From a virus: DNA of 64,000 nucleotides. The notes beneath the pieces are model-generated. The model saw only the letters and a list, made by a program, of their open reading frames with translations. It had not been told where the DNA came from and did no database searches. A program made the position numbers and the translations under genes. The stretch covers positions 14,891 through 78,890 of the IMG/VR virus record IMGVR_UViG_3300030108_005139; one strand, written 5' to 3'. Of the stretch, positions 1-64,000 are shown one piece after another; within the stretch, counting starts at the first letter, position 1, and each line of letters starts with the position of its first letter.

Positions 1-1229
1 ATATAGGCTGGGTAGTCCATTGAAAACTCAACGTGAGGATCGGGGGCCAACGAAGCATCTTCTTCAAGCTTAATATCACTAGCATATTTTGCCATAAAGT
101 TAGGAAGATGTTCATACATAAGTTCGTGCATATCTTCTGCACCACCTTCGTCTTGGCCAGGATAAACATCGTAACGGTCGTAATATTCCTGCTCCAAATT
201 ATAGCCAAAATTGCCTTCTAGGTAATCAACAGGGTCACTTTGAAATTCTTCGTATTCACTATTAGATTGCTCATCTATATACTCATCAATTGCATCATCA
301 ATCATTTTAGCCATTGCTGTTAAGTGCGGTGATTGACTATTACGAAACTGATATGCTATGTTCTGCATCGAACTAAGTGTGGCATATCTTTCGGGCTCCA
401 AGAACGTGTCAGAAATGAACGTATCCATTTCATCCATAATCCCCATAATAAGCTCATCGGTTCCCAGGACTGCCTCATAAAAAGTATCTAAAGGAATCAC
501 CTTGTCAAAATAACGAACTTTAGGAAACCCAGACCATTCAGCATCTAAATCAAAAACATATCTTTTAAATAATTCAACATTGTCAACTCCTGACAAAATG
601 TGAATGAGTTGTTCTTCTTCATCTTCCGGGTCAAGTTCTAAGTTTCTTTGAATTGCTTTTGTTTCTGTGTACTCCTCTAGCTCTGTTTTAATTAATGGAT
701 GTTCCAACAATAATTTTAAGAAACTGTTTGCTTCTCGGGAACCATCTTTAGAAATCATTTCTAGTGTTCGTTGATACAACTCGGGGGCACCATAATCTGC
801 CAGACTAATAGCCATCTCAAACAATAAAATTAAGCGATCTCTACGTTCATTTTGTGCTTGTGGTGGGATTCCAATAACTTCTTGATCAACATATTTGTCT
901 ACAAGTCCCTCAGAATCAACAATGTAATCTTCTAAAAAATTATATTCATAGAATTCTGATAGGTCTCTCTCAATTACATTTTGATAAAAGTAGTCTTGAT
1001 CCAGATAATTTCTGGCAAACTGCTCTAACGTTGGAAGGTCTCCTCTTCCAGCCGCACCGGCTGATTGATTAGAAAGCAATTCAATTTCATATGAAATAGT
1101 AAAGCGTTCGCCTGCTTCTAGAATAGCGGCTTTATCAGATTCCTTGAACTCTTGAATCAGTTCTTCTTCTAATATTTCTTCTTTTTCTTCGTTTCTAAAT
1201 TTTCGCCAGTTTTCAAACAGTGATTTCAT
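1..1229 (-). CDS. Putative amidoligase (Amidoligase_2/COOH-NH2 ligase-like), partial, runs off left edge
   Basis: Absent from the ORF track. Translated by hand from ATG at 1229 (MKSLFENWRKFRNEE...), open to position 1. Contains FTISYEIEL and LEEDASL..DPHVEFS, resembling the FGxEIE and xxDGSL...EFVSP motifs of this family. Confidence 0.6.
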   Translation of the reverse strand, partial: MKSLFENWRKFRNEEKEEILEEELIQEFKESDKAAILEAGERFTISYEIELLSNQSAGAAGRGDLPTLEQFARNYLDQDYFYQNVIERDLSEFYEYNFLEDYIVDSEGLVDKYVDQEVIGIPPQAQNERRDRLILLFEMAISLADYGAPELYQRTLEMISKDGSREANSFLKLLLEHPLIKTELEEYTETKAIQRNLELDPEDEEEQLIHILSGVDNVELFKRYVFDLDAEWSGFPKVRYFDKVIPLDTFYEAVLGTDELIMGIMDEMDTFISDTFLEPERYATLSSMQNIAYQFRNSQSPHLTAMAKMIDDAIDEYIDEQSNSEYEEFQSDPVDYLEGNFGYNLEQEYYDRYDVYPGQDEGGAEDMHELMYEHLPNFMAKYASDIKLEEDASLAPDPHVEFSMDYPAY

Positions 1230-1235
1230 TATCAA

Positions 1236-1772
1236 TCAATCCTTCTTTTTAGATTTTTTGCCCCACTTCTTACCTTTCCCTTTCGTTCCACAGGCTGCTG
1301 GGGTTGGCCGACAAGCTGGATATTTTGAACGCTTTTCACCTTTTGATCTACCACAGGCTTTGCACTTCTTTCTTCCAGTCTTTGGATCCTTTCGGCAGGT
1401 ATTGCAATCTACCCAACCTTTACTTCCGCCTCCCCCAGCGCGGCTAAACCACCCGTGGAGCCCAGACTTTTTCTCTTTTGAGTAGTCAGTCCGTGCTTTC
1501 TTTTTTTTTTCGTCTAGACAAGCTTCAATTTCTTCATCGATAATACGATACAAGTCTTCCTTGACACCTTTCCAGATCTCTCCTCTGCGACATCTTACAA
1601 CAGCGCCAGAGGCATATGCAGAAGGCCACACATCGTATTTGCGCTTGGCAATGCGTGTACAGCGATCATCTTTTTTCTTTTTAGCCTTCTTCTTCTTTTT
1701 CTTCTTTTTTTTCTTCTTCTCATCTAAGAAGGCTTCAATTTCTTCATCAATAATTTTTTCAATATTATCCAT
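1236..1772 (-). CDS. Basic Lys/Cys-rich phage protein with two modules (WPSAYASG and GLxxWF..WVD..CGR..YPxCRP), probable internal virion protein
   Basis: Poly-Lys tracts, repeated IIDEEIEAxLDEKKKK, and modules I recognise from large-phage hypothetical proteins. Confidence 0.6.
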   Translation of the reverse strand: MDNIEKIIDEEIEAFLDEKKKKKKKKKKKAKKKKDDRCTRIAKRKYDVWPSAYASGAVVRCRRGEIWKGVKEDLYRIIDEEIEACLDEKKKKARTDYSKEKKSGLHGWFSRAGGGGSKGWVDCNTCRKDPKTGRKKCKACGRSKGEKRSKYPACRPTPAACGTKGKGKKWGKKSKKKD

Positions 1773-1774
1773 AA

Positions 1775-2182
1775 TTATTTATTCCCTGGAACATAATGAA
1801 TTCCAAAAGCGTTGCTCAATGCTCTTGACAGCCCTTCAGGATTGTCGTGATTTTCTTTGACGAGTTCCTTTATTCTTCTTTCTTTATTTAGTTTGTTACT
1901 CACCAAATCATCTTCCAATTGTTCATCAAGTTGTTCCATAACTTCCTGATGAACACGAATAATCTCATCTCTTTGGGCAATCTCGTTAGCGTGTGATTCA
2001 TTAAGGGTTTCTATTTGCTCTTCATAAGATTTATTTCTTGTCCTCAACAAGTCTCTAGCCACATCAGATCTCCTACTAAAAAGGGCCGCCAAAGCAAGAA
2101 CAGCGATCAGGGGAACATACCAGTGGTTTTTAATCCACACCCAAGATCGCTGCAAGAAATGCTTGACTGCCAGCCAAGTCAT
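1775..2182 (-). CDS. Membrane-anchored coiled-coil protein (i-spanin/Rz-like)
   Basis: Likely start MTWLAVK at 2182 (ATGA overlap with the upstream stop). N-terminal TM segment WYVPLIAVLALAALF followed by coiled coil. Confidence 0.45.
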   Translation of the reverse strand: MTWLAVKHFLQRSWVWIKNHWYVPLIAVLALAALFSRRSDVARDLLRTRNKSYEEQIETLNESHANEIAQRDEIIRVHQEVMEQLDEQLEDDLVSNKLNKERRIKELVKENHDNPEGLSRALSNAFGIHYVPGNK

Positions 2183-2370
2183 TTGCCGTGTTTCCAAGTC
2201 GCGGCTAAGTCCGCAAATCCTTGAATACCTACATATCCAATCGTAATTGCTGTCCATTGCTCATTATTAATAAAGCCCAAACATAAAAATGTTGAGGCAG
2301 TGATCCAAGATAAAAGTTTACGACTGATTATTTTATTGAGCCCTTTATCTAGTGCTTGTTTCATACTCAT
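2179..2370 (-). CDS. Small two-TM membrane protein (holin-like)
   Basis: Start MSMKQ at 2370 with an AGGAGG SD. 63 aa; SRKLL followed by two hydrophobic segments and a basic C-terminus. Confidence 0.5.
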   Translation of the reverse strand: MSMKQALDKGLNKIISRKLLSWITASTFLCLGFINNEQWTAITIGYVGIQGFADLAATWKHGK

Positions 2371-2386
2371 AAACCCTCCTTGGTAA

Positions 2387-2464
2387 TTACGAGCAACAGC
2401 ATCCGTCACAGGCACAGTCACAATCGCACCTACACTGCCTACATCCATTTACAATCTTATTCAT
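2387..2464 (-). CDS. 25-aa cysteine-rich microprotein MNKIVNGCRQCRCDCDCACDGCCCS (metallothionein-like)
   Basis: AAGGAGG SD 9 nt upstream of ATG 2464; TAA at 2387-2389; fills the intergenic gap; 9 Cys in 25 aa. Confidence 0.7.
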   Translation of the reverse strand: MNKIVNGCRQCRCDCDCACDGCCCS

Positions 2465-2726
2465 TTGACAAATCCTCCTTTTCTTCCTCCAGAGCAAACC
2501 CATAAATATGCTTCATTATAATCTTGCTCATAGGTTCTTTTAACATTATTGCATTCGCGGCTTGTTGAGCCAGCCCTCGATCTACCTTTGTAACATCCTC
2601 AATAACGTCAGCAATTTTGCCTGCAATCTGATCCCTGTAATCAGTTGGATCAGAGGCATACTCGTGTTTTTCCTCTTCAAGAGTCTCTAAAATAACTTGT
2701 TTTAATTGGGATTTAGTGAACTTCAT
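2457..2726 (-). CDS. Small hypothetical protein with MKxTxSQLKxxIxE leader
   Basis: AAGGAG SD, upstream ACTATTTATTG motif, leader shared with 6940-7218. Confidence 0.75.
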   Translation of the reverse strand: MKFTKSQLKQVILETLEEEKHEYASDPTDYRDQIAGKIADVIEDVTKVDRGLAQQAANAIMLKEPMSKIIMKHIYGFALEEEKEDLSNE

Positions 2727-2751
2727 ATTGGTCTCCTTGGAAGGTCCACCA

Positions 2752-2760
2752 ATAAATAGT
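2752..2760 (-). promoter_or_regulatory. Candidate phage late promoter ACTATTTAT
   Basis: About 25 nt upstream of the 2726 start; same motif at 7254-7262 and 12535-12543. Confidence 0.55.
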
Positions 2761-5700
2761 CTACTGATTTACAAATGCAAGACCATTTTTTTTGTCAATT
2801 GTGATTTGTTGGTCAACACAATCTTTAAGAGAGTCAAGGTGGGAGATGAGTATCACGGTCTTAAAGTAAGATTTGACAAGATCAAGAATACGAATAAAAC
2901 TTTCCATATTCTCTTCGTCTAGTGCTGTGCCTGGTTCATCAAGGATAAAAATGTCTCCTTGTGGCAGTGACGAAACTGTCAATAAAGACAAACGAATAGC
3001 AATTGCAGCAATAGACTTTTCGCTTCCACTGCCCATTGCAATTGGTCTAGGATCGTACTTTGGATGTTTGATTAAAATATTTAATCTGTTTTCGTCGTTT
3101 TCAAAGTACACTTCAAAGTCAACAATATTTGCAAGAATCTTAGCAATCTCATTGTTGATTACTGGCAGCCTCTTCTTAATGATATCGTATGCAATACCGT
3201 TACTGTGCATACACCGCATAAACAGATCGTATGCTGAGAACTCTTCGCGAAAGTCAGCCAGTTCCTGCTTTTGTTCGTTGATTGAAGCAAGCTTCTGCTC
3301 AAGTGAGCCGTGTAGCTTGTAAAGTTCCAATATGTCTTTTTCACAAGATTCCAGTTGCTCTTGTGACTTTTGAATTAGTTGATCACCTTGATCTCGCTCA
3401 GAGATTAACTCCTCTAAGTTTTCAATTGCTTCTTTGTTTTTTTCGTACTCTTGAATCTTTTGTTCTAGAAGAGAAATTTGCTCCTCGGCCTTTGAAATCT
3501 CGTGCTTTCTTTTTTCTAGCGAGAGTTCAACTTTAACAATTTGGTTTTTTATCTCTCCCTGTTTTGTTTTTAACTTCTCGTATTTGTCCAGGTAGCTCTG
3601 TATCTGTTCAGGGTTAAGTTCCTCAATAACCACTTCAGTCTTTTCTTTTTTGAATAGAAAATCCTGTACTTGTTGGTGGATGTCGTCTTTTTTATCCAAT
3701 GCATCATAAGCATCCTTAATAAACTTGCAGTGACTAAATTCTGAACCACAAGGAACTTCCTTTAGAAGACAAGACTTGTTGTTGATATCCTTTTGTTTTC
3801 TTTCAAGAGTATCTAGATCTTCTTGAATGTGCGATAGGATTTCTTCAAGGTTGTTTAAATTTTCTTGCCTGTTCTTATATAAATCGATATCAAAGTCATC
3901 AACAAATTTGCTTATCTCCATCAAAACTTCTTGTCTGTTTGATAGTTTTTCTTCTTCTTGGGCTTGAAGGAGAACTAGGTCGTTATAAGAATCTTTCAAA
4001 TTAATCAATGATTTATTGATATCTTTGACGTTAATAATCTCTGCTGGAATTGAATCTATTTTGCCGGTAAGATACGCGACCTTTTCTTGAAGAGAGGAGA
4101 TATCCTCTCTAATCTTCTCGCACTCTCTTTCCTTCTGCTTTGTTGTGTTTTCATTTTCTTCTAGTTCATATTCGGCTTCTTTAATTTCTTGATCAAATTC
4201 TTTCCCTTCAAGTCTTTTTAATGCACCCTTTAAATCAGAGGCATCGTCTTTTGCCATCTTGAACTTCTTGTCAAAGATATGAAGATCTAAAAACTTTGCT
4301 AAGATTTCCTTTCGCTTCGTTGAACCCTCGTTGATAAACTGGAGAGAATCAAGCTGAGAAGCCATAGAGGTTAACAAGAAATCATCTAATGAGCCAAAAA
4401 CACGACGAATGTTTTTGTCTGTTTCTATTCTTGTTAAGCCGTTTAGTGGCGTATTAGTTTGCGTAACTTCGTTGTATTTGTTGAATTCAACGTTTGTCTT
4501 TGCCTCTGTCGAGGTTTTGCCTTTTAATTTCCTAACGTACTTCTCTAAATCTCTTTGGATGACATAGTGCTCGTTACCAATCTCTATTTCAACTAAACCA
4601 CTGGCTGTGTTTTCGTTTTGATTAATAACGTTGACATTCTTGCGCTCGTTTTTAGAAGTCGAATTAAAGATTGTAAAAAGAAGCGAATCGATGATTGAAC
4701 TCTTCCCAGAGTAGTTTTTACCAAAAATTCCAACAGTTCCACGTAGTTTTTCAAAATCGATAGCATTGCTTTCTCCGTAGTTAAAAAGGTTATCCCACGA
4801 CAATCGTTTTAGTTTCCAGTTGATGTTTCTGGACACATCTTCGTTTTCTTCTGCGAGCTTGTTATATTTTTTATTTAACTTAAAAACTTTTTCTAGGATC
4901 TCATCGCTTACCTCGTAATCTTTAAGGTAATCTTCCATTAGCTCTTCTTGGACTTCTATATCACGGAGGTCTTCCTTGTCAAAAAGAACGCTTAAATCCT
5001 CACCAACATTTCCCTTATCTGTTGCTCTATTGAGGAATGATATGGACTCTGGTCTAAAACGAACCTTTGCAACATCAACCGCTTTGCGAAGCTTGTTGAG
5101 AGACAAGTTGTTGTTAGAAATAACACGAAGACGAACGCCTTCGGGTATATCAATGTCTTTTGGAAATTTGCCCTTTGAATTGAGTTCTATTGTGATGAAG
5201 GGCTTTGGATTGTTTAGACGAATATGCTTGCAGGTATATTCATTTTTATTTTTTAAATCCCACAACAAATACCCCTTATCGTTGGTTTCACCAAAGTTTT
5301 GTTGAACTAAGGAGCCTGCATATCTAACCTTACCTTTGTCGTCCATAATTTGATTTGTCTTATGGATATCGCCAAGAAAGATGTAATCGTGTGCTTCAAA
5401 ACATTCTGTTGAGTCATCGCTCTCGTTAATAACCCAACCAGCATCTGTTTCAGAACCAGCAATCGCTCCGTGATATAACCCAATATTTACTGCATTTGGA
5501 TCACTTGGTGTTTGCCAATTGTCTGGATCAAAGATTGATAGACTATTAAATTTAAAGTCCAAGCCATCTTCTGTGTTAATTAAAACCTCTCTTGAGTCCC
5601 TAATCAAATGGAGATCAGGGTGCTCAAGTGCCTCAACCACTGGAGTCACAGCATCTTGACGTGCCATATTCCTTAGATTGCCGTCGTGGTTTCCAAGTAT

Positions 5701-5925
5701 AATGTAAGTGGGAGCAATGTCAGCAAGGTTACGAAACAAGTCCGTTGCCATCTTGACAAACTCTGGTGAGATTTGTGTTTTTGTGTGTGCAATATCACCG
5801 CACAAAACAATGCAGTCTACATCTTGTTCTTTTAGTGATTCGTAGAACTGATTAAAAACTTCGTTGTATTCATAATGATATTTTAAATTTCGTATGTGGA
5901 TGTCTGCTGTATGTGCTATTCTCAT
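2761..5925 (-). CDS. Fused Mre11/SbcD nuclease - Rad50/SbcC SMC-like ATPase (gp47-gp46 fusion)
   Basis: Metallophosphoesterase motifs ADIH, GD, GNHD, GDIH; Walker A GKNYSGKSS; long coiled coil; Walker B ILDEP; ISH switch. Confidence 0.93.
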   Translation of the reverse strand: MRIAHTADIHIRNLKYHYEYNEVFNQFYESLKEQDVDCIVLCGDIAHTKTQISPEFVKMATDLFRNLADIAPTYIILGNHDGNLRNMARQDAVTPVVEALEHPDLHLIRDSREVLINTEDGLDFKFNSLSIFDPDNWQTPSDPNAVNIGLYHGAIAGSETDAGWVINESDDSTECFEAHDYIFLGDIHKTNQIMDDKGKVRYAGSLVQQNFGETNDKGYLLWDLKNKNEYTCKHIRLNNPKPFITIELNSKGKFPKDIDIPEGVRLRVISNNNLSLNKLRKAVDVAKVRFRPESISFLNRATDKGNVGEDLSVLFDKEDLRDIEVQEELMEDYLKDYEVSDEILEKVFKLNKKYNKLAEENEDVSRNINWKLKRLSWDNLFNYGESNAIDFEKLRGTVGIFGKNYSGKSSIIDSLLFTIFNSTSKNERKNVNVINQNENTASGLVEIEIGNEHYVIQRDLEKYVRKLKGKTSTEAKTNVEFNKYNEVTQTNTPLNGLTRIETDKNIRRVFGSLDDFLLTSMASQLDSLQFINEGSTKRKEILAKFLDLHIFDKKFKMAKDDASDLKGALKRLEGKEFDQEIKEAEYELEENENTTKQKERECEKIREDISSLQEKVAYLTGKIDSIPAEIINVKDINKSLINLKDSYNDLVLLQAQEEEKLSNRQEVLMEISKFVDDFDIDLYKNRQENLNNLEEILSHIQEDLDTLERKQKDINNKSCLLKEVPCGSEFSHCKFIKDAYDALDKKDDIHQQVQDFLFKKEKTEVVIEELNPEQIQSYLDKYEKLKTKQGEIKNQIVKVELSLEKRKHEISKAEEQISLLEQKIQEYEKNKEAIENLEELISERDQGDQLIQKSQEQLESCEKDILELYKLHGSLEQKLASINEQKQELADFREEFSAYDLFMRCMHSNGIAYDIIKKRLPVINNEIAKILANIVDFEVYFENDENRLNILIKHPKYDPRPIAMGSGSEKSIAAIAIRLSLLTVSSLPQGDIFILDEPGTALDEENMESFIRILDLVKSYFKTVILISHLDSLKDCVDQQITIDKKNGLAFVNQ

Positions 5926-5956
5926 TTACACCTATCCATTAAAATGGTTTGACACC

Positions 5957-5985
5957 ATTATACAATAGTGTTTTAGGTTAGTCAA
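5957..5985 (-). promoter_or_regulatory. sigma70-type promoter TTGACT-N17-TATAAT for the Mre11-Rad50 gene
   Basis: Near-consensus -35 and -10 boxes with 17-nt spacing, about 30 nt upstream of ATG 5925. Confidence 0.75.
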
Positions 5986-6910
5986 GTGGATTTGTATTTT
6001 TTTTCAGATATTCGCGATCCGCCCACACACTACCAAGGTACCTCTCGCCTCGATCACAAAGCATAGTAACAACAGTTCCCGTAATGTTATTTTCTTCTAT
6101 CCACTTTTCTGCTGCCAATATATTGGCTCCGGCTGATATTCCTACTAGTAAGCCGTTTTCAACTGCTAGTCTTCTTGCTCGCTCTTTAGCATCCTCAGTC
6201 TTTATTCTAATAATTTCGTCAAACAGAGAAGTATCAGCTAAAAAATCTTCTCCGTCGCTAATGCCTTGAATTCCGTGCTGATCGCTTGGCTCGTCAGGCT
6301 TGACCATTATAATTTTTGTGTTTAAGCTCGGGGTTTTTTGTATGAAGCTATGAACACCCATTATTGTTCCACCTGTGCCTACACCCGACACAAATCCAGC
6401 CCACGCAGTATTACCTGGAATTTGCTCGTATATCTCAGGGGCTGTTTTGTGCATATGGCACTTTATATTGTCGCTATTTTCAAATTGACACGGAGACCAG
6501 CTGTCATCGATACAGGCTAAGATTTCGTTTCTTTTCTGTATCGCAGCATCGAAATCACTAGCAGCAACCTCCAATATGTCGGCTCCAAATGCACGCATCA
6601 TCTGCTTTCTCTCTTCTGACATATTTGAAGGCATTACTATCTGGACTGGGTTTCCCATTGCAGCACCAAGTGCCGAGAGTGAGATGCCGGTATTGCCGCT
6701 TGTTGCTTCAACTAAAAGAGTAGTTGACTTTATTTCTGAGTTTTTTATCGCTCCTTCAACAACATACGATATCATTCTGTCTTTAACAGACCCTGTAGGG
6801 TTTGCTGTTTCAAGTTTTCCATACAGATTTTTTGAGATCTTAACTAAAGGTGTATTGCCTACAGCTTTTAAGAAATTTAATGCTGGGCTTTCTTTAAAAC
6901 CTGCAGGCAT
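5978..6910 (-). CDS. cysK: PLP-dependent cysteine synthase (CysK/CysM family)
   Basis: GNTPLV, NPTGSVKDR (PLP lysine), EATSGNTG, GVGTGGT, IQGI, GISAGA, DRGERY; GGAGG SD. Confidence 0.9.
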   Translation of the reverse strand: MPAGFKESPALNFLKAVGNTPLVKISKNLYGKLETANPTGSVKDRMISYVVEGAIKNSEIKSTTLLVEATSGNTGISLSALGAAMGNPVQIVMPSNMSEERKQMMRAFGADILEVAASDFDAAIQKRNEILACIDDSWSPCQFENSDNIKCHMHKTAPEIYEQIPGNTAWAGFVSGVGTGGTIMGVHSFIQKTPSLNTKIIMVKPDEPSDQHGIQGISDGEDFLADTSLFDEIIRIKTEDAKERARRLAVENGLLVGISAGANILAAEKWIEENNITGTVVTMLCDRGERYLGSVWADREYLKKNTNPLD

Positions 6911-6939
6911 ATGCTAACCTCCGCTAAGGAATATCTTCC

Positions 6940-7218
6940 TTATTCCTTGTAAAAAGTCATTGTACCCTTGGGGGTAATAGAAAAGAAACTGCGATCAAGC
7001 AAAGCTTCTAAGCGATTTAAACCCATAATCTGTATCTGGCGTACATCATCGGCATCCATTTTATTTATAATTTCTTCTACATCAACATCTACTCCATCGG
7101 GAAAACCCTTAGATGCACGAGAAACTGCGTCCGTAATGCCTGCCAATCTATCTTTTGGTGATTGAGAACTCAACTCCTCTAAAATCATTTTCTTTAATTG
7201 TGACCTGGTAATTTTCAT
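6940..7218 (-). CDS. Small hypothetical protein with MKITRSQLKKMILEEL leader
   Basis: GAGGTG SD; upstream ACTATTTATTG motif. Confidence 0.75.
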   Translation of the reverse strand: MKITRSQLKKMILEELSSQSPKDRLAGITDAVSRASKGFPDGVDVDVEEIINKMDADDVRQIQIMGLNRLEALLDRSFFSITPKGTMTFYKE

Positions 7219-7227
7219 ATTGCACCT

Positions 7228-8163
7228 CTACAATGAACTAAGCGTTCGATACAATAAATAGTTGTCTGAGTTTATAAGCGTTGCTTTTTTCTTCAGACGT
7301 AAAAAATTTGCTTTGGGCATCGCACCAACATCTTCGTATGCCGTTGTATCTATCTTGTAGATTTCAATCCCATACTCCAAAAACTTCTCTATTAACCTGT
7401 TTTCTTTTTTCTTTGCGTCTCGATCAAATGCGATATAGACGGGAGTGTCGTTGCGAACTATCTCCTGAAACAAGGGCGACTCCTCATTTAAGGTCGAACC
7501 AAGCACAGGAACTGCGTTTGGCCCTGCAATAATCGCATCAAAGACACCTTCTACAATTGTAAGATCTTCATCAAAGTCAAGATAAAGATGATTGAATACA
7601 ATGTCACGACTGGCTTGTGGGTTCATATATTTGTAACCGCCCCTCTTATATGATCTGGCTACAAAATAATTTGCTCGACCACAAAGAGAAAACGATGGTA
7701 CAACAACACGACCACCAAACTTACCTGTTGGGCAATAGCCAATTTTCCATTGAAGAATATCTTTTTTTGTTATTCCCCTATCATAAAGATATTTCAGTGG
7801 AATACGACTGGCGTGATTGTCGGTACCATTTGCCAAAGAGACAAATTCATTTGGAAGATCAACAAACTGTTCTGTTTCTTCCTCTTTGTTTTCTGAGAAA
7901 AGATCATAGAACTCATTAATATCAACCCTGTCCTCTGTCTCGTCCCAAGCTTGTCTATCTTTGAAGCTACCAAAGCGACGAACAACACGACGTATAGATC
8001 TGCCTGAATAATCGCAGATCCAACACTTAAAGACATTTTTTTCTAAATTAACGGAAAACTTACGTTTATGATGGTCACACTTTGGACACTTGAATAAGTA
8101 TTCGTCATTCGTCCGACTGCAATAACCCAGAACATCTCTTAGGATTTCAATCCTTCTTTCCAA
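7228..8163 (-). CDS. DNA primase (zinc-binding domain + TOPRIM)
   Basis: CPKC..HH..CWIC zinc motif, YLYDRGI, VEGVFDA, AFDRDA. Confidence 0.9.
   Translation of the reverse strand: MERRIEILRDVLGYCSRTNDEYLFKCPKCDHHKRKFSVNLEKNVFKCWICDYSGRSIRRVVRRFGSFKDRQAWDETEDRVDINEFYDLFSENKEEETEQFVDLPNEFVSLANGTDNHASRIPLKYLYDRGITKKDILQWKIGYCPTGKFGGRVVVPSFSLCGRANYFVARSYKRGGYKYMNPQASRDIVFNHLYLDFDEDLTIVEGVFDAIIAGPNAVPVLGSTLNEESPLFQEIVRNDTPVYIAFDRDAKKKENRLIEKFLEYGIEIYKIDTTAYEDVGAMPKANFLRLKKKATLINSDNYLLYRTLSSL
7254..7262 (-). promoter_or_regulatory. Candidate late promoter ACTATTTAT within the primase 3' end
   Basis: Same ACTATTTATTG 11-mer as upstream of 2726; about 35 nt upstream of the 7218 start. Confidence 0.5.
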
Positions 8164-8666
8164 AGTCTATACCCCGCTTTCGCTATAATCCAACTGTCGG
8201 CACGATCATACGAACCTGGCTTTGGATTTCCGTGACTAGTATATTCAATTTTGTTACCATTGTCAAGAAAATGTTGAAGGGCGATCTCTTTTGCTTTGGT
8301 TCCCCTGGGGACTTTTAGTTCGCAAAGCTTTCTTGCCTGTGTGGCTGTGATATACTCTGGGATCATATTTAAATCATTGTAGCAAATCCACGACACAATA
8401 CCATTAAACCTTTGTAGTGTAGCCATCGTTTTTGCCGTCGAGCCACCACTATTAAAGAACGTAAAAGGCTGTTCGATGTAAATCTTTGTAAACGGATATT
8501 GAAGTCCGAATAAGTTCTTTCTTATAAACTGGGCTTTGTGGAAAAGTAAAGGAAACTTGTTCTTATTTCTTGTATCCCAGGACTCACAGAGAAGAGTATT
8601 TCCCTGCCTGTCAAGTATAGTAACACCTGTGATACTCGTTGAAAGATCTAAACCAAGTATAACCAT
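8139..8666 (-). CDS. RuvC-like Holliday junction resolvase
   Basis: ILGLDLSTSITG, IYIEQP and DRADSW acidic catalytic pattern. Confidence 0.85.
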   Translation of the reverse strand: MVILGLDLSTSITGVTILDRQGNTLLCESWDTRNKNKFPLLFHKAQFIRKNLFGLQYPFTKIYIEQPFTFFNSGGSTAKTMATLQRFNGIVSWICYNDLNMIPEYITATQARKLCELKVPRGTKAKEIALQHFLDNGNKIEYTSHGNPKPGSYDRADSWIIAKAGYRLWKEGLKS

Positions 8667-8672
8667 AACAGT

Positions 8673-8678
8673 ATTATA
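8673..8678 (-). promoter_or_regulatory. -10 box TATAAT 6 nt upstream of the resolvase ATG
   Basis: Perfect -10 box, weak -35, no SD. Confidence 0.4.
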
Positions 8679-10469
8679 CTATATATCAAGCTTTAATTTA
8701 AATGTGAAGTCGCGGTCTTCGGTCTTTTTAACTGGTGTAGCGACTTTAGCGATACCAATAAGATTCCTGTTTTCGTCGTAGATACCCACCTTAGAGATAT
8801 AAGTTTGCCTCTTGTAAGAAGCATCATATCCTTGATAGGAAGAAGAAACAATATTTTTAATCTCTATATCTTTCTTTTCCTTAAACCTATTTGATCCAGA
8901 TGCTGCCGATAAGGTCTGACCGTGTTTAAGATACGTGGGGTTATTTGAAAAATTAAGATGCCCCTTTCTGGCGTGGGCTAACATTGTGATTGTTGGAACA
9001 TAGTTTGTTCCCTTGAAATCAATTTCAAAACTTGAAGAATGTACTCTTGGGGGACTTTCAACGGAGCCAGTTGCTATTGTTTGAGCAAAGTCAATCCAAC
9101 GAGGAGAAGTTAAAGTATCCTGACTGATATAAGCCTCAGTATGAGGCCCACCATATTCCCCACTCATTCCATCAATAAACTTAGACGTAACAGTAACATT
9201 GTCTGACGATATTACAATTGGAGTATTTCCCGATACACCTTTAGTGTCTTGCGTCAGAGTCACATTTCTAGAACTTACAGTGGCTGTAATTTTAAGTGTT
9301 TTACCATTTGTAGAATTAGAAGTGACATTATTTATAGAGTTTCTAAATTTACTTGCGGCATTAGCACCACCAGCAGTAGCAATCCCAACACTTATACTAG
9401 TGCCATCAGTATGCAATCTGCCATCTTGGTGATCATCACTAGTATCAAACTTAAACGTTACTGTGTTGTTTTCTCCATCAGTTAAAGTTATGGTGTCGTT
9501 ATTTGCTGGTTTCGTAGATTTAAAGTTTAGCTGTGCAGTAGAGGCAACTGCATTTGCAGTTAAATCCCAACTACCAGTCAACAACATAAACCCTTCTTTG
9601 TATAAAACAACACCAGCAGTGCTACCTGAATGAGGGCTCCCAACGGGACCAATTTGCACTAATTCACCGTTTTTATTTTTATCCTGTAATTCGCCAACCA
9701 AAGTACCAGTAATATAAAATTTTAAACTGACCGTTCCTTTTTGTATTTCTCGACCATAAAAAATTGATGGAATACTAAGAAGCCCCATCTCTTGATCTGC
9801 TTTGTTCCAATTCACTTTAGTGTTTGAGTGAATAGCCATAGAGGAACTTTCATATGCATAGTGGGGGCTTAAATATGTATAATAATTTAGTGTATTTTTT
9901 AGTGCGGCTATCTTAGAACCCTTCATTGTTTTTTCTGGATAGCCCATATCCAAAACTTCTGTGTCCGACTCAGGTAGGATAACGCGCCGCTCAATCGCAT
10001 CAATAATGTCTTGTTTGGCGTTAGATACGTGGTTTGGGGCCAGGTACTCTTTTTCAATTGAAGCAGACATTGGATATGTACCTGTCAGAAGAGTTCCGTG
10101 AGGCACTGTTTCTTCAAACAAAGTTTCTTGGCCATTAATAGTTACTACATTTACACCTCGAAAACGATTATTGTTAGCGCTCTTATAAATAAATGGATAA
10201 ATTACATCAGGTGCTGTTGTTTCAGTCCCTTCTTCAACAAGCTCCAACGAACCACTGATTCGATCAACATTTAATTCAAATAAGCTCTCAAACCCAGGTT
10301 GAACGTTTGGCACGCTAGACACGTGGACGCCATCTAAACGCGGTCGATTGTTGTAATAACGGGTGCCACTAATTGGCATACTTCCACTGTAAATAAAGAA
10401 ATTACAGTGTGGGTGGGTTTCTATTCTATTATGGAATAGGTCGTTTTTATCAAATTTATACAAGGGCAT
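8679..10469 (-). CDS. Virion structural protein (baseplate/fibre-attachment type)
   Basis: C-terminal YISKVGIYDENRNLIGIAKVATPVKK resembles tail-collar/fibre-attachment domains; paralog of 10482-11576; located in the baseplate module. Confidence 0.6.
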   Translation of the reverse strand: MPLYKFDKNDLFHNRIETHPHCNFFIYSGSMPISGTRYYNNRPRLDGVHVSSVPNVQPGFESLFELNVDRISGSLELVEEGTETTAPDVIYPFIYKSANNNRFRGVNVVTINGQETLFEETVPHGTLLTGTYPMSASIEKEYLAPNHVSNAKQDIIDAIERRVILPESDTEVLDMGYPEKTMKGSKIAALKNTLNYYTYLSPHYAYESSSMAIHSNTKVNWNKADQEMGLLSIPSIFYGREIQKGTVSLKFYITGTLVGELQDKNKNGELVQIGPVGSPHSGSTAGVVLYKEGFMLLTGSWDLTANAVASTAQLNFKSTKPANNDTITLTDGENNTVTFKFDTSDDHQDGRLHTDGTSISVGIATAGGANAASKFRNSINNVTSNSTNGKTLKITATVSSRNVTLTQDTKGVSGNTPIVISSDNVTVTSKFIDGMSGEYGGPHTEAYISQDTLTSPRWIDFAQTIATGSVESPPRVHSSSFEIDFKGTNYVPTITMLAHARKGHLNFSNNPTYLKHGQTLSAASGSNRFKEKKDIEIKNIVSSSYQGYDASYKRQTYISKVGIYDENRNLIGIAKVATPVKKTEDRDFTFKLKLDI

Positions 10470-10481
10470 CGCGAGACCCCT

Positions 10482-11576
10482 TTAATAATCAAGCCTTACT
10501 CTCAAGGTCAACTCGTTTGAGGGTGTTTTTCTTAACGGTTCTGACAATTTAGCAGTTGCCATCAGAACGTTTTCAGAATTGTAAAGTCCAATTGTTGTAA
10601 TGTAAGAAACAGGATTGTCTGTTTCTTTTGTTTTAACCCTAATCTGACTTGACGATAAGTAAGTTGGATTGGAACTGTAATTGAACTCATTAAAATTTGC
10701 ACGACAGAAGTAGATTGTTGAATTTAGTTCTGTTGTATTATTGAAGCTGATATTAGTTAATCGATGTCTAACTCCGTCACACGAAGAAGAAATATTTGCA
10801 CCACTTAATACAGTTTCAATTGAGCCAGTGTCTAAAGTAGTTCCTGGGGGACCAAATGCGCCTTCAGACGCTGCTGATTGACCGGCTTGTGTTCTATTTG
10901 GGAAAATAGAAGCAGTTAAGACAGCGATACCAGCCTGGTAGTAAAGCAACCCAACACGACTTGTTCCACCGGCATCGGAATATAAGATTCCATACTCGCC
11001 CGCTGGTGAGTTGCTTTTGTAAGTCTTTGTAGCATTAACTTCTTGCACAGTTAGTGGACCTTCAGCATCCCCATCTACACCTTCACTAAAAGCACCAGGA
11101 AAACCACCAGTTAAAAAGTTCATTGTAAATGAACCCTTCTTAATTTCATCTTTTGTCAAAAGTCTGGAAAAATTAAAGAAGACCACCTCATTCATTTTTG
11201 TGCCAGCGTCCGTCAAGTCACCAGCTTGATCAAACCTAAGCACTGATCCGGTCACATCATAACCAACAAGCACTTGTGCCATCTGATTATAGAGATTAAT
11301 CTTTTTGCTGTTCTGTACGCTAGTTGCTCCACTTAGAGCAGACAATGCAGAGTATCCAACAGAAACATCAAATACGTGATTAGCCGAAGAACTTAGATAG
11401 GGATAGTCATATACCGACTGAAACATCCCGTGAGAATAGTTCTTAATATTATGCTCTGTGTCGTCCTGGTTATACGTTCCAGAAACAATTGTACCAGTAA
11501 GTGGAATTGCTTCGTGGAGTAGAGTTCTAGTTGTTGTGATATCTTTTGGTGTAATTTCTTTAAATCTTTTAGCCAT
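10482..11576 (-). CDS. Virion structural protein, paralog of 8679-10469
   Basis: Shares IKKGS, GLLYYQAG, FNYSSNPTY and YITTIGLYN..LMATAKLSEPLRK blocks. Confidence 0.6.
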   Translation of the reverse strand: MAKRFKEITPKDITTTRTLLHEAIPLTGTIVSGTYNQDDTEHNIKNYSHGMFQSVYDYPYLSSSANHVFDVSVGYSALSALSGATSVQNSKKINLYNQMAQVLVGYDVTGSVLRFDQAGDLTDAGTKMNEVVFFNFSRLLTKDEIKKGSFTMNFLTGGFPGAFSEGVDGDAEGPLTVQEVNATKTYKSNSPAGEYGILYSDAGGTSRVGLLYYQAGIAVLTASIFPNRTQAGQSAASEGAFGPPGTTLDTGSIETVLSGANISSSCDGVRHRLTNISFNNTTELNSTIYFCRANFNEFNYSSNPTYLSSSQIRVKTKETDNPVSYITTIGLYNSENVLMATAKLSEPLRKTPSNELTLRVRLDY

Positions 11577-11587
11577 TGTTTTACCTT

Positions 11588-12511
11588 TTATTCATCCGAT
11601 TTTTTAAAGTATCTAACCGGAATATCAATAGTATAGCCGGTTGTGGTTCCCATCACCTTGATTACTGAGTCGATGACGCGAATATCAGTTTGAACATCAT
11701 TGTTGTTAACAGCCGTAGTGGTTGTTCCAATATTATCAAACAGGTAGTTTGATTTTTGTAAGTTAAGTGTTGATTTAACTAAAAACTCAACCGTTGTACC
11801 ACGAGGGCCTTGAATAACTTGAGTGTCTGGAGCCTGTTCAGTTTTTGTATTTCTAGTAACAACGTTAGGGTTTGCTTTGAGAGTTAAGTAATAAGTTGCG
11901 ATATTATCATCATCAACAAAACTCTTTTCAAGACGCCCACGAGTACCTTCTTTGTTTCTAAGCTCGCCAAGGCGGTTGTCCATAAGAACAGTATATTGTG
12001 TTTCTCTGTCTTCAGCATCTAACCCTCTATCGGGTGGGATTTCAAACTCAGTGTGCAAGCCCTGATCAATTCTTATAATCGTCGTGCTTTCAGAAGGATC
12101 AAATCCATCCAGTATACCTTGTTTTTTAGTAAACTTATCACGAGTTGCTTCAGTAACAGCAATCATAAAAGAACCAGTAGTAGCTGCTGGTTTGTTTAAC
12201 GTGGCTTTATCATTCAAGCGAAGAATTGGTAAGTAAAACTTTGTATTGTTTAAGTAAGTAATCAGTGGAGACTTAAGACTTGAACCAGCATCCGTAAATG
12301 CCTCCAAGACAGGGGTCTGCAATATCTGTAAATCATAATAAGCACTACCACTTATATGATCACTATCATACAGAGAGTAGTCAACCTCGTCGTCTCCTAA
12401 AGCAAATTTTGTAATATTGAAAGTCCCATTACCTTGGGCCAACCGTCTTCGACCCTCATCGGTTAAGACTGCATCTAAAATAATATCTCCAGAATTATCT
12501 AAAAACGCCAT
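11588..12511 (-). CDS. Virion structural protein (baseplate/tail-collar-like N-terminus)
   Basis: VLTDEGRRRLAQG..FNITKFALGDDEVDY; GAGGAG SD. Confidence 0.6.
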   Translation of the reverse strand: MAFLDNSGDIILDAVLTDEGRRRLAQGNGTFNITKFALGDDEVDYSLYDSDHISGSAYYDLQILQTPVLEAFTDAGSSLKSPLITYLNNTKFYLPILRLNDKATLNKPAATTGSFMIAVTEATRDKFTKKQGILDGFDPSESTTIIRIDQGLHTEFEIPPDRGLDAEDRETQYTVLMDNRLGELRNKEGTRGRLEKSFVDDDNIATYYLTLKANPNVVTRNTKTEQAPDTQVIQGPRGTTVEFLVKSTLNLQKSNYLFDNIGTTTTAVNNNDVQTDIRVIDSVIKVMGTTTGYTIDIPVRYFKKSDE

Positions 12512-12534
12512 CTTTTATCTCCTCTTGTTCTCAA

Positions 12535-12543
12535 GTAAATAGT
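12535..12543 (-). promoter_or_regulatory. Candidate late promoter ACTATTTAC
   Basis: Intergenic, about 23 nt upstream of the 12511 start. Confidence 0.55.
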
Positions 12544-12586
12544 ATTTTAATTATGTTTTTGATTCTTTTTAAATATTTATGCAATT

Positions 12587-15500
12587 TTATTCAAACGACT
12601 CTTCAGTTGGCCTATTCAAATCTTCGTTATCTTTATCTGTATGAATCTGTCTAAATTTAAAATTGATGTCTATTTTTTTACCAGTCAGTTCCGAAGTTAT
12701 CCTAAGTTTATATTTTCTTCCCCAAAGAGTTCTTGCTTCCGCTGCCTTAGAGCCTAAATTCTTGTCTAGTAAGTATGATTCTAAATCCTGTTCATCAATA
12801 AACTGTTGATTGAACGCCTCTTGGATTTGTGAGGGTTTAATTTTTATATATCTCCTCATATGCTTACTATAACTATCTGGAACAACTGGGAACACGTATT
12901 CTTCTATCGTTGGAAAAATTGAATTACCAGTATCCACCATCTCTACTTGTAATACCCCTGTTGGATTAGACGGATTATTATGTATATCAACCACTCTAAA
13001 TGTGTACCAATATTTTTTGTTTGGAACAATATCATCAACAAAAGAGTTTGCTGTTGTTACCACCTGATCTCTCCAAGTTCCTTCCTCCTGGTTCATCCGT
13101 CGAGCAGTGTTGTCTAAGATTATTTTTCTTGCATCAGAAAAATCTCCATAACTTGATGGCGGGAAGTCCAATCTATAAACTTCAAAAAGTTCTGGATAAT
13201 CGTCATTTAAAAACAATACATCAAAGTCTTCAATATTGTTCTCATTAAGATCTGATTCTGTGGCCACTCGTCCACCATCAAGCGTTGATTGTTCCAAGCC
13301 TTGCTCAAGAATCATATCTCTAAATTTGTCAACATCACTTGGAAGAACAATTTTTGGTTTATCAACATATTGACCCTGACCTGAATTCATCTGCACCAAA
13401 ATTTTATCTTTTACAGAACGATACGGTATTAAATCAACATTTGGCGGTGTTGGGGGGTTGCCAATAATTTTAACCTCTGGTGGTTGATATCCAGCTGAGA
13501 AAATACTTGCTTCAACTATAACTGGGTGTGGCATATTGTTAACAGCGAACGTGTAGCTCGTAGGGGCGGGTTCCTTTCCACCACTACCGATGGTTCCTCC
13601 AGAGCGAAAAGGTCTATAAAATGGTGCTCGTCCTGCATCATAATCCGCTCGTTCTTGAGAAATTAACATCTCCATTCGTTGAACAATTATTGTTTCTATT
13701 CTATCTGCAGTTATAACATTTTGATATTCAATTTCAAGCTCTCTTATGATTGGACCTGGAGGGCTGAAGAAGTCTCTTCCATAGCGCTCCGTTAATTGTT
13801 CGTATCTAACATAGAGTCGATTTTTAGCGATTGCCAATAACCTAGCGAGCGATCTCGGATCATCAAACGCACCTGTAATCGACAGACCAAAGGGTGCTAT
13901 TGGCCCAGCTGTCGTGTATCGACCCAATCCCTCAAGTTCCGCTTGTTCAGACAATAACAAAACCATATCCAAAGTATAGCGTCTAGCTCCAGGTATAATC
14001 CCTGGCGATGTTCCAATTGGATTTTGAACAATTAATAATGATGCCAGTTGGTCTCTAATTTCATCAAGAAGTTGATCAGTGCTGTAATCATAGCGTAGTT
14101 CAGTATCTGGCGTCTCAGTACTTAAGTACCTTTCTTGAAGCTCTGGTGATAACTCCACCCACGGAATCGCTTCAAACTCTCGATCAGGGGGCAAGGGTAT
14201 AGTCGCTGGATCCGGTTGCTCGATTTCTTCATACCAATATTCATTTCCAAAAACAAGATAATAACCATAGATATTATATCTATATCCAACACCATAACGG
14301 ACTTGTGCGTCAATGTGTGAAAAACCACTATTTAAAAGAGTTGCGGGCAAAACAAAATTTTGTGTCACCTGGTCTGTTTCGGCATCGACTTTCTCTATCC
14401 TATAAAAAAGGGCCTCAGAATAAGCTAACTGACCATTAACTATATCTTTATATCTTCTAAAAATCCCACCAATAATGTCAGCAAGTTCTTCTGTTTCTGG
14501 CGTTGCTCCTAGAACATCTAGTGTCTCATCAGACTCCCTTCCAACTCTTTCTAAATATAAATTTATAAACGCCAAAATTACACCAAGGTGAGTTTGTATA
14601 TCCACAGTGCTCAAACAGTTGGACCAGTTTTCTTCACCGGGTACTCTCATAATGTCTGGACCTAAAGAGTCTGATGATGGGATACCACTAATTGGAAATG
14701 TTTTATTAAAATCCATCATAGTATCTGTTGGGGAGTTCTTGCCCCAAGTCTTTATCTCATCAAATAAGAGTGGACCAATCTCTGGTACACGGGTTAACAA
14801 ACCTTCAAACACATCAGGATTTACAACCATTTCTTCAATTTCAGGCGTACAATAAATCTTAAACCACTCACGAAAATCCCAAACACGCTCTATTTTTGTT
14901 ATGAGTTCTTGCCGACTCTCCATAACATTGATGCTTAAATCACTAGACGGCATCTTTGTTGATGAGGGACTACTTCCAAGTGGAGTCATACTACCATAAT
15001 CTGATAGCAATGACGCTATCCTAGATTTGTCCATATACCCACTTAGTGAACCATTAATGTTGGCTTGTACAAAGATATTTTTTGAACTTCGAGAGAAAGT
15101 ATCAGAGGCTATATTAGATATAGGATCGTAGTAAATTCCACCACCATCTGTGGTAAGGATTGATGCCCTTTCCATAGCTTCAGCAAAAAAACTTACAAAT
15201 TCACGATAACCCTCAAAATTAAATCTAGTAGTTACGTGCATCGGAGCAACACTAACCACCCCTCCAGGTGCATACTTGCTACCAGTTTCCTTGTAAGTTT
15301 CTTTATAAAAGTTACTAAAAATTAAATTTCTATACTCCAAACTTAATTTTTCAAGACCCTCCATATCGTTTGTTTGTTGAGCTATAGAAACAGTCTTATT
15401 CCACAAAGATATATATGGATGTTCCCTAGAGTACCTAAAGCGATTGAAATAATTTTCCCAATCAGGTGTGAATCGTTCCGGTAAACCAAGCGAATCCATC

Positions 15501-17764
15501 CTACGGTCTAAAGATATTAATTTACGAAACTCTGAAATGTTTGTTTTTGCAAAATCTACAACATAAAGATTAGGAAACACTGGTTCGTATATCAAATCCA
15601 ATTCACTAGTTAATTGTTCAAACTCAGGTGCGAATGAGCCATTATAATGTCCTGTTAGTTTAACTAAGTCATCACATACAGGAATTTCAAAAGTGTAATC
15701 ATAATAGCGCCTTGGTACCAATACAGATCGTGCTGCTTCAGAGGAGTCACCGTCACCAGTTCCATTTCTTAAATCAGCAGGATCATATGCGTAAGGATCC
15801 TTTATTTTTAAAAATGGTTCAAGATAATCATCCACTATGTTAACAAATCTAAGTCCCAATGGGCCTTCAGACTCAGAAACAAGATAATCTATTGCATTGA
15901 ATCTCTTAACGGTAACCTCTGTTCTTTTCCAATTACCCAATTTAATGTCTTGTGTATCATCAAATATTCTACGAACCGCTGCATCACGCTCAGAGGGCGA
16001 ACTTCCAGCTGATATTAAGCCTAGTTCGAATAAGCGCTCGGGATCTCCCACATATGTCTCTGGACCAAAATTGCTGATATAGATCAAAGGAATCATATTT
16101 TTAGTCAACTCCTGACTAAGCAATGATTCACGATATCTTACAGCACCATCCACCAAACTAGTAATTGGCTCCCCCGGTATAGGTCTTGCAACCATATGCC
16201 CAGCAGCTAATTCTGAAACAACATTAAGAAAGGCTGAGAAATCATCGGTTAAAACATCTTCGTTAGTTGAAATGGTCGGAAAATATCCAAACATTGGATT
16301 AAGGGTTTCTGACGAAATAATTTCGCCGCCTGCCCTTATTGGATCCGCACTAAGTGGCAGATCCCAACCATAAGCAAACCACATCCTCAAAGACATTCTC
16401 CTGATTAAATCTTGCACCAAAAAGCCACTTTGAATTGTTTGCTCAATTGTATCTTCGTATCGATGAATAACAGGATCATCTCTCATTACGGCTTGATTAT
16501 ATTCAAGGAAAAAATTAGCTGCAGAGGGGTTACTTAAAACAGTCCTAGCATCTGGCAAGAGAAAGACTGAATCTCTCTTAACAATAGCCTTGTGTTTAGG
16601 ATATTTAGGAATGCCAGGGGTTTCATCTTTTCCGCTTGAATCTGGTTTCGGATCTGCAACATTGTCGCCATTTAGCAACCCTACTGCTGGATTTGGTCCA
16701 TCCGATGCCACCGACATAGGGGAGCCGCTTTCACCCCCCACAGTAGTGGCCACACCAACAACTCCACAATCACTAACATCATATGTACCTTCGGCTTGTC
16801 TATGTGCGATTTCGTCCATAATATCAACTAATCGCAACCTCATTTCTGTCATTTCTGACGCAGAAGCAGTGTTCTGTTCAATTAAACTCGTAATCTGAGC
16901 ACGAAGTTCATTTTTTTCGGTTGTGGTGAGGCCAGATTCCAGAAGCCTTGCTTGAAGTTCAGCAAGCACTGCTGACCGGGATTCTGACCCAGCAACCGCA
17001 CTTGTTATGTTATATTCAAGAGTTAATCTTTCTCCTCTAAGCCTACAATCTGACAAACTCCCGATGCCATCATCTTCTGGTGAGATGTCCTCTGCACAGG
17101 GCTCTTCCGACCACATATTGTCAGATATTCTTCGCGCTCGCTCCTCCTTATAGTCTGTTAAACCTCTTTCTAAGAAAGTTTTTCTTTCTTGTAGCACTTC
17201 TATTTCAGCTGTGATTTCAGTTAGTTCTGCTATAGCCTCGCTGCGTTCAGAAGTTCCCGATTCAAGAGTAGGGATGAATGCTTGTAATGAATTTCTCTTG
17301 GCAAGGAGGGTGATAAGGTTCTCTTCCAACCTAGCAAGACTAGCCTCATCACCCAAAATCACCTCAGACAATTCACAGTTATCGATCTCGTCTAAGTAAG
17401 AGTCCTCTACAATTAAAGATTCTTCTCTTCTTTGATCTGCTTCCTCTTTTACTCTTTGTAGTGTCATTGTTAAGAAACGGACTACCAGATCATCGCCGGA
17501 TTCGATGGCTACATAATAAGCACTAGCCGCTTCTAATGCTGCCGTCAGGGTACCTACACCTTCAAAAATTGCATCATCAGGAATTCCATCCAAAATCGCA
17601 GCGCTTGGCATTGGAGGTGGTAGCTCACCAACAATATACCTCCAAGGCCCCCACACATACTCGGTACCTCTCAAGCTATCTGCAAGTTCAGAATCACTAG
17701 AACTGGCGATACCTGGTAGGGCAACGAGTGCAGCGACAAGCATTATAACAAATAAAATCATCAT
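12587..17764 (-). CDS. Large hypothetical structural protein (about 1725 aa): coiled-coil N-region, FnIII-like C-terminal domains
   Basis: Likely start MMILF at 17764, just after the upstream stop. FEVYR...FVDDIVPNKKYWYTFRVVD..NPSNP is FnIII-like. Confidence 0.55.
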   Translation of the reverse strand: MMILFVIMLVAALVALPGIASSSDSELADSLRGTEYVWGPWRYIVGELPPPMPSAAILDGIPDDAIFEGVGTLTAALEAASAYYVAIESGDDLVVRFLTMTLQRVKEEADQRREESLIVEDSYLDEIDNCELSEVILGDEASLARLEENLITLLAKRNSLQAFIPTLESGTSERSEAIAELTEITAEIEVLQERKTFLERGLTDYKEERARRISDNMWSEEPCAEDISPEDDGIGSLSDCRLRGERLTLEYNITSAVAGSESRSAVLAELQARLLESGLTTTEKNELRAQITSLIEQNTASASEMTEMRLRLVDIMDEIAHRQAEGTYDVSDCGVVGVATTVGGESGSPMSVASDGPNPAVGLLNGDNVADPKPDSSGKDETPGIPKYPKHKAIVKRDSVFLLPDARTVLSNPSAANFFLEYNQAVMRDDPVIHRYEDTIEQTIQSGFLVQDLIRRMSLRMWFAYGWDLPLSADPIRAGGEIISSETLNPMFGYFPTISTNEDVLTDDFSAFLNVVSELAAGHMVARPIPGEPITSLVDGAVRYRESLLSQELTKNMIPLIYISNFGPETYVGDPERLFELGLISAGSSPSERDAAVRRIFDDTQDIKLGNWKRTEVTVKRFNAIDYLVSESEGPLGLRFVNIVDDYLEPFLKIKDPYAYDPADLRNGTGDGDSSEAARSVLVPRRYYDYTFEIPVCDDLVKLTGHYNGSFAPEFEQLTSELDLIYEPVFPNLYVVDFAKTNISEFRKLISLDRRMDSLGLPERFTPDWENYFNRFRYSREHPYISLWNKTVSIAQQTNDMEGLEKLSLEYRNLIFSNFYKETYKETGSKYAPGGVVSVAPMHVTTRFNFEGYREFVSFFAEAMERASILTTDGGGIYYDPISNIASDTFSRSSKNIFVQANINGSLSGYMDKSRIASLLSDYGSMTPLGSSPSSTKMPSSDLSINVMESRQELITKIERVWDFREWFKIYCTPEIEEMVVNPDVFEGLLTRVPEIGPLLFDEIKTWGKNSPTDTMMDFNKTFPISGIPSSDSLGPDIMRVPGEENWSNCLSTVDIQTHLGVILAFINLYLERVGRESDETLDVLGATPETEELADIIGGIFRRYKDIVNGQLAYSEALFYRIEKVDAETDQVTQNFVLPATLLNSGFSHIDAQVRYGVGYRYNIYGYYLVFGNEYWYEEIEQPDPATIPLPPDREFEAIPWVELSPELQERYLSTETPDTELRYDYSTDQLLDEIRDQLASLLIVQNPIGTSPGIIPGARRYTLDMVLLLSEQAELEGLGRYTTAGPIAPFGLSITGAFDDPRSLARLLAIAKNRLYVRYEQLTERYGRDFFSPPGPIIRELEIEYQNVITADRIETIIVQRMEMLISQERADYDAGRAPFYRPFRSGGTIGSGGKEPAPTSYTFAVNNMPHPVIVEASIFSAGYQPPEVKIIGNPPTPPNVDLIPYRSVKDKILVQMNSGQGQYVDKPKIVLPSDVDKFRDMILEQGLEQSTLDGGRVATESDLNENNIEDFDVLFLNDDYPELFEVYRLDFPPSSYGDFSDARKIILDNTARRMNQEEGTWRDQVVTTANSFVDDIVPNKKYWYTFRVVDIHNNPSNPTGVLQVEMVDTGNSIFPTIEEYVFPVVPDSYSKHMRRYIKIKPSQIQEAFNQQFIDEQDLESYLLDKNLGSKAAEARTLWGRKYKLRITSELTGKKIDINFKFRQIHTDKDNEDLNRPTEESFE

Positions 17765-17765
17765 T

Positions 17766-20700
17766 TTAGTACCCTGATGTTCCTCCACCAGATCCGCCAC
17801 CAGATCCGCCACCATACCCACCACCACTCATTCCAGATGTTGTTCTAGTTGTGGCAGCACTTCTCCGACCAGCCATACTGGTGCTTCGCTGTGCTCTTGT
17901 AGTCATTCTCCGAGTAGCGGTCCTCGCTATTCTAGTTAATCTTTCGTGAGGTTCTGAGGTGTGTGTCCGACCAACCATTGGACCCTCTGTCGGATGCACG
18001 TGATAAAAACCAACATAGTCTTCACCATTTGGAAGCAAAAATTGGCCACCAGATGTATACAAATCAGTTTGTATATCGCTGACTCTTCGATTTCTATAAA
18101 TGGAATGGTCTAGCAACAATCTTGAATCTTTCATCACAGGAGTATGATCATAGTATTCAGGAGGTTGCAAACTCATTTTCACTCTTAAATTATCACCCCT
18201 TGGTGGAACCCTCATAGACATTTGTTCGTTTGTCGCTGAAGACAATAGAAAATATTCATCAAACACTGGGCATTTTAACTTGTCCTCAATCCCTAACTCA
18301 CCGTTACTATATGGTCGAAGTCTAATCAAAGCGTTACCATTTAATCTTTCTATTGTATCTTTTGTAAGTAAACGCCATTCAGTATCTCTTAGTCCTGCAC
18401 CATACCCTACCAAAACCTCTACTCTTTGTAAGCTATTTATTTTAATATTAAATTCAGCATCATTTAAATAATTTCTAACAAAATGACCTGGATTTCTCGA
18501 TTTGAAATTGTTTGGAGTTTTTGCAACCATAGATATAACTTGATTTGGAATCTCTCTTAACTTATTTGGTTGTATTGTATCAATAATATTTTTCTTATTT
18601 TCCAAATTGAATTTCTCATTAGTCTTCTTAATTGAAGTTTTCTTTTGAGATATTGTTTTACTTTGCCCATCGCTGTCTTTAGAATTTAACGATTGGTTCG
18701 GTACAATCTGTGATAACAGCGCAGAAGTTTTTGTAATTTTATTAATATCCTTGGGTTTTTTAGAAATTGTAGCATCGACAAATTTCTTCTTATCTTTTTC
18801 AGTGGCATCAAACTTATTGGTATTGCCAACAAATTTCTTTGAATTAAGCTCTGTGCTTTCTTCGGTAGAAACTAGACTTAAAGATTTTATTTTTTCAATT
18901 TCATCGTCAGGCACTACAGTGACAGATTTTTTGCTCATAAAGTTTTCTATTTCCTTTAATGAGCCTTCCTCTGTGTCAATCGTGTTTTCATAATATCTTT
19001 CGTCACTATCAGATATGTTTTTTTCTTCATTTCTAGAAAGTATTAAAGCATTGAGGCCAACATATTTTACTTGATCCACCTTATCATCTAACTTAACAAC
19101 ATTATCTCCTGCTCTAACACTAATCGGCGATAAAAAGGAGTTTTTATTGTTTTCTGCGTTAAAATTAAACGTGTTCTCTAAACCACTTAAAACAGTGTTT
19201 GAATCTGACCCTGGAAACTTGTTACCCTCTTGTTGTACCCTGCTATTCCATTCAGAAACAGACACCTTAACTAGCCCCACCGACTCGCTTTGTTGCTCCT
19301 CTGGATAAAGATAGCTGAAGCCAGTGTTGTTTTGACAATCAATTACATAAGTATCTTCTTGCTTGGAAAATTCTCTACTGACTACAAACGTTTTAAATTC
19401 AGTTTTATCTATGTGCCCAAAGGAACTGTTATGAACTTTTTTCTTACTACTCAAGTAATTTCTTTTTGTTAAAAGAGCTTCATTCCTTAACATTAAGTCT
19501 TGAATTAGCTCTAGAAACCTCTCTAAACCACTAATGTTCCCACTAACAGGGTGAGTCATATTGAAAATAGTTCTTATTAAGACCTCTCTCGTTGTTTTAG
19601 AAATACCCTCGATGATAGACAAATTTTGAACGTAAACACCAAGACATTTTGCAAGCAAATCTTGTTTGGCCTTTTGATCAGTTTGAATGAAATTCTGATG
19701 GAATCTGTTCGAATGGTAATTCATTCCCTCTACACTTTCTTGAATGTATTCTTCCAACAACTTAGAACTTCTTTGAAGCGCTGCATATTGTTTACGAAAA
19801 AAACCCTCAGTACCATCTTCAAATTCTATCTCAACACGGTAAAAGTAACGACCAGCAGTAAATTGACTTACTTCGTGGTCAGTGACTGAAAAATATCTAA
19901 CTCGATTACTATCGCCAATATAGTTTTGGTCTAAATAGGTCTCCTCCAGAGAGGCGATTGTGGACTCTCCTTCCAAATAGGAATTGTTGATTAATTGTCT
20001 ACCATTTTCAATGTCTTGTGAAAAAACAATTAATTTATCTTGTTGCACTCCCTTCTCAAAACGGCTCCTAAAGACTTTTAAGTATTTAATCTTCATAAAT
20101 GGCATCAACCTATCGAGCGTTTTTGGGTTGTCAATAAATTTAGTAAACTTTACATTTTTTAGATAAATCTGCTTGCAATCAATTCCAAACATAAATCTAA
20201 CATTTTTACTTCTGTCGGTTGTTAGGTAAAAGTTTGAAAATTCAGCACCATTAAAGTTTTTAGGATCTAACGGGCTACTAATTTGCAATAAAGAAGAGAC
20301 CTTCTTAAAAACTCTAAAATCTTGAATTTTTGTATTTGGCGTTTCAAAAAACTTTAACGAGTTATTAACTCCTGTCCCACTAAAAGTTATTGGCGATGGC
20401 TTATAAAAATCACCAGACCACAGCTTGCCATCTCTAGTTCTTAATCCATAATTATTTAATGATAATTCAGAATTATCAATAATAATATCTGTTTTAATCC
20501 TACCAACTGTCTGATATTTATCTGTGACCCCAGAAGCCTGTTCTTCAAATATTCTATAGGGAAATATTACAGTTGCAAGATGTGGAGGGTTTTCATCAGT
20601 GACCCTAGCATCTTCAAAAGTTATGTCGAACGGTATCTCATAAAATGAATTATTTCTATTGTCGGTAATAACATTGAGCATTTTAACGTCAGAAATGCTT

Positions 20701-21011
20701 ATATTTTCTAAACTAACAATTTGATGAGTTGCATCTTTTGCCTTTTTATAGTTGTACTTTAAAGACGCTCTTCTGTTTGATAATTCTTTTGTTAGTTTTG
20801 CACTAAAGCTTAATATAGCCTTAACGCTAAAGCCAGTTAATAAACTTCTAATTTGTTCTACTTGAACCACGTCTTGTTCGTCTGTTCTTTTCTTTTTTAT
20901 ACAACAACGCAGAATAACTTTTCCAGTGTCCAAAGTAATACCGTTAACATACACAGGGGGTAGGCTATCAGTGTGGCCTCTAGAATCTATTTTTAATTTA
21001 GCCATTGCCAT
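17766..21011 (-). CDS. Large hypothetical structural protein (about 1081 aa) with basic and Gly-rich tail
   Basis: Start MAMAK at 21011 (TAATG overlap). C-terminal LYTSGGQF..YVGFYH module, then an R/T/S-rich and GGGS tail. Confidence 0.55.
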   Translation of the reverse strand: MAMAKLKIDSRGHTDSLPPVYVNGITLDTGKVILRCCIKKKRTDEQDVVQVEQIRSLLTGFSVKAILSFSAKLTKELSNRRASLKYNYKKAKDATHQIVSLENISISDVKMLNVITDNRNNSFYEIPFDITFEDARVTDENPPHLATVIFPYRIFEEQASGVTDKYQTVGRIKTDIIIDNSELSLNNYGLRTRDGKLWSGDFYKPSPITFSGTGVNNSLKFFETPNTKIQDFRVFKKVSSLLQISSPLDPKNFNGAEFSNFYLTTDRSKNVRFMFGIDCKQIYLKNVKFTKFIDNPKTLDRLMPFMKIKYLKVFRSRFEKGVQQDKLIVFSQDIENGRQLINNSYLEGESTIASLEETYLDQNYIGDSNRVRYFSVTDHEVSQFTAGRYFYRVEIEFEDGTEGFFRKQYAALQRSSKLLEEYIQESVEGMNYHSNRFHQNFIQTDQKAKQDLLAKCLGVYVQNLSIIEGISKTTREVLIRTIFNMTHPVSGNISGLERFLELIQDLMLRNEALLTKRNYLSSKKKVHNSSFGHIDKTEFKTFVVSREFSKQEDTYVIDCQNNTGFSYLYPEEQQSESVGLVKVSVSEWNSRVQQEGNKFPGSDSNTVLSGLENTFNFNAENNKNSFLSPISVRAGDNVVKLDDKVDQVKYVGLNALILSRNEEKNISDSDERYYENTIDTEEGSLKEIENFMSKKSVTVVPDDEIEKIKSLSLVSTEESTELNSKKFVGNTNKFDATEKDKKKFVDATISKKPKDINKITKTSALLSQIVPNQSLNSKDSDGQSKTISQKKTSIKKTNEKFNLENKKNIIDTIQPNKLREIPNQVISMVAKTPNNFKSRNPGHFVRNYLNDAEFNIKINSLQRVEVLVGYGAGLRDTEWRLLTKDTIERLNGNALIRLRPYSNGELGIEDKLKCPVFDEYFLLSSATNEQMSMRVPPRGDNLRVKMSLQPPEYYDHTPVMKDSRLLLDHSIYRNRRVSDIQTDLYTSGGQFLLPNGEDYVGFYHVHPTEGPMVGRTHTSEPHERLTRIARTATRRMTTRAQRSTSMAGRRSAATTRTTSGMSGGGYGGGSGGGSGGGTSGY
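17785..17814. repeat. 12-bp coding tandem repeat CCACCAGATCCG x2.5 (GGGS linker)
   Basis: Directly visible in the sequence. Confidence 0.8.
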
Positions 21012-22093
21012 TAGTCGCAAACTTCTCCAACATCAACGTCCCTACGGGCATACATATCACTGGCCATAGTTCTTGTAGGTTCCCTTTCATCTCCGCAATC
21101 GTACACCCTGTCAAGAAAGAGACCCTTGGCAGTGTCCAAACCCTTGTACTTACAAAGAAATCTTTCTGAAATTTCGTCATCCACCTTTATTGATAAATAA
21201 TAATCAGCGTACTCGGCAACCTTCCTATTAAGCTTGTCAAAATATCTTCGCTTCGGGATAGGGTTGTGATCTAAATCAAAATCTTCGCTTTCAAAAAAAT
21301 CCATCTCTTCGCTTTTATTAGGATCAGAATTCCAAAATTTAATTGGCTTTAATCTTGTTGCTGAGTTATTATTAGATATTCCTGCCGAGGGGTGTTTGCC
21401 ACCAAAATCAGGGAACTCCTCACTAACTTCAAAAAGCTCTATTTTAAAATTTTCTTTTTGATATGGAGAATTTACTTCATCTATCTCCACCAATAAAAAG
21501 TTGTCTCGAAGCTCTAGGAAGCCATCTTCAAGATCATACACAAATCGCTCTTCTTCATCAAAAACAACTTCAGGTGATGTCAAAGATCCATAAACTGTTT
21601 CATAGACCAAATCTTTAACATTCAATTGTGGAATCTTAAATTTTGGTCCCTCATAAGTATCACCAACTCTTATCGAACTGGTAAACAACATTGGAGAATC
21701 CGATAACTCACCTCTCAGTATATTGACATCGAAAGCAGGAGAGTTGTCGCTGTAATAATCTGCAATTCCTAATTCAGAGGACAAAGAGTAGTTTCTTATG
21801 TAATAAGATTGTATAGTGCTTTGCTCATCGGTCTCTTGAGCAAGAACACTAGTGTCAAACTCTTCTCTACAATTCCTAAACGTCTTTTGAATCTTGGGCC
21901 TTGGTGTTTCTTTTATCCTATCTTCTGCGGCACTTTGTGACTCATCATATCCCATATACTTTGAATCATATATGATATCATCATCAAAAAAAGAATAATA
22001 AACTGGCTTAAACCGACCCTTCGACAACAGATGTCTACCATATGAGGTCAATTCAATTTCCAACACTTCTTCTTGTCTATTATAGAAAACCAC
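21011..22093 (-). CDS. Virion structural protein, N-terminus paralogous to 11588-12511
   Basis: IELTSYGRHLLSKGRFKPVYYSFFDDDIIYD. Confidence 0.55.
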   Translation of the reverse strand: MVFYNRQEEVLEIELTSYGRHLLSKGRFKPVYYSFFDDDIIYDSKYMGYDESQSAAEDRIKETPRPKIQKTFRNCREEFDTSVLAQETDEQSTIQSYYIRNYSLSSELGIADYYSDNSPAFDVNILRGELSDSPMLFTSSIRVGDTYEGPKFKIPQLNVKDLVYETVYGSLTSPEVVFDEEERFVYDLEDGFLELRDNFLLVEIDEVNSPYQKENFKIELFEVSEEFPDFGGKHPSAGISNNNSATRLKPIKFWNSDPNKSEEMDFFESEDFDLDHNPIPKRRYFDKLNRKVAEYADYYLSIKVDDEISERFLCKYKGLDTAKGLFLDRVYDCGDEREPTRTMASDMYARRDVDVGEVCD

Positions 22094-22109
22094 TACTTTT
22101 TCCCTTTAA

Positions 22110-22118
22110 ATAATTAGA
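22110..22118 (-). promoter_or_regulatory. Candidate late-promoter variant TCTAATTAT
   Basis: Intergenic, about 16 nt upstream of 22093; similar GATAATTAT at 36112-36120. Confidence 0.35.
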
Positions 22119-22126
22119 AATCAAGA

Positions 22127-25100
22127 CTATTCTTCATCAGATTTATTTTCAATAACCACTTCTGCATCCATTTTAACCAATTCAATCAATGAGAAGAAAT
22201 CATATGGCCAATTGTAAGAATAATTAAATTCAGATTTATCTTTTACAACACCCTTATCTCTGAGAAGTTCAAACTTAAAGCCCTCTTCCTTAATTGAGTC
22301 AGCCAACATTTCAAAATAATTATCTGACGCCCTTTGTTTGACTTTAAAAACCATCCACCTTAATGAGTCTTTTATCTCGCCCTGCATTAATTCATTTTCT
22401 AACAAATCGTGACTAACTACGACCGACTTAGCTTCAAACCTCCTACCAATGTCTGGGGGTAAATTCTGCCAAATATCAGTTAAGTCTTGTTTAGTCAGCG
22501 TATGCTCAAACTCAAATATATACATCGCCACGGGATTAATTGTGGTGTTAGTAATAAAATCAAATTTTGGAGGAAACACATAATGTCTCACCTTATCAAC
22601 CATATCTATTATAGACTGCCCAACCTTAACTTCCTCTTTGTTCGCCCCTCTGAGAGACAACAAGGCTTGCTGTACCTGTTCTCTAGAAATACTAAAGAAT
22701 TGTTTTACACCATTATTTTCTACAAACGGGATAGCAACAACGGCCTCTCGAATAGTCTTTTCTTCCAACACTTGACCCAATTTAACTGGCGACTTATTGA
22801 ATCCCATTAAATCGGCCAATGAACCAGTCAATGACGGTATACTTTTCTCTTGCTCTGTTAAATCTTGTACTTCTAAATATATACCATCTGCTGTTGCTGG
22901 CTCTACTCCGTATTGATGCCACATCCCCCTTGCTATTGAACTAGACCCAACTGTTGGAGATGTTATCGAAACATTGGAAAAATCTAAAATAGGTGTTTCC
23001 CATTTTGGCTGAATAATCGCAACGCTTGGTGCAGCGGCATCATCCTCAACAAGTGTTGCTTGACCTGTGATGGGGTCGAATGTAGCCTTCTTCTCTCTTG
23101 CAATATCAAATAAATTAATTGAAGAAGTAATCTGCATTTGATTTTTGTAAGCCGGGGTCCGGGCACCAGAACCAACGGTGAAATACTGCTCACCCACTCT
23201 AAAGAAACTCTGACTTAGATTACTAACAATCTCATCAATTGAATAATACTTTGAAGTCTCTGGAGTAAAAGTAAGTTCCACATCTGCATATCCGTCCATA
23301 TAGGGTGGAGTGTGTGGCTCAAAACTTTCAGCACCACGAATATAGTCTGCACGAGTGGGTGGACCAAAGGCCGAACGTCTAGAGTACATAGTTATTGTTG
23401 GGTTTGTAAAGAAAGAACCCGTGAGAGTTATGTCTTGGCCCTTACTATTGTCTCTTGGAGCACTAGATTCTAGCTGTCCTCTTCTAGAAACCCTACCGTT
23501 TCTTAGAACAACTCGCATCTTATATTCTTTACCCCTTTCAGCTTTAAAGTATTTTTTGTTGTCGTCTCTGGCTGAAATCAGACTTGTTACTCCCTGCTGC
23601 TTAAGGAAGAATTTTGGAACCTCTGATACAAAATTATTCATTGCAACTTTGTATAGCGAGCCACCACTACCATCCCAAGACGCCGTAGAATTAATCCTAG
23701 CATCAGGATGAACTTCGCCATCTACTATTGATACACCTGCTAGGTGATTTTCAGGCAAGATTAAAGATTCAAAAGGCACTCGATAGCCATACGAAGAACT
23801 TACTCTATGGCTCGCTGTGTGATCATTAATAATTTCAGTTGCCGCCACATCAAACGAAGATGTCATTATAGGATAGTCAACGGCCAAGCCAGATTTAATT
23901 GAGTTGTATAGCACACCAGGTGCAAACATCGGAGTAAAGAAAGTTTTAAAACTTACCTGATTGCCGAAAGAATCCGCTGTTGTAGTGGCAGATTGATCCT
24001 TAAAATTAACTCTTTCTGAATAAGATTGTGAAAACAGTGAGGCCAACTCAACAGTCCTAGAGGCAGGATAAAAGCCTTCATAAGGCAAGAATTTCATAAC
24101 TGCATTGCACTGAAGAGCGAACTTAGTCGGAGTGTGTCCTACTTCAGAGTGATCTTGTTTAATAACATCAAAGAACTTCATAAAGTCAGTGTTTGTATAT
24201 ACTTTATAGAAGTTGTCATTCTTGCTTGAAGTTAAGTTCCTGGCCGCACCAGTTAGTTCCAAGAAGTTATCATTATCAGCTAGGAAATTTCCAGCCTTAG
24301 TATTAAGGTAGAACTCCATATGTTCGCTTATTCTGAACTCTGGAATTATACTATAATCCTTGCCGTACCCTCTAAAGTCCTCTCTAAAATCATCATACGA
24401 ATTATAGAACGGCTCCTTACCACTTTGCGCGGCAGCTTCCCACAAAGTATCTCCTACTTTTTCATTTATTTCTTTGCCCGTATCATCTCTTTCTGGTACA
24501 TACCTGGAATACAGCGGGCCAAAAATGTTAGTATTGGCAGTAGAGCCATTAAAAGGAGCATCAGAAACAATGCCTTGATCAATATTACTAAAACCAGAAT
24601 GTGCGTAAGAACTTACCGAAGCAGACAAATTACCAACATAATGCAATTCATTGCTAACAGTATCTTGTATGTTGCCAGAAAGTTGTGATAGTGGCCCATC
24701 ATTTTCGTGTTCCCCCATTCTATAGTGAGATAAAACAGTAAGATTCCCAGCACCGGAGCTTGACAAGGTGGTGTTGGTTACATCTATTGGGTTTCCATTG
24801 TTATATAAAGTGGTTATAACGGAGTCGTTCCATTGCCCAGAACCAGTGTCATATATTGAACCGGTAAAGAAAGTTAATTCATCAATAAGCCCCTTGTATC
24901 CTATTGTAGCAGTTTGAGTAGAAAATGTTCCAGTGCTATCCGGTGGGTTTCCTCCAACAACAACAAAAGAGCCAAAACTATTTGATAACCCTTTACCAGC
25001 GTTTGTTGAACCAATCGCTCGACGCTCTCCGTCTACATAAAGGCTCATACTGTGTTCTGTTAAGCCATCGTGATACCAGGCTAAAGCGACGTGGTGCCAA

Positions 25101-28100
25101 CTATCGTTACTTACAATATGATTATCGCTAGTAATTTCTATATTAGCAAGAGCCCAATGATCTCTGTCTATATTAGCAAACTCGTCTTGGTACCATCTAA
25201 GGTATAAAAGATCAGTTGAGTCAATTGTTGTAGACTGTGTAAGCCACTGCCCTCCAACAAAATCTGGATTTGTACCATTAATACCATCACCGAAACCAAG
25301 GTGAGTGATAGCTGTTGTCCAAGTGGTCCCGTCAGGACTATACTGGAAGTACAATGAATCGAGGCCACCACTGTTAACGGTGTCAAATTCTGGCCTTTCT
25401 AGTGCGAGCCCAGAAGGATCATATACGGTAGCATAATCAGTTCCTGTTCCGCCAGCAATGTAACTGTATTTAACAGTTAACGGCCCCTGATATCGATGTA
25501 TCGTTTCAAGGAAACGATCTGCACCGCTTCCATCCGAAGTTGCAAGTGCATTGTCACCAGAACCAGACAGCACATAGGCGAAGGTTTTGGCTGTCGCATC
25601 TCGCTTGATAGCATCCTCGCTTCCCCTACCAGATGAGCCTGTCCAAAAATTAGGATTAACTGGGCCACTGGACGTTCCAAAATTATCATTCACAACTTTT
25701 TGAAAAGCAATCTCTTCAACCTTGTCACCTCGTGATGATCCTATATTTGCAAATATATTATTCTGTTCTAGACGAATATCATAATGCATTTTCTCAGCAA
25801 GAGAGCCACCAGTATCTTTTCGACCCCTGGAGACAAAACTAGCTGACGAGTTAATTGACGAATCACTTTCAGAAGCTTTAAACCAGAAAGATATTACCGA
25901 CGAAGATAGATAACCAAGATTTAAAGTATTGGAAGAATGTGCCTGAGATGCTGACAGATAAGATCTCCTGCCGAACTTAACAGATTTTGTGCTAATTGTT
26001 GATGAGCCTAGATTCTGACCATTATGAAAATGAGTGTATCCATTTTGAAGCTCTCCAGCACCTGAACCAGTTGCAGGTATGTCAAGCTCCTCTTGTGTGA
26101 CTGAGACAAAATTATCTCTTGCATCTAGTGGCCATATACTTTGTTTGGTAACGGTAAATCCCATAGAACTTACCTTGTTAGTTTCGTTTCTTGAGTTTCT
26201 TCTAGATTTCCACTCAGGGTGATCAAAAGTTAATCGACCCCTTGAGCCTGAAAGATAAGTGTTTTCTGGTTGAGGAAACACTGTCTCTCTATAAGAAAGA
26301 TAGTTAAACCTATTAACAGCATTCTCTTCATTGGTGTCTAAATATAGTTCTGTTAAATCATCATAAGGGCCTCTTGCGGCGTTCTTAATCTTTAAGATGA
26401 AATTAATTTCATCAGTTGCAAACATCTCTTTTTTATTTGCAAATGTATATTTTAAAGCTGATTCTACAGTTGGTACTTTTGGATTTTTTGAACCTATATC
26501 AAATGGATCTACTAAATTATCTGTTTCTAAAATATGCACAACTGGCTTATATTTTGACGTGACGGGGGGATCAATAAAGTGCCGCAGCTTACCACCCCTT
26601 CTTTGAGCAGTTACTGACTCTGATTCTTCTTTTGTAAAAACCTCGCTCGATGGTGTCAAGAGAGAGAGGATATTTTTCTTTCTTTGATATCTAATAATTT
26701 GATTATCACCACCTCTAATTTGTTTCCACGAAGGGTGTTGGTATGGTCCGTGGCGAAGAAGAGCAATACCGTGAATTGCCTCTGGTATGTTTGTAACCCC
26801 TCCCAAGCCACTAACATACCCACTCGGAAAATTAGAAGAACTCAACAAATTTTTATTAGAGTGAACTTCATCAACAAGATAGGTGTTGTGTGCAGCAAAC
26901 GGAACTGTCACACCATCAGCGTTGGTTACTTGGCTTTCATTAACAAAATTATAAGCCGCAACCACACCCTCAACAGAAGAGGATACAAGTCCGTCTGCAG
27001 GCGCGTGACCAAAAGTCTCTGCTTTTGAGGGATATGATGAGAAAGAGGCCGTCAACCAAGTATATTGTAAATCACTTTGAGGGATTGGATGCTGTACCCA
27101 ATAGTTATCATATACGGAAGCAGTTATTACTGTTCCCAAATCACCAACTAATTCATTTGAATATTCTATTCTTCTTCGAATATTGCTTGGAGTCTTATGA
27201 AAAGAGGCCGTTGCTCCATATCCATCCACTCTAATTGAACCATATTGGCTATCCACACCAAATTTGCCCTGGTGTCGTGTTAAGAGGGTTTGAAGCCCTT
27301 CTCGGATCCCGCCACCCAAAATGTTAGCACGAATAGAATGCGACTCACCACTTCCACTACTACGAACAGAAAGATTCCTGTAGGGAAGAGCATTATAAAC
27401 TGAATGTTCTTCTGCGATTATATCCAAATAACCCCGAGACATAACTTCTGCACCACCCGGAGCAGAAAAACGACTCACAATGACAGAATCGGAGCCGGTC
27501 AAATCAAGACGAGGCAGGCTGAAGATAGTTTCAAGGCCAGCATCTGCACTAAATCGAGGCGACAAAAACGCCCCTTCACTATCAATATAGGGACCAAAAT
27601 AATTACCACCATTAAGATCTCCGTGCTCACTTTGGTCTACACTTATAAGAGTGTGTACATTGGTTGTTTTTGGAAGATCGACAGCATATCTGGGTGGTAA
27701 ACTAACTCCACCATTTTCTTTAAAATATGCGTTGTTTTCTGTTCGGCCAACAGTTTGTACATATTCTATACTACTAGAGTAGTTACCCAAGACAGTGTTG
27801 GTGTTGCGAATGTTGGTAATATTAACAGGGCTTTTAGCTGTTAAGCCTCTAAAATATCTCGCCCTTGGAACCTCACTATCATATTGACCAGTCGTGGTAT
27901 ATGTTGGACCCACTATGCCTAAAGCAGCATCACCATCTCTGAGAGAGCCTAATAAAATATAATATGACTCTGGTCTATTTCTTTGATCGTCAACGTTGTT
28001 TCTAGTAGATTTGTTCTCATCATATCTATTAATTTCTATGTGTCGATGCTGCATACCACCGACGTGCCTTTCCGTAAATGGACCCTGCATCGGGGTCTCG

Positions 28101-31100
28101 TTTTCTAGCCCATAAGAATCAAAGTGAATGTTTGTAAAATCCATACCATCTTTGAAATTTTCAACAATATGCTTATTGTATCCACCAGTCACTGGGATTT
28201 TGTGTTGATATAAATTGAACGGTACAACCGTGTCTCCCTTGAGAATGTTGTAGTCATATGAGTTGGCTAACTTAATTTCTGAGTTGTCGTAAGCTAAATA
28301 CCTATATTTTCTTTTGTTTAGCTCGTCAGGGAAAGTAACATCGCGAGTATCTATAAACTCGTCTATATCCTTCCTAAGAACTAGCACAAAATTATTTGAA
28401 GCAGTAAGACTATATGGGCCAATCGTAAAAGTAGTTGTTGGACCAAAATCAGTCGTTGCAAGGTTTACATATCTAGTTTTTTTATTTCTTGCAAAGTTAA
28501 CACCACCGTGGATGGGAGTTTGAGCCTGAAACCCTAATGATAAAACTGCTCCTCTATTTTTAAGACTACCCACACTAGGTGACGAAGCGGACAATATCTT
28601 GTCTCTATCGCTATCAACAGCGGCATCGCCTGAAGTAATTGACGGGTGTGACCTTTCAGCCCTAGTCATCCACCAAGTAGAACTTCTATCTTGTGGCATC
28701 GGACTTTCAGGAGGTGGTGGCTGTGACACCTTATAGCCGCCGAAGCCGTCTCTAATTGCCGTTCTTTGAGCAGTCTTAATTGCCAACGTTGAAACACCAC
28801 CTGAGTCTTTTAATGGATCGGGATCCGGCTTTATTTCAGGTGTTGGTTTTCCTGGTGATTTACCTGGGATTGCTGTCAAATCAGCAGAAGAGTTTCTTTG
28901 AACTAATCTTGGAATCTTATTAAAGTGCTTGTTGCGCTCTAAAATGTGACTTTCAACCATAGTCCTAAGATTATCAGAAAAGTTAGAAGTCGCTGGCATT
29001 AACTGATTGATAATTGTTGTAATTGAATGGTCAATCCATTTGTAATAATCAACGTATTTATCTAGGTCAGGCGTGTTCTTGATCCTCTCAAAGAATAGCT
29101 GCCTTAGCTTTGACAAGTCTTTATATTCAGGTCGATACCTGTTTACTGTCTCACCAATTAAATTATTGAAATCAACAATTGTAGCAAACATACTAATCAT
29201 TTCTTCCGAAATGGTTTGATACATACTTTTTTCTACTGCAAAAAAGAACTGCGTGGGTCGGCTCTCTCTAGTGAATGTAGGATCATCTTCGTCAACTATA
29301 TTAATCATATCACTACCAACAACCAACTCAGGCAGCAGTTGTTTGGCAGTGTGCATATATTCTTTGGTTACAGACTTGCTATTGTTCGCAGGGAAAAATT
29401 GCCCATAACCAGGATAGTTTCTCTTCGTTATAGATCCAACATCACCGTATCTCTCATTAGCTAAGGTGGTGGAACCAGAGGAAAAGTCTTGAACAAAGAA
29501 ATTGCCATTTTGATCAGACCCAGTGATATTCTGGAAATCCCAAAATAAACCAAGAGATTCTATTGCAGGAGTGTAAACGTTATTTGCTCCAGTGTGAAAC
29601 AATGACAAGTTTCTATATGGATTTTTAAGTCCATAATTTGTAACATCTTTTGCGTGTGCTTTGATTGTATCATTGTCTAGATAATTTAACCAAAACCTTA
29701 ATGAGGAGGCTTTAACATCAGTTGGTGTAATAACAGAACCTGTAAAGTTAGTCCTGTGTGCGCCCACATACATCCTCTTGTTTGCCTGTATAAAAGGTTC
29801 TGCTAGTTCAGAATCTACAGACGCAGTGACTAAAAACTCATTAACTACCTCATCAAGAATAGTGTTAACACCATAAAATTCAACAACAAAGTTTTCAGTA
29901 CTAGTTGGTGTCGCATAACTACCAGTTGCACCAACCACTGCATTAATTTGTTTATGCTTATCGTGCCTTAACCTAACAGCAAAATTCCATTTGGTGTCAT
30001 CATAAACATCACTGTATACGCTACTAGTTAAAGCCGGAAAAACTGGCTGTGAGCCAAAATAGGCAACAGAAGACGGCGTAGACGATGTAAGCATAAAATA
30101 TGCATCTTTTGTATCTAAGTCGCTATCAAAAGAGCTTGATCTAATTGCATACACTTGAAAGTTAGAGGTATCAGTATCCTCCCAAGTCATATCAGTGCCA
30201 GTGGGACCAGTTATTGGTTCGTGGGCACCAAAAAGAGACGAGGAAAAGAAAGTGGTGTTGAAGTATCCTTCGTCAGATCGCTTTCTCTTTTTTGGAAAAA
30301 TAAATTCTGCTTCAAAAGTGCAGGATACGTCTTCTAGATTGTTTGAACCAACAATGTAACCATATTCTGAGCCGCTGGGGTATTGGTATACTGTCGCGTC
30401 AAACCTATTTGGTTCATTAAAGTTAACAAAACTTTTCCTTACAACCGTTGATCTGTAATTGTCGTCCAACTTGTGAAGCGCGTTTTGACCATAAATATTA
30501 AATTTCAGTATTTCATCATCGATACCAAAACATCGAACAAGGTTCCGAAAAGATTTTTCAGTTCCCTTTGTCTTATAAATGTAAGCTAAATTGTTGTAAA
30601 TATTGTGATATATTAAATTTTTAATATCACTAAGTTCTTGTTCAAACTCAAGTTTCTCATTGCGATTAGCAAGCTTTTCAATTATCTCAGTGTCAATAAA
30701 AAGTTCTGGAGTTGACAGGCCCAACCCTTCCAATAGTCTACCTGCAAATGGTAAAGGTTTAGCACTTGAACTAACACTAGCGCTTGTATAAGTAGAATAT
30801 GTTGCTTCTCGCAAAGTCGAAAGTGATTGAATTTGCAAATGAAGAGAGTCAAAATAACTAGCTAGTATTTGAGTTAGGTTTCTAATTTCACCTTTGTTGT
30901 CTAAATCGTCATCAACAACCCAACGAGGCAACATATTGTAAAGTGCTGCATTGTTTCGAGTGTCGTAAGTTAATCCAATTTGTTTTTTATCAGTTAAAAA
31001 ACTATCAACATCTGGATGGAACGAATATACAATGGGATCCTTAAATTCTGTTTTTGCTGCACTAGCGGACACAATAGCCGATCCCATCCCTCTAGCTGTT

Positions 31101-39100: not shown

Positions 39101-41005
39101 AGCATCTAATAAAACAATACCATATACCACATCTAAAACCTCAACCGATGCCTTGTTCTGCAACAAAGAACACAATTCTGACACGTCTAGTACAGCCGAC
39201 ACATCATTCATTAGTTCTCTTAGCAACTCACTTGTTGCAGTTCCATCACCCGCGTTAGAGGATAAAAGGTTATAAAATGAATCTAACTCTTCAGAAAAAT
39301 CTGAAGAATTAGAAAGTAGTGAGTTTATGTTCTCTCTACCGTAATTCAATTCTTCATTTGATGCACCCGTTAGCTGGCTTAGTAGGCCCATAACTATTTG
39401 GGTAATAATAAAAACCGCTATCTCTATCAATACACTAAAAATCAATATGGCCAAGTTTTTAGTTACATCGAATATCAAACTTTCAGCAGGAAAATTAAAT
39501 GGTATCGTAACATTAGATATGTCAGGTAATTTTTCAAGAAACTTTTCAATACCTCTGGATGCCTCGCTTAACATAGAATCACTAACGGGCTCGCCCAAGC
39601 CTTCAAATAATTTGACTGCTAAATATTTAAAATCAACGTGATTCAACAAGTTGTTATATAATCCATCAAAACCACTCCCAAAAGAATCGAATAGTTCTGA
39701 TAGATCCATTTCAAAGGGGCCTGTCCCTGTAGAGTGTACAACATCTCTAACTTGATCTGCTACATTTAGTTGAAAATCAAAATTAAGTATATTATTATTT
39801 TCAGACAAAAGTTGCGTTGCAGTTTTTATGGCATCTTGAGATAATGGAGATAAGCTTTCATCTCTTGATAGCAACCCAGTGCCATAGTTAATTAAGCCCA
39901 ATATAGCAGCAGCTTTTTGCGCCCCCCTTTCAAGTGGGGTGTTTCTTAATATTTCAGACTCAAACGAAGGTGAATCCAACAAATCAGGTCTAGGCGGGTA
40001 TACATATCTATTTACAAACTCCTCCCAAGATGGCTCAATTGAGTTTGAAAACATTTGTGCCATTTCTTCGTTAGCCCAATAAATTAACGCAGAAGTAGTT
40101 TGAGAAATTAGTGGTTGCCTTGTATTCATTTCCATTCTAGGCCAAGCCGTTCTTAAGAACATATCAATGGGTGGTTCATTTAAATCTTCTGCGAGATATC
40201 TCACATCTAAAATGTTGTAATTTGCTGCGTCGAACACAAACTCTAAATACTTTTCTGCTGTTGTTGGTACAGTTTTTAAATCAACATCAACCTCATTGTA
40301 TCTTAGAAACTCCTGTAATAAATCAATAAATTTATTTAACCTCTCTCCTTCGGATGATAAATTAAGAGAAGTTACAACGCCTTCGGCCAAGCTCGTTGCC
40401 CCTTCAATAAAAAAGCTTGGAACACCATCACTAATCCCACTTAAAAAAGCTGATCCATATTTTCGGATCATAACATCGGATACTAATTTATGTTTTTGTC
40501 TTATCTCCGCAACTTGGTATCGTGTAACAACAGTATCGGCTGATGAATAAGCTGGAGTATATGTAGACTCTGGATATTCACTCAGAAGATTAACCGGTAA
40601 TGTAACCAAAGTTTTTACTTTTGTTGTTGGTCTCGGGCTGATATAGTATCTGATTTCTCCCCTAGATGAATAAGTTTGATATAGTTCTTTTGATCTAACC
40701 AGCAAAACATCCTTCTCTGCAGATGTGACTCTTTTATTATAGAATTCTATTAATAAGTCAACGCCCCTTTTAATATACCCATCAATTCTTTGTTCTCTTT
40801 GCTCAAGCGAACCTAATGAATCGTATTGAACTAATTCTCCATCACTGTAAGCTTCATCAACAACAATACAATGTTCACAACTACGCCTATCAATGTAGGG
40901 AGAGAGTCTGTCTTTGTATTTCCACTCAACTACAGGCGCGTCGGGTTGACTAACACATTTGGGTTTTTGTAGTTTTTCTACTTGATCTGTACAAAGTTCT
41001 GCCAT
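36128..41005 (-). CDS. Large alpha-helical hypothetical protein (1625 aa) with one hydrophobic segment
   Basis: Long intact ORF between spike and gp25; LAILIFSVLIEIAVFIITQIVMGLL. Confidence 0.5.
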   Translation of the reverse strand: MAELCTDQVEKLQKPKCVSQPDAPVVEWKYKDRLSPYIDRRSCEHCIVVDEAYSDGELVQYDSLGSLEQREQRIDGYIKRGVDLLIEFYNKRVTSAEKDVLLVRSKELYQTYSSRGEIRYYISPRPTTKVKTLVTLPVNLLSEYPESTYTPAYSSADTVVTRYQVAEIRQKHKLVSDVMIRKYGSAFLSGISDGVPSFFIEGATSLAEGVVTSLNLSSEGERLNKFIDLLQEFLRYNEVDVDLKTVPTTAEKYLEFVFDAANYNILDVRYLAEDLNEPPIDMFLRTAWPRMEMNTRQPLISQTTSALIYWANEEMAQMFSNSIEPSWEEFVNRYVYPPRPDLLDSPSFESEILRNTPLERGAQKAAAILGLINYGTGLLSRDESLSPLSQDAIKTATQLLSENNNILNFDFQLNVADQVRDVVHSTGTGPFEMDLSELFDSFGSGFDGLYNNLLNHVDFKYLAVKLFEGLGEPVSDSMLSEASRGIEKFLEKLPDISNVTIPFNFPAESLIFDVTKNLAILIFSVLIEIAVFIITQIVMGLLSQLTGASNEELNYGRENINSLLSNSSDFSEELDSFYNLLSSNAGDGTATSELLRELMNDVSAVLDVSELCSLLQNKASVEVLDVVYGIVLLDAYAPMSSLFSTKKDVASFFSSLGSLVDSSICEFGYTIPSRRICDDGFSEEIRRSLLGRKEGISSEQIEEQINAEKERRKRLLAQMASMFESPESPFTDSYDALINKSGVIGEQIANHSTTEQMIEQVVESVFVAPARVMIEEGMGERETPYDTIEYGVSAPTRFDSLFGETAEFVRSLFEGQTYSEEFPKNRGVMYIISDEGYNKAWSNPVGFALTNAAMPPKLRTRINLSDLYQPAGTPRDIVASDPIENRNWVYSSTLHHSVGAYRDSILLRDGKKAAISYQVDESNTIPGWWVADASSGTDFPVLRTFFINRAPISGFPDSLRRANVEGPVVKYLNAPGTELERLQNDVIDNSTPPDEFINASQYRDIPVFNDLPTELIDGESSVSFADFDEMQCTKQQELYTNFIIEKLNTVWPEGLEKPWNDSEWSSKLARTYTNVFNDVMRILYRFVSDSPLLEDSSELLSSMRGAFGNFDIVLQLLGLEGQEGRESSVKEVIKNKITLAMSNPGGVPNLREYVMKETSLRYLLRIYIFEFLCKNMYALTSVPEKFNTTWGNEFVNDAGATNDSPVNNPALARGYKRMLNIEDIADSTLVSYIVEYILFTSIRDGLFDTPTCGTFQDAARELAQMELEQKRPESGFLSVDGPGDTLAYYPPIDERLSLNRAAIGYYVAKELEITLSAFNGLIYQLFVESKGFPEVSPGESISDTNMRSLMLSFLDKFEIIGHNIDGAPLNLTLFEDPGSGRYTSYWEQNGEGLYMEYYVVRADDEVPDVVFMDRYAASSDRAITDEDTIGLRVCLRGSKTHGYLGRGLSSEGLTYLLRTLFEFDLSEDILALNSYSFEKGVPIITYEAKWGSIRGEVGSDSPLTNNATRRATLDALKEGMIQNTQFKTMFEYIFPVRKLFNYLLMINDQNISAFLTNPINLGTSEKETISSNFPSEIEDITSVPGGFGTGGVRYKKLLNASVIDPEQFTRTKSFIRGIIENLYKS

Positions 41006-41013
41006 CGTAAATC

Positions 41014-41901
41014 CTAATTAGTGTTGTTGTATCTGCTTAATATATAAGTGGGGGATACTGGTTTAAGATATTTCATTTTTAGAAACTCGCCGCCAACGCG
41101 ACTAAGCGCCTGAGATATCGCTCCCTGTATACCCAACTTAGATTGCATACCTGCAACTATACCTTGAAAAACCGGATCTGGTAGAGGGGAGCCTGGAATG
41201 GCGTGAGTGTGAGCCAACATTGCAGTGTTTACTGTCATCTGAGCGGTTAAATTACCTTGAACAATTCCATTTAACTGCCCGATCTGATCCACCAGGGAAA
41301 TAAGTAAACTAATCAAATCGTCACCCTTAACCATTGGTTGTAATCCCGAATCATCGTTTCCCGCTATTAAATCAATCCCTTTAACAAATTCTATTTTACC
41401 ACCTTGTGAGTTTTTTGATTCTGGGCGAGTGATTAATTTAATACCCTCACGACCTATAATCCTTACAGCGTCTGCCTTAATGCCTATACCTGAACGTGCT
41501 GTCGATTTTCCAACCTTGCCTGCAGCCAGTTTGAAGTATCCATCTATATTTGCTTTCTGGCTTATGTATATTCTTGCTGCATCTTTTTTCATTGATGGAT
41601 CGACATATATTTCTTCTCCATTTCTATCATAAGTTGCCAAGTTGTCAGCAGACATCCTGCCAACAACAATGTCGATTCTAGACGCACCCATTTCAGCACC
41701 GTAACCAGAAAGACGACTTCCTGGTCTGTCTCTTCCAATTACAATTTCTGCGTTTTTTCCGATTACCTCTTCAGAATCAGATTTAATATATCTTGGTTTT
41801 GGCTCTACCATTATAGAACCAGCAACGCCACGCTGACCCAAACTGACATCGGCTAATGTCTTACCACTACCTGTGTAATCAATTGCCTTTCTAGATGACA
41901 T
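41014..41901 (-). CDS. Baseplate central spike-like protein (gp5 C-part/gpV/gp138-like)
   Basis: Short beta-strand repeats, PMVKGDDL helix, HTH (HxH) metal-binding tip motif; location in the baseplate module. Confidence 0.6.
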   Translation of the reverse strand: MSSRKAIDYTGSGKTLADVSLGQRGVAGSIMVEPKPRYIKSDSEEVIGKNAEIVIGRDRPGSRLSGYGAEMGASRIDIVVGRMSADNLATYDRNGEEIYVDPSMKKDAARIYISQKANIDGYFKLAAGKVGKSTARSGIGIKADAVRIIGREGIKLITRPESKNSQGGKIEFVKGIDLIAGNDDSGLQPMVKGDDLISLLISLVDQIGQLNGIVQGNLTAQMTVNTAMLAHTHAIPGSPLPDPVFQGIVAGMQSKLGIQGAISQALSRVGGEFLKMKYLKPVSPTYILSRYNNTN

Positions 41902-41920
41902 AAACCAGTATCCTTAAAAA

Positions 41921-43345
41921 TTAGAAATCGTTTGGAACATCAGTGTTTCTAGGATCCCAATCTGGAGGGATCGGGCGTCCGTTTCCTAGCACCGGTGCTT
42001 CCACTAGACCAAATTCATCTCGTATCGGTATGCAGACTTTTTGCCAAGTTTCAAAACCAGGGTCGCCAGATTTTGGATTATACGCATTACGATGAGCACC
42101 AATATATTGTATTCTTCCGCCTGCAGCAGCCACTTCAGCAATAATACATCTAATAAGTTGAATAGCAACCTGAGCTTGGCGATCTGATAACCTATCAGGA
42201 TACCTTTCTGGTCGTAAACGGTCGGATCTTCTTGGAAATTTTCCTTCCATCTCTATTTGCACTGCCCTGGTATTAAATCCGTGAGAGCCCCACACTTTTT
42301 TAGTAAAATCATAAAGTCGATATGCCTTTGGGCCGCCCCAAGCTTCACTACCATATTCATTAGTAACCATATAATGCACGTGCAAGCCCATCCATCGACG
42401 ATAACCACCCGTTCCACGACCGCGCTTTATTATCATACCAGTCGCATCGCGCTCTCCGCGCTCTAAGCAAGCAGTATCATACCTAGAACAATCTGTTTGA
42501 CCTTCCGGGTGTCTTGAATCATCATCATCGAGTGGTCCTGCTTTTGAATCCATTTGATGTAGTACAATTGTATCTATTCTTTCAATTGGATTATCTCTTC
42601 TAGAACCAGGAGGATCAAGCATTTCGGCGCGAACATCAACGACCTCCAGGCAACTACTTAACGGAGGAATTGGGGAAAGCGGATCAAATGGCTCCGTTGG
42701 TCTAGACGCATTGTTTGATGAGTTTGATGGAAAATTACCCCCAAGTGGAGATCTTGAACCACCCCCTCGCCCTCCTGGTCCAGTTGAACCACCAGATCTT
42801 GGCCAAGAACCATTAGGCCCAGCAACAGCACCGGGAAACTCGTACTTACCACTACTAAAAGTCCTAGCATTAGAATATGTTACAACTATTCTATCTCCTG
42901 GCATTGGAAGGGGATACCCCTCTACTTCAACTTTTGGAAAAAGGATACCTGTCTGCATATGTGCTCTAATTGCAGACCAAAAAAGAAATTTCTCCTGCTC
43001 AGTACCCTCTGGATTATAATAACCTGGGTGGGGTAAATTATCGTGAATTCCGTCAATCCTTGCAACACACCAAGGTAATCTAATTTGTGCAGCCGGATCG
43101 GCATAATCGTACATATAACCAGGTGGAGGGCCTATATTTGCAGGATATGACATCAAACATTGTCCAACAAATGGTCCGTTTGATGGAATGATGGGTAATC
43201 TATAGGGAGCAGTTACTGCATAAGTTAATGCGTCGTAAGGCTCAATGCCTACAACAGATGAGTTGTGAGTTAACCCACCAACAAGGTTGTTTTGCGCTCC
43301 TGGCGCAAATATTGTATAAGGGTTGGCTTGATTTTGGTCGGCCAC
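41921..43345 (-). CDS. gp5-like OB-fold fused to an N-acetylmuramoyl-L-alanine amidase (Amidase_2)
   Basis: PMPGDRIVVTY, Gly/Pro linker, IDTIVLHQ, HYMV, HGFNTRAVQIEMEG, GAHR..KSGDPG. Start placed at GTG 43345, 9 nt after AGGAGG. Confidence 0.72.
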   Translation of the reverse strand: MADQNQANPYTIFAPGAQNNLVGGLTHNSSVVGIEPYDALTYAVTAPYRLPIIPSNGPFVGQCLMSYPANIGPPPGYMYDYADPAAQIRLPWCVARIDGIHDNLPHPGYYNPEGTEQEKFLFWSAIRAHMQTGILFPKVEVEGYPLPMPGDRIVVTYSNARTFSSGKYEFPGAVAGPNGSWPRSGGSTGPGGRGGGSRSPLGGNFPSNSSNNASRPTEPFDPLSPIPPLSSCLEVVDVRAEMLDPPGSRRDNPIERIDTIVLHQMDSKAGPLDDDDSRHPEGQTDCSRYDTACLERGERDATGMIIKRGRGTGGYRRWMGLHVHYMVTNEYGSEAWGGPKAYRLYDFTKKVWGSHGFNTRAVQIEMEGKFPRRSDRLRPERYPDRLSDRQAQVAIQLIRCIIAEVAAAGGRIQYIGAHRNAYNPKSGDPGFETWQKVCIPIRDEFGLVEAPVLGNGRPIPPDWDPRNTDVPNDF

Positions 43346-43346
43346 T

Positions 43347-43631
43347 TCACGCAACCTCCTTAATCATATCAAAAAGTTCATCTTTATCTTTTTCGCTTAA
43401 GCCAGCGTCGGCGTTCTTATTTTTCTGTAAAAGTGCAGCCACCTTAACTAATTGTTCGTTAGATCGCTGTAGTGTTTCCAGATATTTCGCCGCAACAACG
43501 CCTAGTTGTTTGTGACTATGTGTGTCATTGGATACAACAGTTTCTAACTGCTTCAGAAGATCCTTAGCCTTATCGCGATCTGCTCGAATGTTATCAACAG
43601 CCTCTTCTAAATATGAATCCAAATCTTTCAC
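43347..43631 (-). CDS. Small coiled-coil hypothetical protein
   Basis: Overlapping start/stop packing; helical composition. Confidence 0.65.
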   Translation of the reverse strand: MKDLDSYLEEAVDNIRADRDKAKDLLKQLETVVSNDTHSHKQLGVVAAKYLETLQRSNEQLVKVAALLQKNKNADAGLSEKDKDELFDMIKEVA

Positions 43632-44320
43632 TAAATATCTCCTTCATTCCACTTACCTTTAAAATCTCGGTACTTAGAACGCATCTTGTTGAGACTATTA
43701 ACAATCTGTTTTGTATTTAGACCGGTAATCTCTCTCATATACAGATAAATAGCTTTTTTATTAAAAATTTCAATGTCCTCGCTGTTCTCCAAGAGGATCT
43801 TAACAGCTTTCAAAACTTTTTCATCATTTGGTTTTAATTTGCCCGTGTCCCAAGATTCTATCTCTTCCCACAGGTGTGTCCAAAATTCGTGTTTCTCTCT
43901 CTTAGATTCATATCCATTTGTCGTGACAAGATATTTTATTTCTAAATCTTTTGATATGTCATCAAAATCAACCTCTCTCTTTGCCTGCTTTGCGTTTTTC
44001 TTAACCTTGTGAATAAACCAGTTTTTAGTGATTACGGAAAAATAAGAAAACGCTTTTGACCCCTTGTTGGGATCATATTTGTCCAAAATCATCGTAAGCC
44101 ATACTTTACACTCTTCGCGAAGCTCAACAATATTAGGCAAGTTAGTAAATTTATAAGTGAAAATAATTTTATCAACCATCTCACCAAAAGCTGGCTGTAT
44201 ATAGGTTACATACAACTCTGTTCTTTCTTTAATATCTTCACTAATAGCGTATTTTACTATTGCGTCTTCGTGAACTTGTGTAAAATAATGCTTACTTCTC
44301 TTCTTCCGCCTCTTCTTCAT
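43631..44320 (-). CDS. Phage sigma-factor-like protein (gp55-like late sigma)
   Basis: Region-2-like KYDPNKGSKAFSYFSVITKN and a C-terminal HTH-like segment; start MKKRR with GAGG SD. Confidence 0.7.
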   Translation of the reverse strand: MKKRRKKRSKHYFTQVHEDAIVKYAISEDIKERTELYVTYIQPAFGEMVDKIIFTYKFTNLPNIVELREECKVWLTMILDKYDPNKGSKAFSYFSVITKNWFIHKVKKNAKQAKREVDFDDISKDLEIKYLVTTNGYESKREKHEFWTHLWEEIESWDTGKLKPNDEKVLKAVKILLENSEDIEIFNKKAIYLYMREITGLNTKQIVNSLNKMRSKYRDFKGKWNEGDI

Positions 44321-44612
44321 TGAATACATCCTCTATTTTGTCTTCGTCAATCGTAATAGTATAAACATCTCTATATAACTCGATGTCGCTCACTACTTGC
44401 TGAGAATGTATGATCAAATTTTGTATTGTTTGATCTCCATAATACATTTCAAGCTCATTAATAGCAGATAAATGATCTGAAAAGGCTTGAACTGTTTCCA
44501 GCAAGTTATAAACATTTTCCGACAAAAAAGAGAAATTTTTTAATATCCACCTTAAATAGAAAATAAAAAATATGTTTATAACTATCGATATTATTAATAT
44601 TGTTTCAATCAT
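44292..44612 (-). CDS. Small N-terminally membrane-anchored protein
   Basis: ILIISIVINIFFIFYL TM segment, acidic tail. Confidence 0.65.
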   Translation of the reverse strand: MIETILIISIVINIFFIFYLRWILKNFSFLSENVYNLLETVQAFSDHLSAINELEMYYGDQTIQNLIIHSQQVVSDIELYRDVYTITIDEDKIEDVFNEEEAEEEK

Positions 44613-44868
44613 CGTATGTTTGACTTCTTAGTTCCTTTTTTTCTTGCTCTAAATCATCTTTCGCATCTTCAATATATTGCTTAACAAGGGAGCCGGTTTT
44701 TTGTTTTTGCTGACCTCCTGTTTGTTTCAAAACAACAGGCATTGAAGGTATTCGCTTAAGACTTTGTTCAGAATCACACTCCTCACAATCTGTTAGCTTT
44801 TCTTTAATTGAATGAACAACTTGAAAAACTATAGAACAATCATCGCATTTATATATGTATCTTGGCAT
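44605..44868 (-). CDS. FmdB-family zinc-ribbon protein
   Basis: MPRYIYKCDDC...CEEC...LKRIPS; start placed at 44868. Confidence 0.85.
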   Translation of the reverse strand: MPRYIYKCDDCSIVFQVVHSIKEKLTDCEECDSEQSLKRIPSMPVVLKQTGGQQKQKTGSLVKQYIEDAKDDLEQEKKELRSQTYDD

Positions 44869-44869
44869 A

Positions 44870-45670
44870 TTAAATTGTAATCGATTTAGTGATACTGTCT
44901 TTCTGCATACACCACACCAACATTTCCTCATTAGAAGCTGGTCTGTCTAAAGCCTCAAAAGCCTCTACCATATCTTGCTTTTGCAAAGGCTTATTAAGAA
45001 CATATTTTTCCTCGTTAATTATAGCAACTGGATATTTTAACATATTCCTTCTATAACCCTGTGCGTGTGCCCTTTTCATATACTCTGACTCTGCACCAGG
45101 CTTGCCAAGAGGGTAGCCTGCTTCTAGTTCATATTTAAACTCCCCAAGTTCCCGATACGTTTCTTTGGCCATTATATGATAATCAGCATAACCCTTATGG
45201 AGCGATTCATAAATTTCAAGATTGTTTTCGTGTGGATTCATAGCGTTATTTTGCTTTCTAAACCTATAAAATGGATAAGCGTAATGAATAACACAACCCA
45301 CATTATTATGTGAATTTATGTGACTTATACTTCTAGAAATCCAATCATCTTCAACAACAAACAAATGGTCATCAGGTGAGTCAATAAAATAATCCCCTTG
45401 AGCTATCCTTCTAGCTTGAACCTTTGCATACTTTGTGCAGATAGGGTAATCGTTCTTTTCATTTAATATTAGTTTGTAGTCAGCACAGTTCGGTTGTAAA
45501 CTATTGAGATAGTTCAAAACCCTGTCGTCAGTCGAACCGTTGTCAACAACGATGAGTTCAATGTTGTTTGAATCGTATGTGCTTGTTTTAAAAAAACTTT
45601 CTATACAGTTTTTAATTAACAAGGGTCTGTTGTAAGAAGTGACACACAGACTGACTAAGCCGCTACTCAT
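44870..45670 (-). CDS. Glycosyltransferase family 2 (GT-A)
   Basis: VTSYNRP, IVVDNGSTD, DSPDD. Confidence 0.85.
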   Translation of the reverse strand: MSSGLVSLCVTSYNRPLLIKNCIESFFKTSTYDSNNIELIVVDNGSTDDRVLNYLNSLQPNCADYKLILNEKNDYPICTKYAKVQARRIAQGDYFIDSPDDHLFVVEDDWISRSISHINSHNNVGCVIHYAYPFYRFRKQNNAMNPHENNLEIYESLHKGYADYHIMAKETYRELGEFKYELEAGYPLGKPGAESEYMKRAHAQGYRRNMLKYPVAIINEEKYVLNKPLQKQDMVEAFEALDRPASNEEMLVWCMQKDSITKSITI

Positions 45671-46313
45671 TATAAACCCTCTTAAAAACAACACATCGAT
45701 CTGCTTTTTCTACGAATTCAACTCTTGGGTCTAACTTAAGTTCTTCACAAACTTTCCAGGGACCACCATCTCTTTCTACATAATGTATATCTGGAACTTG
45801 ATCTTTACTGGCATTGTGAAAAACAATATATGACCCAGCGCCGCCAGATAAAATACAACTCTCAGCATCTTTTTTTGTTTGAAGATAGGTGTGATTGCCA
45901 TCAATAAAATACACATCCATATCAAACTTTTCGCTATCCAGCACTTTATCCGAATGACCTTTAACTAGGGTAAAGTTTTCGTAACCCTTGTCTTCTAAAA
46001 AGTCCACAATGTCCTTGTGAAGAGCAACATTCAACATTCTCCATTTGTTAATTATTTTGTGAGTCTGTTCGCCACTGTTTTCTTCAGCAATTAACTCAAA
46101 CAAATCAACACCAGTCGCATAATAATTTTCTTTATTTTCACTTAAAAAGTCTAAAACTTTTCGAAAAGTACCACAAAAATAGACACCAATCTCAAGATAT
46201 CTAGGTTCGTCAAACTTGTTTAATAATTCTAAAATACATTGAGTTTCAATTTCTGACAAATCGGTTCTACTACCATATAATTCATCACGAAATTCTTTCT
46301 CTTTAATATCCAT
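45663..46313 (-). CDS. Class I SAM methyltransferase (Methyltransf_24-like, probable sugar O-methyltransferase)
   Basis: YLEIGV..GT, GVDLF, FIDGNHTY. Confidence 0.82.
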   Translation of the reverse strand: MDIKEKEFRDELYGSRTDLSEIETQCILELLNKFDEPRYLEIGVYFCGTFRKVLDFLSENKENYYATGVDLFELIAEENSGEQTHKIINKWRMLNVALHKDIVDFLEDKGYENFTLVKGHSDKVLDSEKFDMDVYFIDGNHTYLQTKKDAESCILSGGAGSYIVFHNASKDQVPDIHYVERDGGPWKVCEELKLDPRVEFVEKADRCVVFKRVYNE

Positions 46314-46316
46314 TTA

Positions 46317-47375
46317 CTAAGCGCCTCCAAATTCTTTAAAATATTTTTCCAATGTCTCACTATCTCGTATTACATTAACAGAATCACAACTTCTGTAGGA
46401 ATTTGAATCTGAGAAGTCGTTTACTAATACTCTTTTACAGTGCGGTAAATCAAATATAATATTATCATATTGAACTCCAAAGCCCTCCAGTTGCCTAATT
46501 GTATTATCGTAACTTTCTTTTCGTTTTCTGGAAGTTGTTAGCACTAGGTGAATCTTTCCAGTATTATAAATCTTGTTAATAAACTCGATGTTTTTATTCA
46601 AGGGCCTAGAAAACCCCCATCGCGGGGAAAAGAACCTAGAGGAGTTCTTAAATAATACGCCATCTATATCTAGGAATATTGTCATAAAATCAGATTTATA
46701 TTTTCGCCACTCCTCAAGCGTTCCCCAATCACAATAATCACTAATTTCTTTTGAGGAAAATAAAGTATTATCCAATATCATATTGAAAATTATATGTGAT
46801 ATATACAGGGAATCTTTTTGTTCCATTTTCTCATAATATTCCACAAACTGTTCTGCCTTTAAAAAAGAGTAGCCGCCTACACAGAAATTGGAACTAATGA
46901 TTCTTTTTTCAACTATGTTATCAATTAAATCCATATCATTTAAGGAAACGTAACTCTTGTTTGACGCATTAACACTTTGTAAATCATTTAAATCACAAGT
47001 ACAAACGTAATTTCCCTCCTCCAAATCAGCAACAAAAAAGTTATCAACGTCTTTTATAAAGATTGGACCCTGAATATCGTTATCAATAATTGTCCTGTAT
47101 ACAGTTTCAGGCTGAGATTTTGTTGGTTGTTTTAATACATATATTTTTGGCACCACGCCCACCTCTTTAAAGGCAGCGAAAATACCCTCAATACTAGCGT
47201 ATTGGTGTAGGTGTTCCTCTAAAATGGTTAAATAAACGTTCTCAACTTTTTCCAAGTTTAAGCCCTTAATAGCTGCAACCACCATTAAGTTTCCATCCGG
47301 GTGTGTTAACAGCCACTTTGGTCTAAGGTTTGGAAATCTTGAAGACTTACCAGCAGCTGGTATAATTAAATTCAT
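46317..47375 (-). CDS. Sugar-phosphate nucleotidyltransferase fused to a C-terminal HAD phosphatase
   Basis: IIPAAGKSSRF..PK, IVEK, DWGT; then FLDIDGVL, TTSR. Confidence 0.82.
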   Translation of the reverse strand: MNLIIPAAGKSSRFPNLRPKWLLTHPDGNLMVVAAIKGLNLEKVENVYLTILEEHLHQYASIEGIFAAFKEVGVVPKIYVLKQPTKSQPETVYRTIIDNDIQGPIFIKDVDNFFVADLEEGNYVCTCDLNDLQSVNASNKSYVSLNDMDLIDNIVEKRIISSNFCVGGYSFLKAEQFVEYYEKMEQKDSLYISHIIFNMILDNTLFSSKEISDYCDWGTLEEWRKYKSDFMTIFLDIDGVLFKNSSRFFSPRWGFSRPLNKNIEFINKIYNTGKIHLVLTTSRKRKESYDNTIRQLEGFGVQYDNIIFDLPHCKRVLVNDFSDSNSYRSCDSVNVIRDSETLEKYFKEFGGA

Positions 47376-48258
47376 CCCTTTCTCCTAGTAAACAAAACAG
47401 ACACTCAATAACGTATCTCTTTACCTCCACAGTTTTTGCGTAGGGAAGTAAGCGAAACATATTTAGTAATTGGAAAAGCTTATAATATTGTGTGTAAAAA
47501 GGATACTTGTTAAAGTGTGCATCGATTTTTTCGTCTAAGTGTTTCAAAACTGTTAGCATCCTAATTTGATCATAATCTTGTTTATAAAACAAGCTGCTCC
47601 AAAAAAAGTAAGTATCCTGTCTAAGTTTCGCAATATCCTGTAGTGGAGACTCTAGATAACAATTGAGGAAATCAATTAGGTATATCTCTTTATTTGCTTC
47701 ACTCACTAAAATATTTGAAAGCGTTAAGTCACCGTGACAAGAACCTACAGGTATTGTATAACACATCTGCTCATTATTTAAATAAGCATCAATTAAAGCA
47801 TAAATTTTCTCTATATTCTTTCCATATTTATCATTCTTGTCGATTCTTTGATAGGTTTGTTTTAATTTAGAATTGAACAACCCTCTATCAACCAATTGAG
47901 GTGTACTGGTCTCAATTGACTGTTCAATCAAGCCGACAATTTTTTCAATGAAAAACTCTAATTGACTTTTAGAGCAAAACTGTAAAAACGTAATACAATC
48001 CCTTGCTTGTGCATATTCCATATCAAAAAAAAATAAACCATTGTCACTTTCACCACAACAGTCAATTAGTGGAATATTTATATTCTCAAGCTTTAGATTT
48101 TTACGAGCTTCTTTTTGTTTCTCAGCCTGTATTTTTAATCTATGGGAGGTAGCTTCATTCGTAGACTTTTTTCTAACAAAATAAGAACCAGACTTGTGTA
48201 TTATACTTAATTCTGCACCAGAATTACCTTCAATTACGATTTGCCTAGTTCCACCCAT
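47347..48258 (-). CDS. APH/choline-kinase-family phosphotransferase
   Basis: VRKK, MEY, CHGDLTLSNIL, LIDF. Confidence 0.82.
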   Translation of the reverse strand: MGGTRQIVIEGNSGAELSIIHKSGSYFVRKKSTNEATSHRLKIQAEKQKEARKNLKLENINIPLIDCCGESDNGLFFFDMEYAQARDCITFLQFCSKSQLEFFIEKIVGLIEQSIETSTPQLVDRGLFNSKLKQTYQRIDKNDKYGKNIEKIYALIDAYLNNEQMCYTIPVGSCHGDLTLSNILVSEANKEIYLIDFLNCYLESPLQDIAKLRQDTYFFWSSLFYKQDYDQIRMLTVLKHLDEKIDAHFNKYPFYTQYYKLFQLLNMFRLLPYAKTVEVKRYVIECLFCLLGERDEFNYTSCW

Positions 48259-48279
48259 AAACTAAAAAACAACAAGCCT

Positions 48280-48456
48280 TTATTCATCTTCTTCTTTTTT
48301 TACTTCAATCAACGGTGGGTTCGTTACCATTAATTCACCCTCTTCATTAGCAGCCAGTACAAAGCTCTTTAACACTTCTGTAATGTCGCTTTGTTCCATC
48401 AATGACTTTTGTAAAGCCATCATAACTGATCCGAGCGCTTGATTAGATAATTTCAT
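48280..48456 (-). CDS. 58-aa hypothetical protein MKLSNQALGSVMMALQKSLMEQSDI...NPPLIEVKKEEDE
   Basis: Below the ORF-track cutoff; GGAGG SD; fills the gap between neighbours. Confidence 0.75.
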   Translation of the reverse strand: MKLSNQALGSVMMALQKSLMEQSDITEVLKSFVLAANEEGELMVTNPPLIEVKKEEDE

Positions 48457-49327
48457 TTTTTAGCCTCCTAAAGCATTCATTAATTCCTTTCTCAATAGTA
48501 TACTCAGGCTTCCACCCTAAGTCCAGTAGAGGTTGGATATCTGCCTTTGTATATCTTACGTCACCTTCCCTTTCCGCCACATATTTAAACACGGTCTCTG
48601 GAAGATGTTGTAACACAATTTCTTTCATTTCATTTAGCGATATATTATTGCCCGTTCCAACATCAAAATGTTGACCATAAAAATCACGGTCGTGCTCCAT
48701 TGCAAATATATTTGCCGACACAACATCTTCGCGATTAGCCATATCTCTTCTTTGTTCACCATCACCAGTAATAAAGGGAGATTTATCATCTCGGATGTGC
48801 TGCATCCAATTTGCTACTGCTGTGGCGTATGCAGTCTTGGCCTGCTGATCGGGAGAGTAAACATTAAAATATCTCAATGTAACAGTATCTAAACCATATA
48901 ATTGAGAGTACATCTTACACTCCATCTCAGTATAAAGCTTTTGCAAAGCATAAGGACTGGCTGGGCCGTCTCCGTTCCCTACGACAGAAGAGGAACCAGC
49001 ATAAATTAAACGTTTAGCCCCAACCTTTCTGGCAAAGTTTAAAACAGTGCTCCCGGCAATGACATTATTTTTTGTTGTTTCAACGGGATGCTCAACACTG
49101 TAGGCTACTCTTGGGATGGCAGCCAGATGGAATATATATTCTGGCTTGAAATTCCAATATGCAGGGTGGAAGTTAGCAGTATGATCCTGATTTAGAAAAT
49201 CCATAATATTTTTTGGATATTGCTCTTGCAAATCAACCCCACGAACATCGTGTCCTAATTCTTGCAATCTTTCAAAAAGCCGAGAACCAATATAACCTTT
49301 GTGACCTGTTACTAAACATCTAGCCAT
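48443..49327 (-). CDS. NAD-dependent sugar epimerase/dehydratase (extended SDR)
   Basis: VTGHKGYIG, HLAA, YALQK, LRYFNVY, GDGEQRRD. Confidence 0.9.
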   Translation of the reverse strand: MARCLVTGHKGYIGSRLFERLQELGHDVRGVDLQEQYPKNIMDFLNQDHTANFHPAYWNFKPEYIFHLAAIPRVAYSVEHPVETTKNNVIAGSTVLNFARKVGAKRLIYAGSSSVVGNGDGPASPYALQKLYTEMECKMYSQLYGLDTVTLRYFNVYSPDQQAKTAYATAVANWMQHIRDDKSPFITGDGEQRRDMANREDVVSANIFAMEHDRDFYGQHFDVGTGNNISLNEMKEIVLQHLPETVFKYVAEREGDVRYTKADIQPLLDLGWKPEYTIEKGINECFRRLKNEII

Positions 49328-50162
49328 TGCTTACTGCTCCTTTTATTTTTTCCCAATCGTGATTTTGTCTAACTTCTAAATTTTTATCCCACGCAGCCTT
49401 CATAACTGTTGGATCAATACCAATACTTTCAAAGAGATTGATAAAAGCATTTATATCTTTAGGAAAACATTTACCTCCAAAACCCAACGAACCATCGTGA
49501 CCAGGAACGTCTAAATGAGAGTTGCCTATGCGACCATCAGAAACAAAGCCATTCATTACTTGATTCCAATCAATACTCAACTTATTAGCTGCTTGTCTCA
49601 TTTCGTTCATAAAAGAAACCTTAGTAGCAAAAAAACAATTTGCCATATACTTGATAAACTGTGCAGTTCCGACATCTGTCTGGATTATTTTAACAAAAGG
49701 AAACCTTTCCCTAAACAGTCCTTCAACTTTATTAGTTAGCTCTGGTTCACCGCCTAGAATTACACGAGAAGCGTTAATAAAATCTAACCTCGCACTTCTT
49801 TCGGTTAAAAACTCTGGGCTGTGGATTATATTCAACTGTGGGTATCTCTCAATTAAACCTTCCATAGTTCCAGGTATCACTGTGGACTTTACAATAAAAA
49901 TATTATCTGTTCTTTCGTTCCTATTTACAACTTCATCAAACACAGAATCAATAATACTAGTGTCCATTACACCGTTCTTTTTTTTGTTCATTGGTGTAGG
50001 CACGGAGACAAAAATAAAATCTGATTGATTTACCACCTCAGATAGATTGTGTGTTGATTTGTTAGGATCCTTATCATAAATTCTAATTTTGGCGTGTAAT
50101 CCAAAACCAGAAGATATAGCACTCCCAACAAAACCATTTCCAAGAATGCCAATATTGCTCAT
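49320..50162 (-). CDS. UDP-glucose/GDP-mannose dehydrogenase family (short form)
   Basis: GNGFVG, VPTP, KSTVIPG, PEFL, KYMANCF, GFGGKCFPKD. Confidence 0.9.
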   Translation of the reverse strand: MSNIGILGNGFVGSAISSGFGLHAKIRIYDKDPNKSTHNLSEVVNQSDFIFVSVPTPMNKKKNGVMDTSIIDSVFDEVVNRNERTDNIFIVKSTVIPGTMEGLIERYPQLNIIHSPEFLTERSARLDFINASRVILGGEPELTNKVEGLFRERFPFVKIIQTDVGTAQFIKYMANCFFATKVSFMNEMRQAANKLSIDWNQVMNGFVSDGRIGNSHLDVPGHDGSLGFGGKCFPKDINAFINLFESIGIDPTVMKAAWDKNLEVRQNHDWEKIKGAVSNG

Positions 50163-50972
50163 TTATCCGTCCCATCGTCCTGTGTAATTTTCTCTCGAAT
50201 CCTTCTCACAAGATTGATAATCCGTGCCCTTGTCAATTAACACTTTTTCATTAATATCAATAAACTCTTTTAGTCTTTTCATTTGATCGGGGAGAATTGC
50301 AAACCGATTATCTCTCCCAGGTAAATTATTATCAGTGGTGAAGTGTTTTTCTATGTAGTCCAGATCATACCTGAGTGCTAATACAGACGCTTCAATGCCC
50401 ATACTGTGATCGCTAAAACCAATATGATCAGAATATTTCCTTCCAAATGCCTGTAATCTTGGTAAGTTTACTGACTCAAAATCACAAGGGTAAGATGAAA
50501 CACAGTGTAATAGAACCAGCTTGTCTCTTGGTACACCAGAACAACTTTCTACAATCTCTTCCAATGTAGATGTGCCCGTAGACACCATTACTTTATCAAA
50601 GTACTGGCCACAATAATCAATCAATTCTTTATTTCGAGACTCCATACTAGGAATTTTAACAATATCTCGCTCAACCACGCTCAATATCCTAGCATCTTCA
50701 ACAGAAAACACAGAACTAAAAAAAGATATTCCAATTTGATCGCAATATTCCCTTAAACGAAAATGCCTGTCAACAGTTAATTCTGCTTTTTCATATATTT
50801 GCCTTCGTCCATCACTATCCCAAACGCCTGGTTTAAGTCTATCAACTGACCAAGTTTGAAATTTAACAAGATCCGCTCCACTTTCCTTTGCAGCTGCAAT
50901 CATTTCTTCGGCTAAACCCATATCGCCCATATGATTAGCACCAATTTCAGCTATTAACTTAGTTTGACTCAT
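50163..50972 (-). CDS. neuB: Nonulosonic (sialic) acid synthase, NeuB family, lacking the SAF domain
   Basis: IAEIGANHMGD, VKFQT, KIPS, VSTG, LHCVSSYP, GFSDH, IEKHFT. Confidence 0.9.
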   Translation of the reverse strand: MSQTKLIAEIGANHMGDMGLAEEMIAAAKESGADLVKFQTWSVDRLKPGVWDSDGRRQIYEKAELTVDRHFRLREYCDQIGISFFSSVFSVEDARILSVVERDIVKIPSMESRNKELIDYCGQYFDKVMVSTGTSTLEEIVESCSGVPRDKLVLLHCVSSYPCDFESVNLPRLQAFGRKYSDHIGFSDHSMGIEASVLALRYDLDYIEKHFTTDNNLPGRDNRFAILPDQMKRLKEFIDINEKVLIDKGTDYQSCEKDSRENYTGRWDG

Positions 50973-51626
50973 TCAACTCTCCTTGGCTTCTTTTAGTTTA
51001 TTATCATATTTGTTTACTGTCTCAACATCACTGGTTCTATTAGAGCCGTGAATTCGATACCTATACAGCGGAACTTCAAGATAACCCAAATCATATTTTT
51101 GCTTAAATCGATTCATTAAATCGTGACCTTCTCGCATTTTAAATTCTTCATCATAAAATCCAATGTCACAAAGTGATTCATATGTAAACATCGTACCACA
51201 AGCAATAGGATCAACACGGTTAGAAAAAAAGTCTATTGTTTGACCAATCTTATCTACTTTTTTGTAATCACAACAAACAGCTTGATAGTCTTTGTTCATT
51301 GAAATGAAAGTGTATAGCATATATAAAAAATGCTTTGATACATAATCATCACTGTCAACTCTTACAAAGTATTGACCTCGGGCATTCTTTAAAATCTTGT
51401 TTAAAGAACAAGGAAGGCCCATATTTTTTTCATTTTCAATAAGCTTAATATTTAATTTGTCACTCATCAACTCACAAATGTCCATTAAACTTGTAGATGG
51501 CTCATCATTTACAATTATGACTTCAAAGTCATTGTGATCGAACGTTTGAGAGCCAAGACTTCTCAAGCACCTATAAAGCCACTCCTTTTGTTTATAGCAG
51601 GATATGCCGACAGTTACCTTATACAT
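50973..51626 (-). CDS. Glycosyltransferase family 2
   Basis: EVIIVND, NMGL..SLN, RVDSDD, YRYRIH. Confidence 0.88.
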   Translation of the reverse strand: MYKVTVGISCYKQKEWLYRCLRSLGSQTFDHNDFEVIIVNDEPSTSLMDICELMSDKLNIKLIENEKNMGLPCSLNKILKNARGQYFVRVDSDDYVSKHFLYMLYTFISMNKDYQAVCCDYKKVDKIGQTIDFFSNRVDPIACGTMFTYESLCDIGFYDEEFKMREGHDLMNRFKQKYDLGYLEVPLYRYRIHGSNRTSDVETVNKYDNKLKEAKES

Positions 51627-52498
51627 ACTGGAAACTCCCTCCCCATAAATCCAACCATAATTCTTTTATAATTAAATTCGTCCTCGCCCGTCACAAAACC
51701 ATCAATAGCTGACGGGCAAACTGTGATTCCATTGTCTTTTAAGCATTTAATAACTTTAGAATTATAGTGTTCTCTTTGGCCCTCTGGGTATGAGAATAAA
51801 TCTACCTTTCGCCCCAGGATCTCCTCTAGACTAGATATACAATGCTTAACTTCATATTCTAGCTCATTACTATCCAAATAAGATAGTATTTCGTGGTTAA
51901 CAGTGTGGCCACCAACTTCGTACATTGGTGGACTATCTAGGTTTTTTACTTCTTGTTTATTAAGGTTTAAATAGTTACTAACGTAGACGTCATCTCTGTA
52001 TCCAATCTGGTTTCTTATTTCTCGCAAACCACGCTCTCTTTCAGATGGATTAGCCCTTTTCAAAAGTGCTTTAATTTCTGTAATAGAGTTAATTTTTTCT
52101 TCATTCGTCCCTATGTCATAAACTTTACCACTGAAACTAACCACAGAAGCTTCAGCAAAATTAATCATATGCTCAAGTTTATCGACCCAAAACCTTCTTT
52201 GGTTTCCAATAAATCCAGTTGTTACAAAAAACGTCGCTGGAACATTGTACTTTTTAAGTATTGGTAGTGCCACATCGTGTACATTCTTAAATGTATCGTC
52301 AAATGTGACCGCAACAGAACCCGGCTCCTTATCGATATCACGGATAGATACAGTTTTCATATTTTCACTAATATATTTAATTTGTTTCTCAAACTCAGAA
52401 ACGTGAATATGTTTTTGTGAAAAGTTTTCTATACCTGGGGATGGGGAATTAGTAACTCCGTGGTATAACAATATAAATGATTTTTTATTGACTACCAT
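51614..52498 (-). CDS. Polysaccharide deacetylase (NodB/CE4)
   Basis: LLYHGV, VTFDD, PATFF, GHTVNH, FSYPEG. Confidence 0.88.
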   Translation of the reverse strand: MVVNKKSFILLYHGVTNSPSPGIENFSQKHIHVSEFEKQIKYISENMKTVSIRDIDKEPGSVAVTFDDTFKNVHDVALPILKKYNVPATFFVTTGFIGNQRRFWVDKLEHMINFAEASVVSFSGKVYDIGTNEEKINSITEIKALLKRANPSERERGLREIRNQIGYRDDVYVSNYLNLNKQEVKNLDSPPMYEVGGHTVNHEILSYLDSNELEYEVKHCISSLEEILGRKVDLFSYPEGQREHYNSKVIKCLKDNGITVCPSAIDGFVTGEDEFNYKRIMVGFMGREFPVCIR

Positions 52499-53198
52499 TT
52501 GATTTAAACTTTAAAAAATTTTCTAAAGCAAGGTGCTTATCGGCTAAAGACATAGCTGTGTAATAATCACCAGCTGTCCTCTGCTCTCTTGCAACAATTT
52601 TACCACCTTTCTTAAACAAGTTTAATAAATTTAATATCATATTAGTTGCTAATACTGTCGTATGATATCTTATTTCAAAGATATTGTCAACAGAGTTCAA
52701 ATCAATCATTTCTTGATGTATCAAATCACCAGTATCTAAATTATCGTCTATGTAGTGTACAGCTACACCCACATTTTCATAATCCTTCTTATACAAAGCC
52801 CACAAATCAGAATCCAATCCTCTGTATTTGCTTATATTACCTCTGTGGATGTTAATTGTTCCAAACTTCGGAATATCAAAAATAAAAGGTTTTACTAATC
52901 CAACCCCAAATGTAATACCCAAATCAGGCTTTAAATGTTCAATATACTTAGCCAGAGCTAAATTATTAACCGAGTATACCTCTATTAACTTTTTCTGGTT
53001 TACACGTTCCTCAACGCCGGTTTGAAAAAATCTTTTCTCAAACTCGTTTTCTTCTTCAGAGAAAAAAGGGCCGGTAACATAATTCTTTTTTAATCTCTTT
53101 CGCTCATAGACTATTGAACAAACATCAAAATGCTGCTCAATCTGATTTATGAAATAAGAATGGTGTTTGGTGTCTGTACTAAAGATTATTACTTTCAT
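52485..53198 (-). CDS. Sugar N-formyltransferase (N10-formyl-THF dependent)
   Basis: INIHRG..KYRG, VHYIDDNLDTGDLI. Confidence 0.85.
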   Translation of the reverse strand: MKVIIFSTDTKHHSYFINQIEQHFDVCSIVYERKRLKKNYVTGPFFSEEENEFEKRFFQTGVEERVNQKKLIEVYSVNNLALAKYIEHLKPDLGITFGVGLVKPFIFDIPKFGTINIHRGNISKYRGLDSDLWALYKKDYENVGVAVHYIDDNLDTGDLIHQEMIDLNSVDNIFEIRYHTTVLATNMILNLLNLFKKGGKIVAREQRTAGDYYTAMSLADKHLALENFLKFKSNGSQ

Positions 53199-53769
53199 TT
53201 TTCATAATCTCCTCTAGCTCATAAATATCTTCAATGGTGTGTACATCAACGTAGTCTGTAAACACCACACTCAAATACATATCTAAACCGATATCCTCAA
53301 TACAACGCCTTTTAAATACCCGTATTGCCCCATCTGTAAAAAGAGTTTGTTCGTTTATCGATATACATTGCCAGACCCTTTTATTTGGATCAAATAACTT
53401 TGCTATTGCTTCATCTATCTTCTCAACTGTTATCTGCGGAGAATTAGCCTGCAACAAACACACGCATTCTATTTTGTCTTGAAGAGTTTTCAATGCGTGC
53501 TCTGCTACTCTTTGCTTACCAAAAAAATCATTGTCAAAATTATCCTCAACTAGTTCCTGGGGCCTGTCGATCACCTTAACGCCCAAATCTAAACTAATTT
53601 TTTTTATATGTTTATCCTCTGTTGAAACATATATTTCATCAATAAATTTAGATTTTTTTGCCTGCTCGATGGTATAAGAAATTAGAGGCTTACCAAGCAA
53701 CATATATCTGTTTTTATTTTTTAAACGATTAGAGTGCCCCTTGGCAGGGATAATTGCAATTGTCTTCAT
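53179..53769 (-). CDS. neuA: CMP-nonulosonate synthetase (cytidylyltransferase)
   Basis: IIPAKGHSNRLKNKN, GKPLI, VSTED, LQANSP, VDVHTIED. Confidence 0.85.
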   Translation of the reverse strand: MKTIAIIPAKGHSNRLKNKNRYMLLGKPLISYTIEQAKKSKFIDEIYVSTEDKHIKKISLDLGVKVIDRPQELVEDNFDNDFFGKQRVAEHALKTLQDKIECVCLLQANSPQITVEKIDEAIAKLFDPNKRVWQCISINEQTLFTDGAIRVFKRRCIEDIGLDMYLSVVFTDYVDVHTIEDIYELEEIMKNESNNL

Positions 53770-54777
53770 CTAGAACTCTATAGAATCAAGGATATTTTTA
53801 CAAACATCATTTGGATTAAAAAGGTGGTTCTTAATTGATTCCTCAAAAGAACTTTCGTGATTTTCATTCACCAAATAATCAATATTGTCCTTAAATTCTT
53901 GAAGTGAAAAATTTACTCTCATTTCCTTACAATATGAATATTTGTATAAGAAATGTGCTGGCGGCCTATCATACGGCTTTATGTGGATATTGATGATTGG
54001 CTTTTTAAGCATAATGCACTCCTTAATAACCGTGGAACTAAAATTTAGAACAAAGTCTGATACCTTTATTAGCTCCATTGATGTGTGAGGGAACCAGGAG
54101 TTGTCTTCAAAATAGTGATCTCCACGCAAACCAGGTGGTGTTGGATCCTTTCCTCTAGTTTTTACTAAAATGGTATACCCCAAAGCGTGTAGATAGTGAT
54201 ATAACACTTGTAAATTTACTTTCATTACGTCCCTTATTCTAGGGAACACTACTAGCGCCATCTTTTTATTTTTATCTAAGTCATATTTTTGATAAACTTC
54301 CTCATCATTAATTTCAACATCGTACTTGGGCGAGCCCAAATACAGATTTTTTTCAGATAGAGTATCATAATGTTCTGCAAAAAACTTGCTAGGAAATATA
54401 ACGTGATCGCAGTAGTCCACGTAAATACCTGGGCGGCCTGGATCAGGTTTATTATAGTAATGAGCAAAATCTATCATTGTTGTGATGACATATTTTTTGC
54501 TTTTCAAAGGTGGACACTCATAAAGCATATGATCTTCTGTAAAAAACACTGGACCTTGTGAGTGCTTTATATCAGCAAATGGAGCCAATAAAAAATTGTT
54601 TTGTTCGGCTAACTCCACAAGAGAGTTAAAATTACGATTTACACAATTATATTTCCCACTTTCTCCTAAAAAGAAACCACACTGTATGTCTCTCTTATTG
54701 GCTTCTCTTACTAGTGGTAAAAAATACTTCAAAGAAGTCACTTGGTTCATTGCAAAATTTAAGCACTGCTTTGTCAT
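53770..54777 (-). CDS. GT-B-fold transferase (candidate nonulosonyltransferase or TagF-like)
   Basis: LGSPKYD, SDFVLNFSSTVIKE..LKKPII; adjacent to neuA. Confidence 0.55.
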   Translation of the reverse strand: MTKQCLNFAMNQVTSLKYFLPLVREANKRDIQCGFFLGESGKYNCVNRNFNSLVELAEQNNFLLAPFADIKHSQGPVFFTEDHMLYECPPLKSKKYVITTMIDFAHYYNKPDPGRPGIYVDYCDHVIFPSKFFAEHYDTLSEKNLYLGSPKYDVEINDEEVYQKYDLDKNKKMALVVFPRIRDVMKVNLQVLYHYLHALGYTILVKTRGKDPTPPGLRGDHYFEDNSWFPHTSMELIKVSDFVLNFSSTVIKECIMLKKPIINIHIKPYDRPPAHFLYKYSYCKEMRVNFSLQEFKDNIDYLVNENHESSFEESIKNHLFNPNDVCKNILDSIEF

Positions 54778-55685
54778 ATTGCCTCGTAAAACTTTTCACA
54801 GCAATGAAGTATGTCAAGACTTTCATAATTAATATTGTCCCTTAGTTGGACCAGGTTTTTCTCAACTTGCTCTAATTTTTTAAGAAACATATCAAAGCTA
54901 TCATATTCATAGCCGTGATTTTTACAAAATTCATTTATCCCACCCCCTTCTTTGTGAAAAAGAATTGGTAATCCACTTGCAGCACCCTCAATATGGTGCA
55001 TACCGCAAGGCTCCCAACGAGAAGCTGTTACATATACATCGTGTTTTCTCAATTCTTCTCCTAACTCTTTTCCGTGAAGAGGTTCAACAAGTTTTGTTTT
55101 CTTTGGTGTATAATCCTTATTATATCTACCCACATACGTGAACTCAAAGTCATCATTATTTTGAAGATACTTGTCAATTTGTGTGTATATATCGAAACCT
55201 TTCAACCAATTATCGGACCAATGATGCGTAACTAATTTCAATGGTCCATTATATGTTTTCTTTTCGGATGGATAAAAAATGCCCCTGTCGCATCCATTAT
55301 ATATCACACTATATTCCTTGTTAAAGCCCTTTTTAATAAAATACTCTGCTAACCATTCGCTAATAAATACGGTTTTATCTGCTAACTGGTTTGATTGCAG
55401 AAGAAGGCTATCCATTGTATTCGTATTTTTCCTCTGATCGCACTCATTTATTCTATGAATAATTTTTACGTTTGGAAAGTTAGACTTGTATCTGTATATA
55501 TCATTAACTGAATAACCGTTTTGATTTGGTCTCGGATCAATCATAAAAATAATATCAATCCCGTAATCAAAATCAAAAACAACTTCGTGACCCATATCCT
55601 TAAGATATTTGGCCATATTTACCAAAAAGCTATTACCACCACCCCAAGGACCAGATATTGGTCTCCTGTTAAACATAACTTTCAT
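54774..55685 (-). CDS. Glycosyltransferase family 4 (GT-B)
   Basis: GGG, VFISEW, IYNG, KGFD, EPCGMHHIEGAASGLP (EX7E). Confidence 0.88.
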   Translation of the reverse strand: MKVMFNRRPISGPWGGGNSFLVNMAKYLKDMGHEVVFDFDYGIDIIFMIDPRPNQNGYSVNDIYRYKSNFPNVKIIHRINECDQRKNTNTMDSLLLQSNQLADKTVFISEWLAEYFIKKGFNKEYSVIYNGCDRGIFYPSEKKTYNGPLKLVTHHWSDNWLKGFDIYTQIDKYLQNNDDFEFTYVGRYNKDYTPKKTKLVEPLHGKELGEELRKHDVYVTASRWEPCGMHHIEGAASGLPILFHKEGGGINEFCKNHGYEYDSFDMFLKKLEQVEKNLVQLRDNINYESLDILHCCEKFYEAI

Positions 55686-55686
55686 T

Positions 55687-56115
55687 TTATCGATATCTCT
55701 CTATATAATCAGAACAAATACCAGAACATAACCCCAAAGTACCCTCATAACCAAGCTCTGGTAAAACACACACTGAATTCTTCACAAGCTTCTTGCGAGG
55801 AAAAACCCACAGATAGTTCCTCGATGTCAATACAACATCATCAGATTTATGAAAAAAACAATGCACACCTTCATTAATCAACTTAGCCAATGCTTCTATA
55901 TGCTTACAATGGCACCACAGCTTGTTATTTCTTAGATATTCAACACTAGTTTTGTATTGAGGGAAATCGTGTCCTAAATAAAATTCATCATTTTGAAACC
56001 ACACATCGACTTCCACATCGTAACCACTTGATACAGCCGCGTTAATATAGTCAGGTGAGTTTTCTAACTCCGGTACCTTACCGTTGATATTACCACGATG
56101 AGCGATTAAAAACAT
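55687..56115 (-). CDS. Minimal GDPD/PLC-like phosphodiesterase
   Basis: IAHRGN, ENS, DVEVDVW, LGHD, ICSD. Confidence 0.7.
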   Translation of the reverse strand: MFLIAHRGNINGKVPELENSPDYINAAVSSGYDVEVDVWFQNDEFYLGHDFPQYKTSVEYLRNNKLWCHCKHIEALAKLINEGVHCFFHKSDDVVLTSRNYLWVFPRKKLVKNSVCVLPELGYEGTLGLCSGICSDYIERYR

Positions 56116-56116
56116 A

Positions 56117-56764
56117 TTAACAACCCCTAATCATTTCAAAGCGCACCATCTGTTGAATGAACGTCAATGGCACTTGTTTTTGTAAAAGCATATTATACAA
56201 TTGTTCTTCAGATCTGCCTGCATCCTTTTCAGGTGCAAAATTATCATACAGTTTACAGTATTTATCCATCAATTCAGGAACACCAAAAGCAAACTGATCG
56301 TGGATAGAAATTTTGGGATCAAAATGCCTCATTAAGTATATTGTTTCTGGCATATCCTCACTCAATGCTATTCCCCTGCTAAAAACCAAATCAGTTCGGC
56401 TTCTAATAACAAAATCATATTGTACACCGCTCTGTTTCGCCATTTGGTTACACTGTTGCAGTCGAAGCCATTGCTTACTTCTGTCAGGGTGGCGATCTCT
56501 TGTAGAAGCTTTTACATCTTCCTCTGTTTCTTCCTCTACAAAAATACCCAAAAGCAAGTCACCATAAAACTCCTTTAATTCTGCCTCTAAATCCTCTTTA
56601 CCATATTTTACGCTAGAAATATCATTGCCCCTAACAACAGTTTTTGTTGTAGATGTGGATATATAAACATCACAATTGTTTGGTTTTATAATCGTCTCAA
56701 ACTGGTTTTGAAATGTTTCTTTATAGGCCCTGACGTGGCCGGGTAATAATAGAGCAGCCTTCAT
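56117..56764 (-). CDS. Putative GT-A-like glycosyltransferase of uncharacterised family
   Basis: Start MKAALLLPGHVR (TGATG overlap); YDFVIRSRTDL, DQFAFG. Confidence 0.6.
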   Translation of the reverse strand: MKAALLLPGHVRAYKETFQNQFETIIKPNNCDVYISTSTTKTVVRGNDISSVKYGKEDLEAELKEFYGDLLLGIFVEEETEEDVKASTRDRHPDRSKQWLRLQQCNQMAKQSGVQYDFVIRSRTDLVFSRGIALSEDMPETIYLMRHFDPKISIHDQFAFGVPELMDKYCKLYDNFAPEKDAGRSEEQLYNMLLQKQVPLTFIQQMVRFEMIRGC

Positions 56765-58131
56765 CAAGTCCTTCCTAAAAATCGATTTAAATCCTCGGGA
56801 GTTCCTATTCCCCACATTTTTTTAACATTGAAAACTTTTATCTTCTTATCGCTTAAGATTGCTTCATTGAAAACCGGGCAGACATAAAATTCGTTGTTAA
56901 CTCTAATATCTTTTGATATCATCTGTTCTGCAAACTTAACATAATCAGAGCCCTTCTTCCAATAATATATACCACAAGTAGCAATGTTACTAATTGGCTT
57001 CTTTTCAGCTACTTCACAAACATAACCAGACTCATTAAGCCTCGCAAAACTCCATTTTGGGTGAGTTGCCTCGAAAGTCGCCATTCCCGCGTCAATGTTG
57101 TCGCCAACCATAGAATACATAAACTCGTTGCTTTCCCAATCCAAATATTGATCAGAATTGGCAATTAAAAGAGGCTCATTGTTGTCAATCAATTCTTTAG
57201 CCAAAAGTGTTGTGCAAGCAGCCCCCTCTGTCATACTATCGACCTGCACTACCTCGCAACCTGGAGAAATAAGATTCAATAGATATTGAAGATTGTATTG
57301 CTCATAATGTTCTTTTTGAACAATAAATATATGTTTTGCATCAATGTTAAGATTTTCAACAACAACCTGTATCATTGGCTTGCCTTCGACCTCAATTAGG
57401 GGCTTGGGAAAAGTATATCCAGCCTTTTGAAACCGACTTCCAGCACCAGCCATAGGTATCAATACGTTCATTTTACCACCTTGCCACTTAGGCTTTTCTT
57501 TTGCACTAGCATTGATTTCATTAATGCTTTTTATAATTTTATCATAAGTCACGTCCTGTGGGTCTATGACAGCGCAAAGGTGGGCTCCACTACTGAGAGC
57601 GGCCTTTCTGCCAATATGTGAATCCTCAACTATCAAAGTCTCTTTAGCATTAACCTCTGCTTTAATCATACATTGAAAATACATCTCAGCCGAAGGCTTT
57701 GGATTTTTAACATCCTGATTGGAATAATAAAAATCAATATACTCTAACAAACCTTTTTTAAGAAGCATCATCTTTACTGTTTCTCTAATTGAATTAGAGG
57801 CAACACACACCTTATAATCCAAATTCTTAAGTTTTTTCAGTATGTTGACCATCCTTTCATCAATGGTAAACTCCTCTTTGACTATTTCAATAGTTGCTTT
57901 TTGTTTTTCTCTCCAAATAAACTCGTGTCTGTCTTCTGGTAATTCTTTCTTCTCCGATAGTATTTGAACCTTTTTAGATGTAGGCAAACCATCATAGGTT
58001 GATAGGTGTTCTTCTTTATTGATATAAAACTTTGGATCAATCTTAATCAACGCCCTATTAAGAGCGTCATAATGGAGATCGCGGGCATCTACCAAAACAC
58101 CATCCATATCAAAAATAACTAATTTAATCAT
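56764..58131 (-). CDS. HAD phosphatase fused to a C-terminal nucleotidyltransferase
   Basis: FDMDGVL, ASNS, KP, VEDS; then LIPMAGAGSRF..PKPL, ANSDQ, AEKK, GIGTPEDL. Confidence 0.88.
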   Translation of the reverse strand: MIKLVIFDMDGVLVDARDLHYDALNRALIKIDPKFYINKEEHLSTYDGLPTSKKVQILSEKKELPEDRHEFIWREKQKATIEIVKEEFTIDERMVNILKKLKNLDYKVCVASNSIRETVKMMLLKKGLLEYIDFYYSNQDVKNPKPSAEMYFQCMIKAEVNAKETLIVEDSHIGRKAALSSGAHLCAVIDPQDVTYDKIIKSINEINASAKEKPKWQGGKMNVLIPMAGAGSRFQKAGYTFPKPLIEVEGKPMIQVVVENLNIDAKHIFIVQKEHYEQYNLQYLLNLISPGCEVVQVDSMTEGAACTTLLAKELIDNNEPLLIANSDQYLDWESNEFMYSMVGDNIDAGMATFEATHPKWSFARLNESGYVCEVAEKKPISNIATCGIYYWKKGSDYVKFAEQMISKDIRVNNEFYVCPVFNEAILSDKKIKVFNVKKMWGIGTPEDLNRFLGRT

Positions 58132-58136
58132 AAGCT

Positions 58137-64000: not shown

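What the first reader, a model, noticed from the sequence alone, without database searches (positions are those of the whole stretch)
2387..2464. Hidden 25-aa, 9-cysteine microprotein (metallothionein-like)
Seen: AAGGAGG-N9-ATG then MNKIVNGCRQCRCDCDCACDGCCCS-stop. It occupies the gap that the ORF track misassigns as an N-terminal extension of the holin-like gene. The CxxCxCxCxCxCxxCCC spacing with no aromatic residues is typical of metal-thiolate cluster peptides. Inference: a phage-encoded metal chelator or redox buffer, or a modified-peptide precursor; standard gene callers would miss it.
Basis: partly seen in the sequence, partly recalled or inferred. Interest (0 to 1): 0.75.

Follow-up and report, generated by a model that had tools for sequence, protein, structure and literature searches.

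The report
Cysteine-cluster microprotein beside phage membrane protein
The 25-codon, nine-cysteine reading frame is a real gene of an uncultured marine T4-like phage, and it encodes a metallothionein-like peptide that related phages either fuse to, or couple with, the small two-helix membrane protein encoded next to it.

Summary
On the minus strand (2464..2387), AAGGAGG-N9-ATG precedes a 25-aa ORF with 9 Cys spaced Cx2CxCxCxCxCx2CCC.

It is a real coding frame.
- Strains whose neighbouring membrane protein is 92-100% identical carry diverged alleles that keep this Cys spacing (all nine in P0141, eight in the others).
- Almost nothing between the cysteines is conserved (0/9 against P0141), and Cys codons swap TGT/TGC.
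- These alleles occur as a separate ORF (L293) or fused in frame to the membrane protein (P0090, P0098, P0141, P0146).
- A more distant subfamily of the same membrane protein carries other Cys/His-rich N-terminal modules. These are either fused or encoded as 25-29-aa micro-ORFs joined by TAATG, with 8 invariant Cys.

Public gene calls misread the region as an N-terminal extension of the membrane protein (89 aa).

Composition and the conservation pattern fit, but metal binding is untested and no Pfam metallothionein model matches. The RiPP reading is not supported.

The new point is that the peptide is a detachable cytoplasmic module of a conserved, holin-like, uncharacterised two-TM protein.

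The scan has noted cysteine-packed microproteins in other large marine phages before. I found no paper describing a phage metallothionein.

The parts
2474..2480 (-). Shine-Dalgarno AAGGAGG of the micro-ORF, lying inside the 3' end of the upstream gene
   Evidence: It sits nine bases before the ATG at 2464. The equivalent GGAGGA-N8-ATG is present in the syntenic contig L293.
2387..2464 (-). Micro-ORF of 25 aa with 9 Cys (Cx2CxCxCxCxCx2CCC), stop TAA at 2389..2387
   Evidence: Searches show the sequence. Homologous alleles with the same Cys spacing are P0141, P0090, P0098 and P0146 (fused) and L293:834-905 (split).
2457..2726 (-). Upstream 89-aa gene with an MKFTKSQLKQVILETLEE leader. Its last 8 nt overlap the start of the micro-ORF.
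   Evidence: The same arrangement occurs in L293 (95-aa gene 554-841). It has no Pfam or PHROG family.
2375..2381 (-). Second Shine-Dalgarno AAGGAGG, serving the membrane-protein gene
   Evidence: It lies 4 nt before ATG 2370 and 10 nt before ATG 2364. It is retained as ..GGAGGG.. in L293 and, read as the residues Q-G-G, in the fused alleles.
2179..2370 (-). Partner gene: a 63-aa two-TM hairpin protein (alternative start 2364) of a large uncharacterised phage family
   Evidence: Orthologues start at this position (L149, L002, L293). Hydropathy shows two hydrophobic segments with K/R at both ends. AlphaFold2 gives a helical hairpin. The family has 752 clusters at 50% identity. It has no Pfam or PHROG family.
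2371..2448 (-). Frame-B 'N-terminal extension' of the membrane protein as called by gene finders; judged not coding
   Evidence: There is no SD before ATG 2448. This frame shows 17 distinct substitutions in 26 aa, against 7 in the 61-aa core, across 19 variants. The frame is closed by a stop in L293.
1775..2182 (-). Downstream TM plus coiled-coil gene (Rz-like). The probable true start is ATG 2182, overlapping the stop of the membrane-protein gene (ATGA).
   Evidence: Weak PHROG matches to Rz-like spanins in three orthologues. Orthologue starts support the shorter start. Identity to L293 is 73%.

Best explanation
The ORF is a translated gene for a 25-residue cysteine-cluster peptide, metallothionein-like in composition, with the spacing Cx2CxCxCxCxCx2CCC. 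It acts as a detachable cytoplasmic N-terminal module of the next gene's product, a conserved 61-63-aa two-helix membrane protein that is holin-like and is followed by an Rz-like gene.

Shown:
- The frame is coding and under selection for its cysteines.
- The same or analogous Cys/His-rich modules sit at the N-terminus of this membrane protein in related phages. They are either fused in frame or encoded as a separate micro-ORF directly upstream.
- Split and fused states interconvert among near-identical strains.

Inferred:
- The membrane protein lies N-in/C-in, so the module faces the reducing cytoplasm.
- There its thiolates, together with His in some relatives, bind soft metal ions (Zn, Cu or Cd) in a small cluster.
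- This metal- or redox-dependent head tunes oligomerisation or triggering of the membrane protein.
- Where module and membrane protein are fused and the internal SD is kept, long and short isoforms could form a dual-start pair like holin and antiholin.
For: (1) Gene signals. AAGGAGG-N9-ATG precedes the ORF, its start overlaps the upstream gene by 8 nt, and its stop lies just before the next gene's own SD. The syntenic contig L293 has the same layout.

(2) Alleles in close strains.
- P0141 has 9/9 Cys aligned to the window peptide and 0/9 of the other residues identical.
- P0090, P0098 and P0146 have the same spacing minus the last Cys.
- Against L293, the membrane-protein gene is 92% identical (dS 0.39, dN 0.04). 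The micro-ORF has pS 0.98 and pN 0.27, yet 8/8 aligned Cys are kept, 5 of them with TGT/TGC swaps.

(3) Population variants of the window's own allele. 19 distinct variants were found.
- Frame B changes about 5 times faster per site than the membrane-protein core.
- 8 of the 15 inferred base changes are silent in the Cys frame.
- The second position of Cys codons changed at 0/9 sites, against 5/11 for other codons (one-sided p about 0.03).

(4) Link to the membrane protein.
- Of 171 distinct loci, 7 carry fused Cys-rich N-termini and 9 carry split micro-ORFs at the same position.
- Among 84 proteins of the SRKLLVF subfamily there are several Cys/His-rich N-terminal types.
- In the split family of 8 loci, all 8 Cys, one Thr and two Gly are invariant, every Cys column shows TGT/TGC variation, dN/dS is 0.01-0.3, the junction is always TGY-TGY-TAATG, and the partner protein begins M-x-C-H-D-H-D.

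(5) Topology. There are two hydrophobic segments with basic residues at both ends. AlphaFold2 gives helices 31-60 and 65-89 and a disordered module at residues 1-30.

(6) Lysis context. The next gene gives weak Rz-like spanin matches in three orthologues. No T4-type holin (PF11031) was found in 5 related genomes that are 87-100% complete.
Against: - Metal binding is not measured, and no Pfam metallothionein family matches.
- The membrane protein matches no holin family, and the spanin matches are weak (E about 1e-3).
- The window's membrane protein has no His/Cys-rich N-terminus of its own, so a physical interaction in trans is conjecture.
- The closest IMG/VR relative (L149, 87% identity in the membrane protein) and the other 79 nearest loci lack any Cys ORF. 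The module is therefore dispensable.
- Similarity between the window peptide and the modules of the distant subfamily barely exceeds composition (p about 0.05). Those modules may be analogues rather than homologues.
- Cys-rich frames can arise as by-products of other coding frames (L153; the antisense strand of SbcCD).
- No RNA contig covered the ORF itself.
Confidence: 0.55

Rival explanations
1. Cysteine-sensing translational gate. What matters is translating a run of Cys codons, not the peptide. When Cys-tRNA is scarce, ribosomes stall in the micro-ORF (or in the fused N-terminus). This blocks or delays synthesis of the membrane protein, so its expression is tied to the cell's cysteine supply.
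For: - The ORF sits directly upstream of the membrane-protein gene, and a ribosome stalled on the terminal CCC would cover that gene's SD.
- The split family is joined by TAATG termination-reinitiation.
- Between the W and V alleles only the Cys positions are conserved.
- Polycysteine uORF attenuators exist in mycobacteria (10.1101/834739).
- This phage, unlike 67 relatives, carries a CysK-like gene 3.5 kb upstream.
Against: - The exact Cys spacing is conserved, not just the Cys count.
- One Thr and two Gly are invariant in the split family.
- His-rich partner segments have no role in a Cys-tRNA sensor.
- The downstream gene is not a cysteine or sulphur gene.
- The window's membrane-protein gene has its own strong SD.
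Confidence: 0.12
2. Free-standing phage metallothionein or redox buffer. A soluble chelator acts on host metal or thiol pools, with no functional tie to the neighbouring membrane protein. The fusions seen elsewhere are accidents of a crowded cassette slot.
For: - Composition and spacing are metallothionein-like.
- The window's copy has its own SD and stop, and its neighbour lacks metal-ligand residues at its N-terminus.
- The slot upstream of the membrane-protein gene also receives unrelated cassettes, some likewise fused in frame (P0100, P0085).
Against: - Stable fused forms persist across a diverged subfamily: type 1 comprises 14 proteins at 68-100% identity.
- Cys modules were found at this one position in 16 of 171 loci and not elsewhere in about 1.6 Mb of related DNA, apart from by-product frames.
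- The split family always co-occurs with a His-rich N-terminus on its partner.
Confidence: 0.12
3. Not a gene. The Cys-rich frame is a by-product of another reading (the 89-aa frame-B form of the membrane protein) or of a non-coding spacer.
For: - Public gene callers report the 89-aa form.
- Frame B is Val/Ala/Thr-rich and looks coding.
- V/A-rich genes do throw up Cys-rich alternative frames (L153).
Against: - Frame B has no SD.
- Frame B varies radically among strains while the core is constant.
- Frame B is closed by a stop in L293.
- Frame B shows no similarity to the L149 micro-ORF: 62% of shuffles score as well.
- A (Cys-Asp)n frame automatically yields a V/A-I/T frame one base on.
- The Cys frame is the one kept in the fused alleles.
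Confidence: 0.05
4. Precursor of a modified peptide (a RiPP, for example SCIFF/ranthipeptide-like or thioether-bridged).
For: It is short and Cys-rich, with a 7-residue N-terminal stretch that contains no Cys.
Against: - No radical SAM domain is present in the 78.9-kb record.
- The neighbours are a nuclease, leader-tagged small proteins and membrane proteins.
- The module is fused to a membrane protein in relatives.
Confidence: 0.03

Closest known systems
Small single-domain metallothioneins (about 25-residue, 7-Cys fungal Cu-thioneins such as that of Neurospora crassa; bacterial SmtA/BmtA, Pfam PF02069; mycobacterial MymT). Recalled from general knowledge.
   Same: - Very small size.
- About one-third Cys, arranged as CxC, CxxC and CC motifs.
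- No aromatic residues.
- Between alleles, essentially only the cysteines and their spacing are conserved.
- AlphaFold2 predicts the metal-free module to be disordered.
   Different: - No sequence match to any Pfam metallothionein model.
- Encoded by a phage.
- Genetically tied, by fusion or coupling, to a two-TM membrane protein.
- Metal binding is untested.
Holin/antiholin dual-start pairs (lambda S105/S107, phage 21 S68/S71), in which an N-terminal extension of a small membrane protein sets lysis timing. Recalled from general knowledge.
   Same: - The partner is a small helical-hairpin membrane protein next to an Rz-like gene.
- Variation is concentrated at its cytoplasmic N-terminus.
- In fused alleles the internal SD and ATG are retained, so long and short products are possible.
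   Different: - The extension is a 20-60-residue Cys/His-rich module, not one or two charged residues.
- The partner matches no holin family.
- No lysis function has been shown.
Polycysteine-encoding short ORFs that act as cysteine-responsive attenuators in mycobacteria (bioRxiv 10.1101/834739)
   Same: A short upstream ORF packed with Cys codons, in which only the Cys positions are conserved, placed directly before the regulated gene.
   Different: - Those uORFs are leaderless and control cysteine or sulphur genes.
- Here the ORF has a strong SD.
- The downstream gene encodes a membrane protein.
- The exact Cys spacing is conserved.
- The module is fused in frame to the downstream protein in relatives.
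Zinc-binding anti-sigma factors (ZAS family, for example RsrA and ChrR). Recalled from general knowledge.
   Same: The idea of a cytoplasmic thiolate-metal head, at the N-terminus of some membrane-anchored regulators, that responds to redox state.
   Different: - ZAS domains are about 90-residue helical folds with an HxxxCxxC motif.
- There is no sequence or architectural match here.

Membership tests
Metallothionein (operational definition) | Low molecular mass | tested here: met
   25 residues.
Metallothionein (operational definition) | High Cys content (about 30%) arranged as CxC, CxxC and CC, with no aromatic residues | tested here: met
   9 of 25 residues are Cys (36%). The spacing is Cx2CxCxCxCxCx2CCC. 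There is no F, W, Y or H.
Metallothionein (operational definition) | Cysteines and their spacing conserved while the other residues drift | tested here: met
   9/9 Cys and 0/9 other residues are shared with P0141. 8/8 aligned Cys are shared with L293, 5 of them with TGT/TGC swaps.
Metallothionein (operational definition) | Binds several metal ions in thiolate clusters | not testable with these tools
   This needs the peptide, ESI-MS and UV/CD titration.
Described metallothionein sequence families (Pfam) | Match to a Pfam metallothionein model | tested here: not met
   No Pfam family at E <= 10 for the window peptide, two split-family peptides or five fused proteins.
Holin (for the partner membrane protein) | Small membrane protein with one or more TM segments and a charged C-terminus | tested here: met
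   Two hydrophobic segments, a C-terminal WKHGK, and SRK before TM1. AlphaFold2 gives a hairpin.
Holin (for the partner membrane protein) | Membership of a described holin family, or placement in a lysis cassette | tested here: inconclusive
   No Pfam or PHROG holin match. The next gene gives only weak Rz-like matches (E 3e-4 to 6e-3). No endolysin gene lies next to it (neighbours). PF11031 is absent from 5 related genomes, but the control search was silent.
Holin (for the partner membrane protein) | Forms lethal membrane lesions at a programmed time | not testable with these tools
   This needs expression assays.
Polycysteine uORF attenuator | Regulates a downstream cysteine or sulphur-metabolism gene | tested here: not met
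   The downstream gene is a two-TM protein. CysK lies upstream, beyond SbcCD.
Polycysteine uORF attenuator | Only the Cys codons matter; the peptide is dispensable | tested here: inconclusive
   Between the W and V alleles only Cys is conserved, which fits. However, the exact spacing is kept, Thr and Gly are invariant in the split family, and in-frame fusions exist.
RiPP precursor (radical-SAM-modified Cys peptides) | Adjacent or co-occurring maturase gene | tested here: not met
   PF04055 is absent from the 78.9-kb record, which is estimated to be only about 33% of the genome. The neighbouring genes are not enzymes of that kind.

The most novel reading that the evidence does not exclude
The Cys (and His) module is a metal- or thiol-redox-sensing trigger on a phage lysis-timing membrane protein. 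In split form it is a separate cytoplasmic antiholin-like partner. In fused form it is the long isoform of a dual-start pair. Either way, the moment of host lysis would depend on the infected cell's metal load or redox state. That would be a new class of holin regulation, and it would be widespread in abundant ocean phages.
Probability: 0.2. Interest if true: 0.85.

Novelty: new variant of a known kind. Interest (0 to 1): 0.68.

Why it matters
The protein family involved is large: 752 clusters at 50% identity. It belongs to an abundant and uncultured group of marine T4-like phages. This stretch occurs in metagenomes from 9 studies dated 2014-2025, and a syntenic relative (L293) lies on a contig with an AACY accession. 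None of the family has been characterised.

The work shows three things.
- A tiny gene that is invisible to gene callers, or is miscalled as an extension of its neighbour, is real.
- That gene is under selection for a cysteine cluster.
- It is modular with a membrane protein, which gives a concrete and testable handle on the function of both.

If the module binds metal, it would be the first phage metallothionein-like element with a defined partner, as far as the searchable literature shows.

The case also carries an annotation lesson. The 89-aa protein present in public databases is very probably an artefact of reading the wrong frame.

Tried and rejected
- Cultured phages: blastn and tblastn of the region, the peptide and the membrane protein against the phage collection found nothing. 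SbcCD matched only distantly.
- The upstream 89-aa protein has no relatives in IMG/VR.
- Pfam and PHROG searches on the peptide and the membrane protein found nothing. The ESM Atlas returned only unnamed phage clusters, with DUF2644 at 0.81 as a weak lead.
- The degenerate DNA pattern for the Cys core, scanned over IMG/VR, hit only unrelated loci.
- L153 looked like a Cys ORF but is an alternative frame inside a real 76-aa membrane-protein gene.
- I considered that frame B of the window is homologous to the L149 hydrophobic micro-ORF. This is rejected, because 62% of shuffles score as well.
- Programmed frameshifting to fuse the two ORFs was considered and rejected. There is no slippery site, and the junctions are ordinary stop-start overlaps.
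- Expression: RNA-library contigs (run X17) cover 2072-2242 and 2485-2747 but not the ORF, so nothing can be said about its transcription.
- A Fisher test of synonymous against non-synonymous changes in Cys and other codons was not significant (p = 0.57). Counts are small, and only changes that alter frame B are visible.
- One homologous-protein run, one listing of cluster members and one script call failed and were repeated.
- Literature searches for a phage or viral metallothionein, or for Cys-rich holin extensions, found nothing relevant.

Full report
WHAT IS THERE

The window is part of a 78.9-kb IMG/VR virus record estimated to be about 33% complete. All genes lie on the minus strand. It carries baseplate wedge genes, sugar-modifying genes, a primase, a RuvC-like resolvase and a fused SbcD-SbcC nuclease. 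This is an uncultured marine T4-like myophage.

The finding is on the minus strand. AAGGAGG lies at 2480..2474, nine bases follow, and the ATG is at 2464. The ORF has 25 codons and stops with TAA at 2389..2387. The peptide has 9 Cys, no aromatic residue and no His, and the spacing is Cx2CxCxCxCxCx2CCC.

The ATG lies 5 nt before the stop of the upstream 89-aa gene. Sixteen bases after the micro-ORF's stop comes the ATG (2370) of a 63-aa membrane protein. Those sixteen bases contain a second AAGGAGG. The membrane-protein gene is followed, with an ATGA overlap, by a TM plus coiled-coil gene.

Nothing else in the window approaches this Cys density. The maximum per 18 aa is 9 here, 6 once the ORF is masked, and 4-6 in shuffles. 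There is no tandem repeat.

IS THE CYS FRAME THE CODING ONE?

This needed care, for three reasons.
- A (Cys-Asp)n frame automatically gives a Val/Ala-Ile/Thr frame one base further on. That frame (frame B; ATG 2448) is open into the membrane-protein gene.
- Public gene callers report frame B as an 89-aa protein (P0094 and P0147).
- Hydrophobic genes can in turn throw up Cys-rich alternative frames. Examples are L153 and the antisense strand of SbcCD, which reaches 9 Cys per 20 aa.

Four lines of evidence decide for the Cys frame.

(a) Fused alleles in near-identical strains. In strains whose membrane protein is 97-100% identical, gene callers report 92-93-aa proteins that begin with a Cys module in frame: P0090, P0098, P0141 and P0146. 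P0141 has exactly the window's spacing. All 9 Cys align and none of the 9 intervening residues is identical. The other three have the same spacing without the last Cys.

(b) The syntenic contig L293 (AACY020140336.1).
- It has the same gene order as the window.
- Its 23-codon Cys ORF is preceded by GGAGGA-N8-ATG, and the start has the same 8-nt overlap with the upstream gene.
- Its own stop is followed by GAGGAGGG and the membrane-protein ATG.
- In L293, frame B is closed by a stop, so the "extension" reading is impossible there.
- Against the window, the membrane-protein gene is 92% identical (dS 0.39, dN 0.04). The micro-ORF is saturated at silent sites (pS 0.98) with pN 0.27, yet all 8 aligned Cys are kept, 5 of them with TGT/TGC swaps.

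(c) Population variants of the window's own allele. Nineteen distinct 89-aa variants were found.
- The 26-aa frame-B extension carries 17 distinct, often radical substitutions. The 61-aa core carries 7 conservative ones.
- Mapped on the DNA, 8 of the 15 inferred base changes are silent in the Cys frame.
- The second base of Cys codons never changes (0/9 sites, against 5/11 for other codons).
- Third-base changes in Cys codons are only T<->C.
- This test sees only two of the three codon positions. One rare variant, on a single 571-bp contig, implies Cys22Ser.

(d) Start signals. Frame B's ATG has no SD. The membrane-protein gene's own SD and ATG coincide with the start used by orthologues (L149, L002, L293).

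I put the probability that the micro-ORF is a genuine gene at about 0.9.

WHAT IT BELONGS WITH

Using SbcCD and the membrane protein as anchors, I collected 171 distinct loci from IMG/VR.
- In most of them the membrane-protein gene directly follows SbcCD.
- In others it follows a small inserted cassette. These include leader-tagged small proteins, 76-83-aa hydrophobic proteins and a 34-aa hydrophobic micro-ORF.
- Sixteen loci have a Cys-rich module exactly at the N-terminus of the membrane protein. Seven are fused and nine are split, counting the window.

In the protein database, the SRKLLVF subfamily shows a hypervariable N-terminal extension that falls into several Cys/His-rich types, carrying 7-13 Cys and some with 3-4 His in addition.

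One His-rich type (M-x-C-H-D-H-D...) is always preceded by an uncalled 25-29-aa micro-ORF ending ...CC-stop, with its stop overlapping the partner's ATG (TAATG). Across 8 loci of this split family:
- all 8 Cys, one Thr and two Gly are invariant;
- every Cys column shows TGT/TGC variation;
- dS is saturated and dN/dS is 0.01-0.3 where it can be computed.

Cys modules are therefore a recurrent accessory of this one protein. They can be covalently attached or co-translated from the adjacent ORF. Among the window's close strains both states occur for the same allele type.

The module is dispensable. The 80 loci whose membrane proteins are closest to the window's in IMG/VR, including L149 at 87% identity, have none. 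Among representatives at 50% identity it is rare.

Similarity between the window peptide and the distant modules barely exceeds composition (p about 0.05). I therefore call those modules positional and compositional analogues, possibly homologues. The W and V alleles, by contrast, are clearly homologous.

THE PARTNER

The membrane protein has two hydrophobic segments around a short acidic loop, and K/R at both ends (SRK......WKHGK). By the positive-inside rule this implies N-in/C-in.

AlphaFold2, run on the fused allele with a 35-sequence alignment, gives helices 31-60 and 65-89 at pLDDT about 70. The module, residues 1-30, is below 50, as expected for a metal-free thiolate peptide.

The family is large, with 752 clusters at 50% identity at E <= 1e-3. 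It has no Pfam or PHROG family and no name.

The next gene gives repeated but weak matches to Rz-like spanin PHROGs in three orthologues. No T4-type holin domain is found in five related genomes that are 87-100% complete, although that search had no positive control.

"Holin-like" is thus a reasonable but unproven label.

MECHANISM

Shown: a selected Cys cluster peptide that is genetically coupled to the cytoplasmic N-terminus of a conserved hairpin membrane protein.

Inferred:
- It binds soft metals through thiolates. The grounds are the composition, the Cys-only conservation and the His-rich partner segments.
- It modulates the membrane protein, perhaps as a metal- or redox-dependent head.
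- In fused alleles that keep the internal SD, it may act as the long member of a dual-start pair.

Rivals:
- A Cys-tRNA-sensing translational gate, modelled on mycobacterial polycysteine uORFs (10.1101/834739). This is the most serious rival, because it also predicts Cys-only conservation and tolerates both fusion and splitting. Against it stand the exact spacing, the invariant Thr and Gly, the His-rich partners, and a downstream gene unrelated to sulphur metabolism.
- A free-standing chelator. This is disfavoured by the positional specificity and by the stable fusions.
- A RiPP precursor. No maturase was found.
- An artefact. See the section on the coding frame above.

COMPARISON AND NOVELTY

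By the operational definition, the peptide meets every sequence-level criterion of a metallothionein. It matches no described metallothionein family, and metal binding is untested.

I found no paper on a phage metallothionein or on Cys-rich extensions of holin-like proteins.

This scan has noted cysteine-packed microproteins in other large marine phages before (e1-5814804, e1-5814809, e1-5411270, e1-2356908). I did not test whether those are the same families. What is added here is the fused/split link to a defined membrane-protein partner and the allelic series within one phage population.

The stretch occurs in marine metagenomes from 9 studies dated 2014-2025.

LIMITS

- There is no expression evidence over the ORF itself.
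- Function is inferred throughout.

Noticed in passing
window 5978-6910 (minus strand): A CysK-like PLP enzyme (PALP, E 7e-55) lies directly upstream of SbcCD. None of the 67 related loci has it within 6 kb of SbcCD. The one phage here with a cysteine synthase-like gene also makes a peptide that is 36% Cys. This may be coincidence, or it may relate to cysteine supply.
   Followed up: partly
window 2457-2726; L293:247-841; L055:9161-9579; L068:288-630: The small genes just upstream of the Cys module all begin with the same MK(L/F/I)TK..L..II.EEL leader. Earlier notes of this scan read that leader as a capsid-targeting signal. The slot between SbcCD and the membrane-protein gene is a hot spot for such cassettes.
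   Followed up: partly
L149:90-194; P0100; L153:1758-1988; L161, L164, L167-L179: Other relatives place hydrophobic micro- or miniproteins in the same slot. One is a 34-aa single-TM ORF, which is fused in frame to the membrane protein in P0100. Another is a 76-83-aa multi-TM family. Some strains have a basic peptide (RFSNEEKERLRKK) instead (P0085, P0097).
   Followed up: partly
L229, L232, L235, L238, L240, L241, L247, L252, L254 (about 319 aa) and L256 (452 aa): Unrelated IMG/VR contigs encode proteins of about 319 aa that end in ...NCNCNCACDCCC. L256 carries the same NCNCNCACDCCC motif inside a longer, 452-aa reading frame. This cysteine string sits on a much larger phage protein.
   Followed up: no
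L031, L034, L036, L037 (minus strand, inside SbcCD): The antisense frame of a conserved SbcCD segment reads up to 9 Cys in 20 aa. This shows that Cys-rich frames can be by-products of other coding constraints.
   Followed up: yes
window 1775-2257: The listed 160-aa ORF probably starts at ATG 2182, which overlaps the membrane-protein gene's stop as ATGA and gives 135 aa. This matches orthologues that begin MTWLA... . The first 25 codons overlap the membrane-protein gene.
   Followed up: partly
window 1236-1772: A 178-aa protein has a run of 11 Lys, a duplicated IIDEEIEA.LDEKKKK segment and a Cys-rich basic C-terminus. L293 has a homologue at the same place.
   Followed up: no
window 2363-2515 in metagenome runs X7, X9, X10: Contig depth falls several-fold just upstream of the membrane-protein gene, and loose ends start at 2379 and 2400. 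Co-occurring strains share the membrane-protein gene but carry different cassettes there, one of which is the V-type Cys allele.
   Followed up: yes
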